A stretch of DNA of 55,759 bases from the NCBI GenBank assembly GCA_944332025.1, contig CALVJB010000004.1, positions 1-55,759 on the forward strand, in the 5' to 3' direction. The stretch's first letter is position 1; each line of letters opens with the position of its first letter. This DNA comes from an uncultured Bacilli bacterium. Lineage in GTDB: Bacteria; Bacillota_I; Bacilli_A; RF39; UBA660. The notes under the pieces are model-generated. The model made no database searches and was not told where the DNA came from. It worked only from the letters and a program-made list of their open reading frames with translations. This document shows, one piece after another, positions 1-55,759 of the stretch. Position numbers and translations under genes: made by a program.

Positions 1-76
1 CCATCTCGCAATTTAAGTATATCATATTTCTTTAGTTTTGTGTCAACTAATTATTTATTTATGGCTGAGTAGTAAC

Positions 77-103
77 AAAAATACTATTCTTGACAGTATT
101 TTT
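77..103 (-). terminator. Probable original terminator of the J-domain gene, now separated from it by the IS
   Basis: Inverted repeat aaaaatact...agtattttt lies directly after the reconstructed pre-insertion stop codon. Confidence 0.55.
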
Positions 104-115
104 TATAAAGTAGAG

Positions 116-144
116 TTGTTCGGAAATTAAAAATGTGGTATAAT
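116..144 (+). promoter_or_regulatory. Transposase sigma-A promoter overlapping the left TIR
   Basis: TTGTTC (116-121), 17 bp, TATAAT (139-144) with an extended TG. Confidence 0.65.
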
Positions 145-264
145 TTAAGTGCTAGATATGAAAGAAGGAAATTAGAAAGTAGCCTTTATGGAGTAACTTT
201 AATTCATATCTAGCAATTTGAATTTCCTAAGTTATTCCATAAAGGCTATTTTAGTGGAATAAAA

Positions 265-1101
265 ATGGGAAAAGAACAGTATTCAGAAGAAAGATTAAAG
301 AAGTTAAATTATACAAAGTTTGTGCGATTATTAGGAGTTGGAAGAGTAATATTTTATGCAATGATAAGAACAATTCAAAAAGAATTAAATAAAAAGCATA
401 AAAATAAAAGAGGAAGAACACCTAAATATGGTGCTAGAGAAATGGTTATAATATTTCTTTTATACATAAAACAATATAATGCAATGGAAGATTATGCTTT
501 TGAATGGGACGTATCTAAAAGCGTTATATGTGAATACATACATTTTGTATTAAATACACTTTTAAAAGATAGAAATTTTACTCTTATGGGTTCTAAATGC
601 ACAAAAAATGAAAATTCTGAAAACAGATTACTAGATGTTACAGAAATCAGAATTCAAAGACCAAAATACAATCAAAAAAGTAAATATTCTGGTAAAAAGA
701 AATATCATACAATGAAAATTCAAATTATTAAAGGAACAGATACAGGCTTTATTTATGAAATACAGATTGGATTAGGTGCAGAGCATGATTTTCACCTTTT
801 TAAGAGGACATTTGAAGGAACTCCCGAAAATGTTACTTACACAGCAGATTTAGGATATGTTGGAATAAATAAGATTCACAATAATAGTAAAATTCCTAAA
901 AAGAAAAGTAAAAATCATCCTCTTACTGAAGATGATATAAACTATAATAAGGATATTGGCTCGACTAGAATATTTATTGAACATACTAATGGTTGGATTA
1001 AAAGGTTTAAGATACTTAGTACTAAATTTAGAAATAATTTAAATTTTTTTGCACCATTTGCTGTTTTGATTTGTGCATTGTATAACTTTTATATTGCTTA
1101 A
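265..1101 (+). CDS. IS5-family DDE transposase (HTH plus DDE_Tnp_4-like)
   Basis: LLDVTE, YSGKKKYHTMK, ADLGYVG and RIFIEH motifs; N-terminal RGRTPK and HTH. Confidence 0.92.
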   Translation: MGKEQYSEERLKKLNYTKFVRLLGVGRVIFYAMIRTIQKELNKKHKNKRGRTPKYGAREMVIIFLLYIKQYNAMEDYAFEWDVSKSVICEYIHFVLNTLLKDRNFTLMGSKCTKNENSENRLLDVTEIRIQRPKYNQKSKYSGKKKYHTMKIQIIKGTDTGFIYEIQIGLGAEHDFHLFKRTFEGTPENVTYTADLGYVGINKIHNNSKIPKKKSKNHPLTEDDINYNKDIGSTRIFIEHTNGWIKRFKILSTKFRNNLNFFAPFAVLICALYNFYIA

Positions 1102-1790
1102 TTTAATTTCCGAACAACTCTAGTATGTTTATTAGTATCTTCTATTTTTGATACATTTTCTCTTTCTATAATTTTCTCATACCAATCAGGCATTAAGTCT
1201 AAAAAGTAAAGTGGTTCAAAAAAATATAAAAATGAAAATTTATTATTACTTGGAACTTCTAATTGAAAATCTTCTATAAAAGTTTCAATATTTTGTTTAA
1301 CAAAAGCATTTAATATTTGTGTTTCATTTTTTGCATATTCCATAGTTACAGGTTCTAAAATATGCATTGAAGGTGCTCTAGTTATATTTAATTTTGAAGC
1401 TTTAGCAATGTATGAGTCTAACATATTAAGCCTTGATTTGTTTATTTCAGGCTGTGCTTGATAATACGATTTTACTATTATTTCAGTTAATATTTGTTCT
1501 TTCTTTATTTGTTTATTCTTCTCATATCGTTCTTTTTCTTCTCTATCAGATTTTACTTCTTCATAAAAATTATTGTGTTCTAATATACTATATGCTTCAT
1601 TTATTATTTTTATTTTTTCTTCATATTCTCTAGAGTTTTCTGGATGGGCATCTGGGTGATTTGCAAATACTAAGCTTCTATATATCTTTTTAATATCAAT
1701 CTCTTTTGTTAATTTTTCTATTCCAAATATTTTTTTTGCTTCTTCTAATGTCATAATATTAAATTCCTCCCTTATAGCATTGTATATCAT
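1098..1790 (-). CDS. J-domain (DnaJ-like) protein; last codons supplied by the IS end
   Basis: YRSLVFANHPD and KIINEAYSIL J-domain motifs. Confidence 0.8.
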   Translation of the reverse strand: MIYNAIREEFNIMTLEEAKKIFGIEKLTKEIDIKKIYRSLVFANHPDAHPENSREYEEKIKIINEAYSILEHNNFYEEVKSDREEKERYEKNKQIKKEQILTEIIVKSYYQAQPEINKSRLNMLDSYIAKASKLNITRAPSMHILEPVTMEYAKNETQILNAFVKQNIETFIEDFQLEVPSNNKFSFLYFFEPLYFLDLMPDWYEKIIERENVSKIEDTNKHTRVVRKLN

Positions 1791-1802
1791 AAAATGATTA
1801 TT

Positions 1803-2777
1803 TTACTGATTAGCATTTGATATTTTGTAATATTTATTATGTGGGATTTTTAAACTAAGCTTTTTTTGTTTAAATCCATCATCACTTAGTCTTTTATAAT
1901 CAGTAGATACTAAAAGACTTTGAATATATTCTTTGACATCTTTATCTTCTTCTTTTTCTGAAAGCCTTTGTAATTCTTCGATTGTTCTTTTTCTAACTTT
2001 ACCTTCTTCATCTTGATAATATTCTATTTGTAATTGTGGAAAACAATTATACCATCCTGGATTTTGTCTGATTAAAAAATCAAAGGCTTCTTCAAAATCC
2101 CAGAAAAAATTATTAAATCTAATATTACTTCTAAAATCACGAAGATAATTGTGATATTGAAGTCTGTTATTAGTAGAAATATTAAGTAGTTTTAGGTCAT
2201 CTTCTTTATTTAGAGTTATATTCATATATTTTATTATTTCTCTAAATAAATCTACTCCTTCCATATTAGCTAGTTTCTCTTCAGAATCAAACTTATAATT
2301 ATCACTATAATAGTCATATTTAAAAATAGGTGCCGTGGTTTCAGCCTCATGTCGTATTAATGTTTCTTTAGCAGCTCTTACAATATTTTTATTTATTACT
2401 CCAGCATTTAAGTCAGTATCATATTTAAAATGTATAAGCTCATGGCAAATATCAAAAAAGACAAGAATATTTCCTTTAAAAATGTTCCATGGTATAGTTT
2501 CATCCAATCTAATCATATTATAATGATAATCTCCGTTAGTGTTGCCGTTAAAATCAACTATTTTTACTTTAGGATCTTTTCCTCTATAATCAGCAAAGTC
2601 CATTTTTATTAGATAGTATCTCATAATCTCTTCAATAAAATTTGTTAATACTTCTTTGAATTCATTATATAAAATAATAGGTTCTATATTATCTTTATTA
2701 GTATAGTGATAAGAAAACACTTTAGATAGTATTTGAAAGTTTTTAGATTCTTTTATTTCTTCAGTTATTAAATCCAC
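1803..2777 (-). CDS. Hypothetical zinc metallopeptidase-like protein
   Basis: HELIH (HExxH) with a downstream EEKLAN gluzincin-like glutamate. Confidence 0.55.
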   Translation of the reverse strand: MDLITEEIKESKNFQILSKVFSYHYTNKDNIEPIILYNEFKEVLTNFIEEIMRYYLIKMDFADYRGKDPKVKIVDFNGNTNGDYHYNMIRLDETIPWNIFKGNILVFFDICHELIHFKYDTDLNAGVINKNIVRAAKETLIRHEAETTAPIFKYDYYSDNYKFDSEEKLANMEGVDLFREIIKYMNITLNKEDDLKLLNISTNNRLQYHNYLRDFRSNIRFNNFFWDFEEAFDFLIRQNPGWYNCFPQLQIEYYQDEEGKVRKRTIEELQRLSEKEEDKDVKEYIQSLLVSTDYKRLSDDGFKQKKLSLKIPHNKYYKISNANQ

Positions 2778-2828
2778 TCTCCATCTCCCCTTTAGTGAGG
2801 CTTATTATACTACAAAATCAAAAAAAAA

Positions 2829-2993
2829 TCAAGCATAGATGCTTGTTATGATAATAGTTGCAACTAAAGCGATTAGGAATAGTACTAGACTAGTTACCCA
2901 TACTTTTTTCTGTTTCTTTTTATAACCTAAGATAAATAAAGCGATTAAAGCGATATAAAGAATCGCAAATAAAATAATCATACCAATTCTCAT
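2829..2993 (-). CDS. Small 54-aa two-helix membrane protein, absent from the ORF track
   Basis: Hand translation MRIGMIILFAILYIALIALFILGYKKKQKKVWVTSLVLFLIALVATIIITSIYA; RBS agaaggtg; hairpin and T-run at the stop. Confidence 0.7.
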   Translation of the reverse strand: MRIGMIILFAILYIALIALFILGYKKKQKKVWVTSLVLFLIALVATIIITSIYA

Positions 2994-3157
2994 TAATAAC
3001 ACCTTCTATTCTATAAGTATTATATCAATGTTTTTATAGAGATACAATTATTATTTTTTGTTACTTTAGATTGTTACAGGTGTATATTAATACACTTGGT
3101 AGAAGCATTTTAAAAGGAAGAGTTTTTGCTCCTCCTTGGTTTTTAATTAGTTTAATT

Positions 3158-4429
3158 TTAATCTTTTAAAGTCCCAATTGATACTACATATATTCCATCA
3201 TCTCGTTTATATGAATAATCTGCCCCTGTTAATACCATTAAAAATGATGGTTCTTTATATTTATCTGTATCTACATTTTCTTTAAATTTAGTTAAATTTG
3301 AAACTGCATCAGGAATTTCTCCTGCTCCTAATTTAATTTCAATTGCTCCCCATTTACCATCAGCTGTTTCTAAAATACAATCTACTTCAAAATTATTTTT
3401 ATCTCTATAATAAGATAATCTTGCATCAATAGCATCAGCATATATCTTTAAATCTCTCATACACATATTTTCAAAGATGAAGCCTGTAAAATTTAAATCA
3501 TTTATTAAATCTTCTCTTTTCAAATTTAATGTTGCTATTACAATGGAAGGATCAACTAATTCTAATTTAGGTGAAACTCTTAAAGGAGTTTTAGATCTTA
3601 AATTAAGATTTGTAGCAGGAATATATTCTAATATATATAGTTTTTCTAAAGTATTTAAATAATCATCTAATGTAGGACGAGAAACTTCACTAGCAAATTC
3701 TCTCTTAACACTTTCTAAAATAGTACTTTTACTTACATTTGTTGATATATTCCTAGAGATACTCTTTAAAACTGCCCTCATTTTTGAAGTGTTTCGGCTG
3801 GCACCATCTACATTTTTTATTTCTTCGTTTAATAAACTTTGAACATAATCTTTAGAAATTTTATATTTATTATCTCCATTAATATTTAAAGATTCAGGCC
3901 ACCCACCTCTTATCATAGCATTGATTAAGCCGTCAAAGTCTAGTTCTGATATTCCTGATATATCATTACCATTTATAATATCATTTAAAGATACACTGCC
4001 ATTAGATTCTAAAGATTCATATAATGACATAGGTCTCATAAGTAATTTTGTAATTCTTCCAGTTCCAGTATGCATAACACTATCTTCCTGTGGTCTAGCA
4101 GAACCAGTTAAAATATATTGTCCTTTTAGTCCTGTATGATCAATATCCATTCTTATAGAATCCCAAAGGGCAGGATACATTTGCCATTCAACAAATAGTC
4201 TTGGCTTTTTCCCTTCTAAAAATAATGATGGTTTAGTTTGATTTGTTTTATCATATTGCATCTTTTTATCAGGATCTTGAAATTCAATATAACTTTTGGC
4301 AAATTGTTTTGCTGTAGTTGATTTTCCGCACCATTTACATCCTTCAATTAAAACTGCTCCCATATATTCAAGTTTGTTTTGTAACATTTTATCTATAATT
4401 CTAGGTAAATATTTTTTCATTAATATCAC
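3158..4429 (-). CDS. AAA_14/DUF4143 ATP-binding protein with a variant Walker B
   Basis: GCKWCGKST Walker A; ILTGS; RGGWP; C-terminal EVDCIL...AIEIK PD-(D/E)xK-like motif. Confidence 0.88.
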   Translation of the reverse strand: MILMKKYLPRIIDKMLQNKLEYMGAVLIEGCKWCGKSTTAKQFAKSYIEFQDPDKKMQYDKTNQTKPSLFLEGKKPRLFVEWQMYPALWDSIRMDIDHTGLKGQYILTGSARPQEDSVMHTGTGRITKLLMRPMSLYESLESNGSVSLNDIINGNDISGISELDFDGLINAMIRGGWPESLNINGDNKYKISKDYVQSLLNEEIKNVDGASRNTSKMRAVLKSISRNISTNVSKSTILESVKREFASEVSRPTLDDYLNTLEKLYILEYIPATNLNLRSKTPLRVSPKLELVDPSIVIATLNLKREDLINDLNFTGFIFENMCMRDLKIYADAIDARLSYYRDKNNFEVDCILETADGKWGAIEIKLGAGEIPDAVSNLTKFKENVDTDKYKEPSFLMVLTGADYSYKRDDGIYVVSIGTLKD

Positions 4430-4477
4430 CCTCCCACATTAGATTACATTATTTTTTTAAGTTTTTGTTAAGAGTTT

Positions 4478-4539
4478 ATTTTACATTTTGGCTCACTTTC
4501 ATTTTGCATTTTGGCTGTATTTTACTTTATCTTTTGGCT
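4478..4539. repeat. Three direct repeats with a 23-bp period upstream of the ATPase promoter
   Basis: attttacattttggct (4478), attttgcattttggct (4501), actttatcttttggct (4524). Confidence 0.85.
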
Positions 4540-4551
4540 ATTCAATATTTT

Positions 4552-4938
4552 CTAATTATTAAACCTTAATAAATAACCATCAGGATCTTGAATTAAAAAC
4601 TCTTTATCTAAATATGTTTTACCATTAACATCGTATTCATTTGTCATTATGTCTTTAAAGAATGTTATATTTTTATTAACTAATTCTTGATAATAGTTAT
4701 CTATATCACTTACAGTCATGCTTATATTTATACCCCTACCAAAGGGATACTCTAACTTTCCTGTATTCCAGTTATCATTAATTTCTTCTATCATTAATTG
4801 ATTACCTTCTAATTCTAAAAAGGCAAATTTATCTTCTTTTCTTTCATACATTATTTTAAATCCTAGATTAAGATAAAACTCTTTACTTTTATCTATATTA
4901 GTTACACTTAACTCTGGTATTAATTTGTTAAATTTCAT
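4552..4938 (-). CDS. VOC/glyoxalase/bleomycin-resistance family protein
   Basis: LIPEL.V, SKEFY..LGF, PFGRGIN and QDPDGYLLRF motifs. Confidence 0.88.
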   Translation of the reverse strand: MKFNKLIPELSVTNIDKSKEFYLNLGFKIMYERKEDKFAFLELEGNQLMIEEINDNWNTGKLEYPFGRGINISMTVSDIDNYYQELVNKNITFFKDIMTNEYDVNGKTYLDKEFLIQDPDGYLLRFNN

Positions 4939-5037
4939 AATAATTTCCTTCCTTTGTTACAATTATATCATTTACTAGACTATAATAATAACTTATTTTC
5001 TTATTAAGAATAAACTATATTGGAAAGGAGAATTGCT

Positions 5038-5520
<483 letters not shown>

Positions 5521-5543
5521 AAACTCACATTATCGTGAGTTTT

Positions 5544-5990
5544 TTAGTTTAATAGAAATATACCAATATTAAGGTAAGTTGCAAATAGCAACCATATCAG
5601 ATAAGGAATTTGTAAACAACCACTTATTTTATTATTCTTTAATAATTCTTTAATCATAATTATAACTAATATTAGTAATAAAATTATCCAAAAGAAAGCG
5701 GTAAAGTACATTTTTAAAACAAAGAAAATTATTGGCCAGAAGAAATTTACTAAAAGTTGTAATATGTATATTTGATTTAATTCCTTATCATTTTCATTAT
5801 CTTTGGTAGCAATAAAGTAAGATATTCCCATTAAGATATAAAGTATAGTCCAAACAATAGGAAATGCTATGCTTGGTGGACTTAGTGGTGGTTTTACCAT
5901 ATCCCCGTAATTCATATAACCTGATATAATTAAGCCTACTAATACCCCTCCTACTATTGGCAATAAACTATAAATTATTCTTTTAATCAT
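5544..5990 (-). CDS. TspO/MBR family membrane protein
   Basis: KPPLSPP, FPIVWTILYILMG, NFFWPIIFF and PYLIWLLFATYLN motifs. Confidence 0.92.
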   Translation of the reverse strand: MIKRIIYSLLPIVGGVLVGLIISGYMNYGDMVKPPLSPPSIAFPIVWTILYILMGISYFIATKDNENDKELNQIYILQLLVNFFWPIIFFVLKMYFTAFFWIILLLILVIIMIKELLKNNKISGCLQIPYLIWLLFATYLNIGIFLLN

Positions 5991-6066
5991 AAAGTCCTCC
6001 TTAATATATTTATATGCAACTATTACTTTTTTATAAGTTTTTCATAAAATATATAGAGGTGTATTT

Positions 6067-7158
6067 ATGAGTAAATATAAAGTATGTGTTTATACTATAT
6101 GTTTAAATGAAGAGAAATTTGTTGATAGATGGTATGAGTCTATGAAGGAAGCTGATGAGATTTATGTTCTTGATACAGGTTCTACTGATAATACGGTAGA
6201 AAAACTAAAAGAAAAAGGTGTTCATGTAGAGGTTAAAAAAATAGAGCCTTGGAGATTTGATGTAGCAAGAAATGAGTCTTTAAAATTAGTTCCAGTTGAT
6301 ACTGATATTTGTGTATGTACTGATTTAGATGAAGTATTCTTACCTGGTTGGAGAGATGAGTTAGAGAAAGCTTGGCATGATAATACTACAAGACTTAGAT
6401 ATATTTATAACTGGTATTTAGATGAAAACAATAATCCTATAATAAGTTTTTATTATGAGAAGATTCATAAAAGATTAGGTTATTCTTGGTATCATCCAGT
6501 TCATGAAATATTAAAGTATGATGGAGTTGAAACATATAATGTTACTGATAATATCATTTTAAATCATTATCCTGATAGAACTAAGTCTAGAAGTAGTTAT
6601 CTTCCTTTACTTGAAATGAGTGTTAAAGAAGATCCTAATGATGATAGAAATATGCATTACTTAGGTCGTGAATATATGTATTATGATAAGTATAATGAAG
6701 CGATTGATACTTTGATTAGACATTTGAAATTAAAAAATGCTACTTGGAAAGATGAAAGGTGTGCTTCTATGAGATTTATTGGTAGATGTTATAAGTACTT
6801 AAAAAGATATGATGAAGCGAAGATGTGGCTAGAGAAAGCAATTAAGGAAGCTCCATATTTAAGAGATCCTTATATGGAAATGGCTTTACTTTATTATGAA
6901 TTAGATGATTATGACAATACTATTCATTATGTTAATCTTGCTTTAAATATAAAAAGTCATACTAAGAGCTATATAAATGAGACATTTAGTTTTGGTTATA
7001 CTCCATATGATTTATTAAGTATTTCATACTATAATAAAGGAGAAATAGAAGCTAGTAAAGTATTCTTAGAGAAAGCAATAAAGATAGAGCCAAATGATGA
7101 GAGGCTTAATAATAACTTAAAGATAATTAATGAGAAATTAAAAGAAACTACTGAGTAA
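6067..7158 (+). CDS. GT2 glycosyltransferase with TPR repeats
   Basis: ICLNEE, DTGSTDNT, FDVARN, DLDE and HPVHE motifs; C-terminal TPR pattern. Confidence 0.9.
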   Translation: MSKYKVCVYTICLNEEKFVDRWYESMKEADEIYVLDTGSTDNTVEKLKEKGVHVEVKKIEPWRFDVARNESLKLVPVDTDICVCTDLDEVFLPGWRDELEKAWHDNTTRLRYIYNWYLDENNNPIISFYYEKIHKRLGYSWYHPVHEILKYDGVETYNVTDNIILNHYPDRTKSRSSYLPLLEMSVKEDPNDDRNMHYLGREYMYYDKYNEAIDTLIRHLKLKNATWKDERCASMRFIGRCYKYLKRYDEAKMWLEKAIKEAPYLRDPYMEMALLYYELDDYDNTIHYVNLALNIKSHTKSYINETFSFGYTPYDLLSISYYNKGEIEASKVFLEKAIKIEPNDERLNNNLKIINEKLKETTE

Positions 7159-7171
7159 ATTTTCAGTAGTT

Positions 7172-7936
7172 TTAATCTATGAAGTCAAAACCTTTTATTT
7201 TTACCTTACTTCTTCTATATTTATCACGTTTTTCTAAAGGTACAGTTTTACAGATTGACTCAAGTTCCATTTTTAATCTTAATTCTTTATCAGAAATCAT
7301 ATAATCTGGTAAAGACCAATTAACATACTTACCTTGTTTTTCATCATAGACTTGTTTAGGAATTTGATATATCTTATAGTCATGTAAAATATAATCATAG
7401 AAGGTCTCATAGATATTAAATTTTGATGTAGTAATCGTTCTATAAAGTGTACTTTCAACAGAATCATAATTACAAGCCATTACTAAAATATCTTTTAAAA
7501 ATCTATCTCTTCCTATAAAGTTTTCTGTTTCTTTTTTTATGCCTGTAGCATAAGACAAATCAACATATTCATTTATGTCATCCCAAATAGTATATTTACT
7601 TTTATAAACATTGATTAAATATTTTACTAAAGCTAAACGCATTTTTTGTTCTTTGGGATTAACATCATATTCTCTTGTACATAAAACATGTTCCCAATCT
7701 ATTAAATTTTGTAATATCTCATCTTTAGTAAAGTATCTTAATTCATCTTCATCTGGATTAGTATAACTCATGAAAAATGGAAGAACGAATCCACCTGCGT
7801 GAGCAACTCTTGTATAACCATCGACATCAAAAAGTGTTCCTTCAGGGGTAATATAAGTTCCATCATTCCACCACTTTTTATCATTTTTATCTCTTTTTCC
7901 AAATCTTTCAACATAGTTATCATAATAATAAGTCAT
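7172..7936 (-). CDS. Hypothetical protein
   Basis: 254-aa ORF with RBS ggagga; no recognised motif. Confidence 0.7.
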   Translation of the reverse strand: MTYYYDNYVERFGKRDKNDKKWWNDGTYITPEGTLFDVDGYTRVAHAGGFVLPFFMSYTNPDEDELRYFTKDEILQNLIDWEHVLCTREYDVNPKEQKMRLALVKYLINVYKSKYTIWDDINEYVDLSYATGIKKETENFIGRDRFLKDILVMACNYDSVESTLYRTITTSKFNIYETFYDYILHDYKIYQIPKQVYDEKQGKYVNWSLPDYMISDKELRLKMELESICKTVPLEKRDKYRRSKVKIKGFDFID

Positions 7937-8053
7937 AGATATTCCTCCAATTAATAAATTAGTTTTATAATATCACATTTTTATATGTTTCACACTAATT
8001 TATTTGCTATTTCCCCATCTTTTCATTATAATAACTAGCATGGAGGAAAGAAT

Positions 8054-8848
8054 ATGAAAGTAAAAGAAGCTTTAGGTATTAATGATTATGACTTTATTTA
8101 TTATGAATTAGATCCTGAACAACAGCCTACTGAAGAAGTAATTAAAACAAGTGAATTTATTGAAAATGACTTTGCTAACTATCTAAAGGAAAATTATCCT
8201 AATTATTATAGTAAAAACATAAGAATTAAGTTTATAAACTGGGGACATATGAAAGTTGTTTATGTCTTAGATAATGGGCATAAAAAACATACTTTATTAA
8301 TGGGACAACCTAATTTAGAATATGGTAAAGTAAAGAGTGAATATGACAACTTAAAAATCCTTAGTAAAAATAATGATGATATAGTTAGTCCCCTACTTTA
8401 TTATGGTAGTCCTAAGTATAATAGAGAAATTTATATGACTCCTTACTATTATCAAGCTAGATGTATAAGTTATTTAGATGAAAAGTTAGGTATTTATGTA
8501 CCTGAACCTGATTATCATTTTGAAGAGTTTATGGAAGTTGATAAATATGTTATTGAAGAAGTTATTACTGCTAAGATAATATCTTTATATAATCAAAATA
8601 CTCATATTGGGCTTGATGAGTTTAATGTTAGTAGTGGTGACTTTATTTTAGAAAGAGGATTTGAAGACAGTAAAAATAATTCTAGTAAGCTCTTTGAAGA
8701 AATGAAGGTAATTGCAGCAAGAAAACTAGTTAATATGTCATTAGATGATTATATAGATTTAATTTATGAAAGACTTGAGAAGTTTAATAGTAAAAATATT
8801 GATAAAGGTATAGAATTAGGCTTTAGTAAAGTCAAAAAAAGAACTTAG
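8054..8848 (+). CDS. Hypothetical protein, possible kinase/phosphotransferase-like fold
   Basis: WGHMKVVY, EYDNLKIL and SGDFIL loosely follow kinase subdomain order; RBS ggagga. Confidence 0.45.
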   Translation: MKVKEALGINDYDFIYYELDPEQQPTEEVIKTSEFIENDFANYLKENYPNYYSKNIRIKFINWGHMKVVYVLDNGHKKHTLLMGQPNLEYGKVKSEYDNLKILSKNNDDIVSPLLYYGSPKYNREIYMTPYYYQARCISYLDEKLGIYVPEPDYHFEEFMEVDKYVIEEVITAKIISLYNQNTHIGLDEFNVSSGDFILERGFEDSKNNSSKLFEEMKVIAARKLVNMSLDDYIDLIYERLEKFNSKNIDKGIELGFSKVKKRT

Positions 8849-8862
8849 TAATTATCTAAGTT

Positions 8863-10083
8863 CTATTTATTTTGTAGTTTACCTTTCATTCCTTTTAGGC
8901 CATTATGGGCGAATCCTTGTAAGATATTTGTTTTGAATGAATGTGTTTTACTTTCACGTTTTTTATAATCTTTAATAGCAATACTAATCATATCATCTAA
9001 TAGTTCAGTATAATCTTTTCCTTTAGGATCCCATAGATAGAATGCTAGTGAACCTGGTATTGAGTTAATCTCATTAACATATACTTTTTTAGCTTTACTA
9101 TCGATTAACATATCAATACGAGCGTCTCCACTACTTCCAAGGGCTCTAAATACTTTAATAGCAAGTTCTTCTACTTCTTTACTCATTTTATCTGTAAGGT
9201 CTGCTGGTATTTTTCTATCTGCTGAAGCCATTCCTTTAGATCCTTTAAGAGGTGTCATTTTAGCTCCTAGTTTTCCTTTAACTTTACCACTACCAATATA
9301 TTTTTCATCATAAGTTAGAAAGGCGCTTTTAGATAATACTTCTTCAATAACACTTGTTTCCTGATTTTCATAATTACCTAAAACAGAGACATTTACTTCC
9401 ATTAAGTTTTTAATTACTTCTTCTACTACTATCTTACTATCATAGTTAATAGCTTCTTCAATAGCTTTAACTAACTCATCTTTATTGTTTGCAACACCTA
9501 TTCCTACACTACTACCAGTTGTAGCAGGTTTTACAATAACTGGATATTTTATTTTCTCTATCTTTTTAATTACTTCATCAGGATCATTTTTATAATCTGT
9601 ATCATAGAACCATGTATATGCTGGAACTGGAATATCATTAGCTTTAAAGATATCTCTCATATAAGCTTTATCTTGTGATACTACTGCTGAGTAAACATTA
9701 GGTCCAACATAAGGAATACCCACTGTTTGGAAATATCCTTGTAGTACACCATCTTCTACATTAGTACCATGGGTAATTGGAAATATTACATCTAAGTCTG
9801 TAACAATTTTCTTAAATAATCCTTTACTTTGTAATACAAAGGCTCCATCTTTTTTATATAATACGACATTACTTGCATATTTCTTAATTAAATCTAAATC
9901 CCCGTATACTTCAACATCCATTAACATATTACCAGTATACCACTCACCATCTTTAGTTATATAGATAGGAATAATGTCATATTTTTCTTGATTTATTTTA
10001 TTCATGGCTTGAACTGCAGAAATAATACTTACTTCATGTTCAACGGATTCACCACCGAATACAACTCCTAATTTAATTTTCAT
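8863..10083 (-). CDS. ddl: D-alanine--D-alanine ligase
   Basis: FGGESVEHEVS, HGTNVEDG, VKPATTGSSVG and NEINSIPG motifs. Confidence 0.93.
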   Translation of the reverse strand: MKIKLGVVFGGESVEHEVSIISAVQAMNKINQEKYDIIPIYITKDGEWYTGNMLMDVEVYGDLDLIKKYASNVVLYKKDGAFVLQSKGLFKKIVTDLDVIFPITHGTNVEDGVLQGYFQTVGIPYVGPNVYSAVVSQDKAYMRDIFKANDIPVPAYTWFYDTDYKNDPDEVIKKIEKIKYPVIVKPATTGSSVGIGVANNKDELVKAIEEAINYDSKIVVEEVIKNLMEVNVSVLGNYENQETSVIEEVLSKSAFLTYDEKYIGSGKVKGKLGAKMTPLKGSKGMASADRKIPADLTDKMSKEVEELAIKVFRALGSSGDARIDMLIDSKAKKVYVNEINSIPGSLAFYLWDPKGKDYTELLDDMISIAIKDYKKRESKTHSFKTNILQGFAHNGLKGMKGKLQNK

Positions 10084-10094
10084 TCTATCTCCTC

Positions 10095-11714
10095 CTACTT
10101 TTCATTATATGTATCAGGTAAATCATTTTCAAATAAGGCATAGATTTCTTTCTTTGTTTTTATACCTCTTATAAAATTATATGCTTCTTTAACATCATTG
10201 TAAACAATTAAATTATCCATATTATATTTAGCTTCCCTTAATCCCTCTTTAATTGGTTTAGTTCTCTTCTCACCAATTAGAACTACATAGTCTGCTTTAG
10301 AAATAGTAGCGATTTGTTTACCAAACTCTTTATTAAGTTCTTCTTCTTTATCACCTAACTCTATCATACCTGGTGTTACTACTACTTTTAGTCCTGGCAT
10401 CATAGATAAAACTTCTAAGGCACTCTTAGCACCAACAGGATTTGAGTTATAAGCATCATCTATTTGATAGAAGTAACCCATTTTCTTAAGTTCTAGTCTA
10501 TGTTCTACTTGTTTAACATTTCTAACGGCTTGTTGTAGTTTAGGAATTGATATACCAAATTCACGTCCTAAAGCAAGTCCTGCTAGGATATTATAAACAT
10601 TATGATTTCCTAATAGTTTAGTTTCAAACTCATATTTTTTCTTATCTCCTTTAAAGGTTACATCAAAGGTAGTTCCAACACTAGAACATCTTATATTACT
10701 AGCATGAACATCTACATCTTTTTCGTCTATTCCTATCCAAAGTATTTTACATTTATTTTTTAAATCATAACTTACTTGCTTAGGATCATCTCTATTAAGT
10801 ACTCCTACTCCGTCAAGAGGTAATGATTCAATAAGTTCAAATTTAGTCTTTTGAATATTCTCTTCGCTACCAAAACTTTCTAAGTGAGCAGTTCCAATTC
10901 TTGTTAAGATACCATATTTAGGATGAACTAAATTACATAAATCTTTAATCTCTCCTCTAACATAAGCACCCATTTCAGCGATAAATACTTCTGTAAATTT
11001 ATCTAAGTGATTATTAATAGTAATGATTAATCCATAAGGAGTATTTAAATTACGTGGTGTTGGTAGCGTTGCATATTTAATATTTAATATATCTGCTAGA
11101 ATATTCTTACTACTTGTCTTACCATAACTACCTGTTACACCGATAACTTTTAAGTTAGGCATATTTTTTAACTTCTTAACAGCCATACTCTTGAAATGAT
11201 GATATACATATTTTTCTAAAGTATATTTGTTAATAAAGTTAGCAAGTAAGATTACAAATGTATTTAGATAGGCAAAAAGTATAAAGATAAAGATTAAGAA
11301 ATGACTAATTAATAGATTATCTTTATATATAATAATTAATACTGTTGGTATTAAATGTAATATTGTTGTAGTTGCAATTAATCTTTTAACTCTTGCAGTT
11401 ATTACTAAGGGTTTCTTTACTTGTTCATTCTTTAAATCTGTTCTAAATTTAATAGCATAAACTACATATAGAATAATTGCTATAATATTTAAGACTATAC
11501 TTATAGTATCATCATTAACTAAGAAGACATTAGCGGCTGCTACTATAAGTACTGCTAATAGTTCTAGTGAAAAGAAATTAGAACTATTATTAACAACCCA
11601 TTTAACATAACGGTTGTTTTCATTATATAAGTTTTGTTGTAACATATGTAAACTTTTTTTAGATTTGATGATAATTGCTATGATAGCAACTAAAATTAAA
11701 AGTATTTCAATCAT
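10095..11714 (-). CDS. murF: UDP-MurNAc-tripeptide--D-Ala-D-Ala ligase with N-terminal membrane helices
   Basis: GVTGSYGKTSSK, AEMGA, IDDAYNSNP and TPGMIELG motifs. Confidence 0.9.
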   Translation of the reverse strand: MIEILLILVAIIAIIIKSKKSLHMLQQNLYNENNRYVKWVVNNSSNFFSLELLAVLIVAAANVFLVNDDTISIVLNIIAIILYVVYAIKFRTDLKNEQVKKPLVITARVKRLIATTTILHLIPTVLIIIYKDNLLISHFLIFIFILFAYLNTFVILLANFINKYTLEKYVYHHFKSMAVKKLKNMPNLKVIGVTGSYGKTSSKNILADILNIKYATLPTPRNLNTPYGLIITINNHLDKFTEVFIAEMGAYVRGEIKDLCNLVHPKYGILTRIGTAHLESFGSEENIQKTKFELIESLPLDGVGVLNRDDPKQVSYDLKNKCKILWIGIDEKDVDVHASNIRCSSVGTTFDVTFKGDKKKYEFETKLLGNHNVYNILAGLALGREFGISIPKLQQAVRNVKQVEHRLELKKMGYFYQIDDAYNSNPVGAKSALEVLSMMPGLKVVVTPGMIELGDKEEELNKEFGKQIATISKADYVVLIGEKRTKPIKEGLREAKYNMDNLIVYNDVKEAYNFIRGIKTKKEIYALFENDLPDTYNEK

Positions 11715-11715
11715 T

Positions 11716-12444
11716 TTATCCCTCCATAAAATTATTTATAATATTTATTACCTGGTTTAAATTCTCAAGATAAGCATAATGCGTTCCAGGTAGAACAATT
11801 AAGGCTCCATCAGTAAGTAATTCTTCTAATAGTTTCGCTTCTTCAAGTGGAGCTGCTTCATCCATCTCTCCCCATACTAGAAGAGTTGGAGCAGTTATCT
11901 TTTTAGCATAATCAGATAAATCCTCATTAACTGTTTTAACTAAGATTTCTCTCATTCTTGGACTTGCATTTTTATAGTCTTCAGAGCCTATATAGTTTTT
12001 AGCAATCTCTGCAATTTTACCCATACCTGGTAATGTTTTTGCTTTCTTTAACATTTTCTCTTTTAGAGTTAGTCCTTTTTTAGTTCTAACACAAGGGGCC
12101 CCAAATAATACTACTCTATCAACTTCATATTTTGAAGCATAAACTATAGCAACTCTACCTCCAAAAGAATGTCCTATTAATGTAGGTTTCTTAATCTTTA
12201 ACTTTTTAACTAACTCATGGACTAGTTCGGCATAATCAGATACTGTCCAAACTTCATCAGGTTCAGCACTTTTTCCGTATCCTGGAAAGTCTAATATTGT
12301 AATATGATATTTACAAGATAGCGGATTACCAAGGGGTTCCATCATCTCAATATTTTGACCCCATCCATGTAGTAAAATAATATCCTTACCTTTAGCGTTA
12401 CCATATTGTATGTAATTTACTTTATCTAGGTTAATCTTTTCCAT
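11716..12444 (-). CDS. Alpha/beta hydrolase
   Basis: LLHGWG, DFPGYG, GHSFGG nucleophile elbow, WGEMD and H motifs. Confidence 0.92.
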   Translation of the reverse strand: MEKINLDKVNYIQYGNAKGKDIILLHGWGQNIEMMEPLGNPLSCKYHITILDFPGYGKSAEPDEVWTVSDYAELVHELVKKLKIKKPTLIGHSFGGRVAIVYASKYEVDRVVLFGAPCVRTKKGLTLKEKMLKKAKTLPGMGKIAEIAKNYIGSEDYKNASPRMREILVKTVNEDLSDYAKKITAPTLLVWGEMDEAAPLEEAKLLEELLTDGALIVLPGTHYAYLENLNQVINIINNFMEG

Positions 12445-12510
12445 ACTTCCTCCTATTAGAAGTATATCACAAAAAGAAAAAAGAGTCTTTATATTTTAAC
12501 TCTTTTTTAT

Positions 12511-12945
12511 TTATTTTGACTTTGATTTAACCATATCTTTTAAAAAGCTATGTACTTCTTCGGCAGTAAGTTCTCTATCTTTTTCTTCACTTACACTACT
12601 AAACATATCATCATGATAATATAATCCTAAAAAAGGAGCATCTTTATCTAAATAGTTTTCTTCATAATAGTTTAATTGAGCATCGCTTAAATTTTCTGGA
12701 ATTGTACAAATAATACTGTCATATACTTCATTATTAACTGTTTCTAGATAAATTATCATGTCTAAATATTTAGTAATTAATCCAGCATTAACCCATATTT
12801 TTATAAAGTCTCCTTTTACTTCTTCATTTTGTAATGGTTCTAAAAACTCTTCAAATAATTCATAGACAAGTTCATTATGTCCTGTTCTTTCATCCTCATT
12901 GCTATAAATGTTACCATCTTTATCAACTGCAACTACTCTTTGCAT
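12511..12945 (-). CDS. Hypothetical protein
   Basis: 144-aa ORF between two junction modules. Confidence 0.65.
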   Translation of the reverse strand: MQRVVAVDKDGNIYSNEDERTGHNELVYELFEEFLEPLQNEEVKGDFIKIWVNAGLITKYLDMIIYLETVNNEVYDSIICTIPENLSDAQLNYYEENYLDKDAPFLGLYYHDDMFSSVSEEKDRELTAEEVHSFLKDMVKSKSK

Positions 12946-13012
12946 TATAAAACCTTCTTTCTTATTAATGATATCATAGAAAAAGAAAAAAGAGTCTTAT
13001 TTCAACTCTTCT

Positions 13013-13867
13013 TTACAGTCTTTTTGTTTTTTGATAATATGCACCTTCAAAGTGTCTACCATCTTTTTCTTTTGGACCTTCACCATTATTATAAACACTA
13101 TGAGAATAATAATTTGGATTAGTTCTAGTGTTATCAGTATTTATAATATATGTTTCATATTCCTCTGGAGGAAGCTGATAAAGTAATGCGTTATCCATAT
13201 TAATCCTAAAATCATTAGCAGATACTTGTTTAACTGCCTCTGTTTTTTTCCAGAAACTTTCAGAGGCAAAATCAGGATATCTATCATAAGGCCAATCTTT
13301 TCCTGCATGAGCCCCTATATAAATGAAAATATCTTCTTTTTTACTGTTATACATACTTTGTAATGATTCTATAGTCATTTTAGGTAAATAATTATCAATC
13401 ATTGCAGCACTACAATGAGCAGTGGCAGTTACACCGTTTTTTAAGTCACTTGCTACAACAACAGGACAATCTGCAACTGGGAAGCCAACTACTACTCCTG
13501 GAACTTTATCTGTTGTAATTAGAATATCAGCTTCTATATCTAAATCCCAACCGTCTTCGTAAGCTTCTACCATGTCTCTTGTAAGTTCTACTGCTTTGCC
13601 TTTACCATCTTGTTTTGGTATATAAAATTTATATGGGTCAAAAGCATAGTTATTATCTGCGGCAACCTTTTTACGGCATTCTAAAAAGATAGCTTTTCTC
13701 TCATCAAAAGACATTCCATCTTCATAAAAGAGAGCATTAGTTGTCATAATCCCATATTTATTACCGGTGTTTAAGATACGTAGATTTTTAAAGCTAGCCG
13801 GTCCTTGTTTATAAATAGCATAATGTCCTTTTTTTAGAATATTTTCTCTAATATTTAAATTTTCCAT
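13013..13867 (-). CDS. YfiH/PgeF (laccase-domain) family protein, divergent
   Basis: ADILIT, VADCPVV, TAHC, YIGAH and YYSH motifs follow the YfiH order. Confidence 0.75.
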   Translation of the reverse strand: MENLNIRENILKKGHYAIYKQGPASFKNLRILNTGNKYGIMTTNALFYEDGMSFDERKAIFLECRKKVAADNNYAFDPYKFYIPKQDGKGKAVELTRDMVEAYEDGWDLDIEADILITTDKVPGVVVGFPVADCPVVVASDLKNGVTATAHCSAAMIDNYLPKMTIESLQSMYNSKKEDIFIYIGAHAGKDWPYDRYPDFASESFWKKTEAVKQVSANDFRINMDNALLYQLPPEEYETYIINTDNTRTNPNYYSHSVYNNGEGPKEKDGRHFEGAYYQKTKRL

Positions 13868-13928
13868 GTATTTCCTTCTTTCAATAAGTATTCTTTATAC
13901 TGTATGTATTGATTTAGTAAATATGCTA

Positions 13929-14849
13929 CTATCTAATTCTTTTGTTATTTTTAGGGAACAACACATTAAATCCTTCTAATTCAGAGTTATTAACTCTATA
14001 ATTTTCATTATCAAAAATAATATTGTGGTAATAATTAATATCATTATTTTGGAATAATTTATTATCTTTTAAAGGAATACTTGCTTTATAAAAAGCCTCT
14101 CCATATTTTTTAGCATTGTCTTTTGTTAATTCAATATATCCATCTTTCATTATGGTTTTAGCAAAGTCTATGTCTGTTATAAAATATCCTGGATCTGGAG
14201 CTACTTTTAAATTAGTATTTTCTTCTTCTGTGTAATATCTTCCTTCATTACACCGCATAGTTGAAAAGAACTGACGATAGGTTGAGTCTATCAAATATGT
14301 TTTATCTATTACTCTACCATTATCTTGATAAGGAAAAGTAACTGTTCCAAATACATGATTAAATGGATAATTAAAACAGGCAGTTGCACTATTTTTAGTA
14401 ACTTCTATTCCTAAATTTTCTAAAGGCATAATTGTTAGTGCTTGACCAAGTTCACATAAACCATTTAAAGAATTTGTTTTTACATTAATACCTAAGTTCT
14501 CAAAAGACTTTCTAGCATTTTCAACACTATAGTCTAATAGTATCTTAATTTCTTCCTCTGTTAGTCCTTCTTTAAATCCATTATTTTTTATTTCATTGTA
14601 GTGATTTAAAGCTATTTCTAATTTTTTATTATCTATCCTTTTTCTTTCTGGTTCTTGATAAATTATATAACTTTCATTTTCTCCAATTAAATATAGATTA
14701 TAAGCTTCATCTAATTTAATATTAAGTTTTTCACTTAGTTTATAATATCTAGTCCATAAAGTTGATAATAATTGATGTTTTTTATCATTATCTAAATCTT
14801 CATTATAAACTTCCATAATTGTATTTAATATTTCTTTTAGTGTTTCCAT
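13929..14849 (-). CDS. Hypothetical protein with a putative papain/transglutaminase-like Cys-His-Asp triad
   Basis: GLCE, NHVF and YLIDSTYRQFF in triad order. Confidence 0.55.
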   Translation of the reverse strand: METLKEILNTIMEVYNEDLDNDKKHQLLSTLWTRYYKLSEKLNIKLDEAYNLYLIGENESYIIYQEPERKRIDNKKLEIALNHYNEIKNNGFKEGLTEEEIKILLDYSVENARKSFENLGINVKTNSLNGLCELGQALTIMPLENLGIEVTKNSATACFNYPFNHVFGTVTFPYQDNGRVIDKTYLIDSTYRQFFSTMRCNEGRYYTEEENTNLKVAPDPGYFITDIDFAKTIMKDGYIELTKDNAKKYGEAFYKASIPLKDNKLFQNNDINYYHNIIFDNENYRVNNSELEGFNVLFPKNNKRIR

Positions 14850-14920
14850 AGCATACCTCTTTGTAAATATCTTTCATATTATGATAATAACACAAAAAGA
14901 AAAAAGAGTCTATTTCGACT

Positions 14921-15799
14921 CTATCTTCTTCTAGCAGAACCATAACTATAAACTTTAATATCTTTATTTGCATATGGTTCTTTAGTTTCTTCTAGTAAAG
15001 CAACACCATGCATATAACTACCATTTTGACTATCGTCATGTAAGTATGTACCAGTTTCAGGATCAATTATAAACTTTCCTGGATGAGCTAAATCTGGAAC
15101 CATTCTTGTTCTTTGCAAAGATGGATAAAGGAAATTACCATTAGTATCTGTTGTATAGAAAGAATCTTCACCCCAATTAATATTCTCTTCTTTAATACCG
15201 CTTTCAAGCAATTGTTTTTTTATTGCTTTTAATTGATTAAGATATAAAATGTTTGTGTTTTTATCTCTACGTAATGCTTCATCCCATACTTTTCCATTAT
15301 TTACATATCCTGGTGTAAAGTTTTTATCATTTGGATTAAATAAAGGCAATTCATGAGCGAAAGGTGATACATCAACAATTATATCTTCTGGATTACCACC
15401 AGTAATTTCTGCTATGCTTTTTGGTACTTCAGCATCAATATGAGTACCAGGACAGAAAGTTGAAGTAGCTTCCATAGTTTTAGTGTTCATAGCGACTATA
15501 TTAGCACCATCGTAAATATTAAAACCAATTGCTATTCCAGGTGTATTAGGTGTAACTTTTGGTGTATCAGCATATACATCATAATCATATAAGTTTGCAT
15601 AATTAGATAAATCTTCAGGAGTTAAAACATAAACTGAACCTCTATCCTTAGCTTCTTTTGGTTGTAAAGCCATAAATAGACGATTTAAGTCAAACCCTAC
15701 TTCTTCAGCAATTTTTAATCTGTTAGCTTTTCCTGCTCCTCCTTTAGTATTACCATAAGTATTATTAGTATTAAATACTACAAATTTTAAATTTTCCAT
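14921..15799 (-). CDS. Degenerate YfiH-like paralog
   Basis: YADTPKVT, PGIAIGF..YDG, DIIVDVSP and QLLESGIKEENI motifs; the catalytic DC is replaced by DG. Confidence 0.6.
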   Translation of the reverse strand: MENLKFVVFNTNNTYGNTKGGAGKANRLKIAEEVGFDLNRLFMALQPKEAKDRGSVYVLTPEDLSNYANLYDYDVYADTPKVTPNTPGIAIGFNIYDGANIVAMNTKTMEATSTFCPGTHIDAEVPKSIAEITGGNPEDIIVDVSPFAHELPLFNPNDKNFTPGYVNNGKVWDEALRRDKNTNILYLNQLKAIKKQLLESGIKEENINWGEDSFYTTDTNGNFLYPSLQRTRMVPDLAHPGKFIIDPETGTYLHDDSQNGSYMHGVALLEETKEPYANKDIKVYSYGSARRR

Positions 15800-15859
15800 T
15801 CTTTATTCCCCCTTCATTGAATGTAGCCATATTATATCACTTTTTTGTTACTTTGTCAA
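15788..15859 (-). promoter_or_regulatory. Consensus sigma-A promoter, RBS and first four codons; copy 1 of a duplicated block
   Basis: TTGACA, 17 bp, TGaTATAAT; gaaggggga; ATGGAAAATTTA. Confidence 0.85.
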
Positions 15860-15938
15860 ATTTTATACTAACAAAAATGATATATGTATTCATTTTACAT
15901 ATATCATTATTATTTTTGATTAATATAGAGAACTTAAT

Positions 15939-16586
15939 TTATTTTCTTTTTGAAATTTCATCAGTAACTTCATTAGCTTCTTGTAATGAATTAGCTACTA
16001 AAGTTTGTACTCCATATGGCATTTGTCCTAATCTATTAATTTTTTGTAGGCTTTCTTTTTCCTTCTTATTTTGTGAAGCATAACTCTCATATTCTTCTAC
16101 CATCATTGAAGGACTTTCAAAGGCACCTTCTAATATAGCACCATGCCCAAATTCATTTTTAGCTTCTCTTAATAATCTTTTTGTCCAGTATTCATCACCC
16201 ATACCTAATGAACTATCATAATTTTCCTTAAAGTTAAAATATGTAGCAATATCTTTATCAGGCATTATTTGTTCTTTTTCTTTACTAGATAAAAGTGGTA
16301 AATCTTCAACTGTTAGGTCTCTAACAGGTACTTGTTCCATATCTTTAATAGATGTAAATACATCCATAATATTATCAGTTTTCTTATTTGTTTCAAGATA
16401 TGGACTAGCTAAATCAAGAGATACGTTACCTCCATTAAGTTCTACAGAACATACTGAAGATGTCAAACCGCTATACATAATAGTGAAAGCATCCTCTTTA
16501 CTAGTGTAAATTGGTCTAAAACCAATTCTTGATAATGTGATCATATCATTATTATATTTTTGTTCATTCAATTCTAAATTTTCCAT
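15939..16586 (-). CDS. Hypothetical protein
   Basis: 215-aa ORF with its own promoter and a downstream hairpin. Confidence 0.7.
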   Translation of the reverse strand: MENLELNEQKYNNDMITLSRIGFRPIYTSKEDAFTIMYSGLTSSVCSVELNGGNVSLDLASPYLETNKKTDNIMDVFTSIKDMEQVPVRDLTVEDLPLLSSKEKEQIMPDKDIATYFNFKENYDSSLGMGDEYWTKRLLREAKNEFGHGAILEGAFESPSMMVEEYESYASQNKKEKESLQKINRLGQMPYGVQTLVANSLQEANEVTDEISKRK

Positions 16587-16645
16587 TATTATTCCCCCTT
16601 CATTGAATGTAGCTGTATTATATCACTTCTTTCTTACTTTGTCAA
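16575..16645 (-). promoter_or_regulatory. Copy 2 of the promoter/RBS/start block
   Basis: Aligns to 15788-15859 with one indel and about five substitutions. Confidence 0.85.
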
Positions 16646-19600
16646 CTAAAACAGGCTTAACTGATTAGAATCAGGTAATTCGTTAAGGATTCCCATCTCA
16701 GTCATTTTATCTGTTAGTGTCTTTGATACTTTACCACGTTTTTGTAAATCTTCTTTACTTAGGAAAGGTCCGTTTTCACGTGCTTCCACGATGGTTTTTG
16801 CAACTGTTAAACCTAGGCCATCGATAGTTTTAAATGGTGGTATTAAAGTATTTTCACGTTCGGTATCAACAACAAATCTTGTCGCATCACTTTTCTCTAA
16901 AGAAATAGGTGCGAATTTAATACCACGTGCTGTCGCTTCTAGGGCAACATGAAGGGAATCTATGATATTAGACTCTTTATTAGTAACTTCAAAGCCTTTA
17001 GCCATTAAGTCTTCATATCTCGTTTTAATAGCATTATAACCTTTTATCATAGTTTCTATATCATAATCATCTACTCTAATTGAGAAGAAGGCTGCATAGT
17101 AGAATAGTGGTTTATAAACTTTAAACCAAGCGATTCTAATAGCACTCATAACATAGGCACAAGCATGGGCTTTTGGGAACATGTATTTTATTTTATGACA
17201 TGACTCGATATACCATTCTGGAACGTTAGCAGCTTTCATTTCTTCGACCATACCCTTCCATGTTTCAGGGTCTTTAGTCGCCTTACCTTTTCTAACATGT
17301 TCCATTATTTTAAAGGCTCTAATAGGTTTCATGCCCCAGTTCATTAGGTTAACCATGATATCATCACGACATCCTATAACATCTTTAAAAGGAACAATAT
17401 TATTTCTAATTAATTCACTAGCATTTCCTGCCCAAACATCAGTACCGTGTGATAGTCCTGATATTTTAACTAGTTCAGCGAAAGTACTTGGTTTTGTCTC
17501 TACTAACATTTGAATAACAAAACGAGTTCCAAGTTCAGGTAGTCCTAATGTTCCAGTAGGACAAAGAATCTCATCTTCTGTTACTCCTAAGGCTTCAGGA
17601 CTAGAAAGAATTGAGAATATCTTTTTATCATCCATTGGTAGTGTTGTAATATCTATACCAGATAAATCTTGTAACATTCTAAGGACTGTAGGATCATCGT
17701 GACCTAGTATATCTAGTTTTAAAACGTCTTGATCGATGGCATGGTAATCAAAGTGAGTTGTTCGCCAAAGTGATGTATTATCATCTGCAGGATACTGGAA
17801 TGGTGTAAAATCAAAGACATCCATGTATCCTGGTATTACAACGATACCTCCAGGATGTTGCCCTGTTGTTCTTTTAACACCAGTACATCCTTTGGCAAGA
17901 CGCTCAATCTCTGTACTTCTTTTACCAACAATTCCATGTTCTTCAAAGTAACCTCTAACATAACCGTAAGCGGTCTTTTCTGCTACTGTACCGATTGTTC
18001 CTGCTCTATATACATTATCAACTCCGAATAGTACTTTAGTATATTCATGAGCTTTCCATTGATATTCTCCTGAGAAGTTAAGGTCGATATCGGGAACTTT
18101 ATCGGCATTGAAACCTAAGAAGGTTGCAAATGGCATGTCTTGTCCTTCTTTACCTAGAGGCTCGCCACATTTAGGACAAGTCTTATCTTTTAAGTCATAT
18201 CCTGATGGATAATCTTTTCCATAAGGGATGCCCTCTTCATTAATAAATTCTGAATACTTACAGTCTTTATTACGACATAGATAGTGGGCTGGAAGAGGAT
18301 TTACTTCCGTTATTCCCATCATGGTAGCGACGAATGATGAACCAACAGAACCACGGGAACCAACGATATAACCATCATCATTAGAATGCTTAACTAACTT
18401 TTGAGCGATTAAGTAAATAACATCGAAGCCTCCACCTATTACACCACCTAAGTTCTTTTTAAGAGTTTTTTCTAAGTCTTCATCTGTTATTTCAGGGTCA
18501 GTTATTTTAAGATTTTCTTTTATTACTTTCTTTACTTCATCAAAGCCTTTTAAAAGAGTACTATGTAAATTAGAGAATAATTTCTTCTTAAACTCATCTT
18601 CACTTAGATTAGGTTCTTCTCTTTTTAACTTAGCTTCTACGGCTTTAAAAACTCCATCTCCATATAACTCTGTACTAATTCTCTCTTCAATATTATAAGG
18701 AAGTGGTTCTCCATACATATCACTAGCTTTTGTAAAGACTAAGTCAGTAACTGTTTCTACACTTTTATCAATTTTAGGAGAGAAAGGTATTCCTCCTGTT
18801 TCAATAATAACTTCTATAATCTCTGTCATATCAGCGATTTTATTAGGATTATCTATAACTATTAGTTTTCTTGTTTCTTCATCTAAGAATGAGAAGTCTT
18901 CTAACATCTCTGTTGTTGTTCTAAAGTGATTTGATGGAATATTTTTAATACCCCCTCTTGCTAGGGGATGACGTCCTCCGCCTGGTACTTTTTGATTAAC
19001 AATTATTTCTCTATATATTTTATCTTCTCTTGTTAAGTGATGAACATCTCCTGTTGCCACAATTAATTTACCGGCATCAATAGTTGTATTAATTATTTTA
19101 TTGATATTACTAATTACTTCACCTTCATTGGCAAAGTCACCTGTTTCTACTAAGTGAGAATAACATTCAGGTGGTTGTACTTCTACATAGTCATAGAATC
19201 TAATGATATTAGATAGTTCTTCTTCACTCTTACTAGAAGCCTGTTTAAAGACTTCACTTTCATAACAACCACTACCAATTAAAAGTCCTTCTCTATATTC
19301 ATTAATAACACTTCTTGGTATTCTTGGAGTCTTATATAGATAAGTTGTATTGGCAAAAGATACTATTTTAAATAGATTCTTTAGTCCTTTCTTATTTAGA
19401 GCGATGATATTGATATGATTAGTATTACCATATTTATACATCTCTTTAGAATCTACTATATTTGAAAGTTGTTCCATTGTTTCTATATTTCTACTATCTA
19501 GTTTCTCTAACATCTTATATAGAACTAATGCAGTACCTTCAGCATCATAATCTCCTCTATGATGACTCTCTTCATCCCATGGAACATTATATCTTTTAAC

Positions 19601-21259
19601 TAGTGCGGAGAGGCCATGACGAGCATAGTTATTATCTAGGGTTCTTGATAGTTCTAAGGTATCAATAACAGGATTCTTAAACTCACCTAGATTATATTTT
19701 TTATAAGCCATCTCTAAGAATGAAACATCGAACTTAGCATTATGGGCAACCATAGGTAAGTCACCAAACCATTCTATAAACCTTTTAACAGCATTTTCTT
19801 CATTATCTTTATCTTCTAGCATTAAATCTGTTATATTTGTTATCTCTGTTATTTTAGCAGGTAAAGGTCTTCCTGGATTAATTAGTTCATCATAACGTTC
19901 AAATATCTCTCCACCTTTCATCTTAACTGCACCAATTTCAATAATAGAGTCAGCACCACCAGCATTAAAACCAGTTGTTTCAAAGTCAAAAACAACATAA
20001 GTTTGGTCTAGTAATTTACCATCATTAGGTCTAATAACGATATCTACATTATCATCTACCATAACAAGTTCTGTTCCATATAAGGCTTTAAACTTATCTT
20101 TATCATCTTTTCCTTTGTTATAATCTCTTACTAAGTTATAAACATGAGGAAAGGCTTGAACACCATTATGGTCTGTAATTGCAATTGCTTTATGTCCCCA
20201 TTTCATCGCTTGCTTTACTAGTTTTACTTCATCTGCTACTCCATCCATCTGACTCATCATCGTATGGGCATGTAGTTCTACTCTTTTTTCTGTCTCTTCA
20301 TCAGTAATTTCTTCTTCCTCATGCTCTACTGGCATAATATCTCTAGCATTAAGTACTAACTCATCTTTAGAAAAATTATCTATTTTTGTATATCCTCTAA
20401 TCTTAAGCCATGTACCTACTTTTAAAGCTTTACAAAGTCTAGCATACTCTTCATCTTCATTACAAAATACTTTACAAGCGATACTATCTGTTTCATCTGT
20501 TATTTTTAAAGTAATAATCTTAAAATTAGTCTTACTAGACTCAAAATAATCAGTACCAAAGATATATCCTTCTACTGTTACATCATTATCTTCTCCTAGT
20601 AATAAACTCATCTTAATAGGATCACTATCTATAGTCTTACCTAATATACATCCTTCATCAGTACTTTTTCTTCTTCTAGGAGTTCCACTATTATTATAAC
20701 GTTTAGGCTCTTCTTTAATAACATCCCTCTTAATAGGTTCAGGAATAATAACATTAGATAATTCATTACTTATCTCTTCTTCTATTAAATTATCTTCTCT
20801 TAAAATAACAGGTATATAGTCATGAAAGCCTATATTATGATAGAAATTATTTATATCATTACTTATTTCTTTTAATCTATCTTCTTCTTTTTTATTATAA
20901 GCGATAAGTCTTAGAGTATCACTTTCATAAATTAGTGAATCTTTATAAACATCTATTAGTTTTATTTTATCTTTAGATTTTAAGATATCTAAAAAGTAAG
21001 GATAATAATCTAGTAGCATATTATTATCAGGGTTTCTAACTGTAAAGTTATAGGTTAAATCATCTGAAAATAAAGACTTATTCTCTACTAGATTAGATAA
21101 TATGTCTTTAGGTAAATATTTATCAATAGTTATTTTAACTAAAAAGCTTTTATTATTTTTATTAATTACTATTTTATCTAAGCAAGCACTTTTAAAGAAG
21201 TCAAAGTACTCACTATTTAAGTTAATCTTTTTCAAAAATAAATTTAGTTTACTATCCAT
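16646..21259 (-). CDS. polC: DNA polymerase III PolC-type
   Basis: RVELHAHT PHP domain, FDFETTG exonuclease, GSRGSVGSS, KVPDIDLNF and a C-terminal QLSLF clamp motif. Confidence 0.98.
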   Translation of the reverse strand: MDSKLNLFLKKINLNSEYFDFFKSACLDKIVINKNNKSFLVKITIDKYLPKDILSNLVENKSLFSDDLTYNFTVRNPDNNMLLDYYPYFLDILKSKDKIKLIDVYKDSLIYESDTLRLIAYNKKEEDRLKEISNDINNFYHNIGFHDYIPVILREDNLIEEEISNELSNVIIPEPIKRDVIKEEPKRYNNSGTPRRRKSTDEGCILGKTIDSDPIKMSLLLGEDNDVTVEGYIFGTDYFESSKTNFKIITLKITDETDSIACKVFCNEDEEYARLCKALKVGTWLKIRGYTKIDNFSKDELVLNARDIMPVEHEEEEITDEETEKRVELHAHTMMSQMDGVADEVKLVKQAMKWGHKAIAITDHNGVQAFPHVYNLVRDYNKGKDDKDKFKALYGTELVMVDDNVDIVIRPNDGKLLDQTYVVFDFETTGFNAGGADSIIEIGAVKMKGGEIFERYDELINPGRPLPAKITEITNITDLMLEDKDNEENAVKRFIEWFGDLPMVAHNAKFDVSFLEMAYKKYNLGEFKNPVIDTLELSRTLDNNYARHGLSALVKRYNVPWDEESHHRGDYDAEGTALVLYKMLEKLDSRNIETMEQLSNIVDSKEMYKYGNTNHINIIALNKKGLKNLFKIVSFANTTYLYKTPRIPRSVINEYREGLLIGSGCYESEVFKQASSKSEEELSNIIRFYDYVEVQPPECYSHLVETGDFANEGEVISNINKIINTTIDAGKLIVATGDVHHLTREDKIYREIIVNQKVPGGGRHPLARGGIKNIPSNHFRTTTEMLEDFSFLDEETRKLIVIDNPNKIADMTEIIEVIIETGGIPFSPKIDKSVETVTDLVFTKASDMYGEPLPYNIEERISTELYGDGVFKAVEAKLKREEPNLSEDEFKKKLFSNLHSTLLKGFDEVKKVIKENLKITDPEITDEDLEKTLKKNLGGVIGGGFDVIYLIAQKLVKHSNDDGYIVGSRGSVGSSFVATMMGITEVNPLPAHYLCRNKDCKYSEFINEEGIPYGKDYPSGYDLKDKTCPKCGEPLGKEGQDMPFATFLGFNADKVPDIDLNFSGEYQWKAHEYTKVLFGVDNVYRAGTIGTVAEKTAYGYVRGYFEEHGIVGKRSTEIERLAKGCTGVKRTTGQHPGGIVVIPGYMDVFDFTPFQYPADDNTSLWRTTHFDYHAIDQDVLKLDILGHDDPTVLRMLQDLSGIDITTLPMDDKKIFSILSSPEALGVTEDEILCPTGTLGLPELGTRFVIQMLVETKPSTFAELVKISGLSHGTDVWAGNASELIRNNIVPFKDVIGCRDDIMVNLMNWGMKPIRAFKIMEHVRKGKATKDPETWKGMVEEMKAANVPEWYIESCHKIKYMFPKAHACAYVMSAIRIAWFKVYKPLFYYAAFFSIRVDDYDIETMIKGYNAIKTRYEDLMAKGFEVTNKESNIIDSLHVALEATARGIKFAPISLEKSDATRFVVDTERENTLIPPFKTIDGLGLTVAKTIVEARENGPFLSKEDLQKRGKVSKTLTDKMTEMGILNELPDSNQLSLF

Positions 21260-21273
21260 ACCGCACCACTATC

Positions 21274-22113
21274 CTATATTATTTCTAATTCTTTAATCTT
21301 TAAAATATGTTTTTGATTCTTAATACAAAAGCTAATAAAAGTCTTTAAATCAACAGTTGCTAATCCTCTTTCAAAAGTATATTTATCTAATTCAAAGATA
21401 ATCTTATCTTCCATCATTCTATTTAATATCTCTTCTTTAGAATATCCTAAGTACATAAGAAAGTAAGGATATAGTTGTCTTTTAAGATATTTTAGAGAAC
21501 TATCTCCTCTTAAATAAACACTTTTCTTTAATGTTCTTGATGTTAGTTCATTATCAATAGCAAGTTCAATGATAGCATCAACTATATCTTTATATTCGCT
21601 CTTGTATGTTGCTAGTTCTTTTCTTACAATATGTTCAATGATATTGATGATAGCAAGGGTATAATTATCACTATCAACTCTATTACCCCAAGTAATAGTA
21701 TTTACTCTTCTACTCTTAGGTATTTTCATTCCTATAACATCTAATTTTTTATCAACAACTAAAACATGATATAGTTTAATATCAAATCTAAGTATTTCTT
21801 TTAAGTTTTTATTTAAGTCTTTTTTTATTTTATCCCAAGTATGTAATAATTCTAGGCGATATTTTTCTGTTTCTTCTCTTATTTCTTTATATATATCACT
21901 AGCTTTAACCATATCAAAGATAGTATCATCATCTGGTATATAGTTTTTAGGGTCTTTTAATATTAATTCTTCTTCTTTATATAATTCATTATAACTATGA
22001 CGATAGTTTTTCCACAACTTCTGTTTAAAGCTTTGAATATCAGAAGAAATAGAGGCACTAAATAAAAGATTCCAGATTAAAACATAATCATTTAAAACAA
22101 AGTTTAAATTCAT
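21274..22113 (-). CDS. Hypothetical protein upstream of polC
   Basis: 279-aa ORF closely spaced to polC. Confidence 0.7.
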   Translation of the reverse strand: MNLNFVLNDYVLIWNLLFSASISSDIQSFKQKLWKNYRHSYNELYKEEELILKDPKNYIPDDDTIFDMVKASDIYKEIREETEKYRLELLHTWDKIKKDLNKNLKEILRFDIKLYHVLVVDKKLDVIGMKIPKSRRVNTITWGNRVDSDNYTLAIINIIEHIVRKELATYKSEYKDIVDAIIELAIDNELTSRTLKKSVYLRGDSSLKYLKRQLYPYFLMYLGYSKEEILNRMMEDKIIFELDKYTFERGLATVDLKTFISFCIKNQKHILKIKELEII

Positions 22114-22211
22114 TTTCTATTCCCCCTAACTTTTATATTTAAATAAAGTTTATCATAAAATTCACCACAATAAAAGAGAATAGAAAACAAATATTATTAT
22201 TTTCTAGTTCT

Positions 22212-23486
22212 CTATGGTTTTAATGCAGTTATAGGAACAATATATATACCAGTCTCTTTATCTTTTACAACTGATGTAAAATTTCCTGTTATTATGCACA
22301 TGAATTTAGGTTTAGTTATCATATTATCATAGAATTTTAGTAAATCTTTCTTAGCAGTTTCAATAGCATTATATCCTAGTTTTATTTCAACCGCTGCATA
22401 ATCGCCATTAGAAAACTCTAAAATTGAATCAACTTCTAGACCTGTTACATTATCTCTAAAATGATATAGATGTCCACCTAAATATTCTATATATATTCTA
22501 AGGTCCCGTTCTACTAGTGATTCAAAGAGAAACCCAAACGTTTTTAAGTCTTTAAGTAATTTATCAGCATTCATATTTAAAGAGGCACAAGCAAGTGAGG
22601 GGTCTGTTAAGTGTCTTTTTGGTGATTTACCTATTCTCTCTTTAGAACGATAGTTTTCACTATAGGCTTCTTGATTTTCTATTATATGCAATCTATCTAA
22701 TACATCTAGGTAGTCTCTTAAAGTTATTCTGCTTTCAATTAATTCTGATTCATTTTCATAGTTATCTATATCTTTTATAAGTGTTTCATTGCTAACAACT
22801 GTAGATTCATTTCTTGCTAATGATTTAAGGAGCATTCTCATCTTATTTTTATCTCTTTTTTTATCATCATTCATATCTTTATCAAGAATAGATTCTATAT
22901 AACTTTTAGGTATTAATCCTACCTTATCTGCATCTACTTTTATATTACTAGGCCAGCCTCCTCTTACTATTAGGTTAGCAAGTTCTTTTAAAGATGGTAT
23001 TTTTACATTAACATTTTTCTGTTTATCTTCTAGCATTGCTGTTAAGGAAGCATCTCCAGTTGAGTCACCTGATTCATAAAGTGACATAGTATACATCTTT
23101 ATCTTACCAATTCTCCCTGCCCCCGAATGAAATACTTCTTTTTTTCTTTCGTCATTCAATTCTGTTGAGCACGTTAATATATATTTACCTTTCTTAGAAT
23201 CTTCATCACATTTTCTTCTAACTTTATCCCATATTTTAGGTACTAAGTGCCATTCATCTATTAATTCAGGTTGTTCTTCATTTAATATCAGTTCTAAATC
23301 AAGTAATGCTCTTTCTTTAGTTTCATCATCATCTAAATAGACAGCACTTTTAGCATGCTTAGAAGATGTCCATGTTTTTCCACACCATTTAGGTCCTTCA
23401 ACAGATAAGGCACCAAAAACTTTTAAATAGTCATCTAAGTTTTTATCAATTAATCGTGGCATATATTCATCGTTATTAAAGTTCAT
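22212..23486 (-). CDS. AAA_14/DUF4143 ATP-binding protein; start probably MNFNN at 23486
   Basis: GPKWCGKT, LIDEWH, RGGWP and EVDSIL...AVEIK motifs; RBS gaggtg. Confidence 0.9.
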   Translation of the reverse strand: MNFNNDEYMPRLIDKNLDDYLKVFGALSVEGPKWCGKTWTSSKHAKSAVYLDDDETKERALLDLELILNEEQPELIDEWHLVPKIWDKVRRKCDEDSKKGKYILTCSTELNDERKKEVFHSGAGRIGKIKMYTMSLYESGDSTGDASLTAMLEDKQKNVNVKIPSLKELANLIVRGGWPSNIKVDADKVGLIPKSYIESILDKDMNDDKKRDKNKMRMLLKSLARNESTVVSNETLIKDIDNYENESELIESRITLRDYLDVLDRLHIIENQEAYSENYRSKERIGKSPKRHLTDPSLACASLNMNADKLLKDLKTFGFLFESLVERDLRIYIEYLGGHLYHFRDNVTGLEVDSILEFSNGDYAAVEIKLGYNAIETAKKDLLKFYDNMITKPKFMCIITGNFTSVVKDKETGIYIVPITALKP

Positions 23487-23540
23487 AAAGAAATCACCTC
23501 TATATAGAGATGATAACATATTTTTATGGTTTATTCAATA

Positions 23541-23606
23541 TTTGATATACATTTTTTAAGGATTTTGATATGCAAATTTTAAGAGTTTTGATATACAATT
23601 TTTAAA
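23541..23606. repeat. Three direct repeats with a 23-bp period upstream of the ATPase promoter
   Basis: tttgatatacattttttaag (23541), tttgatatgcaaattttaag (23564), tttgatatacaatttttaaa (23587). Confidence 0.9.
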
Positions 23607-24462
23607 AGTTTGTAATTACATAATATACTCCAAAACCAACTGCAATGATTAAGATTAATGAGAATAAGAACTTTAAGAAACCGATAAACTTTGATGGTTT
23701 AACTTCTTCCTCATCATCACTTTCAAAGTCCTCTTCACTTAAATCAAGGCTCTTAGTATAGAATGATTTATCTATTTCATCTTTTAAAGACATGGTCTTT
23801 TCTTTAACTTTATCTAACTTCTTAGTATCATCTTCTACTTTACTATCTTCTATCTTAGTAGCGATAGGCTTTAACACTTCTTCATTTACATTAGTAGCCA
23901 TTAAATCACTAAGTAAGCTGTTATTGTCATTAGATTCAACTTCTTTTTTATCTATTTCTTCTCTTAACTCTTTAGAAGTAATAGTATGTATTAACTCTTC
24001 AAGTTCCTCTTCATTTTCAATAGGTTTATGTCTTAATTTAGTCTCTTCTTTAAATTTCTCTAAATCTTCTTCACTACTTTCTAAGATGTTATATTTTTCA
24101 TTATGTAGTTTTCTTTTCTTTTCTAGAGAATCTCTTTCTCTTAGTTCTTTCGCTTCTTCTAGAACTTTATTAATATCATAGGTTTTATGTTCATCGTTAT
24201 AAAGAAAATTAAATTCATCTAATTCTTTTCTTTCTTTAGGTTTTTCTATATCTATATCATAATCTTTTATTTGATGATATCCTTCTCTTGTACGATAATT
24301 CTTTTTCGCTGCATTTAACTCAACCGCTTCTATTTTAGATACATCTGTTAGAGTAGTATATTTTTCTAATCTTCCTAAGTCATTATATAAATCTTGATTT
24401 TTTTCTGTTCTACTTCTAACTGTGCTTCTATTTGAATTATCATACCGTTCCATTCTTCCCAT
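23602..24462 (-). CDS. Hypothetical acidic protein with a C-terminal membrane anchor
   Basis: Charged helical body and a terminal hydrophobic helix. Confidence 0.75.
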   Translation of the reverse strand: MGRMERYDNSNRSTVRSRTEKNQDLYNDLGRLEKYTTLTDVSKIEAVELNAAKKNYRTREGYHQIKDYDIDIEKPKERKELDEFNFLYNDEHKTYDINKVLEEAKELRERDSLEKKRKLHNEKYNILESSEEDLEKFKEETKLRHKPIENEEELEELIHTITSKELREEIDKKEVESNDNNSLLSDLMATNVNEEVLKPIATKIEDSKVEDDTKKLDKVKEKTMSLKDEIDKSFYTKSLDLSEEDFESDDEEEVKPSKFIGFLKFLFSLILIIAVGFGVYYVITNF

Positions 24463-24559
24463 GATATCACCTACTTTACTATATACTTCAATGATATCAT
24501 ACTATTAAAAAAATTTAAAGTAGGCAAAATTATAAAAATAAGATATAATTAAAGACGAG

Positions 24560-24787
24560 GTGAAAAAAATGAAAGTAAAAGTTAATAAAGATGCTTGCAT
24601 AGGATGTGGAGCATGTGCTGCGATATGTGATGAAGTATTTGAAATTAATGATGAAGGATTAAGTGAAGCAAAGGTAGAAGAAGTTAAAGAAGAACTTCAA
24701 GATGAAGTAAGAGATGCTGCTGATTCTTGTCCTACTGGTGCAATTGTGATTGAAGAAGGTCAACAGGAAGAAGAAAAAGCTGCTTAA
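24560..24787 (+). CDS. Ferredoxin (single cluster)
   Basis: CIGCGAC and CPTGAI motifs. Confidence 0.93.
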   Translation: MKKMKVKVNKDACIGCGACAAICDEVFEINDEGLSEAKVEEVKEELQDEVRDAADSCPTGAIVIEEGQQEEEKAA

Positions 24788-24956
24788 TCTTGATAAATGT
24801 ATTTTTAGAAGAAGAAGCTTTATTTAATTGCTTCTTTTTTGTACGATTTCAAGTAATATAAGTTGCTTATTCTAGAAGTAATAATGTAATTAATTACGAT
24901 TTTGGTGTTTACACCAAAATCGTTAAAAGTGAAAAAATAAAAGAGCTATCGTGCTC

Positions 24957-25673
24957 TTATTTTTTTGCTAAACTATAGACAATTGCTACTTCTTTAGGAG
25001 TTAGTTTTCTATATTCTCCACTCTTTAATCCTTTTAAATCAAAGATAAAAACTCTATCTCTTCTAAGCTTTAAGACAGGAAAACCAACTGCTTCAAACAT
25101 TTTCTTAACTTCATGATTACGTCCTTCATGTATTGTTACTGTGAGCATAGAAGTATTTGTTTTATAATCTGTTTTTCTTAACTTAACTTTAGCTTTCTCA
25201 TAAGAAACACCATCTACTGTTACACCATTTTTAATAGTATTAATGGCATCTCCTTTAATAATACCTTTTACTTTAACTATATATACTTTCTCTACCAAAT
25301 CACTTGGATGCATAAGTATATTTGCAAACTCTCCATCATTAGTAAGTAATAACACTCCTGTTGTATCATAATCAAGTCTACCTACGGGATAGATTCTTTC
25401 ATTACATGGTATTAAGTCAACTACAGTCTTCCTTTCCTTATCATCAGTAACACTAGTAATAATACCTCTTGGTTTATTAAGTAGATAATAAACCTTTTTT
25501 TCTTTTTCTATCTCCTTACCATCTACTTTAATTATATCTTTATTAGTTACTTTAGTACCAAGTTCAGTTACTATTACACCATTTACTGTTACTCTACCTT
25601 CTTTAATTAATTCTTCAGCTTTACGTCTTGATGTAACTCCTGCATTTGCTATTACTTTTTGTAATCTTTCCAT
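24957..25673 (-). CDS. rluB: 23S rRNA pseudouridine synthase, RluB/RsuA family
   Basis: MERLQK S4 domain; GRLDYDTTG and EGRNHEVK motifs. Confidence 0.88.
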   Translation of the reverse strand: MERLQKVIANAGVTSRRKAEELIKEGRVTVNGVIVTELGTKVTNKDIIKVDGKEIEKEKKVYYLLNKPRGIITSVTDDKERKTVVDLIPCNERIYPVGRLDYDTTGVLLLTNDGEFANILMHPSDLVEKVYIVKVKGIIKGDAINTIKNGVTVDGVSYEKAKVKLRKTDYKTNTSMLTVTIHEGRNHEVKKMFEAVGFPVLKLRRDRVFIFDLKGLKSGEYRKLTPKEVAIVYSLAKK

Positions 25674-25691
25674 TATTCATCACTACCTTTT

Positions 25692-27419
25692 TTAAAGTTT
25701 TTCATACTCATTTAATAATTCATTAAAATAGTTCATTGTTTCTATATAGATCTCTTTATTGTCTAAGTTTATTTCTAATACTTCTAAGGCATCTAACGTT
25801 TTCATACTTCCACCAATTGTTAAAAAATGTAAATACTTTTCTAACATATTATTATTTGAATTTATTATATCATTAGATATTTTTAATGCTACTATTGTAC
25901 CAGTTGCATACTGGAAATTATAATATCTATATTGATGAAAAAATAAATGTAGTCTTGTTTGCCATAAGTATTTAACATTATCAGTACTTTCTATAGAAGG
26001 ATGATATTTTTTATATAAGTTATAATAAATATTATTAATTGTATCTGCAGTCAGAGCTTTATTTTTAGATACTATATTGTATAAATTCTCTTCAAATTCT
26101 AAATACATTGTTGAAAAGAAAAGATCTTTTACTAATCCTGACAGTTTTTGTTCTATTAAATATCTTTTCAATGCTTTTGTACTAGCATTTCTTATTAGAT
26201 AATTAAATAGAATATTTTCATTGACTTTAGATGCTATCTCAGATAGAAAAACAGAAAAATGAAAATCTTGATAACTTTGTTTTTCTTTTACCATAATACC
26301 ATTAACGGCATGTCCTAGTTCATGTGATAATACATAAGTACTTTTATAATCATTATTATAATTCATTAGTATCATAGGTTTAACATAGTTACGCCAATGA
26401 TAACTTCCTGTAAATTTATACTTTTTAGGAAAAGCATCTAGAATACCACTTTCTAAGGCTTTTGATAATTTATTAGAATAGTCTCTTCCCATAATAGATA
26501 AAGCATCTTTAACAATATTAATACTTTCTTCAAATGATATTTCTTTATCATAACTATTACTTATATTTAAATCATAGGGATATAGTTTAGATAAATTTAA
26601 ACTTTTTCTTCTTAATTTAAAGTATCTTTCTAATAGATTAATATTACTATTTATTACTTTTTCTAGGTTATTTATAATATTTATGTTTAAATCACTTTCT
26701 GTTAAAACTTGGTCTAGGACAGAAGTATATTTTTTTGACTTAGATATATCTTGACATAATTTTAATCTAAGTTCTAAAAGTCCTGAAATACTTTTATTAA
26801 CCATAGATAAACTATCTGTATAAGCATAAAATGCTAGTTTTCTATCTTCTTTCTTTTTACTAGTTAAAATTTTACTAAAGTTTTGATACGTTACTTTAAT
26901 CTTTTTATTGTTAATATCTATTTCTTTGTAGTTTAATTCAACATTTTTAATAGTTGCATATAAATCATTTATTTTAGATATCATTAAAGTAGCATTTTGA
27001 ATATATTCTTCATTATTGCAATGTTTCTTTAATCTTAATACTTCATATAGATGCATCTTGTAAGCTTTTAATTCTTTATTTTTTTCTAAATATTTATCTA
27101 ATGGTTCATCTATTTCATATATCTTTTCATCGATTATATTTAATATTTTATTTAATTTACTATTTTCCTCATAAACTATATTTTTATATTCTAAATATTT
27201 CTGATTAGACATATCAACATCGTATTTTAAAGTAGTATATGTCTGTAACTTTTCATATCTAAAACTATATTTATAATATTCTTCTAACATAGTACTTAAA
27301 GATAGAGACGTTAAATTATCATTAAATTTATCTAGATCCTTTTTTAATATTTCTAGCTCTTTACAAAAATCATTATCATTTTTAAAAAAATCATCAAAAT
27401 TCCAACTATATTTTTCCAT
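25692..27419 (-). CDS. Oligoendopeptidase F (M3B), divergent
   Basis: KYSWN, HELGH, FLSEIASKVNE and YYNFQYATG motifs. Confidence 0.85.
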   Translation of the reverse strand: MEKYSWNFDDFFKNDNDFCKELEILKKDLDKFNDNLTSLSLSTMLEEYYKYSFRYEKLQTYTTLKYDVDMSNQKYLEYKNIVYEENSKLNKILNIIDEKIYEIDEPLDKYLEKNKELKAYKMHLYEVLRLKKHCNNEEYIQNATLMISKINDLYATIKNVELNYKEIDINNKKIKVTYQNFSKILTSKKKEDRKLAFYAYTDSLSMVNKSISGLLELRLKLCQDISKSKKYTSVLDQVLTESDLNINIINNLEKVINSNINLLERYFKLRRKSLNLSKLYPYDLNISNSYDKEISFEESINIVKDALSIMGRDYSNKLSKALESGILDAFPKKYKFTGSYHWRNYVKPMILMNYNNDYKSTYVLSHELGHAVNGIMVKEKQSYQDFHFSVFLSEIASKVNENILFNYLIRNASTKALKRYLIEQKLSGLVKDLFFSTMYLEFEENLYNIVSKNKALTADTINNIYYNLYKKYHPSIESTDNVKYLWQTRLHLFFHQYRYYNFQYATGTIVALKISNDIINSNNNMLEKYLHFLTIGGSMKTLDALEVLEINLDNKEIYIETMNYFNELLNEYEKL

Positions 27420-27454
27420 AAATACTTTCTCCTTTAAATAGAAAAAGGATTAAC

Positions 27455-28072
27455 CTATTCTACTTCAACTAATGATAGTTTATTATCTTCATGTACAAAG
27501 ATAAGTGTAGCTTTAGTAGGATAATCCATATCTTCTTTATATTTTAAGGAAACTTCTACTTGATAAGCATTATCATCCGTAAAATCTGTTCCTATAGTAT
27601 ACTCTATATTCTCAACCTTTTCAACAGTTACTTCAGTAACTTCTGGTAATTGTTGTTCTCTATTACCATAAATATCATTTTCTACATACTTATAAACGGT
27701 ATCTTCTGCCTTTTCTAAGAAGTTAGTTTTAGCATTAGTATGAACAAAATCAATACCACCTACATCTGTATTAGCAAGTTTATCATTTAAAGTATAGAAA
27801 TCCATTATAAACATTTTACTAATCTGTTCAACATAAGCTTTTTCATCTACATCTTTCTTACTTAAAATGTCTTTTAGTTCTTGAAATGCCTTTTTATATC
27901 TATCATTTCTTGTAGATTTAAGGGTATATCCATACTCTGCTATTTCATTTTCAACAGTTGCTGTTTTAACTGCTTTAGGTTTTACACTTTCATAAGCGAT
28001 AAAGCCTAGACCTGTGCTTATTAAGATAATCGCTAGTATTAAAATCACTTTTACTTTTTTCTTTAGTCTCAT
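27455..28072 (-). CDS. Membrane-anchored hypothetical protein
   Basis: Basic N-terminus, one TM helix, acidic ectodomain. Confidence 0.75.
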   Translation of the reverse strand: MRLKKKVKVILILAIILISTGLGFIAYESVKPKAVKTATVENEIAEYGYTLKSTRNDRYKKAFQELKDILSKKDVDEKAYVEQISKMFIMDFYTLNDKLANTDVGGIDFVHTNAKTNFLEKAEDTVYKYVENDIYGNREQQLPEVTEVTVEKVENIEYTIGTDFTDDNAYQVEVSLKYKEDMDYPTKATLIFVHEDNKLSLVEVE

Positions 28073-28075
28073 AAA

Positions 28076-30145
28076 TTATTCCCCTCTACTTTCTTTAGAT
28101 ACAGTTTCTTCTTCACTATTTGGATTAAATAAATCAAAGACAATCGCTTTATTAGAAACATCTAATAATTTTTCAGCATATTCATTATTTTCTGTTATAT
28201 AATTTTCATCTATTATCTCATCTTTAAGAAGTTTATATTCTCCTTTTTGACTATTATAATACATTAAATTTGTTACCCAGTTTCCATTAGGAAATACTAC
28301 AATGTTATCATCTTTTGTTTCAAATATATCATGACCTAGAGCATATTTATTATAGAAACCTAACATATTGCCAATGGTAGGCATTACATCGTACATTCCC
28401 ATAGTATAGTCAACTTGTCCAGAAACTACACCATCTTTAGTCCAAATTATAAGTGGTACTTTACGATCTAGTTCATAATCAAAACTATCATAATCTACAT
28501 ATGTAGGATCATCTTCAGTTTTTAGATCATCAGTTGCAGGATCATAATTATACATTAAATTAAATTCACTTCTTGGAAGTCTAGCATCATGATCTCCAAA
28601 AATGATTACTGCTGTATTATCTAAAAGTCCTGCTTCTTCCATTTCATTAAAGAACTCTCCTAAAGCTTCATCAGCATAGTGAACTGATTTAAAGTAATTA
28701 CCTAATTTAGTTCCTTCTAAGTAAGGAGCTTCTATCTCTTCTGTTGTACCATCTTCATTAGTTATTGTTGTTTTCATGGTAACTGCAAATTCTCCATATT
28801 TATCTGTATCAGAGAATGGGGTATGATTAGTTAATGTTATTATATAACCATAGTATTTATCATGTTCTTCACTGATTTTCTTTAACTTCTCTACTGATTG
28901 AGCAAAGAATGATTTATCAGATAAACCTAATCCTATAATATTTTCATTATCTACCTCATATGTTTCTTTACTATAGAATTTATCATAACCAAGAGACTCA
29001 TGCATAGCACGTCTATTCCAAAAGTCTCCGTTATTAGCATGCATACTAAAGGTATAATAGCCTTTATCTTTTAGTAGCGATGGAGTTGAGATATAAGTTC
29101 TATCAAAGTAACTTACAAAAGCAGTACCATTTTGAGTAGGCATTAAACTAGTATTATAAGTTAATTCTGTATCACTACTTGTTCCAACACTAACTTGAGA
29201 ATAGAAATTACTAAAGTATAACCCTTCGTTAATTAATTTATTTAAGTTAGGAGTTACTTCTACACCATTAAAGGTTCTATTTATAGCAATTCCTTGTAAA
29301 CTTTCAGCATGAATTACAATGACATTACGTCCTTCAAGAACATTTGTGTATTCATTAGTATAATTTTGCTCATCAGTCCTATCCCCATAATATTCATTAA
29401 ACTCTTTTTTAGCATCATCATAACCAAACATAGCAGATATTTGTGGTCCTATACTTGCAACAATGTCGTTACCTTGATACATGTAAATACCAAATCTCAT
29501 AACTATATATTCTCTATTCCATTGTTTAACAAATCTACTTATCTCAAGGCTTGATAATGATAAGACAAATAGAAGAAGTATAATACCTCCTGCTATGATT
29601 GTATTTTTAAACTTTTTAAATCTCTTTTCTTTAGTATATATCTTATATTGATCTTTTTTTGAAAGTCTGTGGTAGTAATATATAAAGAATATAAGAGGAA
29701 AAATATAAACTAAATCTTTTATCTGTAAAACATTTTCTACGACTGCATCTCCTACTTCTCCTATGTACTGAGTAAGTGATAACATAGATACACTTGCAAA
29801 TGATGTATAAAATGTATAATAAGCAGAGTTTATTGTACATATTGCAGTAAAAATAATTGCCCATACTAATAGATAGACATATCTTTTCTTTCCTTTAAAT
29901 AAATATGAGAAAGAACCTATAATAGTAACAACTGCTATATCTGCTACAATAGGTTTAAAAGATAAATAGTTTTCCATTGTTGGCATAGTAAAGATTCTAA
30001 GGAGTGTTGAGTTTATAACACAAATTAGGACATAGACAAGAAAAAGCTTGTTATCTTTTACATAACTGCTTATAATCTTTTCTTTTTTTATTCTTTTTAT
30101 ATTATTAATAATTTTATCTTTGAAATTACTTAATTTTTTCTTCAT
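28076..30145 (-). CDS. ltaS: LTA synthase family protein
   Basis: Five TM helices; HAESLQ, GTSSDTE, FWNR, TNHTPF and FGDH motifs. Confidence 0.85.
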   Translation of the reverse strand: MKKKLSNFKDKIINNIKRIKKEKIISSYVKDNKLFLVYVLICVINSTLLRIFTMPTMENYLSFKPIVADIAVVTIIGSFSYLFKGKKRYVYLLVWAIIFTAICTINSAYYTFYTSFASVSMLSLTQYIGEVGDAVVENVLQIKDLVYIFPLIFFIYYYHRLSKKDQYKIYTKEKRFKKFKNTIIAGGIILLLFVLSLSSLEISRFVKQWNREYIVMRFGIYMYQGNDIVASIGPQISAMFGYDDAKKEFNEYYGDRTDEQNYTNEYTNVLEGRNVIVIHAESLQGIAINRTFNGVEVTPNLNKLINEGLYFSNFYSQVSVGTSSDTELTYNTSLMPTQNGTAFVSYFDRTYISTPSLLKDKGYYTFSMHANNGDFWNRRAMHESLGYDKFYSKETYEVDNENIIGLGLSDKSFFAQSVEKLKKISEEHDKYYGYIITLTNHTPFSDTDKYGEFAVTMKTTITNEDGTTEEIEAPYLEGTKLGNYFKSVHYADEALGEFFNEMEEAGLLDNTAVIIFGDHDARLPRSEFNLMYNYDPATDDLKTEDDPTYVDYDSFDYELDRKVPLIIWTKDGVVSGQVDYTMGMYDVMPTIGNMLGFYNKYALGHDIFETKDDNIVVFPNGNWVTNLMYYNSQKGEYKLLKDEIIDENYITENNEYAEKLLDVSNKAIVFDLFNPNSEEETVSKESRGE

Positions 30146-30176
30146 AATTACCTCACTTCCTAGACATTATATCATT

Positions 30177-30758
30177 TTACTTAGTATTTTTCAATTTACT
30201 ATATCTAATATGACAAAAATGATAGATTACTTTGTAAAGTATTAGAATTATAAAGATAATCTCGCTAAATAGAACTATTACGAACATGTTATCATGTTGA
30301 TAAATATTAGCAGTGTTTGTTAATGAGGTATTATTACTAATCGCTAAGGAAATAAAGTTTGTAAATAAATATAGATGAATAAATGTTAGAGTGTAAGTAA
30401 TAATTTTATTTAATTTAGTTATATTATTTTTTATTGTAGTATATATTAATATAATTAAAGATATTATAACTGTTAAAATATAAAAGATAATATTAGGAAA
30501 ATAGAAACATCTCATTAAGGTTTTTATTATTTCGCTTAGAACAGTTACTATATCATCAAAGAAATAGAAGACTAATAAAGAGAAAAAGAATATTATAAGA
30601 GCGATTAATGCTATTTTTACTTTCTTATTTTGTCTTTTTTCATTATATAAGAAAAATACATAGAGAATAATAAAGATTAAAAGTATCTCTATTGTAAGAA
30701 AAGATTGAAATGGTAGAGTTATAAATGTTAGTAATTGTTCTATTATACTTAAATCCAT
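30177..30758 (-). CDS. Hypothetical integral membrane protein
   Basis: Several hydrophobic segments; RBS aggag. Confidence 0.7.
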   Translation of the reverse strand: MDLSIIEQLLTFITLPFQSFLTIEILLIFIILYVFFLYNEKRQNKKVKIALIALIIFFFSLLVFYFFDDIVTVLSEIIKTLMRCFYFPNIIFYILTVIISLIILIYTTIKNNITKLNKIITYTLTFIHLYLFTNFISLAISNNTSLTNTANIYQHDNMFVIVLFSEIIFIILILYKVIYHFCHIRYSKLKNTK

Positions 30759-30775
30759 ATTTATTCTCCTTTATC

Positions 30776-31426
30776 TTAAACTTCTTCAAATATATATATT
30801 GTTTGATTATAATCATCATTATGAGTACAAGTGATTAGGGTTAATGTTTTTTTAGTAGGGTCTCTATATATTGCTACTTGCCCTGTTTTAGGTTGATTAT
30901 AGACTTTTGTTAATTTATAAGTGTAGTCTTTCGCTTTATAACTAACTGTCGCTTTATCACCTAGTTCTAGTTTATATAACTTATCGAAGAAAGAAATATA
31001 AGCAGTTCCAGAATGAGCCATAAGTATAAAATTACCTTTTTCTTTATCAGGATATGATGATTCTTTAGCAATAGTAATGTTATATTCTATGTTATTATAT
31101 TTAGAATCTTTAGAAACAAAACCTCTTTTTAATTTTATTTTAGGTATTGATAACTGTCCTATATATGAATAATTTGCTTTTTTGTCATTTTCTTCTGCTA
31201 TTTGGTTATCTTGCACAGTTACTTCTAGATTTTCAGTGTTTATATTATTAATAGTTGTGTTTTCCTCATTTATATTTAATTGAAATATTGCTAAACGCAT
31301 TTCTTCAAAAACTTCATCTTTTAATTTTAATATTGGAGTACTTATAAATACTAATATTCCTATTATAAGGAAGAAAAAGCCAACTTTAAAGAGTTGGCTT
31401 TTTATATTATTTTTTCTTTTTTGCAT
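30776..31426 (-). CDS. Sortase
   Basis: N-terminal TM; IPKI, NFILMAHS and TLITC motifs. Confidence 0.88.
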   Translation of the reverse strand: MQKRKNNIKSQLFKVGFFFLIIGILVFISTPILKLKDEVFEEMRLAIFQLNINEENTTINNINTENLEVTVQDNQIAEENDKKANYSYIGQLSIPKIKLKRGFVSKDSKYNNIEYNITIAKESSYPDKEKGNFILMAHSGTAYISFFDKLYKLELGDKATVSYKAKDYTYKLTKVYNQPKTGQVAIYRDPTKKTLTLITCTHNDDYNQTIYIFEEV

Positions 31427-32960
31427 TAGTAGATTTCATAGCCACAACTATTAAGATTATACCAACTACAATGATGCCAGCACCAATTATGTAAACTATA
31501 TTAGAATCAAGACTTGTATTTGGAACATCGATTGTAGGGGTGTTTTCTATAACTACTTCTGTAGTTTCTCCTTCTGTAATTTCAAATGTTGTTGTTGTAA
31601 CTTCAGCATTGTATCCTTCTGGAATTACTGTTTCTGTAATAGTATATGTTCCTACTGGAAGAGTTAAATCCATATCATTGTTTGTTGTTTCATAACGATA
31701 TACTTCTTTACCTGTTTTATCAGTTATTGATAAAACAGCACCTGTTATTCTTGCTCCTGTTTCAGAGTTTTGTTTACTGATTATTACTCTACCTGTTGGT
31801 ATTTCAAATTCTAATGGTATTTCATCTGTTACGGTATCAGAGGTAATTAATCCTAATAAAGCTCTTTGATATTCACTTGGATTAGACTGAGCCGTATAGA
31901 AATAAGCATTATGAACTGAGAAATTACCAGAAATACTTACTTGTAAATTAATTTTATAGTCTACTACTTCACTCATAGGTATTCTTAGTTTAAACTTTTC
32001 ATTAGGACTAAATGTAGTTTGTTCTACACCATTTTCATTTAATACTGTTATATTTTCATTATTTGTTCTTACAGTATAATTAAGAAAGTTTGAACTATTA
32101 GTACTTGTAATGGTAATTGGTGAAGTTTCAATATATTCATCAGTCATAGTATAAGTAATTGTGCTAGTATCAATATCATCTAAAGTTGGAGTTGTACTAC
32201 TTGGTACATAGTTCATAGCGTTAGTAAGAACTTCTGCTATGTATGGACCATAAGTTGTATTATTAATAATTGCTGTTTTTTCTTCAACAGAAAGATTATT
32301 TATATATGGATGTGCAGCTGGACCACTATAGTCTTCATTTCTACCTGGATCAGTTGGACCTGTAGAATAGCCATTAACAATATCTAGATACCACCATACT
32401 ATAATTTGATTAATATAATATATTAGTGTTCCTTGTTCATCTGATGATACGGTATTTAAAATATTTGTAGGTAATGTATCCCCATTTTCAATTATATAGA
32501 TTAATCCTGGATATTTTACTGCTAAAGCAGGATCAATTACTGATTGATCTTTTTGATAGATTACATCGCCTTCCATTAATAATCTACGATCCATACAATA
32601 GATATTTGCAAGTCTTGTTTCAGTTCCACCATCACCATCATTATCTACCATACCATAAAATGCTCTAGGAGTTGTAACTACTGTATCCTCATAACTTATA
32701 TAATGAGCAAGAGTTCCAGGTCCTCCACTTGCATCAGCTGGTTCCATTACTGATGTAAATGTATTAGGCAATTCTTCTACTACAGCAGCATAACTTTCAT
32801 TAGGGTCAATAAATAAACTTACTATTAACAGAACTCCAATTATACTACAAGAAATAAAAGCTATTTTCTTTATATCATTCATTGCTTTATCAAATTTAGC
32901 TTCACTTTTATTAGCTTTAGTCTTTTTTACTTTAGTTCTTGAACTTATTTTAGAACTCAT
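31407..32960 (-). CDS. Sortase-anchored surface protein with a putative thioester domain and a SpaA/CnaB-type Ig domain
   Basis: IYCMD and NQIIVW (Cys-Gln pair); ISKQ...GTYTITET.IPEGY; VPNTS, TM helix and basic tail. Confidence 0.8.
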   Translation of the reverse strand: MSSKISSRTKVKKTKANKSEAKFDKAMNDIKKIAFISCSIIGVLLIVSLFIDPNESYAAVVEELPNTFTSVMEPADASGGPGTLAHYISYEDTVVTTPRAFYGMVDNDGDGGTETRLANIYCMDRRLLMEGDVIYQKDQSVIDPALAVKYPGLIYIIENGDTLPTNILNTVSSDEQGTLIYYINQIIVWWYLDIVNGYSTGPTDPGRNEDYSGPAAHPYINNLSVEEKTAIINNTTYGPYIAEVLTNAMNYVPSSTTPTLDDIDTSTITYTMTDEYIETSPITITSTNSSNFLNYTVRTNNENITVLNENGVEQTTFSPNEKFKLRIPMSEVVDYKINLQVSISGNFSVHNAYFYTAQSNPSEYQRALLGLITSDTVTDEIPLEFEIPTGRVIISKQNSETGARITGAVLSITDKTGKEVYRYETTNNDMDLTLPVGTYTITETVIPEGYNAEVTTTTFEITEGETTEVVIENTPTIDVPNTSLDSNIVYIIGAGIIVVGIILIVVAMKSTNAKKKK

Positions 32961-33007
32961 ATAATCACCTTACCTTATACCAAGTATAACAAAGAGAATT
33001 ATTTTTT

Positions 33008-34240
33008 TCAAGAGATTTCAAATATTCCGTCAAGATTAAAATTTGGATTGTCAATATTTGTATATAAACTAGCAAGAATATCTCCTTCTTTTATTTCATC
33101 TCCTATATTCTTTTTAATAACAATTCCAGCATTATAGTCAATATCATCATCTTTATTTTTACGTCCTGCTCCTAGACTTTCACTAAGTTTAGCGATTGAT
33201 AGAGCATTTATATCTTTTAAAATACCACTTTTATTAGCTTTAATATTATAAACTTTAGAATCTATAGAAAGACTATCTATATTTCCATGTTGATATTTAA
33301 CAAATTCTATAAATTTATTTAAGGCTTTACCATTTTCTAAATTTTCTTTTACTTCTTTATTTGCCTCTTCTTCACTTATTCCTTTTCCCATAGATACCAT
33401 CTTAGTAGCAAGATCTATTGATAAAGTTAAAAGTTCTCCTTTAACATTTCCTTTTAATGCTTCAAGTGCTTCTAATACTTCTAATTTATTGCCAATATTA
33501 TGTCCTAAAGGTCTATCCATATTAGATATAACGGTTCTAACTTCTTTTTGATAGTATGTTCCTATTTTAATAAGAAGACTCTCTAATCTTTTAGCTTCTT
33601 CCATTGTTTTAATTAAGGCACCGTTACCAACTTTAATATCTATAACTATTTTATCGGCACCACCTGCTATTTTTTTACTCATAATACTACTTGCTATTAA
33701 AGGAATGGAATTAGTTGTTGCAGTTACATCACGTAGAGCATAAACTTTTTTATCAAGTGGAGCAAGATCTTTAGTTTGACTTGTTATGACAATACCAATT
33801 TCTTTAGCTTGTTTTTTTATTTCTTCTTCACTAAGGTCAACAGTAAAACTAGGAATAGATTCTAATTTATCTATAGTTCCTCCTGTATAACCTAATCCTC
33901 TACCACTCATTTTAATAACGGGAACATTACAGCTTGCAACAAGAGGAGCGATTATTAGAGTAGTTTTATCTCCAACACCACCAGTTGAGTGTTTATCTAC
34001 TTTTATTTCATCTATAAAACTTAAGTCTAGGATATCTCCACTTTTAATAAAAATGTCAGTAAGAGCGAATACTTCACTATCACTCATATCATTAATACAA
34101 ATAGCCATGAGGAAAGCGCTCATTTGATAATCTTTAACCTCATTATTTAAGTAACCCATAAAGATTGTTTCTAACTCTTCTTTAGTTAGTTCATATTTGT
34201 TAGCTTTCTTATTAATTATATCTAATATCATTATCATCAC
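33008..34240 (-). CDS. pdp: Pyrimidine-nucleoside phosphorylase
   Basis: DKHSTGGVGDK, SGRGLGYTGGT and SSIMSKK motifs. Confidence 0.93.
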   Translation of the reverse strand: MMIMILDIINKKANKYELTKEELETIFMGYLNNEVKDYQMSAFLMAICINDMSDSEVFALTDIFIKSGDILDLSFIDEIKVDKHSTGGVGDKTTLIIAPLVASCNVPVIKMSGRGLGYTGGTIDKLESIPSFTVDLSEEEIKKQAKEIGIVITSQTKDLAPLDKKVYALRDVTATTNSIPLIASSIMSKKIAGGADKIVIDIKVGNGALIKTMEEAKRLESLLIKIGTYYQKEVRTVISNMDRPLGHNIGNKLEVLEALEALKGNVKGELLTLSIDLATKMVSMGKGISEEEANKEVKENLENGKALNKFIEFVKYQHGNIDSLSIDSKVYNIKANKSGILKDINALSIAKLSESLGAGRKNKDDDIDYNAGIVIKKNIGDEIKEGDILASLYTNIDNPNFNLDGIFEIS

Positions 34241-34322
34241 CTAATTTAATAATAGTTAAAAAGATCTATAATTACAAGTGACTTCACAATATTTTACATT
34301 TCCTTAGTAATAGAAAAAGAGA

Positions 34323-34679
34323 TTAGTCAACTAACCTCTTATTAATAAGCTCAAGAGCCTTTTTAGGATCATCTATTATCATTTGATGAAGAGATTCTAT
34401 TTCTCTTAGTCCTTTGATAAACTCTATTTCTTCTTCAGCCATAGTGACAACTTTCTTATTCTTACCCCTTGGCTTAACAGGTTCATCATATCCTAATAGA
34501 TAATCTACATCTACATCTAGAACCTTTCCTAATTTAGTTAATGTGTCTAGAGTTGGGACTCTTGTGCCGTTTTCATAACAACAAATACTTACTTTTGTAA
34601 CATTTACACGCTCGCCCAACTCGCGTTGCGTTAATCCATTTGAGATACGCAACTCTTTTAAACGTTTACTTAAAAGCAT
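34323..34679 (-). CDS. XRE-family HTH regulator
   Basis: RLKELR, LTQREL, YENG.RVP and VDYLLG motifs. Confidence 0.9.
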   Translation of the reverse strand: MLLSKRLKELRISNGLTQRELGERVNVTKVSICCYENGTRVPTLDTLTKLGKVLDVDVDYLLGYDEPVKPRGKNKKVVTMAEEEIEFIKGLREIESLHQMIIDDPKKALELINKRLVD

Positions 34680-34780
34680 ATTTGTCTCTCCTTAATTAAT
34701 TGTTTACTAAACTATAAATCTTTTTGATAGCAAAAGTCAACACTTATTGACAAATTATTGAAAAATAAGCTCAAAAGTGA

Positions 34781-35128
34781 CTAATTATCAGTATTTTTGA
34801 CATCGTTTTTCTTCTTGTTTGACAGAAAAGTTACTTTATCTGCAACTACTTCTAGGAAGTATCTAGAGCCTTCTTCTGTCTTAATAATGTTACTTTGTAG
34901 ACGACCTCTCACACCTACAATATCACCTACTGTGCAATATTCTTTAGTTAGTTTAGCTTTTTCTTCCCAAAGAGTACAATTAATAAAATCAGTCTCATAA
35001 ACACCATCCATATTCTTAAAAGAACGTGGGACTGCTAAAGAAAGAGTTCCTACTTTCTTACCAGATTCTGTTTCTTTAATGTCAATATCTTTAGTTAGAC
35101 GGCCTACTAAAATTAAACTATTTAACAT
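34781..35128 (-). CDS. ssb: Short single-stranded DNA-binding protein (SsbB-like, no acidic DDDLPF tail)
   Basis: LVGRLTKD, TDFINC and VGVRGRLQS motifs; 115 aa. Confidence 0.9.
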   Translation of the reverse strand: MLNSLILVGRLTKDIDIKETESGKKVGTLSLAVPRSFKNMDGVYETDFINCTLWEEKAKLTKEYCTVGDIVGVRGRLQSNIIKTEEGSRYFLEVVADKVTFLSNKKKNDVKNTDN

Positions 35129-35281
35129 GCAATTCCTCCTTTCGAGAGATAAGGTAACACAGTTTTAAGATCCATGCAAAAAGAGAAAATTGCAAATTCG
35201 AGCCAGATTTTCCCTGAATTTTGCAAATTCACCCGGGAAAAATGCAAAATTGACCCTCATTTTTGGGGTCAATTTACAAAA

Positions 35282-36592
35282 TTACAAGTTTTTTTTCAAA
35301 ATTTGATTTAGTTCAACGGCATACTCCATAGGTAGTTCTTTTCTAAACTCTTCTAGGAAACCTAAAACGATTAATTCTTCACAAGATTCTTTAGGTATTC
35401 CTTTACTTTCAAGATAAAAAATATTAGCATCATTTATCTTAGAAACAGTCGCTTCATGTTCAATGGTACTTGTGTTATTAGAGACTATATTTGTAGGTAT
35501 AGTATCACTAATACTATCTTTATCTAGTATTAAAGTGTCGCATTTTATCATAGAGTAGGAGTTAGTGGCATCTTCTTTAATTTTAACATCACCTCTATAA
35601 GTGGCATTACCTCCACTTCTAGCGATACTTTTAGATATTATTTTACTATTTGTATTCTTACCTAGATGAATCATTCTAGCACCAGTATCTTGGATTTGAT
35701 TGTTACTTGCAACAGCGATACTAATACATGTACCTGTAGAATTGTCTCCTTTTAAAATGCAACAAGGATACTTCATAGTTAGTTTACTTCCAATATTACC
35801 ATCAATCCACTCCATAATACCGTTTTCTTCTACTAAAGCTCTTTTAGTAACTAGGTTATAAACATTAAGAGCCCAGTTTTGAATAGTTGTATAACGACAT
35901 TTACTATTCTTTCCAACATAGATTTCGACAACGGCAGCATGAAGTGAAGAAGTAGCATAAGTAGGAGCGGTACATCCTTCTATATAATGAAGCTCACTAT
36001 CATCATCAACAATGATTAAAGTTCTTTCAAATTGTCCCATTCCTTTACTATTTATTCTAAAGTAGCTTTGAAGTGGTCTATCTAATTTAGTATGAGGTGG
36101 TATATAGATAAAACTTCCTCCTGAGAAAACAGAACTATTTAAGGCTGCATATAAATTATCAGTATTTTTAACTATCTTACCAAAATACTTTTTTACAAGA
36201 AGAGGATATTCTTTAATAGCATTATCAATGGATGTAAAGATTACTTTTTTATCTGTAAGTTCTTTAAGCATATTATGATATATTACTTCACTTTCATATT
36301 GAACCCCCATACCAGCCATATATTGTTCGCTTTCAAGTACACCTAATTTATCTAATTCACTTTTAATTGGCTTCATAACTTTAGACCAGTCATCAGTTAA
36401 TTCATCAGTTGCACTCTTATAATAGATAATATCATCAAAGTTAAGTTTAAACTCAGGTCCAAAAGGTAATGTTTTATTCATCTTTTCAAAGTATTCATAT
36501 GATTTTATTCGATAATCTTTTACCCAAGTATCTTCTTTTTTATGAGTTGATATCTTTATTATATTATCTTTAGTTAGTCCTTTAATCTCCAC
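35282..36592 (-). CDS. sufB: Fe-S cluster assembly protein SufB
   Basis: GQFERTLII, EGCTAP, SLHAAVVE and ELPMEYAVE motifs. Confidence 0.96.
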   Translation of the reverse strand: MEIKGLTKDNIIKISTHKKEDTWVKDYRIKSYEYFEKMNKTLPFGPEFKLNFDDIIYYKSATDELTDDWSKVMKPIKSELDKLGVLESEQYMAGMGVQYESEVIYHNMLKELTDKKVIFTSIDNAIKEYPLLVKKYFGKIVKNTDNLYAALNSSVFSGGSFIYIPPHTKLDRPLQSYFRINSKGMGQFERTLIIVDDDSELHYIEGCTAPTYATSSLHAAVVEIYVGKNSKCRYTTIQNWALNVYNLVTKRALVEENGIMEWIDGNIGSKLTMKYPCCILKGDNSTGTCISIAVASNNQIQDTGARMIHLGKNTNSKIISKSIARSGGNATYRGDVKIKEDATNSYSMIKCDTLILDKDSISDTIPTNIVSNNTSTIEHEATVSKINDANIFYLESKGIPKESCEELIVLGFLEEFRKELPMEYAVELNQILKKNL

Positions 36593-37013
36593 TTTCTACC
36601 TCCTTTAGAATCTTTTTAATTGTATCGACAGGAAGTAAAGCACAGTGTTTTCTATTAGGTTGCATATAGATAGTATCATAGGCCATAAGTTCACCTAATT
36701 TTTCTTCATCATAGTCTTTTTCATCTATTAAATGTTCATAGTTTTCTATTAAATCTTTAACATCACTAACACTCTTTCCTATTATCTTTCTTAAGAAAAT
36801 AGAGGTAGCAGAAGTTGAGATAGCACAAGCTTCTCCATCAAAGTTAGCATCTACTACCTTACCATCTTCTATTTTTAGTTCAATATCGATATTATCAATA
36901 CAAGATTCATTATTAGTATTCGCTTTTTTATATCCAGCTTCTCCTTTTAATCCTTTATGATAAGGATTATTATAATTATCTAATATTACTTCTCTTTTTA
37001 ATTCTCTATCCAT
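36582..37013 (-). CDS. sufU: SUF scaffold/sulfur-transfer protein
   Basis: NESCID, GEACAIS and RKHCALL motifs. Confidence 0.93.
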   Translation of the reverse strand: MDRELKREVILDNYNNPYHKGLKGEAGYKKANTNNESCIDNIDIELKIEDGKVVDANFDGEACAISTSATSIFLRKIIGKSVSDVKDLIENYEHLIDEKDYDEEKLGELMAYDTIYMQPNRKHCALLPVDTIKKILKEVESGD

Positions 37014-37024
37014 AAATACTCCTC

Positions 37025-38230
37025 CTATAGTATTACTTTAAATAAATCATCAGACTTTTCTAATGCTTCAACAAGTTTATCTATTTCCTCTTTAGTATTA
37101 TAAAAGTATAAACTAATTCTACAAGTATTTTTAATATTTATTTCATCTTTTAAAATTTTGGCACAGTGATTACCTGCTCTTACACAGATGTTATAGTGAT
37201 CTAAGTAGATAGCAGTATCTTGACTAAATATTCCTTCTAGATTGAATGCTAGGATACCACTATCACTATTTTTATTATATAAAATTACTTTAGTATTACT
37301 TTCTAGTTTAGAAACAAGATATTTCTTTAGTTCCTTTTCATATTCATAAATTTTATTCATACCAATACTTTGTAAGTAATCAATTGCAGCGCCTAGTCCT
37401 ATTACTTCGGCGATAGGAGGAGTTCCTGCTTCAAATCTTGTAGGAATGCTTTTATATTCAACTTCTCCTGTTACTTCAAAGTATTGATTCATGCCACCAC
37501 CATACTCTATAGGCTTCATCTTTTCTAAATATTCTTCTTTAGCATAAAGTACCCCTACTCCTGTTGGTCCTAACATCTTATGACCTGAGAATGTTAAAAA
37601 GTCAATATCATCTTTAATAACATCTGTTTTCATATGAGGAACACTTTGGGCACCGTCTACTACTAATATTATGTTATGTTTATGAGCGATTTTACTTATT
37701 TCATTAATATCTCTTACATCTCCTACTACATTAGTAATACTTGCAATAGAGATTACTTTTGTCTTTTCTGTTATCGAAGTAATTAATGCTTCTAGAGTTA
37801 GTTCATGATTATCATTTAGAGGAATATAACTTATCTTTATATTTTTTATTTTAGATAGTTCTAACCAAGGTAAGACGTTTGAGGCATGTTCACTTTTAGT
37901 AAGTAGGACTTCATCTCCTTCATTTAAATAATCTTTCATAAAACCAAAGACTATCTTATTAAGAGAATCTGTTGCCCCACTAGTAAAAACTATCTCTTTA
38001 CTACTTTTAGCATTTATAAAGTCTTTTACTTTATCTCTAACCTTCTCATATTCTTCACTTGCTTTTAAAGATATTTTATAATCTCCTCTATGAATATTCG
38101 CTCCATAGTTATAGTAATAATCATTCATCGCTTCAACTACACATTTTGGTTTTAGAGTAGTCGCTCCATTATCAAAATATATTATGTTATTGTTTAAAAT
38201 AGGAAAATCTTCACGATTAATAATAATCAC
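37025..38230 (-). CDS. sufS: Cysteine desulfurase
   Basis: DNGATT, SGHKMLGPTG, FEAGT and RAGNHCA motifs. Confidence 0.95.
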   Translation of the reverse strand: MIIINREDFPILNNNIIYFDNGATTLKPKCVVEAMNDYYYNYGANIHRGDYKISLKASEEYEKVRDKVKDFINAKSSKEIVFTSGATDSLNKIVFGFMKDYLNEGDEVLLTKSEHASNVLPWLELSKIKNIKISYIPLNDNHELTLEALITSITEKTKVISIASITNVVGDVRDINEISKIAHKHNIILVVDGAQSVPHMKTDVIKDDIDFLTFSGHKMLGPTGVGVLYAKEEYLEKMKPIEYGGGMNQYFEVTGEVEYKSIPTRFEAGTPPIAEVIGLGAAIDYLQSIGMNKIYEYEKELKKYLVSKLESNTKVILYNKNSDSGILAFNLEGIFSQDTAIYLDHYNICVRAGNHCAKILKDEINIKNTCRISLYFYNTKEEIDKLVEALEKSDDLFKVIL

Positions 38231-38244
38231 CTCCCTTGTGTACT

Positions 38245-38922
38245 TTACTTTCTTCCAAAAATATCTGGTGTACCACCAATAAATTCTATTTTTCCATCAT
38301 TATATACAACAGCTTGACTATCTTTTATGGCATATACTTTGAACTCATTATCTTCTAAAACTCTTTCAAAAAAGTCTTTAGTCCACTTTTTACGGTCTTC
38401 TCTCATGTAATGGGGAATTATATTGAAATCTACTAAGTTGAGTTCTTCATGAGTTTTAGCAAGTTCTTTATCTTGTGGATAACGTTCTTCCCAAAACTTC
38501 TTACTTGTAATTTTCTTGCCAAGAACAATTGAACCTGCTGATGTCCCCATTATAACTTTTGTATTACTTATATTCTTAATTATATCTATAGTATCAGTTT
38601 CTCTAAAAAGCTTTTCTAATAAATGTTGTTTGCCTCCAACTATATAAATTAAATCTGCCATGTTTAGACGTTTATTTATCTCTTCTTTGGTGTATGCTCT
38701 AAAGTTAATAAAATCTATAATACCACCAATATATTTTTCAATGTTAGATAATTCTTTTATTAACCATCTTTTATCTTTTGTACCATCAAGTCCTACATAG
38801 GCTTCATTAATTATAGCAATGTTTATTTCTTTTAGAGGCTTTCCTACTAATTTTTCTACTTCTTTAGCAATTTCGTCAGTAGTAAATCCTTGCGATGCTA
38901 AAACTAATTTCAATGTAATCAC
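38245..38922 (-). CDS. Peptidase E (S51) family protein
   Basis: IYIVGG, GTSAGS nucleophile and IIPHY motifs. Confidence 0.85.
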   Translation of the reverse strand: MITLKLVLASQGFTTDEIAKEVEKLVGKPLKEINIAIINEAYVGLDGTKDKRWLIKELSNIEKYIGGIIDFINFRAYTKEEINKRLNMADLIYIVGGKQHLLEKLFRETDTIDIIKNISNTKVIMGTSAGSIVLGKKITSKKFWEERYPQDKELAKTHEELNLVDFNIIPHYMREDRKKWTKDFFERVLEDNEFKVYAIKDSQAVVYNDGKIEFIGGTPDIFGRK

Positions 38923-39590
38923 CTCCTCGTTACTTTATCTAAAATATTATCAAGTACACTTTCATAATCAATTGGTAGTTCTACCACTTTCATAAAGCCA
39001 TTTAACAATAGATTAAAAGCTTCTTTTTTACTTATTCCCTTTGTTTCTAAATAGAATAATAATTTTTCATCAAAAGGTCCTGTGTAAGCGGAATGATTAG
39101 CAATAGAATCAAATTCATCTATAAAAAGATTTGGTTCTATTAAACTTTTTCCCTCATCTAAATTAATTATTCTACTAGATTGATTACATACTGAACCTAT
39201 CATACCTTTTTTAATATAACCATTAACACTAAACTTTAAATCTCCTTTACCATAACTAATTCCATGACATGTAACATTACTTGTTGTTTCTTTATTTTTA
39301 TGATAAACATTTACTTCATTAGTTATCTTTTTATCAGTAACAGTCATTTCATAAAAGTCTAGTTTAGCATTATTATAGATATTAATATTAACAGTAATAC
39401 TTTCCGTAGTAATATTATAAATAGTTGTAGAGTTTAATATATTGAAATCAACTTTTATATTATTTTTAGTTACAAGATATAGTTTTACATTATCACTTTC
39501 AATATTAATAGTAGTATCTTTATCTAGTTCTAATTTAAAGGTGCCTTCTTTACTAAAACTTTTAGCACTATCTAATAATATATTATTCAT
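38919..39590 (-). CDS. sufD: SufD-family protein, short form
   Basis: PNLFIDE, ANHSA, LFYLETKGI motifs; position between sufC and sufS. Confidence 0.85.
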   Translation of the reverse strand: MNNILLDSAKSFSKEGTFKLELDKDTTINIESDNVKLYLVTKNNIKVDFNILNSTTIYNITTESITVNINIYNNAKLDFYEMTVTDKKITNEVNVYHKNKETTSNVTCHGISYGKGDLKFSVNGYIKKGMIGSVCNQSSRIINLDEGKSLIEPNLFIDEFDSIANHSAYTGPFDEKLLFYLETKGISKKEAFNLLLNGFMKVVELPIDYESVLDNILDKVTRR

Positions 39591-40344
39591 AATTTTCACT
39601 AGGCTCCACTTCATTTACCCCGGTAAAACCTGTTTTTTCTATTTGTTTAGCAAGAGTAATATCTCCTGTTTTAACTATCTTACCATCTTTCATCTCATGA
39701 ACAAAGTCTGGTTTAATTAAATCTAGAACTCTACTATAGTGAGTAATAATTAGAACACTTGTATCTTTATTTTCTTTTAAGTAATCATTAATATTATTTG
39801 CAACTACTTTTAGACTATCTACATCTAATCCACTATCTAATTCATCTAAAATAATAAAACTAGGTGTTAAGACTTTTAGTCCTAAAACTTCATTTTTCTT
39901 TCTTTCTCCTCCTGATAAACCTTTATTAATAGATCTATGCATAGCATCTTTTGGTAGATTTAGGGAGTCTAATTCTTTTTTCATCTTAGTAATAAAAGAA
40001 TATAGATTAGTATCACTACCTCGTTCTTTTAGGGCAGTTCTTAGGGCTTCACTATTACTTACACCATCAATAATAGATGGATCTTGCATAAGTAGGTAAA
40101 TACCTAGTCTTGCTATTTCATCAGTTGTTAAATCATTTAGAGTCTTTCCATTATAAGTAATAGAACCACTTTCTATAACATAATCAGGATGATGCATTAT
40201 TGCTTTTGATAAAGTACTCTTTCCTACTCCATTAGGTCCCATAATAGCATGTATTTCTCCTTTATCAATAGTAAGAGAAAAATCTTTTAAAATCTCTTTA
40301 TCAGTATCTTTTATTTTTACATTTAACTTATCTATTTTAAACAT
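39583..40344 (-). CDS. sufC: Fe-S assembly ATPase
   Basis: MGPNGVGKST, SGGERKKNE and LDELDSGLDVD motifs. Confidence 0.95.
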   Translation of the reverse strand: MFKIDKLNVKIKDTDKEILKDFSLTIDKGEIHAIMGPNGVGKSTLSKAIMHHPDYVIESGSITYNGKTLNDLTTDEIARLGIYLLMQDPSIIDGVSNSEALRTALKERGSDTNLYSFITKMKKELDSLNLPKDAMHRSINKGLSGGERKKNEVLGLKVLTPSFIILDELDSGLDVDSLKVVANNINDYLKENKDTSVLIITHYSRVLDLIKPDFVHEMKDGKIVKTGDITLAKQIEKTGFTGVNEVEPSENYE

Positions 40345-40430
40345 ATTATCACCCTTTCTAATTGTATGATAAATTATATTATTAAATTGTCAATATTTAT
40401 GTTAAAAGACATGCTTAGTATAACACATAA

Positions 40431-41153
40431 TTGCTTATATTTAAAGGATTTGATAAAATAATAAATAGGAGATATAGAAAGATAGTGGTTTTTATGTATA
40501 ACAAAAAAATGAATAAATTAATGATAGGACAAGCATTGCTTTTTGGACTTGTTATTATCTTTTTTGGAATTATTATTGTTAGAGAAAAAGTACCAAGTTT
40601 AAAGTCTAAAAATGTAGAAGAAGATATCAATACTTATTTTGAAGAGAATTATAATGATTTAGATGTATCTAAAGGAGATTTAAAATATAATAAAGACGAT
40701 AATAGTTATAGCATTACCTATTATGATAAAGATTATAAAGAGTTAAACTTTACTATTACATATTTAAATAATAAGATTACTGATAATTATAAAGATAACT
40801 ATGTAAAAGGAAAAGATGTTCTTAAAAGAGCAAGTAAAGATGTATTAGATAAGTATAAAGATATTTTTTCTAATACTAATTATGAAAATATAAAAGTAGA
40901 GTTTAAAGATTTAGATGAGTATAATAAAGCTGAAGTGGTGGATATTTTAGAAGGTAATATTTATAATACAGGTTATTACTCTGTTAGTTATTATGTTAAA
41001 GTAGATAGTTTAGATGAAGTTTATCTTAATAATTTAATTAATAGTTTTAATACTATTGCTGCTGATAATGGTTTGGTTACAAATAATTATAGTGTTACTT
41101 TTGATAATAATGGTATAATAAAGATAGTTGAAGGAGGAAATTTTAATGAATGA
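40431..41153 (+). CDS. Membrane-anchored hypothetical protein; the true start may be a downstream ATG
   Basis: One TM helix followed by a soluble domain; overlaps the HIT start. Confidence 0.7.
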   Translation: MLIFKGFDKIINRRYRKIVVFMYNKKMNKLMIGQALLFGLVIIFFGIIIVREKVPSLKSKNVEEDINTYFEENYNDLDVSKGDLKYNKDDNSYSITYYDKDYKELNFTITYLNNKITDNYKDNYVKGKDVLKRASKDVLDKYKDIFSNTNYENIKVEFKDLDEYNKAEVVDILEGNIYNTGYYSVSYYVKVDSLDEVYLNNLINSFNTIAADNGLVTNNYSVTFDNNGIIKIVEGGNFNE

Positions 41154-41544
41154 TTGTTTATTCTGTAAAATAATTAAAGGAGATATTCCATCTTATAAAG
41201 TCTATGAAGATGATAAAGTATTAGCTTTCTTAGATGTTAATCCTAATAGTGATGGTCATACTTTAGTAATACCTAAAGAACATTATGAAAATTTATTTGA
41301 GACACCTAATGAGTTAATTACTTATATGATAGATACTATTAAGACTCATATTTATCCTATATTAAAAGAGAAACTTAATATTGATGGTTTAACTATTTGT
41401 CAAAATAATTATTATGGACAAGATGTTAAACATTATCATATTCATTTAATACCAAGATATGATAGTGATAGTTTTAAATGTACTTATGATAGTAGTAAAG
41501 TTAGTGATATTAAAGATGTATATGAAAAGTTAAAAACTGAGTAG
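41146..41544 (+). CDS. HIT family hydrolase
   Basis: MNDCLFCKI, GHTLVIPK and HYHIHLIPR motifs; RBS ggagga. Confidence 0.93.
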   Translation: MNDCLFCKIIKGDIPSYKVYEDDKVLAFLDVNPNSDGHTLVIPKEHYENLFETPNELITYMIDTIKTHIYPILKEKLNIDGLTICQNNYYGQDVKHYHIHLIPRYDSDSFKCTYDSSKVSDIKDVYEKLKTE

Positions 41545-41561
41545 AATTTTTTTACTCAGTT

Positions 41562-42785
41562 TTATTCTTCTAATAAAAAGTCTATAATATTTATTACTTC
41601 TATACCATCTATTTGTTTATTTTTTACATTATCCATTGTTAATATAACTTTCTTATAATTATCATTGATAGCAAGTAAAGACTTCTTTTCTCTTTCTTCT
41701 ACTTTTTCATCTAAAATACTTCTTGATACTTGATAGTATACTCTTTCGTTTGATTTAATGGCAATGAAATCAATTTCAATATTATCATACTTTCCCACAT
41801 AGACTTCATATCCTCTTCTTAGTAATTCTATATAAACTAAGTTTTCATAACTACTGCCACTATCATATGAAGAAGTACCATCTATTACATTTTTTAGACC
41901 ATTATCAACGAAATAATATTTTCCCTGTGTTTTTAATAATTGTTTTCCTTTTAATTCAAATCTAGGTACTCTATAGATGAAATATGCATTCTCTAACATT
42001 TTCAGATAGGCATCTACTGTTTCATTACTAATAGAACTACCATTTTTTTTCATAAACTCGGCAATAGAATTAGGAGTAGTTAAATTACCTATACATGAAG
42101 CCATATATTTTATTAAATTATCTAAAAATACTATATCTTTTATATTGTTTCTACTAATAACATCTTTCTTTAAAACAACCTCTTTTATATCATTTAAATA
42201 GTTAGTCATCAATTCTTCATTATCATTCATGTTAACTAACATTGGCAAACCACCAAATTTTAAGTATTTATCAAATTTTTCAAACTTTTCCTCATTATTT
42301 TTAAATGGGTATTCTTTGATAAACTCTTTAAAAGAGAATGGATATATCTTTATTGTTAAAACTCTACCTGCAAGTAATGTTGTAAGTTCACTTGATAAAA
42401 GATAAGCATTTGATCCTGTTATATAAATATCTGAATTAATATCTACTAATAAAGAATTAACTGCTTTTTCCCATTTATCTACATTTTGTACTTCATCTAA
42501 TAATATATATTTTTTGTTGTTATTTTTTACTTTCTCTTTTATATAGTTATATAAATCTTTATAATCTTTTATATCGTAAAATGTGGCACTTTCAAAATTC
42601 ATATATATTATATCTTCTTCATTTACTTTCTCAGTTATTAGATAGTCTTTATATTGTAATAATAAAGTACTCTTTCCACTTCTTCTTACTCCTGTAATTA
42701 CTTTTATTAAATTTAAGTCTTTCCCTGCTATTAATTGATTTAAGTATTTTTCTCTTACAAGCATAAATATCACCTCTAGTATCAT
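41562..42785 (-). CDS. AAA_14/DUF4143 ATP-binding protein, second subfamily
   Basis: GVRRSGKST, LLDEVQ, ITGSNA and EIDFIA...YYQV motifs. Confidence 0.9.
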   Translation of the reverse strand: MILEVIFMLVREKYLNQLIAGKDLNLIKVITGVRRSGKSTLLLQYKDYLITEKVNEEDIIYMNFESATFYDIKDYKDLYNYIKEKVKNNNKKYILLDEVQNVDKWEKAVNSLLVDINSDIYITGSNAYLLSSELTTLLAGRVLTIKIYPFSFKEFIKEYPFKNNEEKFEKFDKYLKFGGLPMLVNMNDNEELMTNYLNDIKEVVLKKDVISRNNIKDIVFLDNLIKYMASCIGNLTTPNSIAEFMKKNGSSISNETVDAYLKMLENAYFIYRVPRFELKGKQLLKTQGKYYFVDNGLKNVIDGTSSYDSGSSYENLVYIELLRRGYEVYVGKYDNIEIDFIAIKSNERVYYQVSRSILDEKVEEREKKSLLAINDNYKKVILTMDNVKNKQIDGIEVINIIDFLLEE

Positions 42786-42809
42786 TATACACTTTTTTCA
42801 GTATTTGTC

Positions 42810-42839
42810 AAAGTTTTACGGCTATAACCGTAAAACTTT
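42810..42839. promoter_or_regulatory. Near-perfect 30-bp palindrome overlapping the ATPase -35 box
   Basis: aaagttttacgg-ctataa-ccgtaaaacttt; minus-strand TTGACA, 16 bp, TATAAT follows. Confidence 0.7.
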
Positions 42840-42867
42840 TTATTTTTCTATTTTTTGCGACTACAAA

Positions 42868-43368
42868 CTATTTTATGAAGAAACTAAAGATGAAATCAGT
42901 AATTATTAAAATTAAAAGAATGATAGAGATAAATTTAGGAATCTTTTCTATGAACTTATCTGTTATAGGTTTTACTACATATAAGAATATTAGACATGCT
43001 GTTCCCCATACTAGGCTTACTTCCAAAGATATATATTTACCAAAGTTATATTTCATGTCAGTATAATTCCAAAAACTTTTATGAAAAATAAACTCTGTTA
43101 AATGTCCCCCTATTAGTTCTATAATTGTTAATATTATTGTAACACTTATAAATAAGATAATTATTTTTTGCCATCTTTTTATTTTTAAATTATTAAATAT
43201 TAATCTTGTTAGAAAAATCATAATAATTACCCCAAAACCATAAATAGGCATCCATGGTCCATAAAAGGGATTACTAGTAAAATCTCCTGTTAATATTAAC
43301 CGTAATATATTTTCATAGATAAATCCTAAAATAGCGAAAAAAAGAAAATTATTTAAATAATAATACAT
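42868..43368 (-). CDS. Putative ABC-transporter permease-like membrane protein (DUF1113/CmpB-like)
   Basis: GFIYE, GPWMPIYGFG, FWNYT and SLVWG motifs. Confidence 0.8.
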   Translation of the reverse strand: MYYYLNNFLFFAILGFIYENILRLILTGDFTSNPFYGPWMPIYGFGVIIMIFLTRLIFNNLKIKRWQKIIILFISVTIILTIIELIGGHLTEFIFHKSFWNYTDMKYNFGKYISLEVSLVWGTACLIFLYVVKPITDKFIEKIPKFISIILLILIITDFIFSFFIK

Positions 43369-43449
43369 AGTATCACACTCTTTTCTATATTATTATTAAC
43401 AATTTTCTTTATATAATACAAAAAGAAACTCTAAAAAAGAGCTTCTTAA

Positions 43450-43578
43450 TTAATAACTCATGCAAGAACCTAAGATGATAGCTAGTAAGATATATAATAC
43501 AATTATAATTAGAAAACTATTTCTTGGTCTTGATGAACAGCAGCTTGTAGTTACTGTTTGATTATTTGAACAAGACAT
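43450..43578 (-). CDS. YjcZ/SscA-family small spore protein (42 aa), absent from the ORF track
   Basis: MSCSNNQTVTTSCCSSRPRNSFLIIIVLYILLAIILGSCMSY; RBS aaggaggt. Confidence 0.8.
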   Translation of the reverse strand: MSCSNNQTVTTSCCSSRPRNSFLIIIVLYILLAIILGSCMSY

Positions 43579-43600
43579 TTTTACACCTCCTTTTTATACC

Positions 43601-43681
43601 TTAGCAGACAGCACCTATTATAATAACTAGTAAGATAAATAATACTAATATAATAGCGCTGTTTGAATTACAATTACCCAT
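43601..43681 (-). CDS. YjcZ/SscA-family small spore protein (26 aa), absent from the ORF track
   Basis: MGNCNSNSAIILVLFILLVIIIGAVC; LVLFILL.II.G signature; RBS aaggagg. Confidence 0.85.
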   Translation of the reverse strand: MGNCNSNSAIILVLFILLVIIIGAVC

Positions 43682-43713
43682 AACTTAATCCTCCTTTTTT
43701 CTAGTGTTCACAT

Positions 43714-43741
43714 TATTCTATGGTAAATATTAAAAAAGTGT
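43714..43741 (-). promoter_or_regulatory. Sigma-K-like promoter
   Basis: ACA, 16 bp, CATAgaaTA. Confidence 0.65.
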
Positions 43742-43820
43742 GATAAATTTGCTTTATTTTGTTTGCAAGTTAGGTAAGATAATGCTATGATATTTATTGA
43801 ATTGATAAGGAGGAAATTAA

Positions 43821-44819
43821 ATGAAAAAAATAGTTAAAGTGACAGCAAGTGCTCTTGCAATATGCTTACTTGTTACTGGTTGTGGTAATAATGCTGAACT
43901 TAAAGATAATAATACAGTTGTTAAAACTGATGAAGGAAAGATTACAGCAGATCAGTTATATGAAAGTTTAAGAGATAAGTATGGTATTAGTGTTTTAATT
44001 GATATGATTGATCATAAATTATTTGATGAGAAATATGAAACTGATGAGACTGAAGAAGAAACTATTAATGCCCAAATTGAACAAATGAAATCTCAATACA
44101 ATAATGATGATGAGGCTTTTCAAGCTGCTATAAAGCAATATTTAGGTGTTGAAGATGAAGATGAGTTAAGAGATATGTTATCACTTGAATATAAGAGGAA
44201 TTTAGCGATTGAAGATCATGTAAAGAATAGTGTTACTGATGATGAGATCCAAAAATACTATGATGATGAAGTTATCGGTGATATTAAAGTTAGACATATT
44301 TTAATTAAACCTGATACTAATGATGATATGTCTACTGAAGAAAAACAAAAAGCTGAAGATAAAGCTAAGAAAGAAGCAGAAGACTTAATTAAACAATTAG
44401 ATGATGGTGCTGACTTTGAGGAACTTGCTAAAGAATATTCTGATGATACTGGTAGTGCTAGTGATGGTGGTTTAATTGATTACTTCAATAAAGATGATAA
44501 TATGGATGAAGCTTTCTTAAATGCATCAATTGATCTTGAAGAAGGTAAATATACTGAAGAACCTGTTCAATCTAGTTTTGGTTATCATATTATCCTTAAG
44601 TTAGATCAAAAGAAGAAACCTAAACTAAATAAAGTTAAAAATGATATAATAGAGACATTAGCAGAAGAAAAGTTAAATGAAGATGCAGCACTTAGATATA
44701 ATGCTTTAATAGAGATTAGAGAAGAAGCTGGTATTAAGTTTAACGATGATAGCTTAAAGAAAGATTATGATGAGTTAATGCAACAACTATTAGATAGTGT
44801 TAATAGTACTGTTAGCTAG
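43821..44819 (+). CDS. prsA: Foldase lipoprotein PrsA
   Basis: VTGC lipobox; RHILIK, FEELAKEYSDD and SSFGYHII parvulin motifs. Confidence 0.92.
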   Translation: MKKIVKVTASALAICLLVTGCGNNAELKDNNTVVKTDEGKITADQLYESLRDKYGISVLIDMIDHKLFDEKYETDETEEETINAQIEQMKSQYNNDDEAFQAAIKQYLGVEDEDELRDMLSLEYKRNLAIEDHVKNSVTDDEIQKYYDDEVIGDIKVRHILIKPDTNDDMSTEEKQKAEDKAKKEAEDLIKQLDDGADFEELAKEYSDDTGSASDGGLIDYFNKDDNMDEAFLNASIDLEEGKYTEEPVQSSFGYHIILKLDQKKKPKLNKVKNDIIETLAEEKLNEDAALRYNALIEIREEAGIKFNDDSLKKDYDELMQQLLDSVNSTVS

Positions 44820-44873
44820 AAAAGGAAAATTTAATATTTAAGAGAAGTACCCAATATTAGTTACTTCTCTTTT

Positions 44874-44902
44874 TTGACAAAATAATATATTTGCAGTATA
44901 AT
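44874..44902 (+). promoter_or_regulatory. Consensus sigma-A promoter fused to the T-run of the prsA terminator
   Basis: TTGACA (44874-44879), 17 bp, TATAAT (44897-44902). Confidence 0.8.
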
Positions 44903-44933
44903 ATGCGACACAAGAAATGAAAGGGATGAAATA

Positions 44934-45629
44934 ATGAGAAAAGATATAACTCTAGAAACTAAGGAAAGATTAATACCTATTTATGAACAAGTAGAAAAGG
45001 ATTTTATAGAATTTCCTAATATTAAGACTACTGAAGATTTCTTTGCTTGGAGAGATAATATAAAAAAGGAAATAGAAAATAAATATGTGAAAGCTCAAAA
45101 AACATGTGATGATAAGACAAAAAAAATATTACGTAATAAAAAGGTTGAAGAAACGATTCAAGGAAATGAGTCATTAGAAATGCTTTATGCATGGACTAAA
45201 TGTGATAGAATGGTTACTGGTACTAAAGCTTTAATTCGTACTGTTAATGACAGATATGGAATTGAAGATAATGATCATGTAATTAAGGCTAGTGATGTTT
45301 TGCATAATCATCTTAAAGAAAATGGAAAAGCTAATACTGATGATTTGTTTAATCTTTTTCAAATACCAGAACTTAATTTATTAGTAAAGTATCAAAACTA
45401 TGAATTTAAACCTATAACTACGCCTTTTGAATTTGAAAGATTAATATTTAAACAAGATGAATCTCCTTGGCCTGCTCCTTTGTTTATCGCTGCTTTAAAA
45501 GCTTATGGTGTAGAAACTGAAGATTTACTTGCTATAGGAAGAAAATTTATGGTTTTAGGGAAAAATTACATAGAAGCGGTTAAAAATAATTATTCTAATA
45601 CAGAAGAGAAAAAACATACACATAAATAA
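44934..45629 (+). CDS. Hypothetical protein
   Basis: 231-aa ORF with a consensus promoter. Confidence 0.7.
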   Translation: MRKDITLETKERLIPIYEQVEKDFIEFPNIKTTEDFFAWRDNIKKEIENKYVKAQKTCDDKTKKILRNKKVEETIQGNESLEMLYAWTKCDRMVTGTKALIRTVNDRYGIEDNDHVIKASDVLHNHLKENGKANTDDLFNLFQIPELNLLVKYQNYEFKPITTPFEFERLIFKQDESPWPAPLFIAALKAYGVETEDLLAIGRKFMVLGKNYIEAVKNNYSNTEEKKHTHK

Positions 45630-45652
45630 AGGAGGTAATGAACTTATCTCCT

Positions 45653-46402
45653 TTATTCTTTTGGTATATTAAAGCCTAAACTATACATTTTTTGTCTAAG
45701 TTTATATTCTAGTTCTTTACCAGAGTATTTTTTACTTAACTTATTATAATATTTTTCATATTCCTTTTTAGCAATATCATTATTTTCCTCTATATTAGTA
45801 GAGTTTAGTACTTCTTTTATTATATCTTTAGAAAAGCCATTATTAATTAAATCTACTTGTAATTTTTGTTTTAAAACTTTAACACTTTTATTATGATTAG
45901 ATTTTATCTTTTTAGAGATTAACTTCTCTATTTTTTCTTTTTCTAAGAAGTTCGTATACTCTTCTAAAGCTTCAGTATAATCATTAGGCTCTACTCCCTT
46001 TTTATCTAACTCTAAAGCTATTTTTTTAGGACCTTTATTAGTTGTAATAATACTATTATGAACATAACTCTTAGCATAGTTTTTATCATTAATATAGCCT
46101 TGTTTTTCTAAAGTAGTGATAGCAAAGTCTATACTTTCCTTACTATATTTCTTTTCTATTAGTTTTTTTCTTATCTCTTCTTTAGTTTTAATAGTTCTTT
46201 TTAAAGTCTTTAAAGCATCATAATAACTCTCATAGTTTTTATTATCCTTTATTATCTTATTAAGTTCATCTTCTTCAATAGTCTTTGTTATTAGTAGTTC
46301 ATATTTTAATATTATCTCTTCATAAAAGTCATAAGAGTTAAAATTATCTAAATAAATGGTATATAAACCATTAGGTCTTTTCTTAAACTTTTCTATTTTC
46401 AT
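45653..46402 (-). CDS. recX: RecX family regulator
   Basis: GYINDKNYAKSY, KGPKKIALEL.KKGV and KMYSLGF motifs. Confidence 0.85.
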   Translation of the reverse strand: MKIEKFKKRPNGLYTIYLDNFNSYDFYEEIILKYELLITKTIEEDELNKIIKDNKNYESYYDALKTLKRTIKTKEEIRKKLIEKKYSKESIDFAITTLEKQGYINDKNYAKSYVHNSIITTNKGPKKIALELDKKGVEPNDYTEALEEYTNFLEKEKIEKLISKKIKSNHNKSVKVLKQKLQVDLINNGFSKDIIKEVLNSTNIEENNDIAKKEYEKYYNKLSKKYSGKELEYKLRQKMYSLGFNIPKE

Positions 46403-46412
46403 TAGTACCTCC

Positions 46413-47477
46413 TCATTTAATTACTTTATTAAAATGATATAACTGTTTACATAAAGGTCTTTTTCTAGTGCCACTATGTGCTTCTAATTCTTCTAAATTC
46501 TCATAAATATTTGGTGTCTTTATACCAATACTATTAAGTGTCTTTAAATCATATTCTTTAAAAGCTGCACACGGTAAAACTGTTCCATCATACTTTATAA
46601 CTAATTTACTTAACCCTGCTGTACATTTATGAGTATCTTCTCCTTGTAAATGGATTCCTACTCTTAAATTACCTTTGAATTTATCTTTACATCTATTAAA
46701 TATTTCAACAAATTCCTTAAATTCATTTTCTGATAAAGAAAGTAATTCTTCATTAATTTTTCCTCTTCCTTGGGGAACAAAGTTTAAAATACTTAACTCA
46801 TCAAATTCTGCTACATTTAACATTTCAATGATATCCTCTAATTCTTTATAATTAATTTTAGTAGGAATGAAATGAGCATCTGTTTTTAAGCCACTACTTT
46901 TCGCTTTTATCATTGATGTAGTTACTATATCAAATAAGTCTTTAGTCCCCATAATTTTATTATATACATCTTTGTTCCAAGCTTGAAAGTCAAAAACAAT
47001 CTTATCAAGACCACTTTCTTTTAATAGTTTACAGTCATATGATGATAAGTGGTCATATTTTTTTTCATTATATCTTAAATATATTGACATTTGTTTACTA
47101 ATTAACATCTCATATTCTTCTTTAGACATACCTTCTTTAAGATAAGATTTATACTGTTTTCTTAGATTGAACTCTAATATTTCTTTATCCTCTTCTGTCA
47201 TTTTAGTTCTTAATTTTATACCACTAGTAAATAAGATTGTTCTAATATTATTTATCTTACAATATCTAATCATCCTTAACAGGTCAGGATGTAATAGAGG
47301 TTCTCCTCCAGATAAAGATATTTCTTCTATTCCTCCTATACTCATAAAATAATCTATTACTTCTTTAAACTTTTTATAATCAATTATTCTTTTCTTATTA
47401 ATAGATGAACATGAGGAACAGAATAAACAATTATTAGGACAGGTTTCTATTATTTCAAAGCATAAATCATTTAACAT
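46413..47477 (-). CDS. Radical SAM protein with a SPASM/Twitch-like C-terminus
   Basis: CPNNCLFC, SGGEPLL and CTAG...DGTVLPC motifs. Confidence 0.9.
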   Translation of the reverse strand: MLNDLCFEIIETCPNNCLFCSSCSSINKKRIIDYKKFKEVIDYFMSIGGIEEISLSGGEPLLHPDLLRMIRYCKINNIRTILFTSGIKLRTKMTEEDKEILEFNLRKQYKSYLKEGMSKEEYEMLISKQMSIYLRYNEKKYDHLSSYDCKLLKESGLDKIVFDFQAWNKDVYNKIMGTKDLFDIVTTSMIKAKSSGLKTDAHFIPTKINYKELEDIIEMLNVAEFDELSILNFVPQGRGKINEELLSLSENEFKEFVEIFNRCKDKFKGNLRVGIHLQGEDTHKCTAGLSKLVIKYDGTVLPCAAFKEYDLKTLNSIGIKTPNIYENLEELEAHSGTRKRPLCKQLYHFNKVIK

Positions 47478-47563
47478 TATTAATTCCCCCTTATAGTCAT
47501 TTTAGCACATTAAGTAGTTAATTTAAATAATAAAACACATACCCGACTGATATGTGTTTCTTA

Positions 47564-47779
47564 TTAGTTTTCTTTTTCAACTACCTTTAATTTACCCTCT
47601 AAAATTTCTTCTAAAGCTCTACCTATATTTTTACTACATTTATATTGGTTAAGAGCTAGTTGATAGTGTTCATCTTTAGTCATCTCTTTACTACGTCTTG
47701 CAGCGATATGAACTAATTCATACTTAGAACTTACAATATTAAGTAATTTATCAATAGATGGATAATTCACTTGTATCAC
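47564..47779 (-). CDS. rpoZ: RNA polymerase omega subunit
   Basis: YPSIDKLL, SKYELVHIAARR and ALEEI motifs. Confidence 0.92.
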   Translation of the reverse strand: MIQVNYPSIDKLLNIVSSKYELVHIAARRSKEMTKDEHYQLALNQYKCSKNIGRALEEILEGKLKVVEKEN

Positions 47780-47869
47780 ACTCCTTATTATTATCTTATA
47801 ATTATAAAGAATATTTTACAAGTGATATGACATAATTAGACATTTTTTAACATGTAAATAAGAATATAT

Positions 47870-48817
47870 TTAAACTTCATAAACTTTATTAAAGTATTCT
47901 TTTATTATGTCTGTTTTAATCTCTTTATTTATTTCTGTATTTTTCCAAGGATCTTCTTCATGAGTAAAATCAATTAACTTGTTTGCCTCCATACTTCCGT
48001 AGCTATCAATAACTTCATTAATTACTTTCTCTAAACCATTTGATATCTTTTTAACATTGTCATCAGTTTTAATTTCATTACTATGATTTTCTTTATATTT
48101 TTGATATACTTCATTTACAACCGGTCCATATGACCATGCCATTATTTTTTCTTTAAAAGCTATTTTTTCAAAAACTTGTAAACTAATGGCTTGGACATAA
48201 TACAATAATTTTTGCAATTTTAAATTAGTTATATATTCAGGGACAATATTATATTCATTTACTAATTTATCAACTTTTTCATTATATATTTTTATAATAT
48301 TTTCTGCTACATCAATTACGTTTTCTTCTTCAAAAGATAATAGTTTTTTATCAAATGTATTTATGTCTATAAGGTCATGTCTTTTCAATGTCATTAATTC
48401 TTGTACTTTATTTAAAGTTGATTTATATAATGAGTCAGTTATGTTATTTTTGTTTTTCAAAAGTAGAAAATACATATTATTAGGATTGTTTGATAATCTC
48501 ATTATAGAATCTACTGCTTCTGTTTGTATTGCTCCTTTTTCAAAACGATGAACAGTTATCTCTCCTACTCCTATAATAGAAGCATACTCTTTTTGAGTTA
48601 AGTCGTATTTTTTTCTTATTTCTTTTATTTCAGTACTTGTTAATAAATTTTTTTGCCTTTTATAAATATTGTATAATCTATTATCATTTTCTATTTCTAT
48701 CTCTCTATTAAATATTTCTTCATCAAATTCATCTACTAAATAATACTCATCATAGGAAATGATTTTATCTTTAACTTGTACTTTAACTTTTCTAACTCTT
48801 AAATTATTATTTTTCAT
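47870..48817 (-). CDS. Antitoxin: MqsA-like HTH fused to a Panacea (DUF4065/SocA) domain
   Basis: EIKEIRKKYDLTQ...RFEKG; ITNLKLQKLLYY, AWSYGPV and THEEDPW motifs. Confidence 0.85.
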   Translation of the reverse strand: MKNNNLRVRKVKVQVKDKIISYDEYYLVDEFDEEIFNREIEIENDNRLYNIYKRQKNLLTSTEIKEIRKKYDLTQKEYASIIGVGEITVHRFEKGAIQTEAVDSIMRLSNNPNNMYFLLLKNKNNITDSLYKSTLNKVQELMTLKRHDLIDINTFDKKLLSFEEENVIDVAENIIKIYNEKVDKLVNEYNIVPEYITNLKLQKLLYYVQAISLQVFEKIAFKEKIMAWSYGPVVNEVYQKYKENHSNEIKTDDNVKKISNGLEKVINEVIDSYGSMEANKLIDFTHEEDPWKNTEINKEIKTDIIKEYFNKVYEV

Positions 48818-48833
48818 GGTAATTCCCTCCCAA

Positions 48834-49154
48834 TCAATATTCTACTTCATGACAAGATAATATTTTTATCCTATCATAAGTAACTTTACTATCTTTTTTT
48901 ATTTTAACATAGAGAGTTACTCCTGTAATTATCTCTTTCATAAAAATATATACTTTTTCATTAGGCATATCTCTATCTATTTCTGGTCCACTTACTAAAT
49001 CTTCTTCAGTAATAGATTTTAAAAAGTCTTCAATATCATACAAGGTTAGTCCATATTTTCTTCTAGAGTTTCTATTTTTAGCAGTAGGAACAAAATCATA
49101 ATCTTTATTAGTAACTGACTTATGTAATAAAATTATTATTGCTGTAACATCCAA
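48834..49154 (-). CDS. MqsR-like mRNA interferase toxin
   Basis: KNR, GPEIDRD, LYVKIK and ILSCH motifs; directly upstream of the antitoxin. Confidence 0.78.
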   Translation of the reverse strand: MDVTAIIILLHKSVTNKDYDFVPTAKNRNSRRKYGLTLYDIEDFLKSITEEDLVSGPEIDRDMPNEKVYIFMKEIITGVTLYVKIKKDSKVTYDRIKILSCHEVEY

Positions 49155-49189
49155 TGTGCATCACCTGAAATTATAATAACATGATATAG

Positions 49190-49213
49190 CAAAATTATCA
49201 ATTGATAATTTTG
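49190..49213. promoter_or_regulatory. Perfect 24-bp palindrome, probable TA operator over the -35 box
   Basis: caaaattatcaattgataattttg; minus-strand TTGATA, 17 bp, TATTAT. Confidence 0.78.
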
Positions 49214-49250
49214 AATTCAGACATGTAAAAGCCAAGATGGTTATCTTGGC

Positions 49251-49589
49251 TTAACGGAAGTTACAACATGAACCTTGGTCGATATTGCAGCATACATTTT
49301 CTTCACAACAAGTATATCTAGGGCAATAAGTATGCTTGAAAATGTGATGATTAACTATTCTTGTATGGATTGGACATACATGTGGAACTTGATGAACGAA
49401 GGTTCTATTTATTTGACGTTGTTGTACTGGTTCCATAATTGGAGAGCCTGTATTCATCATTCCCATATTTTGTCCCATACCCATAGTATTACTATTCATA
49501 TTGATATCAATATTCATATCTTGGTCAACAACATTGTTATTACCATCGATAGTAGAATCCATATCAATAGCTTGATTATTAAATAACAT
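49251..49589 (-). CDS. CotD-like spore coat protein
   Basis: VPHVCPIHTRIVNHH..KH.Y.P resembles the CotD His-rich core; Cys-rich tail; RBS gaggagg. Confidence 0.7.
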   Translation of the reverse strand: MLFNNQAIDMDSTIDGNNNVVDQDMNIDINMNSNTMGMGQNMGMMNTGSPIMEPVQQRQINRTFVHQVPHVCPIHTRIVNHHIFKHTYCPRYTCCEENVCCNIDQGSCCNFR

Positions 49590-49649
49590 ACACTTTCCTC
49601 CTCTAGTATTAAGATATTCAGTTAGGAAATTTGTGTATAAATTATTTGC

Positions 49650-50957
49650 CTAAAATGGCATTTTAAAATTACCATTTTTCATTTGTTTCATCATTTTTTT
49701 CATACTTTCAAATTGGGTTAATAGTTTATTTACTTCTGATACTGATAATCCACAACCTTTAGCGATTCTTGTTTTACGTGATGCTTTAATAATAGAAGGA
49801 TTTCTTCTTTCTTCTTTAGTCATAGATAATATTATTGCTTCTATATGAGCCATCTGTTTAGGAGGGATATTTACATTAGTTAGTCCCATTTTCTTAGCAC
49901 CTGGTATTAGTTTTATGATATTTTCAAGAGGTCCTAATTTCTTTATTTGTTTTAATGTACTTAAAAAGTCTTCAAGGTCAAACTTACCTTGCTGCATCCT
50001 TTTAGCAGTCTTTTCAGCTTCCTTCTCATCAATGGCAGCTTCTGCTTGTTCAACTAAAGAAACTATATCTCCCATACCTAGAATACGGCCTGCCATACGT
50101 TCTGGGTCAAAAGAATCTAGTCCATCTAGTTTTTCACTTACACCGATGAACTTGATAGGTACATTAGTTAAATGTCTTACTGATAAGGCAACACCACCTT
50201 TAGTATCACCATCTAACTTAGTAAGTATTACTCCTGTTAGTTTTAATTTATCGTTAAAACCTGTAATAACATTAATGGCATCTTGTCCCATCATAGCATC
50301 TATTACAAGTAATGTTTCCTCAGGAGACACTGCTTCTGTAATATTTTCTAATTCATCCATTAAAGCTTCATCTATTTGAAGACGGCCTGCAGTATCGATT
50401 AGGACATAATCATAACCATTTTCTTTAGCATAATTAATAGCATTCTTACTTATTTCTACAGGATTTCCTTTTCCTTCACTATAAACTTCAATATTAAGTT
50501 CTTTACCAAGTTGTTTTAACTGATCAATGGCAGCAGGGCGATAAACATCACAAGCGACCATTAGAGGTTTCTTACTTTTTTTCTTACGTAAGTAATTTGC
50601 AAGTTTTCCTATAGTTGTAGTTTTACCACTACCTTGAAGTCCTACTAACATTAATATTGCAGGGTTTCCTGTTGTATTAAGTGGTGCAGAGTCTCCTCCT
50701 AGTAATTCAGTTAATTCATCTTTTACTATCTTAACAAATAAATCTCCTGGTTTAATACTAGTTCTAACTTCTTCTCCTAAAGCTTTTTCTTTAACATTAT
50801 TAACAAACTCTTTAACTACTTTATAATTTACATCTGCTTCTAGTAAAGCTAGACGTATTTCTTTCATCATATCGCCGATATTATCTTCAGTAATTTTACC
50901 ATAACCTTTTATCTTATGTAGAGCATTTTGTAATCTATCTCCTAAGCTTTCAAACAT
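49650..50957 (-). CDS. ffh: Signal recognition particle protein
   Basis: GLQGSGKTT, DTAGR and TKLDG motifs; Met-rich M domain. Confidence 0.97.
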   Translation of the reverse strand: MFESLGDRLQNALHKIKGYGKITEDNIGDMMKEIRLALLEADVNYKVVKEFVNNVKEKALGEEVRTSIKPGDLFVKIVKDELTELLGGDSAPLNTTGNPAILMLVGLQGSGKTTTIGKLANYLRKKKSKKPLMVACDVYRPAAIDQLKQLGKELNIEVYSEGKGNPVEISKNAINYAKENGYDYVLIDTAGRLQIDEALMDELENITEAVSPEETLLVIDAMMGQDAINVITGFNDKLKLTGVILTKLDGDTKGGVALSVRHLTNVPIKFIGVSEKLDGLDSFDPERMAGRILGMGDIVSLVEQAEAAIDEKEAEKTAKRMQQGKFDLEDFLSTLKQIKKLGPLENIIKLIPGAKKMGLTNVNIPPKQMAHIEAIILSMTKEERRNPSIIKASRKTRIAKGCGLSVSEVNKLLTQFESMKKMMKQMKNGNFKMPF

Positions 50958-51058
50958 CTTGACACTTCCTTTTCTTCTAATATTATAACTGATAAGTATG
51001 AAAAAGTAAAAAGAAAATGATTAAATATCACTTTCTTTATTATTAAAAACTGTTTTGT

Positions 51059-51805
51059 TTAACTTTCTGGTATTTCTATATCTTTTATTTCTCCAAAATT
51101 AGAATAATTAATAGTTATAGTTGTAGTACTTGGTGTTTTATTAATATAGGTAGCATAACTAGATAAATCATAAGTAATTTTGACTACTTCATCTTCTTCA
51201 TTTGTTTCTAGAGTTATCTTATTAGGAATATCAGCGATATCTATATTTGTGTTATTAAGTAGAGAATCTATAGTATTAGTAGTTATCTCATAATTATAAG
51301 AAATATTACCTGTTTCATATTCTGTTTTAGATATTAAAGTAGACATTTCTAAAATTCTTGATATATTACTATCATCAGTAATATTATTAAAATGATATAG
51401 CTCACTTGTTACTTCATATTTATCAGTTGTCTTTATTAAATTAATATTATCATAGATAAAGTAACTAGTAAAAGTATTATTACTTATCATTACTCCTTCT
51501 GTTTTATTATCACTTTTATCTCCTGTAAAGTTTGTTATAATGCCATTAATATTTTCTTCTCTTGTAAAGTGATAATTACCAGTTTCTATTCCATCTAGTT
51601 TATATTCAGTATTAACTTTATTATCATTAGAAGTATCAATATCAGTATTACTATTATAATTTGTTCTTATTAGTGATATTAAAATAAAGAAAAAGATAAA
51701 GTAAAAGATGAAGAAAAGTACTGCTCTTCCTCTTTTACTGTTAGATAAATCTTTAATAAATTTTATATACTTATTTTCTTCCTTTTTCTTTTTTTCTTCT
51801 TTCAC
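51059..51805 (-). CDS. Membrane-anchored hypothetical protein
   Basis: One N-terminal TM helix; overlaps the fmt stop. Confidence 0.7.
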   Translation of the reverse strand: MKEEKKKKEENKYIKFIKDLSNSKRGRAVLFFIFYFIFFFILISLIRTNYNSNTDIDTSNDNKVNTEYKLDGIETGNYHFTREENINGIITNFTGDKSDNKTEGVMISNNTFTSYFIYDNINLIKTTDKYEVTSELYHFNNITDDSNISRILEMSTLISKTEYETGNISYNYEITTNTIDSLLNNTNIDIADIPNKITLETNEEDEVVKITYDLSSYATYINKTPSTTTITINYSNFGEIKDIEIPES

Positions 51806-52740
51806 TTTAATACTACTCCTAACAATTCTTTTTTATCTATTCCGTTTAAAAAGTCTTTTACTAAACATCTTTTCTTACCTTCTATAGCGATATCTGTTAG
51901 TATTATTTCTTTATCACCTGTAACTACTCTAATACCATCTTTTTCAAAGCCTACAATAGTTCCTGGTTCTGTCTTGGCATAATATCTATCACTTAGCCTT
52001 ACATCATATACTTTCATTCTTTTACAGTTTAAGGTTGTATAAGCACCTGGAGTAGGATTTAATGCTCTAACTTTATTATCTACTTCAGTACTAGTCTTAG
52101 TGAAATCTATCTTTTCATCTTCTTTAGTAATGTTATAACCATAAGTAACTTCAGTCTCATCTTGTTTAATAGGATTAATATTACCACTAATTATATTAGG
52201 TAGAGTTTCTAATAGTAAATCTTTACCCATTTCACTTAATCTATCATGTAATGAACCTAGAGTATCTTCTTTTGTTATAACAGTATCACTTTGACTAATA
52301 ATATCTCCTGCATCCATTTTAATGTCCATATACATAATAGTTATACCAGTCTTATCATAACCATCCATAATAGCATGATGAATAGGTGCTCCTCCTCTTA
52401 GTTTAGGTAAAAGAGAAGCATGAACATTAATACATTTATATTTAGGATAATCAAGTAACTCTTTAGGTAGTATTTGCCCATAAGCACAAGTTACTATCAT
52501 ATCTGGTTCATACTTTAATACACTATCATATTCATCTCTTATCTTTACTGGTTGTAATACGGGAATGTTATATAACGCACTAGCTTCTTTTACTGGAGAA
52601 GGTGTCAATATTTGTTTTCTTCCTACCTTTTTATCAGGTTGAGTTACTACTGCCACTACATTATAATTATCGGCAAGAGCATTAAATATTGGAACAGCAA
52701 AGTCAGGTGTACCCATAAATACTATTTTAATATCTTTCAT
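51802..52740 (-). CDS. fmt: Methionyl-tRNA formyltransferase
   Basis: FMGTPDFA, NVHASLLPKLRGGAPI and MDAGD motifs. Confidence 0.97.
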   Translation of the reverse strand: MKDIKIVFMGTPDFAVPIFNALADNYNVVAVVTQPDKKVGRKQILTPSPVKEASALYNIPVLQPVKIRDEYDSVLKYEPDMIVTCAYGQILPKELLDYPKYKCINVHASLLPKLRGGAPIHHAIMDGYDKTGITIMYMDIKMDAGDIISQSDTVITKEDTLGSLHDRLSEMGKDLLLETLPNIISGNINPIKQDETEVTYGYNITKEDEKIDFTKTSTEVDNKVRALNPTPGAYTTLNCKRMKVYDVRLSDRYYAKTEPGTIVGFEKDGIRVVTGDKEIILTDIAIEGKKRCLVKDFLNGIDKKELLGVVLK

Positions 52741-52741
52741 G

Positions 52742-53962
52742 TTAACCTCCTAATACATTAATAATTATAGTTAAAGTCATACCTAATGTTATCAATAGAA
52801 GTCCTGTTAAAGCGAAAACACTTGCATTTCCATAACTATAAACATATTTAAAATCATATTGTTTTTCTTCTTGATAATCATCTTGTAAATTAGTATTATC
52901 TTCTACTACTTGTTTTTCATTAAATAAAAATTTATTATTCTTTATTTCTCTATAACTAGGCATAGTTACTATCTTTAAATCTAATGAATTAATATTACTA
53001 TACTTTCTTATAACTGGGTATCTACTATCTAGAATTTTAGATACTAAGATATTTAAATCTATTTTATCTACACTATCAATAATTTCATCAATATTAGGTA
53101 GTGAGTCTTTAGCAAGTTCACTTCTTTTAATAAAGGCAATGCAAGGAAGTGAATCAGATAAATTCAAAGCTTTCCATCTTCTATCAAAAGTTTTAAGAAC
53201 AGTAGTTTCTTCTTTTGTAGTCATATTTACATGCTTACATAAAGATTCTAAATTACTTCTACATTTATTATAATCTTTAAGATAAAAAGCAAATTTACTA
53301 TATTCTTTAAGATACTTATAATATTTACTAAGAGAAGTTAATTCAGCCATATATTCAGGACTTCTAAAAGCATAGAAATATGCCATAGCAGGGGAATCTG
53401 TAATATATAGTGTTTGGTTTTTACTATTTAAATCTTTTGAAATTATATTTTTATAATTATGATGTTCAAATATATAATTTATTCTCTTTAAGTCGTTAAT
53501 TTCTTTTACATCTTTTTTTAATACTAATCCTTCTTCATCTACTTCATCTTTATAATATGAAGGGAAGCTGTGGAAACAATAGCCATTAACAATATATTTA
53601 TTGTAGATATATTTAAGTATTAATTGTTTATTTTCTTTAGTAGTCATTTTTAAATTTATTTTTTTTGAAACAAGTTCTAAAAGTAAAGAGTTATTTTTAA
53701 TAATTAAATCTTGATGATCTTGATAAGTAGTTGCAATAGTATTTAAACGTGCTAAAAATTCGTTATTATAAGTTTCATCAGTAATTATTATTTGATATTT
53801 TATTACTAAGTCCATTATTATTAATAGAGAGTATTGATTATAATTATAAGTTTCCCCATTTATAGAAACATTAGAGACTCTATTTATAGTAGAGTTATTA
53901 TCTAAGACATTATGAAGGATTGTTAATAGTCGTTCATTTTTTAATAATGATTTAAAGTTCAT
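52742..53962 (-). CDS. Hypothetical protein with a C-terminal TM helix
   Basis: 406-aa ORF coupled to fmt. Confidence 0.7.
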   Translation of the reverse strand: MNFKSLLKNERLLTILHNVLDNNSTINRVSNVSINGETYNYNQYSLLIIMDLVIKYQIIITDETYNNEFLARLNTIATTYQDHQDLIIKNNSLLLELVSKKINLKMTTKENKQLILKYIYNKYIVNGYCFHSFPSYYKDEVDEEGLVLKKDVKEINDLKRINYIFEHHNYKNIISKDLNSKNQTLYITDSPAMAYFYAFRSPEYMAELTSLSKYYKYLKEYSKFAFYLKDYNKCRSNLESLCKHVNMTTKEETTVLKTFDRRWKALNLSDSLPCIAFIKRSELAKDSLPNIDEIIDSVDKIDLNILVSKILDSRYPVIRKYSNINSLDLKIVTMPSYREIKNNKFLFNEKQVVEDNTNLQDDYQEEKQYDFKYVYSYGNASVFALTGLLLITLGMTLTIIINVLGG

Positions 53963-54033
53963 AACTATCCAACCTTCTTTCTATTATAGATTATATCAAA
54001 GAAAAAGTACTTTTACAATAAAAGTACTTTATT

Positions 54034-55491
54034 TTATACATATGTGAAATCTGTTACTCCACTATTTGCAATAGTTGAATTAGGTATTGTCCAAGTATCT
54101 CGTGTTACTAATATTTCTGTTATGTTAGTCATACCATTAAACATTGTTCTATAATCTGTTACTTTTGAAGTATCAAAACTTCTTAAATCTAAACTTTTCA
54201 AATTACTACATCCTGCAAACATTTGTGACATAGTAGTAACGTTGGTAGTATCAAAATTACTTAAATCTAATTCTGTTAAACTCCGACAACTGTTAAACAT
54301 ACTAAACATACCTGTAACATTTAAAGTGTCAAACATACTCAAATCTAAAGATATTAATTTTATGCAACCATAAAACATCATGTTCATACTAGTAACATTT
54401 GATGTATTAAAATTTTCTCCAAATGTTATTTTTGTTAAACTCATTGGTGCAGAAGTTGCTGTATTAATAGAAAACATTGAACTCATATTAGTTACATTAG
54501 AAGTATCAAAACCACTTAAATCTAATTCTGTTAAACTAGTTGATCCTGTAAACATCATTATCATATTAGTGACTAAACTAGTATCTAAATAACTTAAATC
54601 AATTGATGTTAGATTAGAAAAACCAAAAAAATATTCACCCATATAATAATTAGCAATTATCTTATCTTGTGCACCTATTGTTACTTTATATGTTCCTGCA
54701 CCTGTTCCATCATCTTCGGCATAGGCAATAACACTTCCATTCTGTTTTTCTGATATATCCCAACTTTCTATTACTCCTTCTGGTATAACTGTATCTCCTT
54801 TTGTTACTATACTTGTTACTTTACTCTTATATTCTGATGAATGAAAATCTGCACTACCTGCTGTTCTCATCATTCTATCTTCCATTGATAAGCCATCTAA
54901 TCCATAGACATTTATTTGTATTGAAAAAGATAAATTTCCTCCATCACCTTGAGGATTATAATCTTCATCTACCCACATTCTTAGTCTATATCTATTACTT
55001 TCACTAGAATTCATACTACTTGTATATAAACTCATCTCTCCTGATGGCCTTCCTGTAAAACTATTTGATGTACTCTCTTCATTATAAGTCTCTGGTGTCA
55101 TTAATTCTTCTTCACCATCATCTGTTAATCTAGTTAGATATAACTTTATATTAGATCCGTCTATCTTCCTATCACTAGTTGTTACATCTTTTGCAGATAT
55201 CTCATAATTAATGTTTACATCTCCACTAATTTGACTACTTACTGTAAAGTCAAAGTACTCTCCTTCTGTTAATCTTACTTTCCCTGTCGCGTCACGAGTT
55301 GGTAAAGCACCTGTTAAACTAATAGTATTATCAGACTCTTCATATGTCATAGTAATAGATCCTGTTGTTATTGAGTTTACTTTAGTTCCTTCTCCTGTAA
55401 ATCTAAAAGCAGCGTATGATACTCCTATTAAAGCTATTACCATTAATAGTATTAATCCTATTATTACTATCTCTTTCTTTGTCTTTTCCAT
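54034..55491 (-). CDS. Exported surface protein with about six 25-aa DUF285/BspA-type repeats
   Basis: Signal peptide ending GVSYAAF; repeats of LDLSxFDTSNVTxMxxMF. Confidence 0.88.
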   Translation of the reverse strand: MEKTKKEIVIIGLILLMVIALIGVSYAAFRFTGEGTKVNSITTGSITMTYEESDNTISLTGALPTRDATGKVRLTEGEYFDFTVSSQISGDVNINYEISAKDVTTSDRKIDGSNIKLYLTRLTDDGEEELMTPETYNEESTSNSFTGRPSGEMSLYTSSMNSSESNRYRLRMWVDEDYNPQGDGGNLSFSIQINVYGLDGLSMEDRMMRTAGSADFHSSEYKSKVTSIVTKGDTVIPEGVIESWDISEKQNGSVIAYAEDDGTGAGTYKVTIGAQDKIIANYYMGEYFFGFSNLTSIDLSYLDTSLVTNMIMMFTGSTSLTELDLSGFDTSNVTNMSSMFSINTATSAPMSLTKITFGENFNTSNVTSMNMMFYGCIKLISLDLSMFDTLNVTGMFSMFNSCRSLTELDLSNFDTTNVTTMSQMFAGCSNLKSLDLRSFDTSKVTDYRTMFNGMTNITEILVTRDTWTIPNSTIANSGVTDFTYV

Positions 55492-55525
55492 CTTTTACTC
55501 CTCCTCAATTTATTTTTCTCACACT

Positions 55526-55556
55526 AAAAAGAACAGAATATCTCTATCCTGCTCTT
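55526..55556 (-). terminator. Intrinsic terminator in the leader of the surface-protein gene
   Basis: AAGAGCAGGAUA-GAGA-UAUUCUGUUCUU followed by UUU; both mismatches are G-U pairs on the minus strand only. Confidence 0.75.
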
Positions 55557-55592
55557 ATATCATAATGAAAGAAAGTAATTATATTACTTAAT

Positions 55593-55673
55593 CTACAAGT
55601 AAAACTGCCTTTTATGCTTAAGGATAAAAACTGCCCCCCCCCAGGTAACATTTAGTAAACGCATTCTTGTCAT
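55593..55673 (-). CDS. Putative leader peptide containing a G9 tract
   Basis: MTRMRLLNVTWGGAVFILKHKRQFYL; weak RBS caggt. Confidence 0.5.
   Translation of the reverse strand: MTRMRLLNVTWGGAVFILKHKRQFYL
55634..55642. repeat. C9/G9 homopolymer, candidate slipped-strand tract
   Basis: Longest G/C run noticed in this AT-rich window. Confidence 0.85.
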
Positions 55674-55676
55674 ATT

Positions 55677-55731
55677 TTTACCTGTAGATTGACGAATTAA
55701 TTTACCCCAAAAATGACGAATTATTTTACCC
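55677..55731. repeat. Direct repeats with a 24-bp period, carrying TGACGAA boxes
   Basis: tgacgaattaatttaccc (55690) and tgacgaattattttaccc (55714); tttacc at 55677, 55701 and 55725. Confidence 0.8.
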
Positions 55732-55759
55732 TGGAAATTAAAATTAGTCATATCTACTT

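Follow-up and report, generated by a model that had tools for sequence, protein, structure and literature searches.

Two genes in the window (the whole stretch of DNA analyzed here, 55,759 nt) encode DUF4143-family ATPases and are each preceded by three direct repeats of 23-bp period set directly against the promoter (Table 1), raising the question of what these arrays do and whether they belong to the proteins encoded beside them. The window constitutes the entire contig C4 of a 1.59-Mb host genome (27% G+C) and is chromosomal, carrying polC, ddl, a Mur ligase gene, suf genes, ffh, and fmt. A total of 18 DUF4143 genes are present in this genome, seven of which form one subfamily (best PADLOC model PDC-S01/PDLC04790), comprising ATPase 1 and ATPase 2 of the window, a copy on C24, a tandem pair (C18a and C18b), a copy on C49, and a truncated copy on C43.

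Table 1. Positions of the DUF4143 genes, promoters, repeats, and array-flanking gene in the window.
Feature	Positions	Strand	Description
DUF4143 ATPase 1 (P0001, 420 aa)	3158..4420	-	predicted AAA+, winged helix, PD-(D/E)xK; ATG behind GGGAGG Shine-Dalgarno
ATPase 1 promoter	4443..4471	-	TTAACA 4466-4471, 17-nt spacer, TGTAAT 4443-4448
Array 1, three 23-bp direct repeats	4478..4546	-	gene orientation: distal 4524-4546, middle 4501-4523, proximal 4478-4500
Glyoxalase-family gene, upstream neighbor	4552..4938	-	Pfam Glyoxalase 2.9e-07; stop codon 5 bp from distal array end; module boundary
DUF4143 ATPase 2 (P0002, 424 aa)	22212..23486	-	Pfam AAA_14 + DUF4143
ATPase 2 promoter	23510..23538	-	TTGAAT 23533-23538, 17-nt spacer, TG-extended TATCAT 23510-23515; called by promoter scan
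Array 2, three 23-bp direct repeats	23541..23609	-	unit in gene orientation (C)TTAAAAWWTG(T/C)ATATCAAA
Third DUF4143 gene	41562..42764	-	best PADLOC model PDLC04787; other subfamily, outside the 23-bp class
Private 15+15-nt palindrome before third DUF4143 gene	42810..42839	.	runs into TTGACA -35 box of that gene

The array upstream of ATPase 1 was picked out in an earlier note on this DNA, which placed its units at 4478, 4501, and 4524 with an exact 23-bp period, 6 bp from a minus-strand promoter (TTAACA, 17 nt, TGTAAT), and the sequence is as it described. The core TTTTGGCT on the plus strand (AGCCAAAA on the minus strand) recurs at 4486-4493, 4509-4516, and 4532-4539, again exactly 23 bp apart, with each unit containing a box A (AGCCAAAA) and a box B, (T)G(T/C)AAAAT. 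Since array 1 was missed by Tandem Repeats Finder (min_score 30), it was assessed by self-match statistics, which gave 0.72 over the three units (z 6.6 versus shuffles). A contig from an RNA library (run X10; a related strain ~93% identical) contains ~21 extra letters at the distal end of this array (window 4540-4548), which may represent a fourth unit. Contigs over the gene, some spanning the array, were also seen in four chicken-gut metatranscriptome runs of one study; these make neither start nor strand visible and may reflect DNA carry-over. The neighborhood further includes a DDE transposase gene (DDE_Tnp_4/DDE_Tnp_1; 265-1101, plus strand) at the contig start, ~2 kb from ATPase 1, and a short collagen-triple-helix repeat gene with GPT-type 9-bp repeats (5020-5520, plus strand), which adjoins the glyoxalase gene.

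A consensus promoter scan called nothing at ATPase 1, where the -10 box carries G, not A, at position 2. At the same spot, the ortholog in the relative G015 has TATAAT, and TATAAT or TACAAT is found in G015 and seven other genomes of the genus. The Walker B motif of ATPase 1 also differs, with Asp replaced by Val (D77V; FVEW) in this one of 79 aligned proteins. The ortholog in G054, another species of the genus, has the same D77V and the same G at -10 position 2 with the reading frame open, and that in G015 pairs LFDEW with TATAAT. As judged from these two changes, the ATPase 1 copy may be hydrolysis-deficient and weakly expressed, and may no longer work as the rest of the family does.

ATPase 2, which shares 38% identity with ATPase 1 (164/427), was said to have the same arrangement at 23541. 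The triplet of units and the 17-nt spacer are indeed repeated there, but the gap between the -35 box and the array is 2 bp, compared with 6 bp at ATPase 1. Array 2 was recovered by Tandem Repeats Finder (23541-23612, period 23, 3.2 copies, 80% matches, score 95) and has a self-match of 0.83 (z 8.2); its distal unit overlaps the stop codon of an ORF at 23602-24462, and metagenome relatives of ATPase 2 retain the array. We also noted that the promoter spacer (23516-23532) reads AAACCATAA, almost the last codons of the family, AAACCATAG (Lys-Pro-stop); it looks as if the ATPase 2 cassette once stood downstream of another copy, as in the C18 tandem pair.

The domain guesses of the earlier note (AAA+, winged helix, PD-(D/E)xK) were borne out by Pfam, by a structural model, and by Foldseek. 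The ATPase 1 protein matches DUF4143 (2.2e-32, 112.4 bits, cut-off 28.1) and AAA_14 (5e-12, 46.4 bits, cut-off 27) as well as the PADLOC PDC-S01 model PDLC04790 (1.1e-57, residues 1-418), and the ATPase 2 protein matches the same three (DUF4143, 102.7 bits; AAA_14, 45.5 bits; PDLC04790, 7.1e-58 over residues 7-422). Both contain the Walker A motif GCKWCGKS, with IDEW as the Walker B motif in ATPase 2. In an AlphaFold model of ATPase 1 computed from 79 aligned proteins (pLDDT 92.3, pTM 0.92), the AAA+ part is predicted to extend to ~residue 205 and to be followed by a winged helix with three helices (211-223, 231-245, and 248-260) and a beta hairpin wing (264-288; strands 264-267 and 285-288). 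Residue 249, on which the strongest covariation with DNA falls (below), is the second residue of the third, putatively DNA-contacting recognition helix. The C-terminal end is a predicted nuclease of the PD-(D/E)xK type, with D347, E361, and K363 invariant in all 79 proteins and strands at 345-352 and 357-363; D340 is nearly invariant, and the adjacent residue 341 lies in the loop before the strand bearing D347. The DUF4143 family is listed in a survey of PD-(D/E)xK proteins, in the part of that survey available to us (PMC3424549). The best Foldseek matches of the model were two archaeal AAA+ ATPases, 2fna (SSO1545; rank 1, E 3.3e-06, TMq 0.40) and 2qen (PABY2304; rank 6, TMq 0.44), with further matches to Orc1/Cdc6 on origin DNA, STAND NTPases, clamp loaders, and DnaA (3r8f), and of the C-terminal end to Card1/Can2-type nucleases. 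A sequence search of the PDB returned 0 hits.

Within the host genome, all seven subfamily paralogs carry direct repeats of 23-bp period at the promoter, each with its own word, and the closest pairs of paralogs have similar words. Self-match of at least 0.70 at period 23 occurs at only four loci genome-wide. Crude gene calling (ORFs of 150 aa or more, chosen greedily without overlap, each with 220 nt upstream) gave 1143 genes, and in five of their upstream regions 23 was the best period with z of at least 4. Four of the five belong to subfamily genes and one to the divergent neighbor of C18a, which shares the same array. Given how rare period-23 self-match is genome-wide and in gene upstream regions, a chance origin of the window arrays is excluded. 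Equal frequency of such arrays before unrelated genes would have told against the earlier note, but they were not seen there, with one exception: an AlbA_2/HATPase_c_4 gene on C5, unrelated to the subfamily, is preceded by a sixth signal (z23 5.1). At this locus (L189, C5:44125-44330), an exact 23-bp triplet (AGTC...GTTAAATT) and four 11-12-bp repeats (TTCTATACTTT) precede a 432-aa SLFN_AlbA_2 + HATPase_c_4 gene located directly after a ClpC-like gene.

DUF4143 genes of other subfamilies were observed with promoter repeats of other kinds. As before the third DUF4143 gene of the window, six other PDLC04787-type paralogs in the genome each have an inverted repeat of their own at the same place. 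The PDLC04786-type paralogs on C16, C38, and C23 (loci L001, L007, and L009) have promoter direct repeats or GTAC-N5-GTAC palindromes with a 32-33-bp period, and the PDLC04786-type paralog on C1 has no such promoter repeats. We remark that 23 bp corresponds to ~2.2 helical turns and that 32-33 bp is one turn more. Elsewhere in the window, a gene at 47870-48817 (minus strand) encodes HTH/MqsA-like and SocA/Panacea antitoxin domains, beside two small ORFs without family.

The earlier note had proposed looking for 23-bp periodicity upstream of such genes more widely. In a scan of one genome per species, 602 of 608 candidate stretches yielded relatives, of which the best 80 were retained; these loci represent Bacilli, Clostridia, Bacteroidota, Spirochaetia, Saccharibacteria, Kiritimatiellae, Propionibacteriaceae, and two archaeal families. 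Periods of 12-40 were compared in the 220 bp upstream of the subfamily genes, leaving 77 loci scored after three with <150 nt of upstream sequence were dropped. The best period was 23 in 74 of the 77 (70 of these with z of at least 4), in all 19 usable loci of 23 from a viral collection, and in 85 of 88 usable loci of 89 from a second genome set. Overall, 23 was the best period in 178 of 184 upstream regions from many phyla, versus 0 of 216 controls with z23 of at least 4 (0/74 downstream, 0/76 mid-gene, and 0/66 far-upstream). The arrays range in size from three to seven units per locus, and close relatives differ by whole units (four in L113 versus six in L114; three in L131 versus two in L132). 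In some small-genome relatives of the same class (e.g., G369, G450, and G095), the subfamily gene has 2-8 in-frame TGA codons, which fits a TGA=Trp code in those lineages.

When the arrays were rotated onto one register, a common unit emerged (ATTTCGCCAAATTACAAAATAAA), with box A at positions 5-10 and box B at positions 13-19. Box A is GCCAAA in array 1 and TTAAAA in array 2, and box B is TGTAAAA and TGTATAT, respectively. Given this common register, the two window arrays, taken by the earlier note to be unrelated in sequence, are by alignment divergent versions of one family-wide plan of a GCCAAA-like box A and a box B. The orientation of the unit relative to the gene is constant in 80 of 83 arrays, and the promoter is locked to the repeat: of the 67 loci whose sigma-70 promoter could be scored, 49 have the start of the -35 box at lattice phase 1-3 (chance, 3/23) and 55 have it at phase 0-4. 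The -35 box lies within the last called unit, one period after it, or one period before it, and often reads TTGACAAA at the place where box A would be. For ATPase 1, at which the script picked a poor promoter, the phase was set by hand (TTAACA starts 26 bp past the register start of the last unit, i.e., phase 3).

A further indication that each protein reads its own array comes from covariation between protein residues and unit bases. In the first 79 protein-array pairs, the top cell of corrected mutual information joined residue 249 and unit position 15, with the pairings Lys and (C/A)GGAA, Asp and CCGAA, Pro and GTAAAA or ATAAAA, Ser and TCTCC, and Asn and CACAAT or CCCAAG. With the winged-helix columns left out of the tree, the test of K249 versus GGA[AG] had eight independent pairs, of which 7.9 agreed in direction and none ran opposite (p ~0.008); swapped controls on these 79 pairs were null. 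The tested motifs were chosen after viewing these pairs, and new loci were collected for that reason, yielding a held-out set of 81 pairs once four near-duplicates of training proteins and three loci without an array had been removed. In the held-out set, GGA[AG] accompanied K249 in 7/9 versus 6/72 (p ~0.25), CCGA accompanied D249 in 7/18 versus 2/63, and CCA[AT] accompanied K341 in 17/28 versus 4/53; the direction was as expected each time, and significance was not reached in these pairs alone, which include too few independent ones.

All 160 pairs were then combined, with the tree built without the tested columns. K249 went with GGA[AG] in 20/23 versus 9/137 (of 12 independent pairs, 9.4 agreed in direction and 0.1 ran opposite; p 0.004), D249 with CCGA in 16/29 versus 3/131 (p 0.016), and K341 with CCA[AT] in 50/67 versus 7/93 (p 0.016), and three cross-controls were null. 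A mutual-information scan of 300 protein columns against 17 DNA positions ranked 249/15 (z 11.1), 249/16 (z 9.0), and 341/5 (z 7.6) at the top, with Lys249 accompanied by G15 in 22/23, Asp249 by C15 in 20/29, and Lys341 by G5 in 59/67. The pairing of Lys with G and that of Asp or Glu with C follow textbook preferences. The window proteins fit both rules, ATPase 1 with P249 and K341 (A15 and G5) and ATPase 2 with I253 and N344 (A15 and T5), and among close relatives of ATPase 2 from a metagenome scan (15 loci, 12 usable), Ile/Val goes with TGTATAT (n = 8) and Thr with TGCACAT (n = 4, one mixed). The residue-to-base code is partial: Glu249 also occurs with CGGAA, CCGA is absent from 13 of the 29 Asp249 arrays, and tests of S249/CTCC and of N249 motifs in the 160 pairs reached no significance.

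The covariation with the HTH region raised in the earlier note thus appears at residue 249 and base 15 on independent branches, and its proposal that each ATPase recognizes its own array gains support from the subfamily-wide arrays, the private repeats of all seven paralogs, and the two covarying position pairs. Since residue 341 adjoins D340, in the loop ahead of the D347 strand, the second of these pairs suggests that the nuclease domain may touch box A.

We consider it probable that arrays 1 and 2 are the cognate self-operators of the two ATPase-nuclease proteins, acting in negative autoregulation. In the mechanism we propose, the 23-bp unit would consist of two half-sites, box A and box B. 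A single protomer would read box B through the N-terminus of its recognition helix (residue 249 in ATPase 1, 253 in ATPase 2), and the same protomer would probably read box A through the loop beside the PD-(D/E)xK active site (341 in ATPase 1, 344 in ATPase 2). Protomers would line up head to tail on a strict 23-bp lattice that runs on into the promoter, with the -35 box occupying the box-A place of the next lattice site; given that shared place, a full lattice would block RNA polymerase, and the self-operators would probably function in negative autoregulation. The comparisons show the arrays, their occurrence throughout the subfamily, their constant orientation and promoter phasing, the covariation at two residue-base pairs, and the accessory nature of gene plus array (below); that the protein physically binds, that it does so cooperatively, in which direction it regulates, and whether ATP or the nuclease plays a part are inferences.

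The sign is where the most serious alternative arises, namely that the protein binds its own array but activates its own promoter or switches it in an ATP-dependent manner. In most loci, the well-conserved units stop just upstream of the -35 box, a geometry that would also suit an activator, and many loci, both window loci included, have three strong units upstream of the -35 box ending 2-6 bp away. The phase lock, moreover, is explained equally well by occlusion and by a fixed contact with RNA polymerase. We nonetheless regard activation as unlikely: most of the promoters come close to consensus, many with a TG-extended -10 box, so that activation should be unneeded, the -35 box lies within the last called unit in at least 20 loci, and in one clade (C24, L051-L054, L073, and L101) units occupy the promoter spacer and cover the transcript start.

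Comparison of empty sites in relatives, also suggested by the earlier note, found gene, promoter, and array absent together at both loci. At the ATPase 2 site, the flanks adjoin in five genomes of the same genus (G016, G014, G017, G018, and G009), with all three components gone, and in G006, G015, and G004 there is neither gene nor promoter while three, three, and two units, respectively, are left behind one shared junction. At the ATPase 1 site, G018, G004, and G007 are without everything up to the glyoxalase stop codon, and homology to the window resumes at ~4548. A pattern search for array 1 (0 control hits) found it in 16 of 53 genomes of the genus, followed downstream by the ATPase in 10, a GNAT gene in four, and a Ppx-like and adenylosuccinate-synthetase-like gene pair in two. 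The array is therefore an orphan in six of the 16 (loci L158, L161, and L159 in the relatives G006, G010, and G016), with a relic of the ATPase C-terminus behind the GNAT gene, and altogether an array was kept while its gene was lost or replaced in three separate events. By these comparisons, the gene and its array are an accessory module; the self-contained character claimed for it holds insofar as the flanks adjoin without gene, promoter, and array in several genomes of the genus, but not insofar as the array can outlast the gene.

The three junctions differ (one directly follows the last unit, another follows the -10 box, and the third falls at the -35 box) and thus define no recombination site. 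Site-specific recombination at the array edge was rejected on this ground and on the ground that retention of the array is not improbable. Hallmarks of a mobile element were absent: the array is on one side only, the module holds no recombinase, and there are neither target duplications nor a single fixed junction.

This turnover bears on a second alternative, in which the array serves chiefly for docking, assembly, or cutting, either by parking the nuclease in a silent state until some trigger arrives or through breakage that drives gene gain, loss, or exchange, with regulation secondary. In its favor, box A covaries with a residue beside the acidic D340 of the PD-(D/E)xK fold, so that the nuclease domain would sit on the operator; the catalytic D347, E361, and K363 show no variation among the 79 proteins; and the accessory module has three times left its array behind. 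Against this stand the three different breakpoints, which give no defined recombination site, and our estimate that about half of the intergenic region lies on the promoter side of the array, so that three retentions are unsurprising, along with the lack of target duplications and of a recombinase, and the presence of only 24 relatives in 2.9 million viral contigs. In addition, one PDC-S01 coding sequence placed in E. coli B without array and promoter gave no protection from T7, T5, or T4 and was not among the four protecting systems, in the parts of the source available to us (10.1101/2024.09.26.614923). On balance, we find a mainly docking or cutting role quite unlikely.

Finally, although the genome is 27% G+C and the units are rich in A-tracts, it is very improbable that the repeats have nothing to do with the ATPase, whether as sites of another host factor, as structural or curved DNA, or as AT-rich repetition arising by chance, given that their words are private to each paralog in one genome, covary with residues of the adjacent protein, and follow the gene across bacterial phyla and archaea before different promoter types, with the controls lacking arrays.

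Beyond the self-operator reading lies a broader and tentative one, which we would put forward as a possibility at some distance from the main claim: that DUF4143/PDC-S01 proteins are sequence-specific nucleases, driven by ATP, which read box B with the winged helix and box A with the nuclease domain and whose specificity can be reset by very few residues, and that each paralog sits parked, in the form of a phased filament, at a promoter address private to it. Were this true, the array would serve at once as operator, as assembly site, and as potential cut site, which could explain both the 18 mutually insulated paralogs and the turnover of genes beside surviving arrays.

One report, in the parts available to us (PMC12988326), presents PDC-S01 as a fusion of an ATPase with a PD-(D/E)xK domain, ranks it fourth in frequency among the defense candidates of prokaryotes, counts 29,494 bacterial and 9,986 archaeal detections, and treats validation as pending. 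In the accessible text of the literature on DUF4143, PDC-S01, COG1373, and AAA_14, we found no upstream repeats, DNA-binding specificity, or autoregulation, and no published activity, ligand, or target for PDC-S01 (AAA_14 + DUF4143). The conserved cognate site, together with a partly readable residue-to-base code, makes this uncharacterized and very common family directly testable, and assays of the coding sequence alone may omit an essential part of the system, i.e., the array and promoter. The many private protein-operator pairs in one small genome also constitute a natural set of orthogonal DNA-binding modules.

Among known systems, ATPases 1 and 2 fall within PADLOC PDC-S01 (AAA_14 + DUF4143; COG1373), a phage-defense candidate, both matching PDLC04790 over their full length (E ~1e-57). 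The best structural matches, SSO1545 (2fna) and PABY2304 (2qen), come without a sequence-level relative in the PDB, and we know of no DNA site for either protein. Archaeal Orc1/Cdc6 proteins (2qby, 2v1u) share the order of AAA+ then winged helix, with 2qby_A and 2qby_B at Foldseek ranks 2-3 (probability 1.00), and repeated sites (ORB) adjoin the gene of the Orc1/Cdc6 protein that reads them. In Orc1-ORB structures, the contact is bipartite, made by the winged helix and a second domain. The likeness has its limits, however: TM-scores are only 0.25-0.28, and the proteins studied here have a C-terminal nuclease domain, 18 copies in a 1.59-Mb genome, and a strict 23-bp lattice locked to the promoter. 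Nothing here points to a replication origin, and 18 paralogs per genome argue against an origin role.

Plasmid iterons (pPS10 RepA, R6K pi, and RK2 TrfA) are ~20-bp tandem direct repeats read by a winged-helix Rep protein encoded adjacent to them, and the Rep genes are autoregulated through sites in their own promoters, with specificity private to each element. The arrays described here similarly combine tandem direct repeats beside the gene of a putative winged-helix reader with private specificity, but they come without a replication module, and the second reading head would reside in a nuclease-type domain. A plasmid iteron/Rep replicon was itself rejected as an identity for these loci, given the chromosomal site among polC and ddl, AAA_14/DUF4143 not being Rep, and the seven arrays in one genome. 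DnaA, lastly, is an AAA+ protein with a DNA-binding domain that oligomerizes on repeated boxes and represses its own gene. Its boxes differ from the present arrays in being 9-mers of irregular spacing with one specificity per cell, whereas here many paralogs each have a word of their own.

Follow-up and report, generated by a model that had tools for sequence, protein, structure and literature searches.

How can a homopolymeric tract switch a surface-protein gene when it lies outside the gene? The question is raised by the end of a 55,759-nt stretch of DNA from an uncultured Bacilli bacterium (GTDB lineage Bacillota_I; Bacilli_A; RF39; UBA660; assembly GCA_944332025.1, contig CALVJB010000004.1; the whole stretch is called the window below), where a run of nine G residues sits in a short ORF of its own ahead of a surface gene. 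Poly-G tracts of the Campylobacter and Neisseria phasomes lie inside coding regions, and the Mycoplasma vlp genes are the textbook case of homopolymer phase variation in a promoter spacer. In Mycoplasma agalactiae, as far as the text of one published account goes, polyA and polyG tracts act inside lipoprotein genes, and DUF285 'drp' genes form a variable surface repertoire (PMC2824730). The coding-region tracts of Campylobacter, Neisseria and M. agalactiae have in common with the window locus and its relatives G runs of 8–13 residues and a frame-dependent ON/OFF state, here a predicted one, of surface proteins. Those tracts, however, truncate the structural protein itself, whereas at the window locus the gene is untouched and the reading frame would act through a leader and a terminator. 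The analysis described here, which compares the locus with its homologs and with a characterized switch of Streptococcus gallolyticus, suggests that it is probably a phase-variable leader-peptide attenuator, as had been proposed in an earlier reading made from the sequence alone (the sequence-only reading).

The window ends where contig C4 of a 1.59-Mb, 101-contig genome (27.2% GC) ends, and there the minus strand, which carries all of the elements considered here, runs into a short leader ORF (Table 1). The regulated gene encodes a PARCEL/DUF285 surface protein: an N-terminal membrane-spanning segment is combined with PARCEL/DUF285 BspA-type repeats, which are matched by Pfam PF03382 (110.7 bits; cutoff 25) and, over five stretches, by TIGR02167 (159.1 bits; cutoff 30). 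The two direct repeats inside the leader ORF are found in long leaders (as GKIIRQFW/GKLIRQS) and are missing from short-leader paralogues; they could serve as a protein-binding site.

Table 1. Elements of the leader region and the surface gene at the end of the window.
Feature	Position	Strand	Remarks
Leader ORF as assembled (G9, 52 aa, short frame predicted OFF)	55593..55751	-	ATG 55751-55749, TAG 55595-55593
Two 17-nt direct repeats, 24 nt apart, inside leader ORF	55690..55730	-	encode GKIIRH.. and GKLIRQ..
Internal in-frame Met codon	55671..55673	-	78 nt (26 codons) downstream of ATG 55751
G9 tract, proposed slipped-strand switch	55634..55642	-	read directly; genome count of G/C runs
TAA ending the leader if the tract is G10	55618..55620	-	tract-length change made in silico
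Conserved pyrimidine box, including TTCTTT 55573-55568	55565..55578	-	reads T-F-F-H in the long frame
TAG ending the long (G8/G11) leader frame	55544..55546	-	top of hairpin 5′ arm and loop
Intrinsic-terminator-like hairpin (12 bp, GAGA loop, T5 run)	55526..55556	-	stem 55556-55529, T-run to 55526
Shine-Dalgarno sequence of the surface gene, GAGGAGGAG	55498..55506	-	read directly
Surface protein, 485 aa, regulated gene	54034..55491	-	ATG 55491; PARCEL/DUF285 profiles

Leader translation starts further upstream than the sequence-only reading had placed it. The ATG at 55673, which that reading took for the start, is an internal methionine codon, and the ORF begins in the same frame at ATG 55751, a start assigned by homology to leaders with a Shine-Dalgarno (SD) sequence at nine paralogues. 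The leader SD of the window copy lies beyond the contig end; it is visible as a purine-rich sequence 8 nt upstream of the ATG where contigs from two public runs extend past position 55758. The locus has, as does the pil1 locus discussed below, a simple-sequence repeat within a short ORF that is equipped with an SD and an ATG. In other respects the frames were as first described: the G9 tract lies at the proposed coordinates inside a short minus-strand ORF, which as assembled ends at a TAG 36 nt ahead of the terminator stem; with G10 the leader ends still earlier, at a TAA 61 nt ahead of the stem; and with G8 or G11 the frame stays open as far as ...AGA GCA GGA TAG, where the TAG falls within the hairpin and the peptide made in silico ends ...ITFFHYDIRAG. 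The frame set by tract length places the leader stop, in other words, either far upstream of the hairpin or inside it. No leader frame fuses to the surface protein, and the window copy, whose G9 tract specifies a short frame, is predicted to be OFF as assembled.

A contig from public sequencing runs gave the same tract. All 20 runs listed for the locus are assembled Logan contigs. Four of these runs were aligned and yielded only short unitigs, which are uninformative on tract heterogeneity or expression; no indel was found at 55634-55642, and one 82-nt contig spans the tract as G9, while an RNA-library run contributed one 168-nt contig, which lies inside the surface gene. Among the runs listed, chicken-gut metagenomes are the main holders of the locus.

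The 12-bp GAGA-loop terminator proposed from the sequence was confirmed as a hairpin followed by a T-run. A consensus scan returned one terminator-like site at the locus against 0.0 in shuffles, and the hairpin (ΔG −13.5 kcal/mol, z = −4.19) was matched in folding by 0 of 200 shuffles. It is AU-rich, with G-C at 3 of its 12 pairs, and is followed by five T's; the terminator of the window copy may be leaky with such a stem and so short a T-run. Across homologous loci, the hairpin behaves as a conserved RNA structure that is kept through compensatory changes. When 22 diverse loci were aligned, RNAalifold returned this helix alone; 7 of the 12 pairs had changes on both sides, 88.5% of alignment cells paired (46–70% with the partners slid), and the covariation score of 0.321 (vs. 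0.10–0.16) was reached by 0 of 500 shuffles. A finder that itself demands a run of at least four T's located the hairpin with its T-run in 42 of the 44 leader-type loci whose downstream sequence was long enough; C3, with T3 only, was missed, and L025 ends too soon. Over this region no Rfam family reached its gathering threshold (best scores 23.9 bits against 64 and 17 against 58.7, E = 0.35 and 0.83).

A switch of this layout has been described in a Firmicute. According to that study (Danne et al., 2014; PMC3894217), GCAGA repeats in an SD-led leader ORF at the S. gallolyticus pil1 locus shift the frame of the leader, so that a stop 28–49 nt before a stem-loop and T6 terminator gives low expression, and a stop 4 bp before the hairpin or inside it gives high expression. 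Deletion of one stem arm raised transcription 11-fold, destruction of the leader ATG and SD locked expression low, stop-codon mutants also behaved as the model predicts, and the layout recurs at another pilus locus, pil3 (PMC3894217). As they are described there, pil1 and pil3 share with the window locus a repeat in an SD-led leader ORF, a terminator ahead of a surface-structure gene, and a Firmicute host, and the stop distances are comparable (22–69 nt upstream or inside the hairpin in the window family; 28–49 nt upstream or at/inside the hairpin in pil1). The systems differ in repeat unit, which is the 5-nt GCAGA (13–26 copies) in pil1 and pil3 and a G run in the window family; in ON frames, which are two of three in pil1 and a predicted one of three here; and in copies, with two pilus operons in S. 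gallolyticus and about ten copies per genome before PARCEL/DUF285 genes, genus-wide, in the window lineage. A TTNTTT box 10–11 nt before the stem is a feature of the window family, and the pil1 switch has been tested experimentally, whereas the window family is known from sequence alone. The principle is known from S. gallolyticus; what is new in form is that the tract is a homopolymer, that a single frame of the three is predicted to be ON, that the cassette exists in many copies, and that a pause-like box is conserved. Searches of the literature found no leader/terminator phase switch besides the one in S. gallolyticus, nothing on phase variation in the window lineage, and no report of a leader of this kind ahead of DUF285 genes.

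This precedent adds function to what the anatomy of the locus, its conservation, and the covariation of its hairpin establish by observation: because pil1 behaves in this way, tract hypermutation, termination, and translation-dependent read-through would be expected in the window family. It also bears on a caveat attached to the original proposal, that coupling of ribosome and RNA polymerase is weak in B. subtilis; that objection is weakened in principle by a working switch in a Firmicute, which says nothing of coupling in the window lineage itself. In the attenuation model, a promoter located off the contig end (extended −10 in the paralogues) would drive the SD-led leader, and slipped-strand changes in the length of the poly-G tract would shift ribosomes among three frames. 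In two of these (G9 and G10 at the window copy), ribosomes would stop early, the hairpin and U-run would form, most transcripts would end there, and expression of the PARCEL gene would be low (OFF). In the G8/G11 frame, the ribosome would be taken over the pyrimidine box to the stop at the top of the hairpin; by occupying the 5′ arm, it would block pairing and allow the polymerase to read through (ON). With about ten cassettes per genome, the surface proteins made by any one cell would then be a random subset. In pyrBI-type attenuation of E. coli, a ribosome close behind the polymerase likewise blocks a terminator, with nucleotide-sensitive pausing as the input. At pyrBI and at the window locus alike, the leader ORF reaches into the terminator hairpin, and read-through needs, or here would need, a nearby translating ribosome; the pyrBI input is physiological, whereas the window switch is proposed to be a heritable change of frame.

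The tract is one of a set in its genome. G/C runs of at least 7 number 11, and those of at least 9 number 10 (seven G9, two G10, one G11), compared with about 0.05 runs of at least 9 expected by arithmetic from base composition in 1.59 Mb at 27.2% GC; all ten sit in paralogous leaders ahead of related genes. The copies are laid out as extended −10 promoter, strong SD and ATG, leader ORF, tract, variable spacer, pyrimidine box, hairpin and T-run, and gene SD, and the leader peptide of the paralogues usually ends ..LQYVTWGG at the tract. Exactly one frame continues to the hairpin in 10 of 10 paralogues, and its stop lies inside the hairpin in nine, C16 overshooting it. C3, C64, and C81 are now in the long frame; the window copy is not. 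The cassette is found ahead of 10 of about 17 close family genes, and an eleventh copy (C43) is truncated where its contig ends. Leader cassettes are often located at contig ends (the window at 55759, G000 C41, C43, G044:C1:7-14); a repeated cassette probably breaks short-read assemblies, so that copy numbers are lower bounds. Six close family genes (on contigs C49, C30, C2, C12, where this applies to one copy, C11, and C28) are without the poly-G leader, and most of these share another upstream block, an inverted repeat AGGATA..TATCCT before the SD, which may be a different control module.

Beyond this genome, the geometry that lay at the heart of the sequence-only reading, a leader stop within the terminator stem, is conserved at homologous loci (40 of 42). 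Of 24 other genomes in the genus, 20 have a match to the leader DNA, as do 2 of 16 outside it, both weakly, and G runs of 8 or longer occur in 52 of 53 genus genomes. When the first-listed G8+ run of each genome was taken (n = 30), a sample not picked by leader similarity, the full cassette was present in 23, and one more (L025) was cut by a contig end. The 42 loci that were scored, with leader starts chosen by SD energy, comprise 9 from the source genome and 33 from other species (30+ species); left out were C3, L025 (cut), L029, L042, and L050 (second leader type), and L036, L048, and L049 (other contexts). The leader SD duplex has an energy of −10 to −14 kcal/mol at most loci. All 42 loci have a frame open to the hairpin, and in 41 of them only a single frame is open that far; the long-frame stop lies 6–19 nt into the hairpin in 40 loci, and the other two frames end 22–69 nt upstream of the stem in 41, the exception being L046. 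Exceptions to the overall geometry are C16, with a long frame that extends 93 nt beyond the hairpin, L023, with one that extends 12 nt beyond, and the atypical L046.

The weight of these counts depends on ancestry, as the loci are homologous and not independent. In dinucleotide shuffles of the spacers, the mean probability of reaching the hairpin is about 0.51 and that of a stop inside it about 0.37. Loci were grouped by complete linkage, since single linkage chained all of them together. A 70% identity threshold gives 12 clusters, 10 of which follow the rule in full, and the chance of this, combined over clusters, is about 10^-3.2; with only 6 clusters it is 10^-1.3. The homology of all loci and the weakness of the statistics under strict clustering would suit a reading in which the upstream block is a recombination cassette, the poly-G tract is a mere mutational hot spot, and the open frame has been inherited by descent, as would the finding that leaders are mosaics of shared modules and that many lie at contig ends. 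We nevertheless consider it very improbable. Although the spacers vary in length (29–86 nt) and differ by many indels and substitutions, the long frame is never closed in 42 loci, and the other two frames close within 3–45 nt in 41 of 42; the hairpin has been maintained by compensatory changes; and G runs of such length are otherwise missing from the genome. A long frame kept open despite such varied spacers would seem to be a stronger argument than the cluster statistics.

Tract lengths differ among homologous leaders. Among 43 loci the tract is G7 in two, G8 in five, G9 in 26, G10 in seven, and G11 in three, and 12 of the 43 are now in the long frame, near one in three. Homopolymer errors would blur these ON/OFF calls wherever a genome was assembled from long reads, as some may have been. 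Evidence for hypermutability is indirect, as no pairs of loci with matching flanks and different tract length were found. The species representatives and two near relatives (Ffh 98% and 96% identical) had no close orthologue of the window surface locus, and a metagenome scan for that locus with the tract as a gap gave 0 matches; a scan with the family-wide pattern gave one, L169, in which an interrupted tract is fixed in the long frame. At three other loci (L012, L134, and L135), a G-to-A change has created a TGA directly ahead of the G6-7 that is left, so that the leader ends before the G's; TGA does serve as a stop codon here, at the end of 59 of 607 long ORFs, and the genes are nonetheless intact (454–538 aa). 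These interrupted tracts look like naturally locked alleles, OFF in the three and ON in L169, and the intact genes allow some leader-independent expression. At a further locus, L133 (G062:C76), the leader module is tandemly duplicated, with G9 and G10 tracts 119 nt apart ahead of one gene.

The position of the promoter bears on whether leader and gene share a transcript. At the C9 paralogue, the promoter scan identified TTGAAA-17-TAATAT with an upstream TG ahead of the leader SD; a dominant promoter after the terminator, which would speak against attenuation, was checked for at this one paralogue, and the promoter was upstream of the leader SD. In short-type loci, including the window copy, the gene ATG lies 23–42 nt past the hairpin, a gap judged too short to hold a promoter. 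A promoter-spacer switch at the window locus was rejected, as there is no −10 element after the tract and the paralogue promoter lies upstream of the leader SD. Long-type paralogues (C3, C16, C41, C81, and C99) have about 100 extra nt from hairpin to gene (e.g., L007:1690-1850), an insert that holds a perfect palindrome with 11-bp arms, GTCAAAAATAT..ATATTTTTGAC, and a weak promoter-like string. The insert might act as an operator or as a second promoter, although no second promoter after the hairpin was flagged in long-type loci by the promoter scan.

A promoter at or after the hairpin would make the leader a separate small gene with its own terminator and a phase-variable peptide, and the surface gene would be transcribed independently of it. 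The extra nucleotides and the palindrome of the long-type loci are compatible with this arrangement, as are the intact genes at interrupted-tract loci and two elements seen by eye, TG-n-TATAAG at about 55562-55554, before or overlapping the stem at the window copy, and TTGATA-17-TAATTT in long-type loci. Neither promoter-like element passes the promoter scan, however, and TG-n-TATAAG is missing from other hairpin types. The length of the leader N-terminus is free, with 22–109 nt before the tract, which makes a functional peptide unlikely, and an independent leader gene gives no reason for keeping the stop in the hairpin. The chance that the leader is such a gene appears very small.

The attenuation model requires that a ribosome be near the polymerase when the hairpin is made, and the pyrimidine box may be of relevance here. 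A TTNTTT sequence ends 6–16 nt before the stem (mostly 10–11) in 38 of 42 loci vs. 17% of shuffled spacers, a motif of limited weight since T-rich hexamers are common at 27% GC; in the window copy, TTCTTT ends 11 nt before the stem. According to the text of a published account, NusG of B. subtilis and M. tuberculosis pauses polymerase at TTNTTT (non-template −11 to −6), and NusG pauses can synchronize transcription with translation (PMC9963633). Two roles are conceivable for the box, that of a pause motif of the NusG type and that of an anti-SD mimic. Judging from the motif, a pause at the box would hold the polymerase about 5 nt short of the 5′ arm and would let the leader ribosome catch up.

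If the box is an anti-SD mimic, the tract could switch mainly translation: the box would hide the gene SD, only long-frame ribosomes would melt the helix, and coupling would be unneeded. Minimum free energy (MFE) folds do pair the box with the SD of the downstream gene in most loci, including long-type loci, in which the 100-nt insert has to be bridged, and about 10 of 38 loci have a strong duplex (−12 to −18 kcal/mol, z −1.7 to −4.0). The window locus, on the other hand, has a weak duplex (−8.5 kcal/mol, z = −0.1), and GAGAAA takes the place of the SD as partner of the box in its MFE fold. Box-SD pairs have similar scores whether cognate (−10.5) or non-cognate (−10.1), so that there is no clear covariation, and a box-SD helix was not supported by this test as a general feature of the family; RNAalifold returned the hairpin alone. 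The T-run after every hairpin scored, which the finder requires (T4), points to termination. A switch acting mainly on translation is unlikely, and translational unmasking is to be weighed as a rival or as an added layer to attenuation.

A more far-reaching proposal builds on attenuation. A reusable cassette (extended −10 promoter, SD, poly-G leader, TTNTTT box, and terminator) would have been copied before at least 10 PARCEL genes per genome throughout the genus, so that cells show a random third of the repertoire; the box would be a NusG pause that solves the coupling problem and would often also mask the gene SD, so that transcription and translation are both gated. As a whole, we put this forward tentatively, as a possibility with the odds against it.

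Poly-G tracts are widespread in the order. G9 runs occur in 79 of the 151 genomes sampled, over 48 of 86 genera. Among 30 loci from other genera, about 16, as judged by eye, have the run flanked by a −35 resembling TTGACA and a −10 resembling TATACT or TATAAT, and 3 show the leader/terminator layout. In such spacers of the sister genera the tract lies between −35 and −10 (TTGACA..Gn..TATACT), whereas that of the window genus lies 31–109 nt inside a translated ORF downstream of the promoter. The sister-genus loci (L139-L168) have G runs of 9–13 in promoter spacers, often ahead of genes with a prepilin-type N-terminus (..KGFTLIELLAVIVIL..). These promoter spacers indicate that the same family does use poly-G as a switch; by its sequence patterns, the family appears to use poly-G in at least two ways, and the window genus favours the leader form. 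The nearest named records besides uncultured Bacilli MAGs are 'Clostridium sp. CAG:710' (86% Ffh identity) and 'CAG:302' (80%), both of which we take to belong to the RF39 group.

If the attenuator is real, it would be the second known leader-peptide/terminator phase switch, the first to use a homopolymer tract, and the first to exist as a multi-copy cassette, and it would explain surface variation in a gut lineage that is uncultured and has a genome of 1–1.7 Mb. It would also provide a sequence rule for metagenomes, in which a tract length that puts the leader stop inside the hairpin predicts that the gene is ON, and natural test cases for ribosome-polymerase coupling and NusG pausing beyond the model Firmicutes. 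For annotation, it would serve as a warning that the intergenic poly-G runs of the window genus are not assembly errors.

Several loci of the genus depart from the main type. A second type of poly-G leader (L029, L042, and L050) has the same ..LQYVT-G(8-12) start, followed by a GA-rich/CT-rich hairpin without a T-run and then by a non-PARCEL gene starting MSNSVLKDKD... At L036, G9 stands right before the ATG of a small XRE/YozG-like HTH gene, in an SD-like place. The G9 of L048 is placed early in an ORF that takes a tract of G11 to be complete (about 120 aa). To judge from these two loci, poly-G switches may reach beyond surface genes. Elsewhere in the window, at 49251-49589 on the minus strand, is a 112-aa Cys/His-rich ORF that we presume, as an impression only, to resemble CotD-type spore-coat proteins, which would be odd for a reduced-genome lineage.
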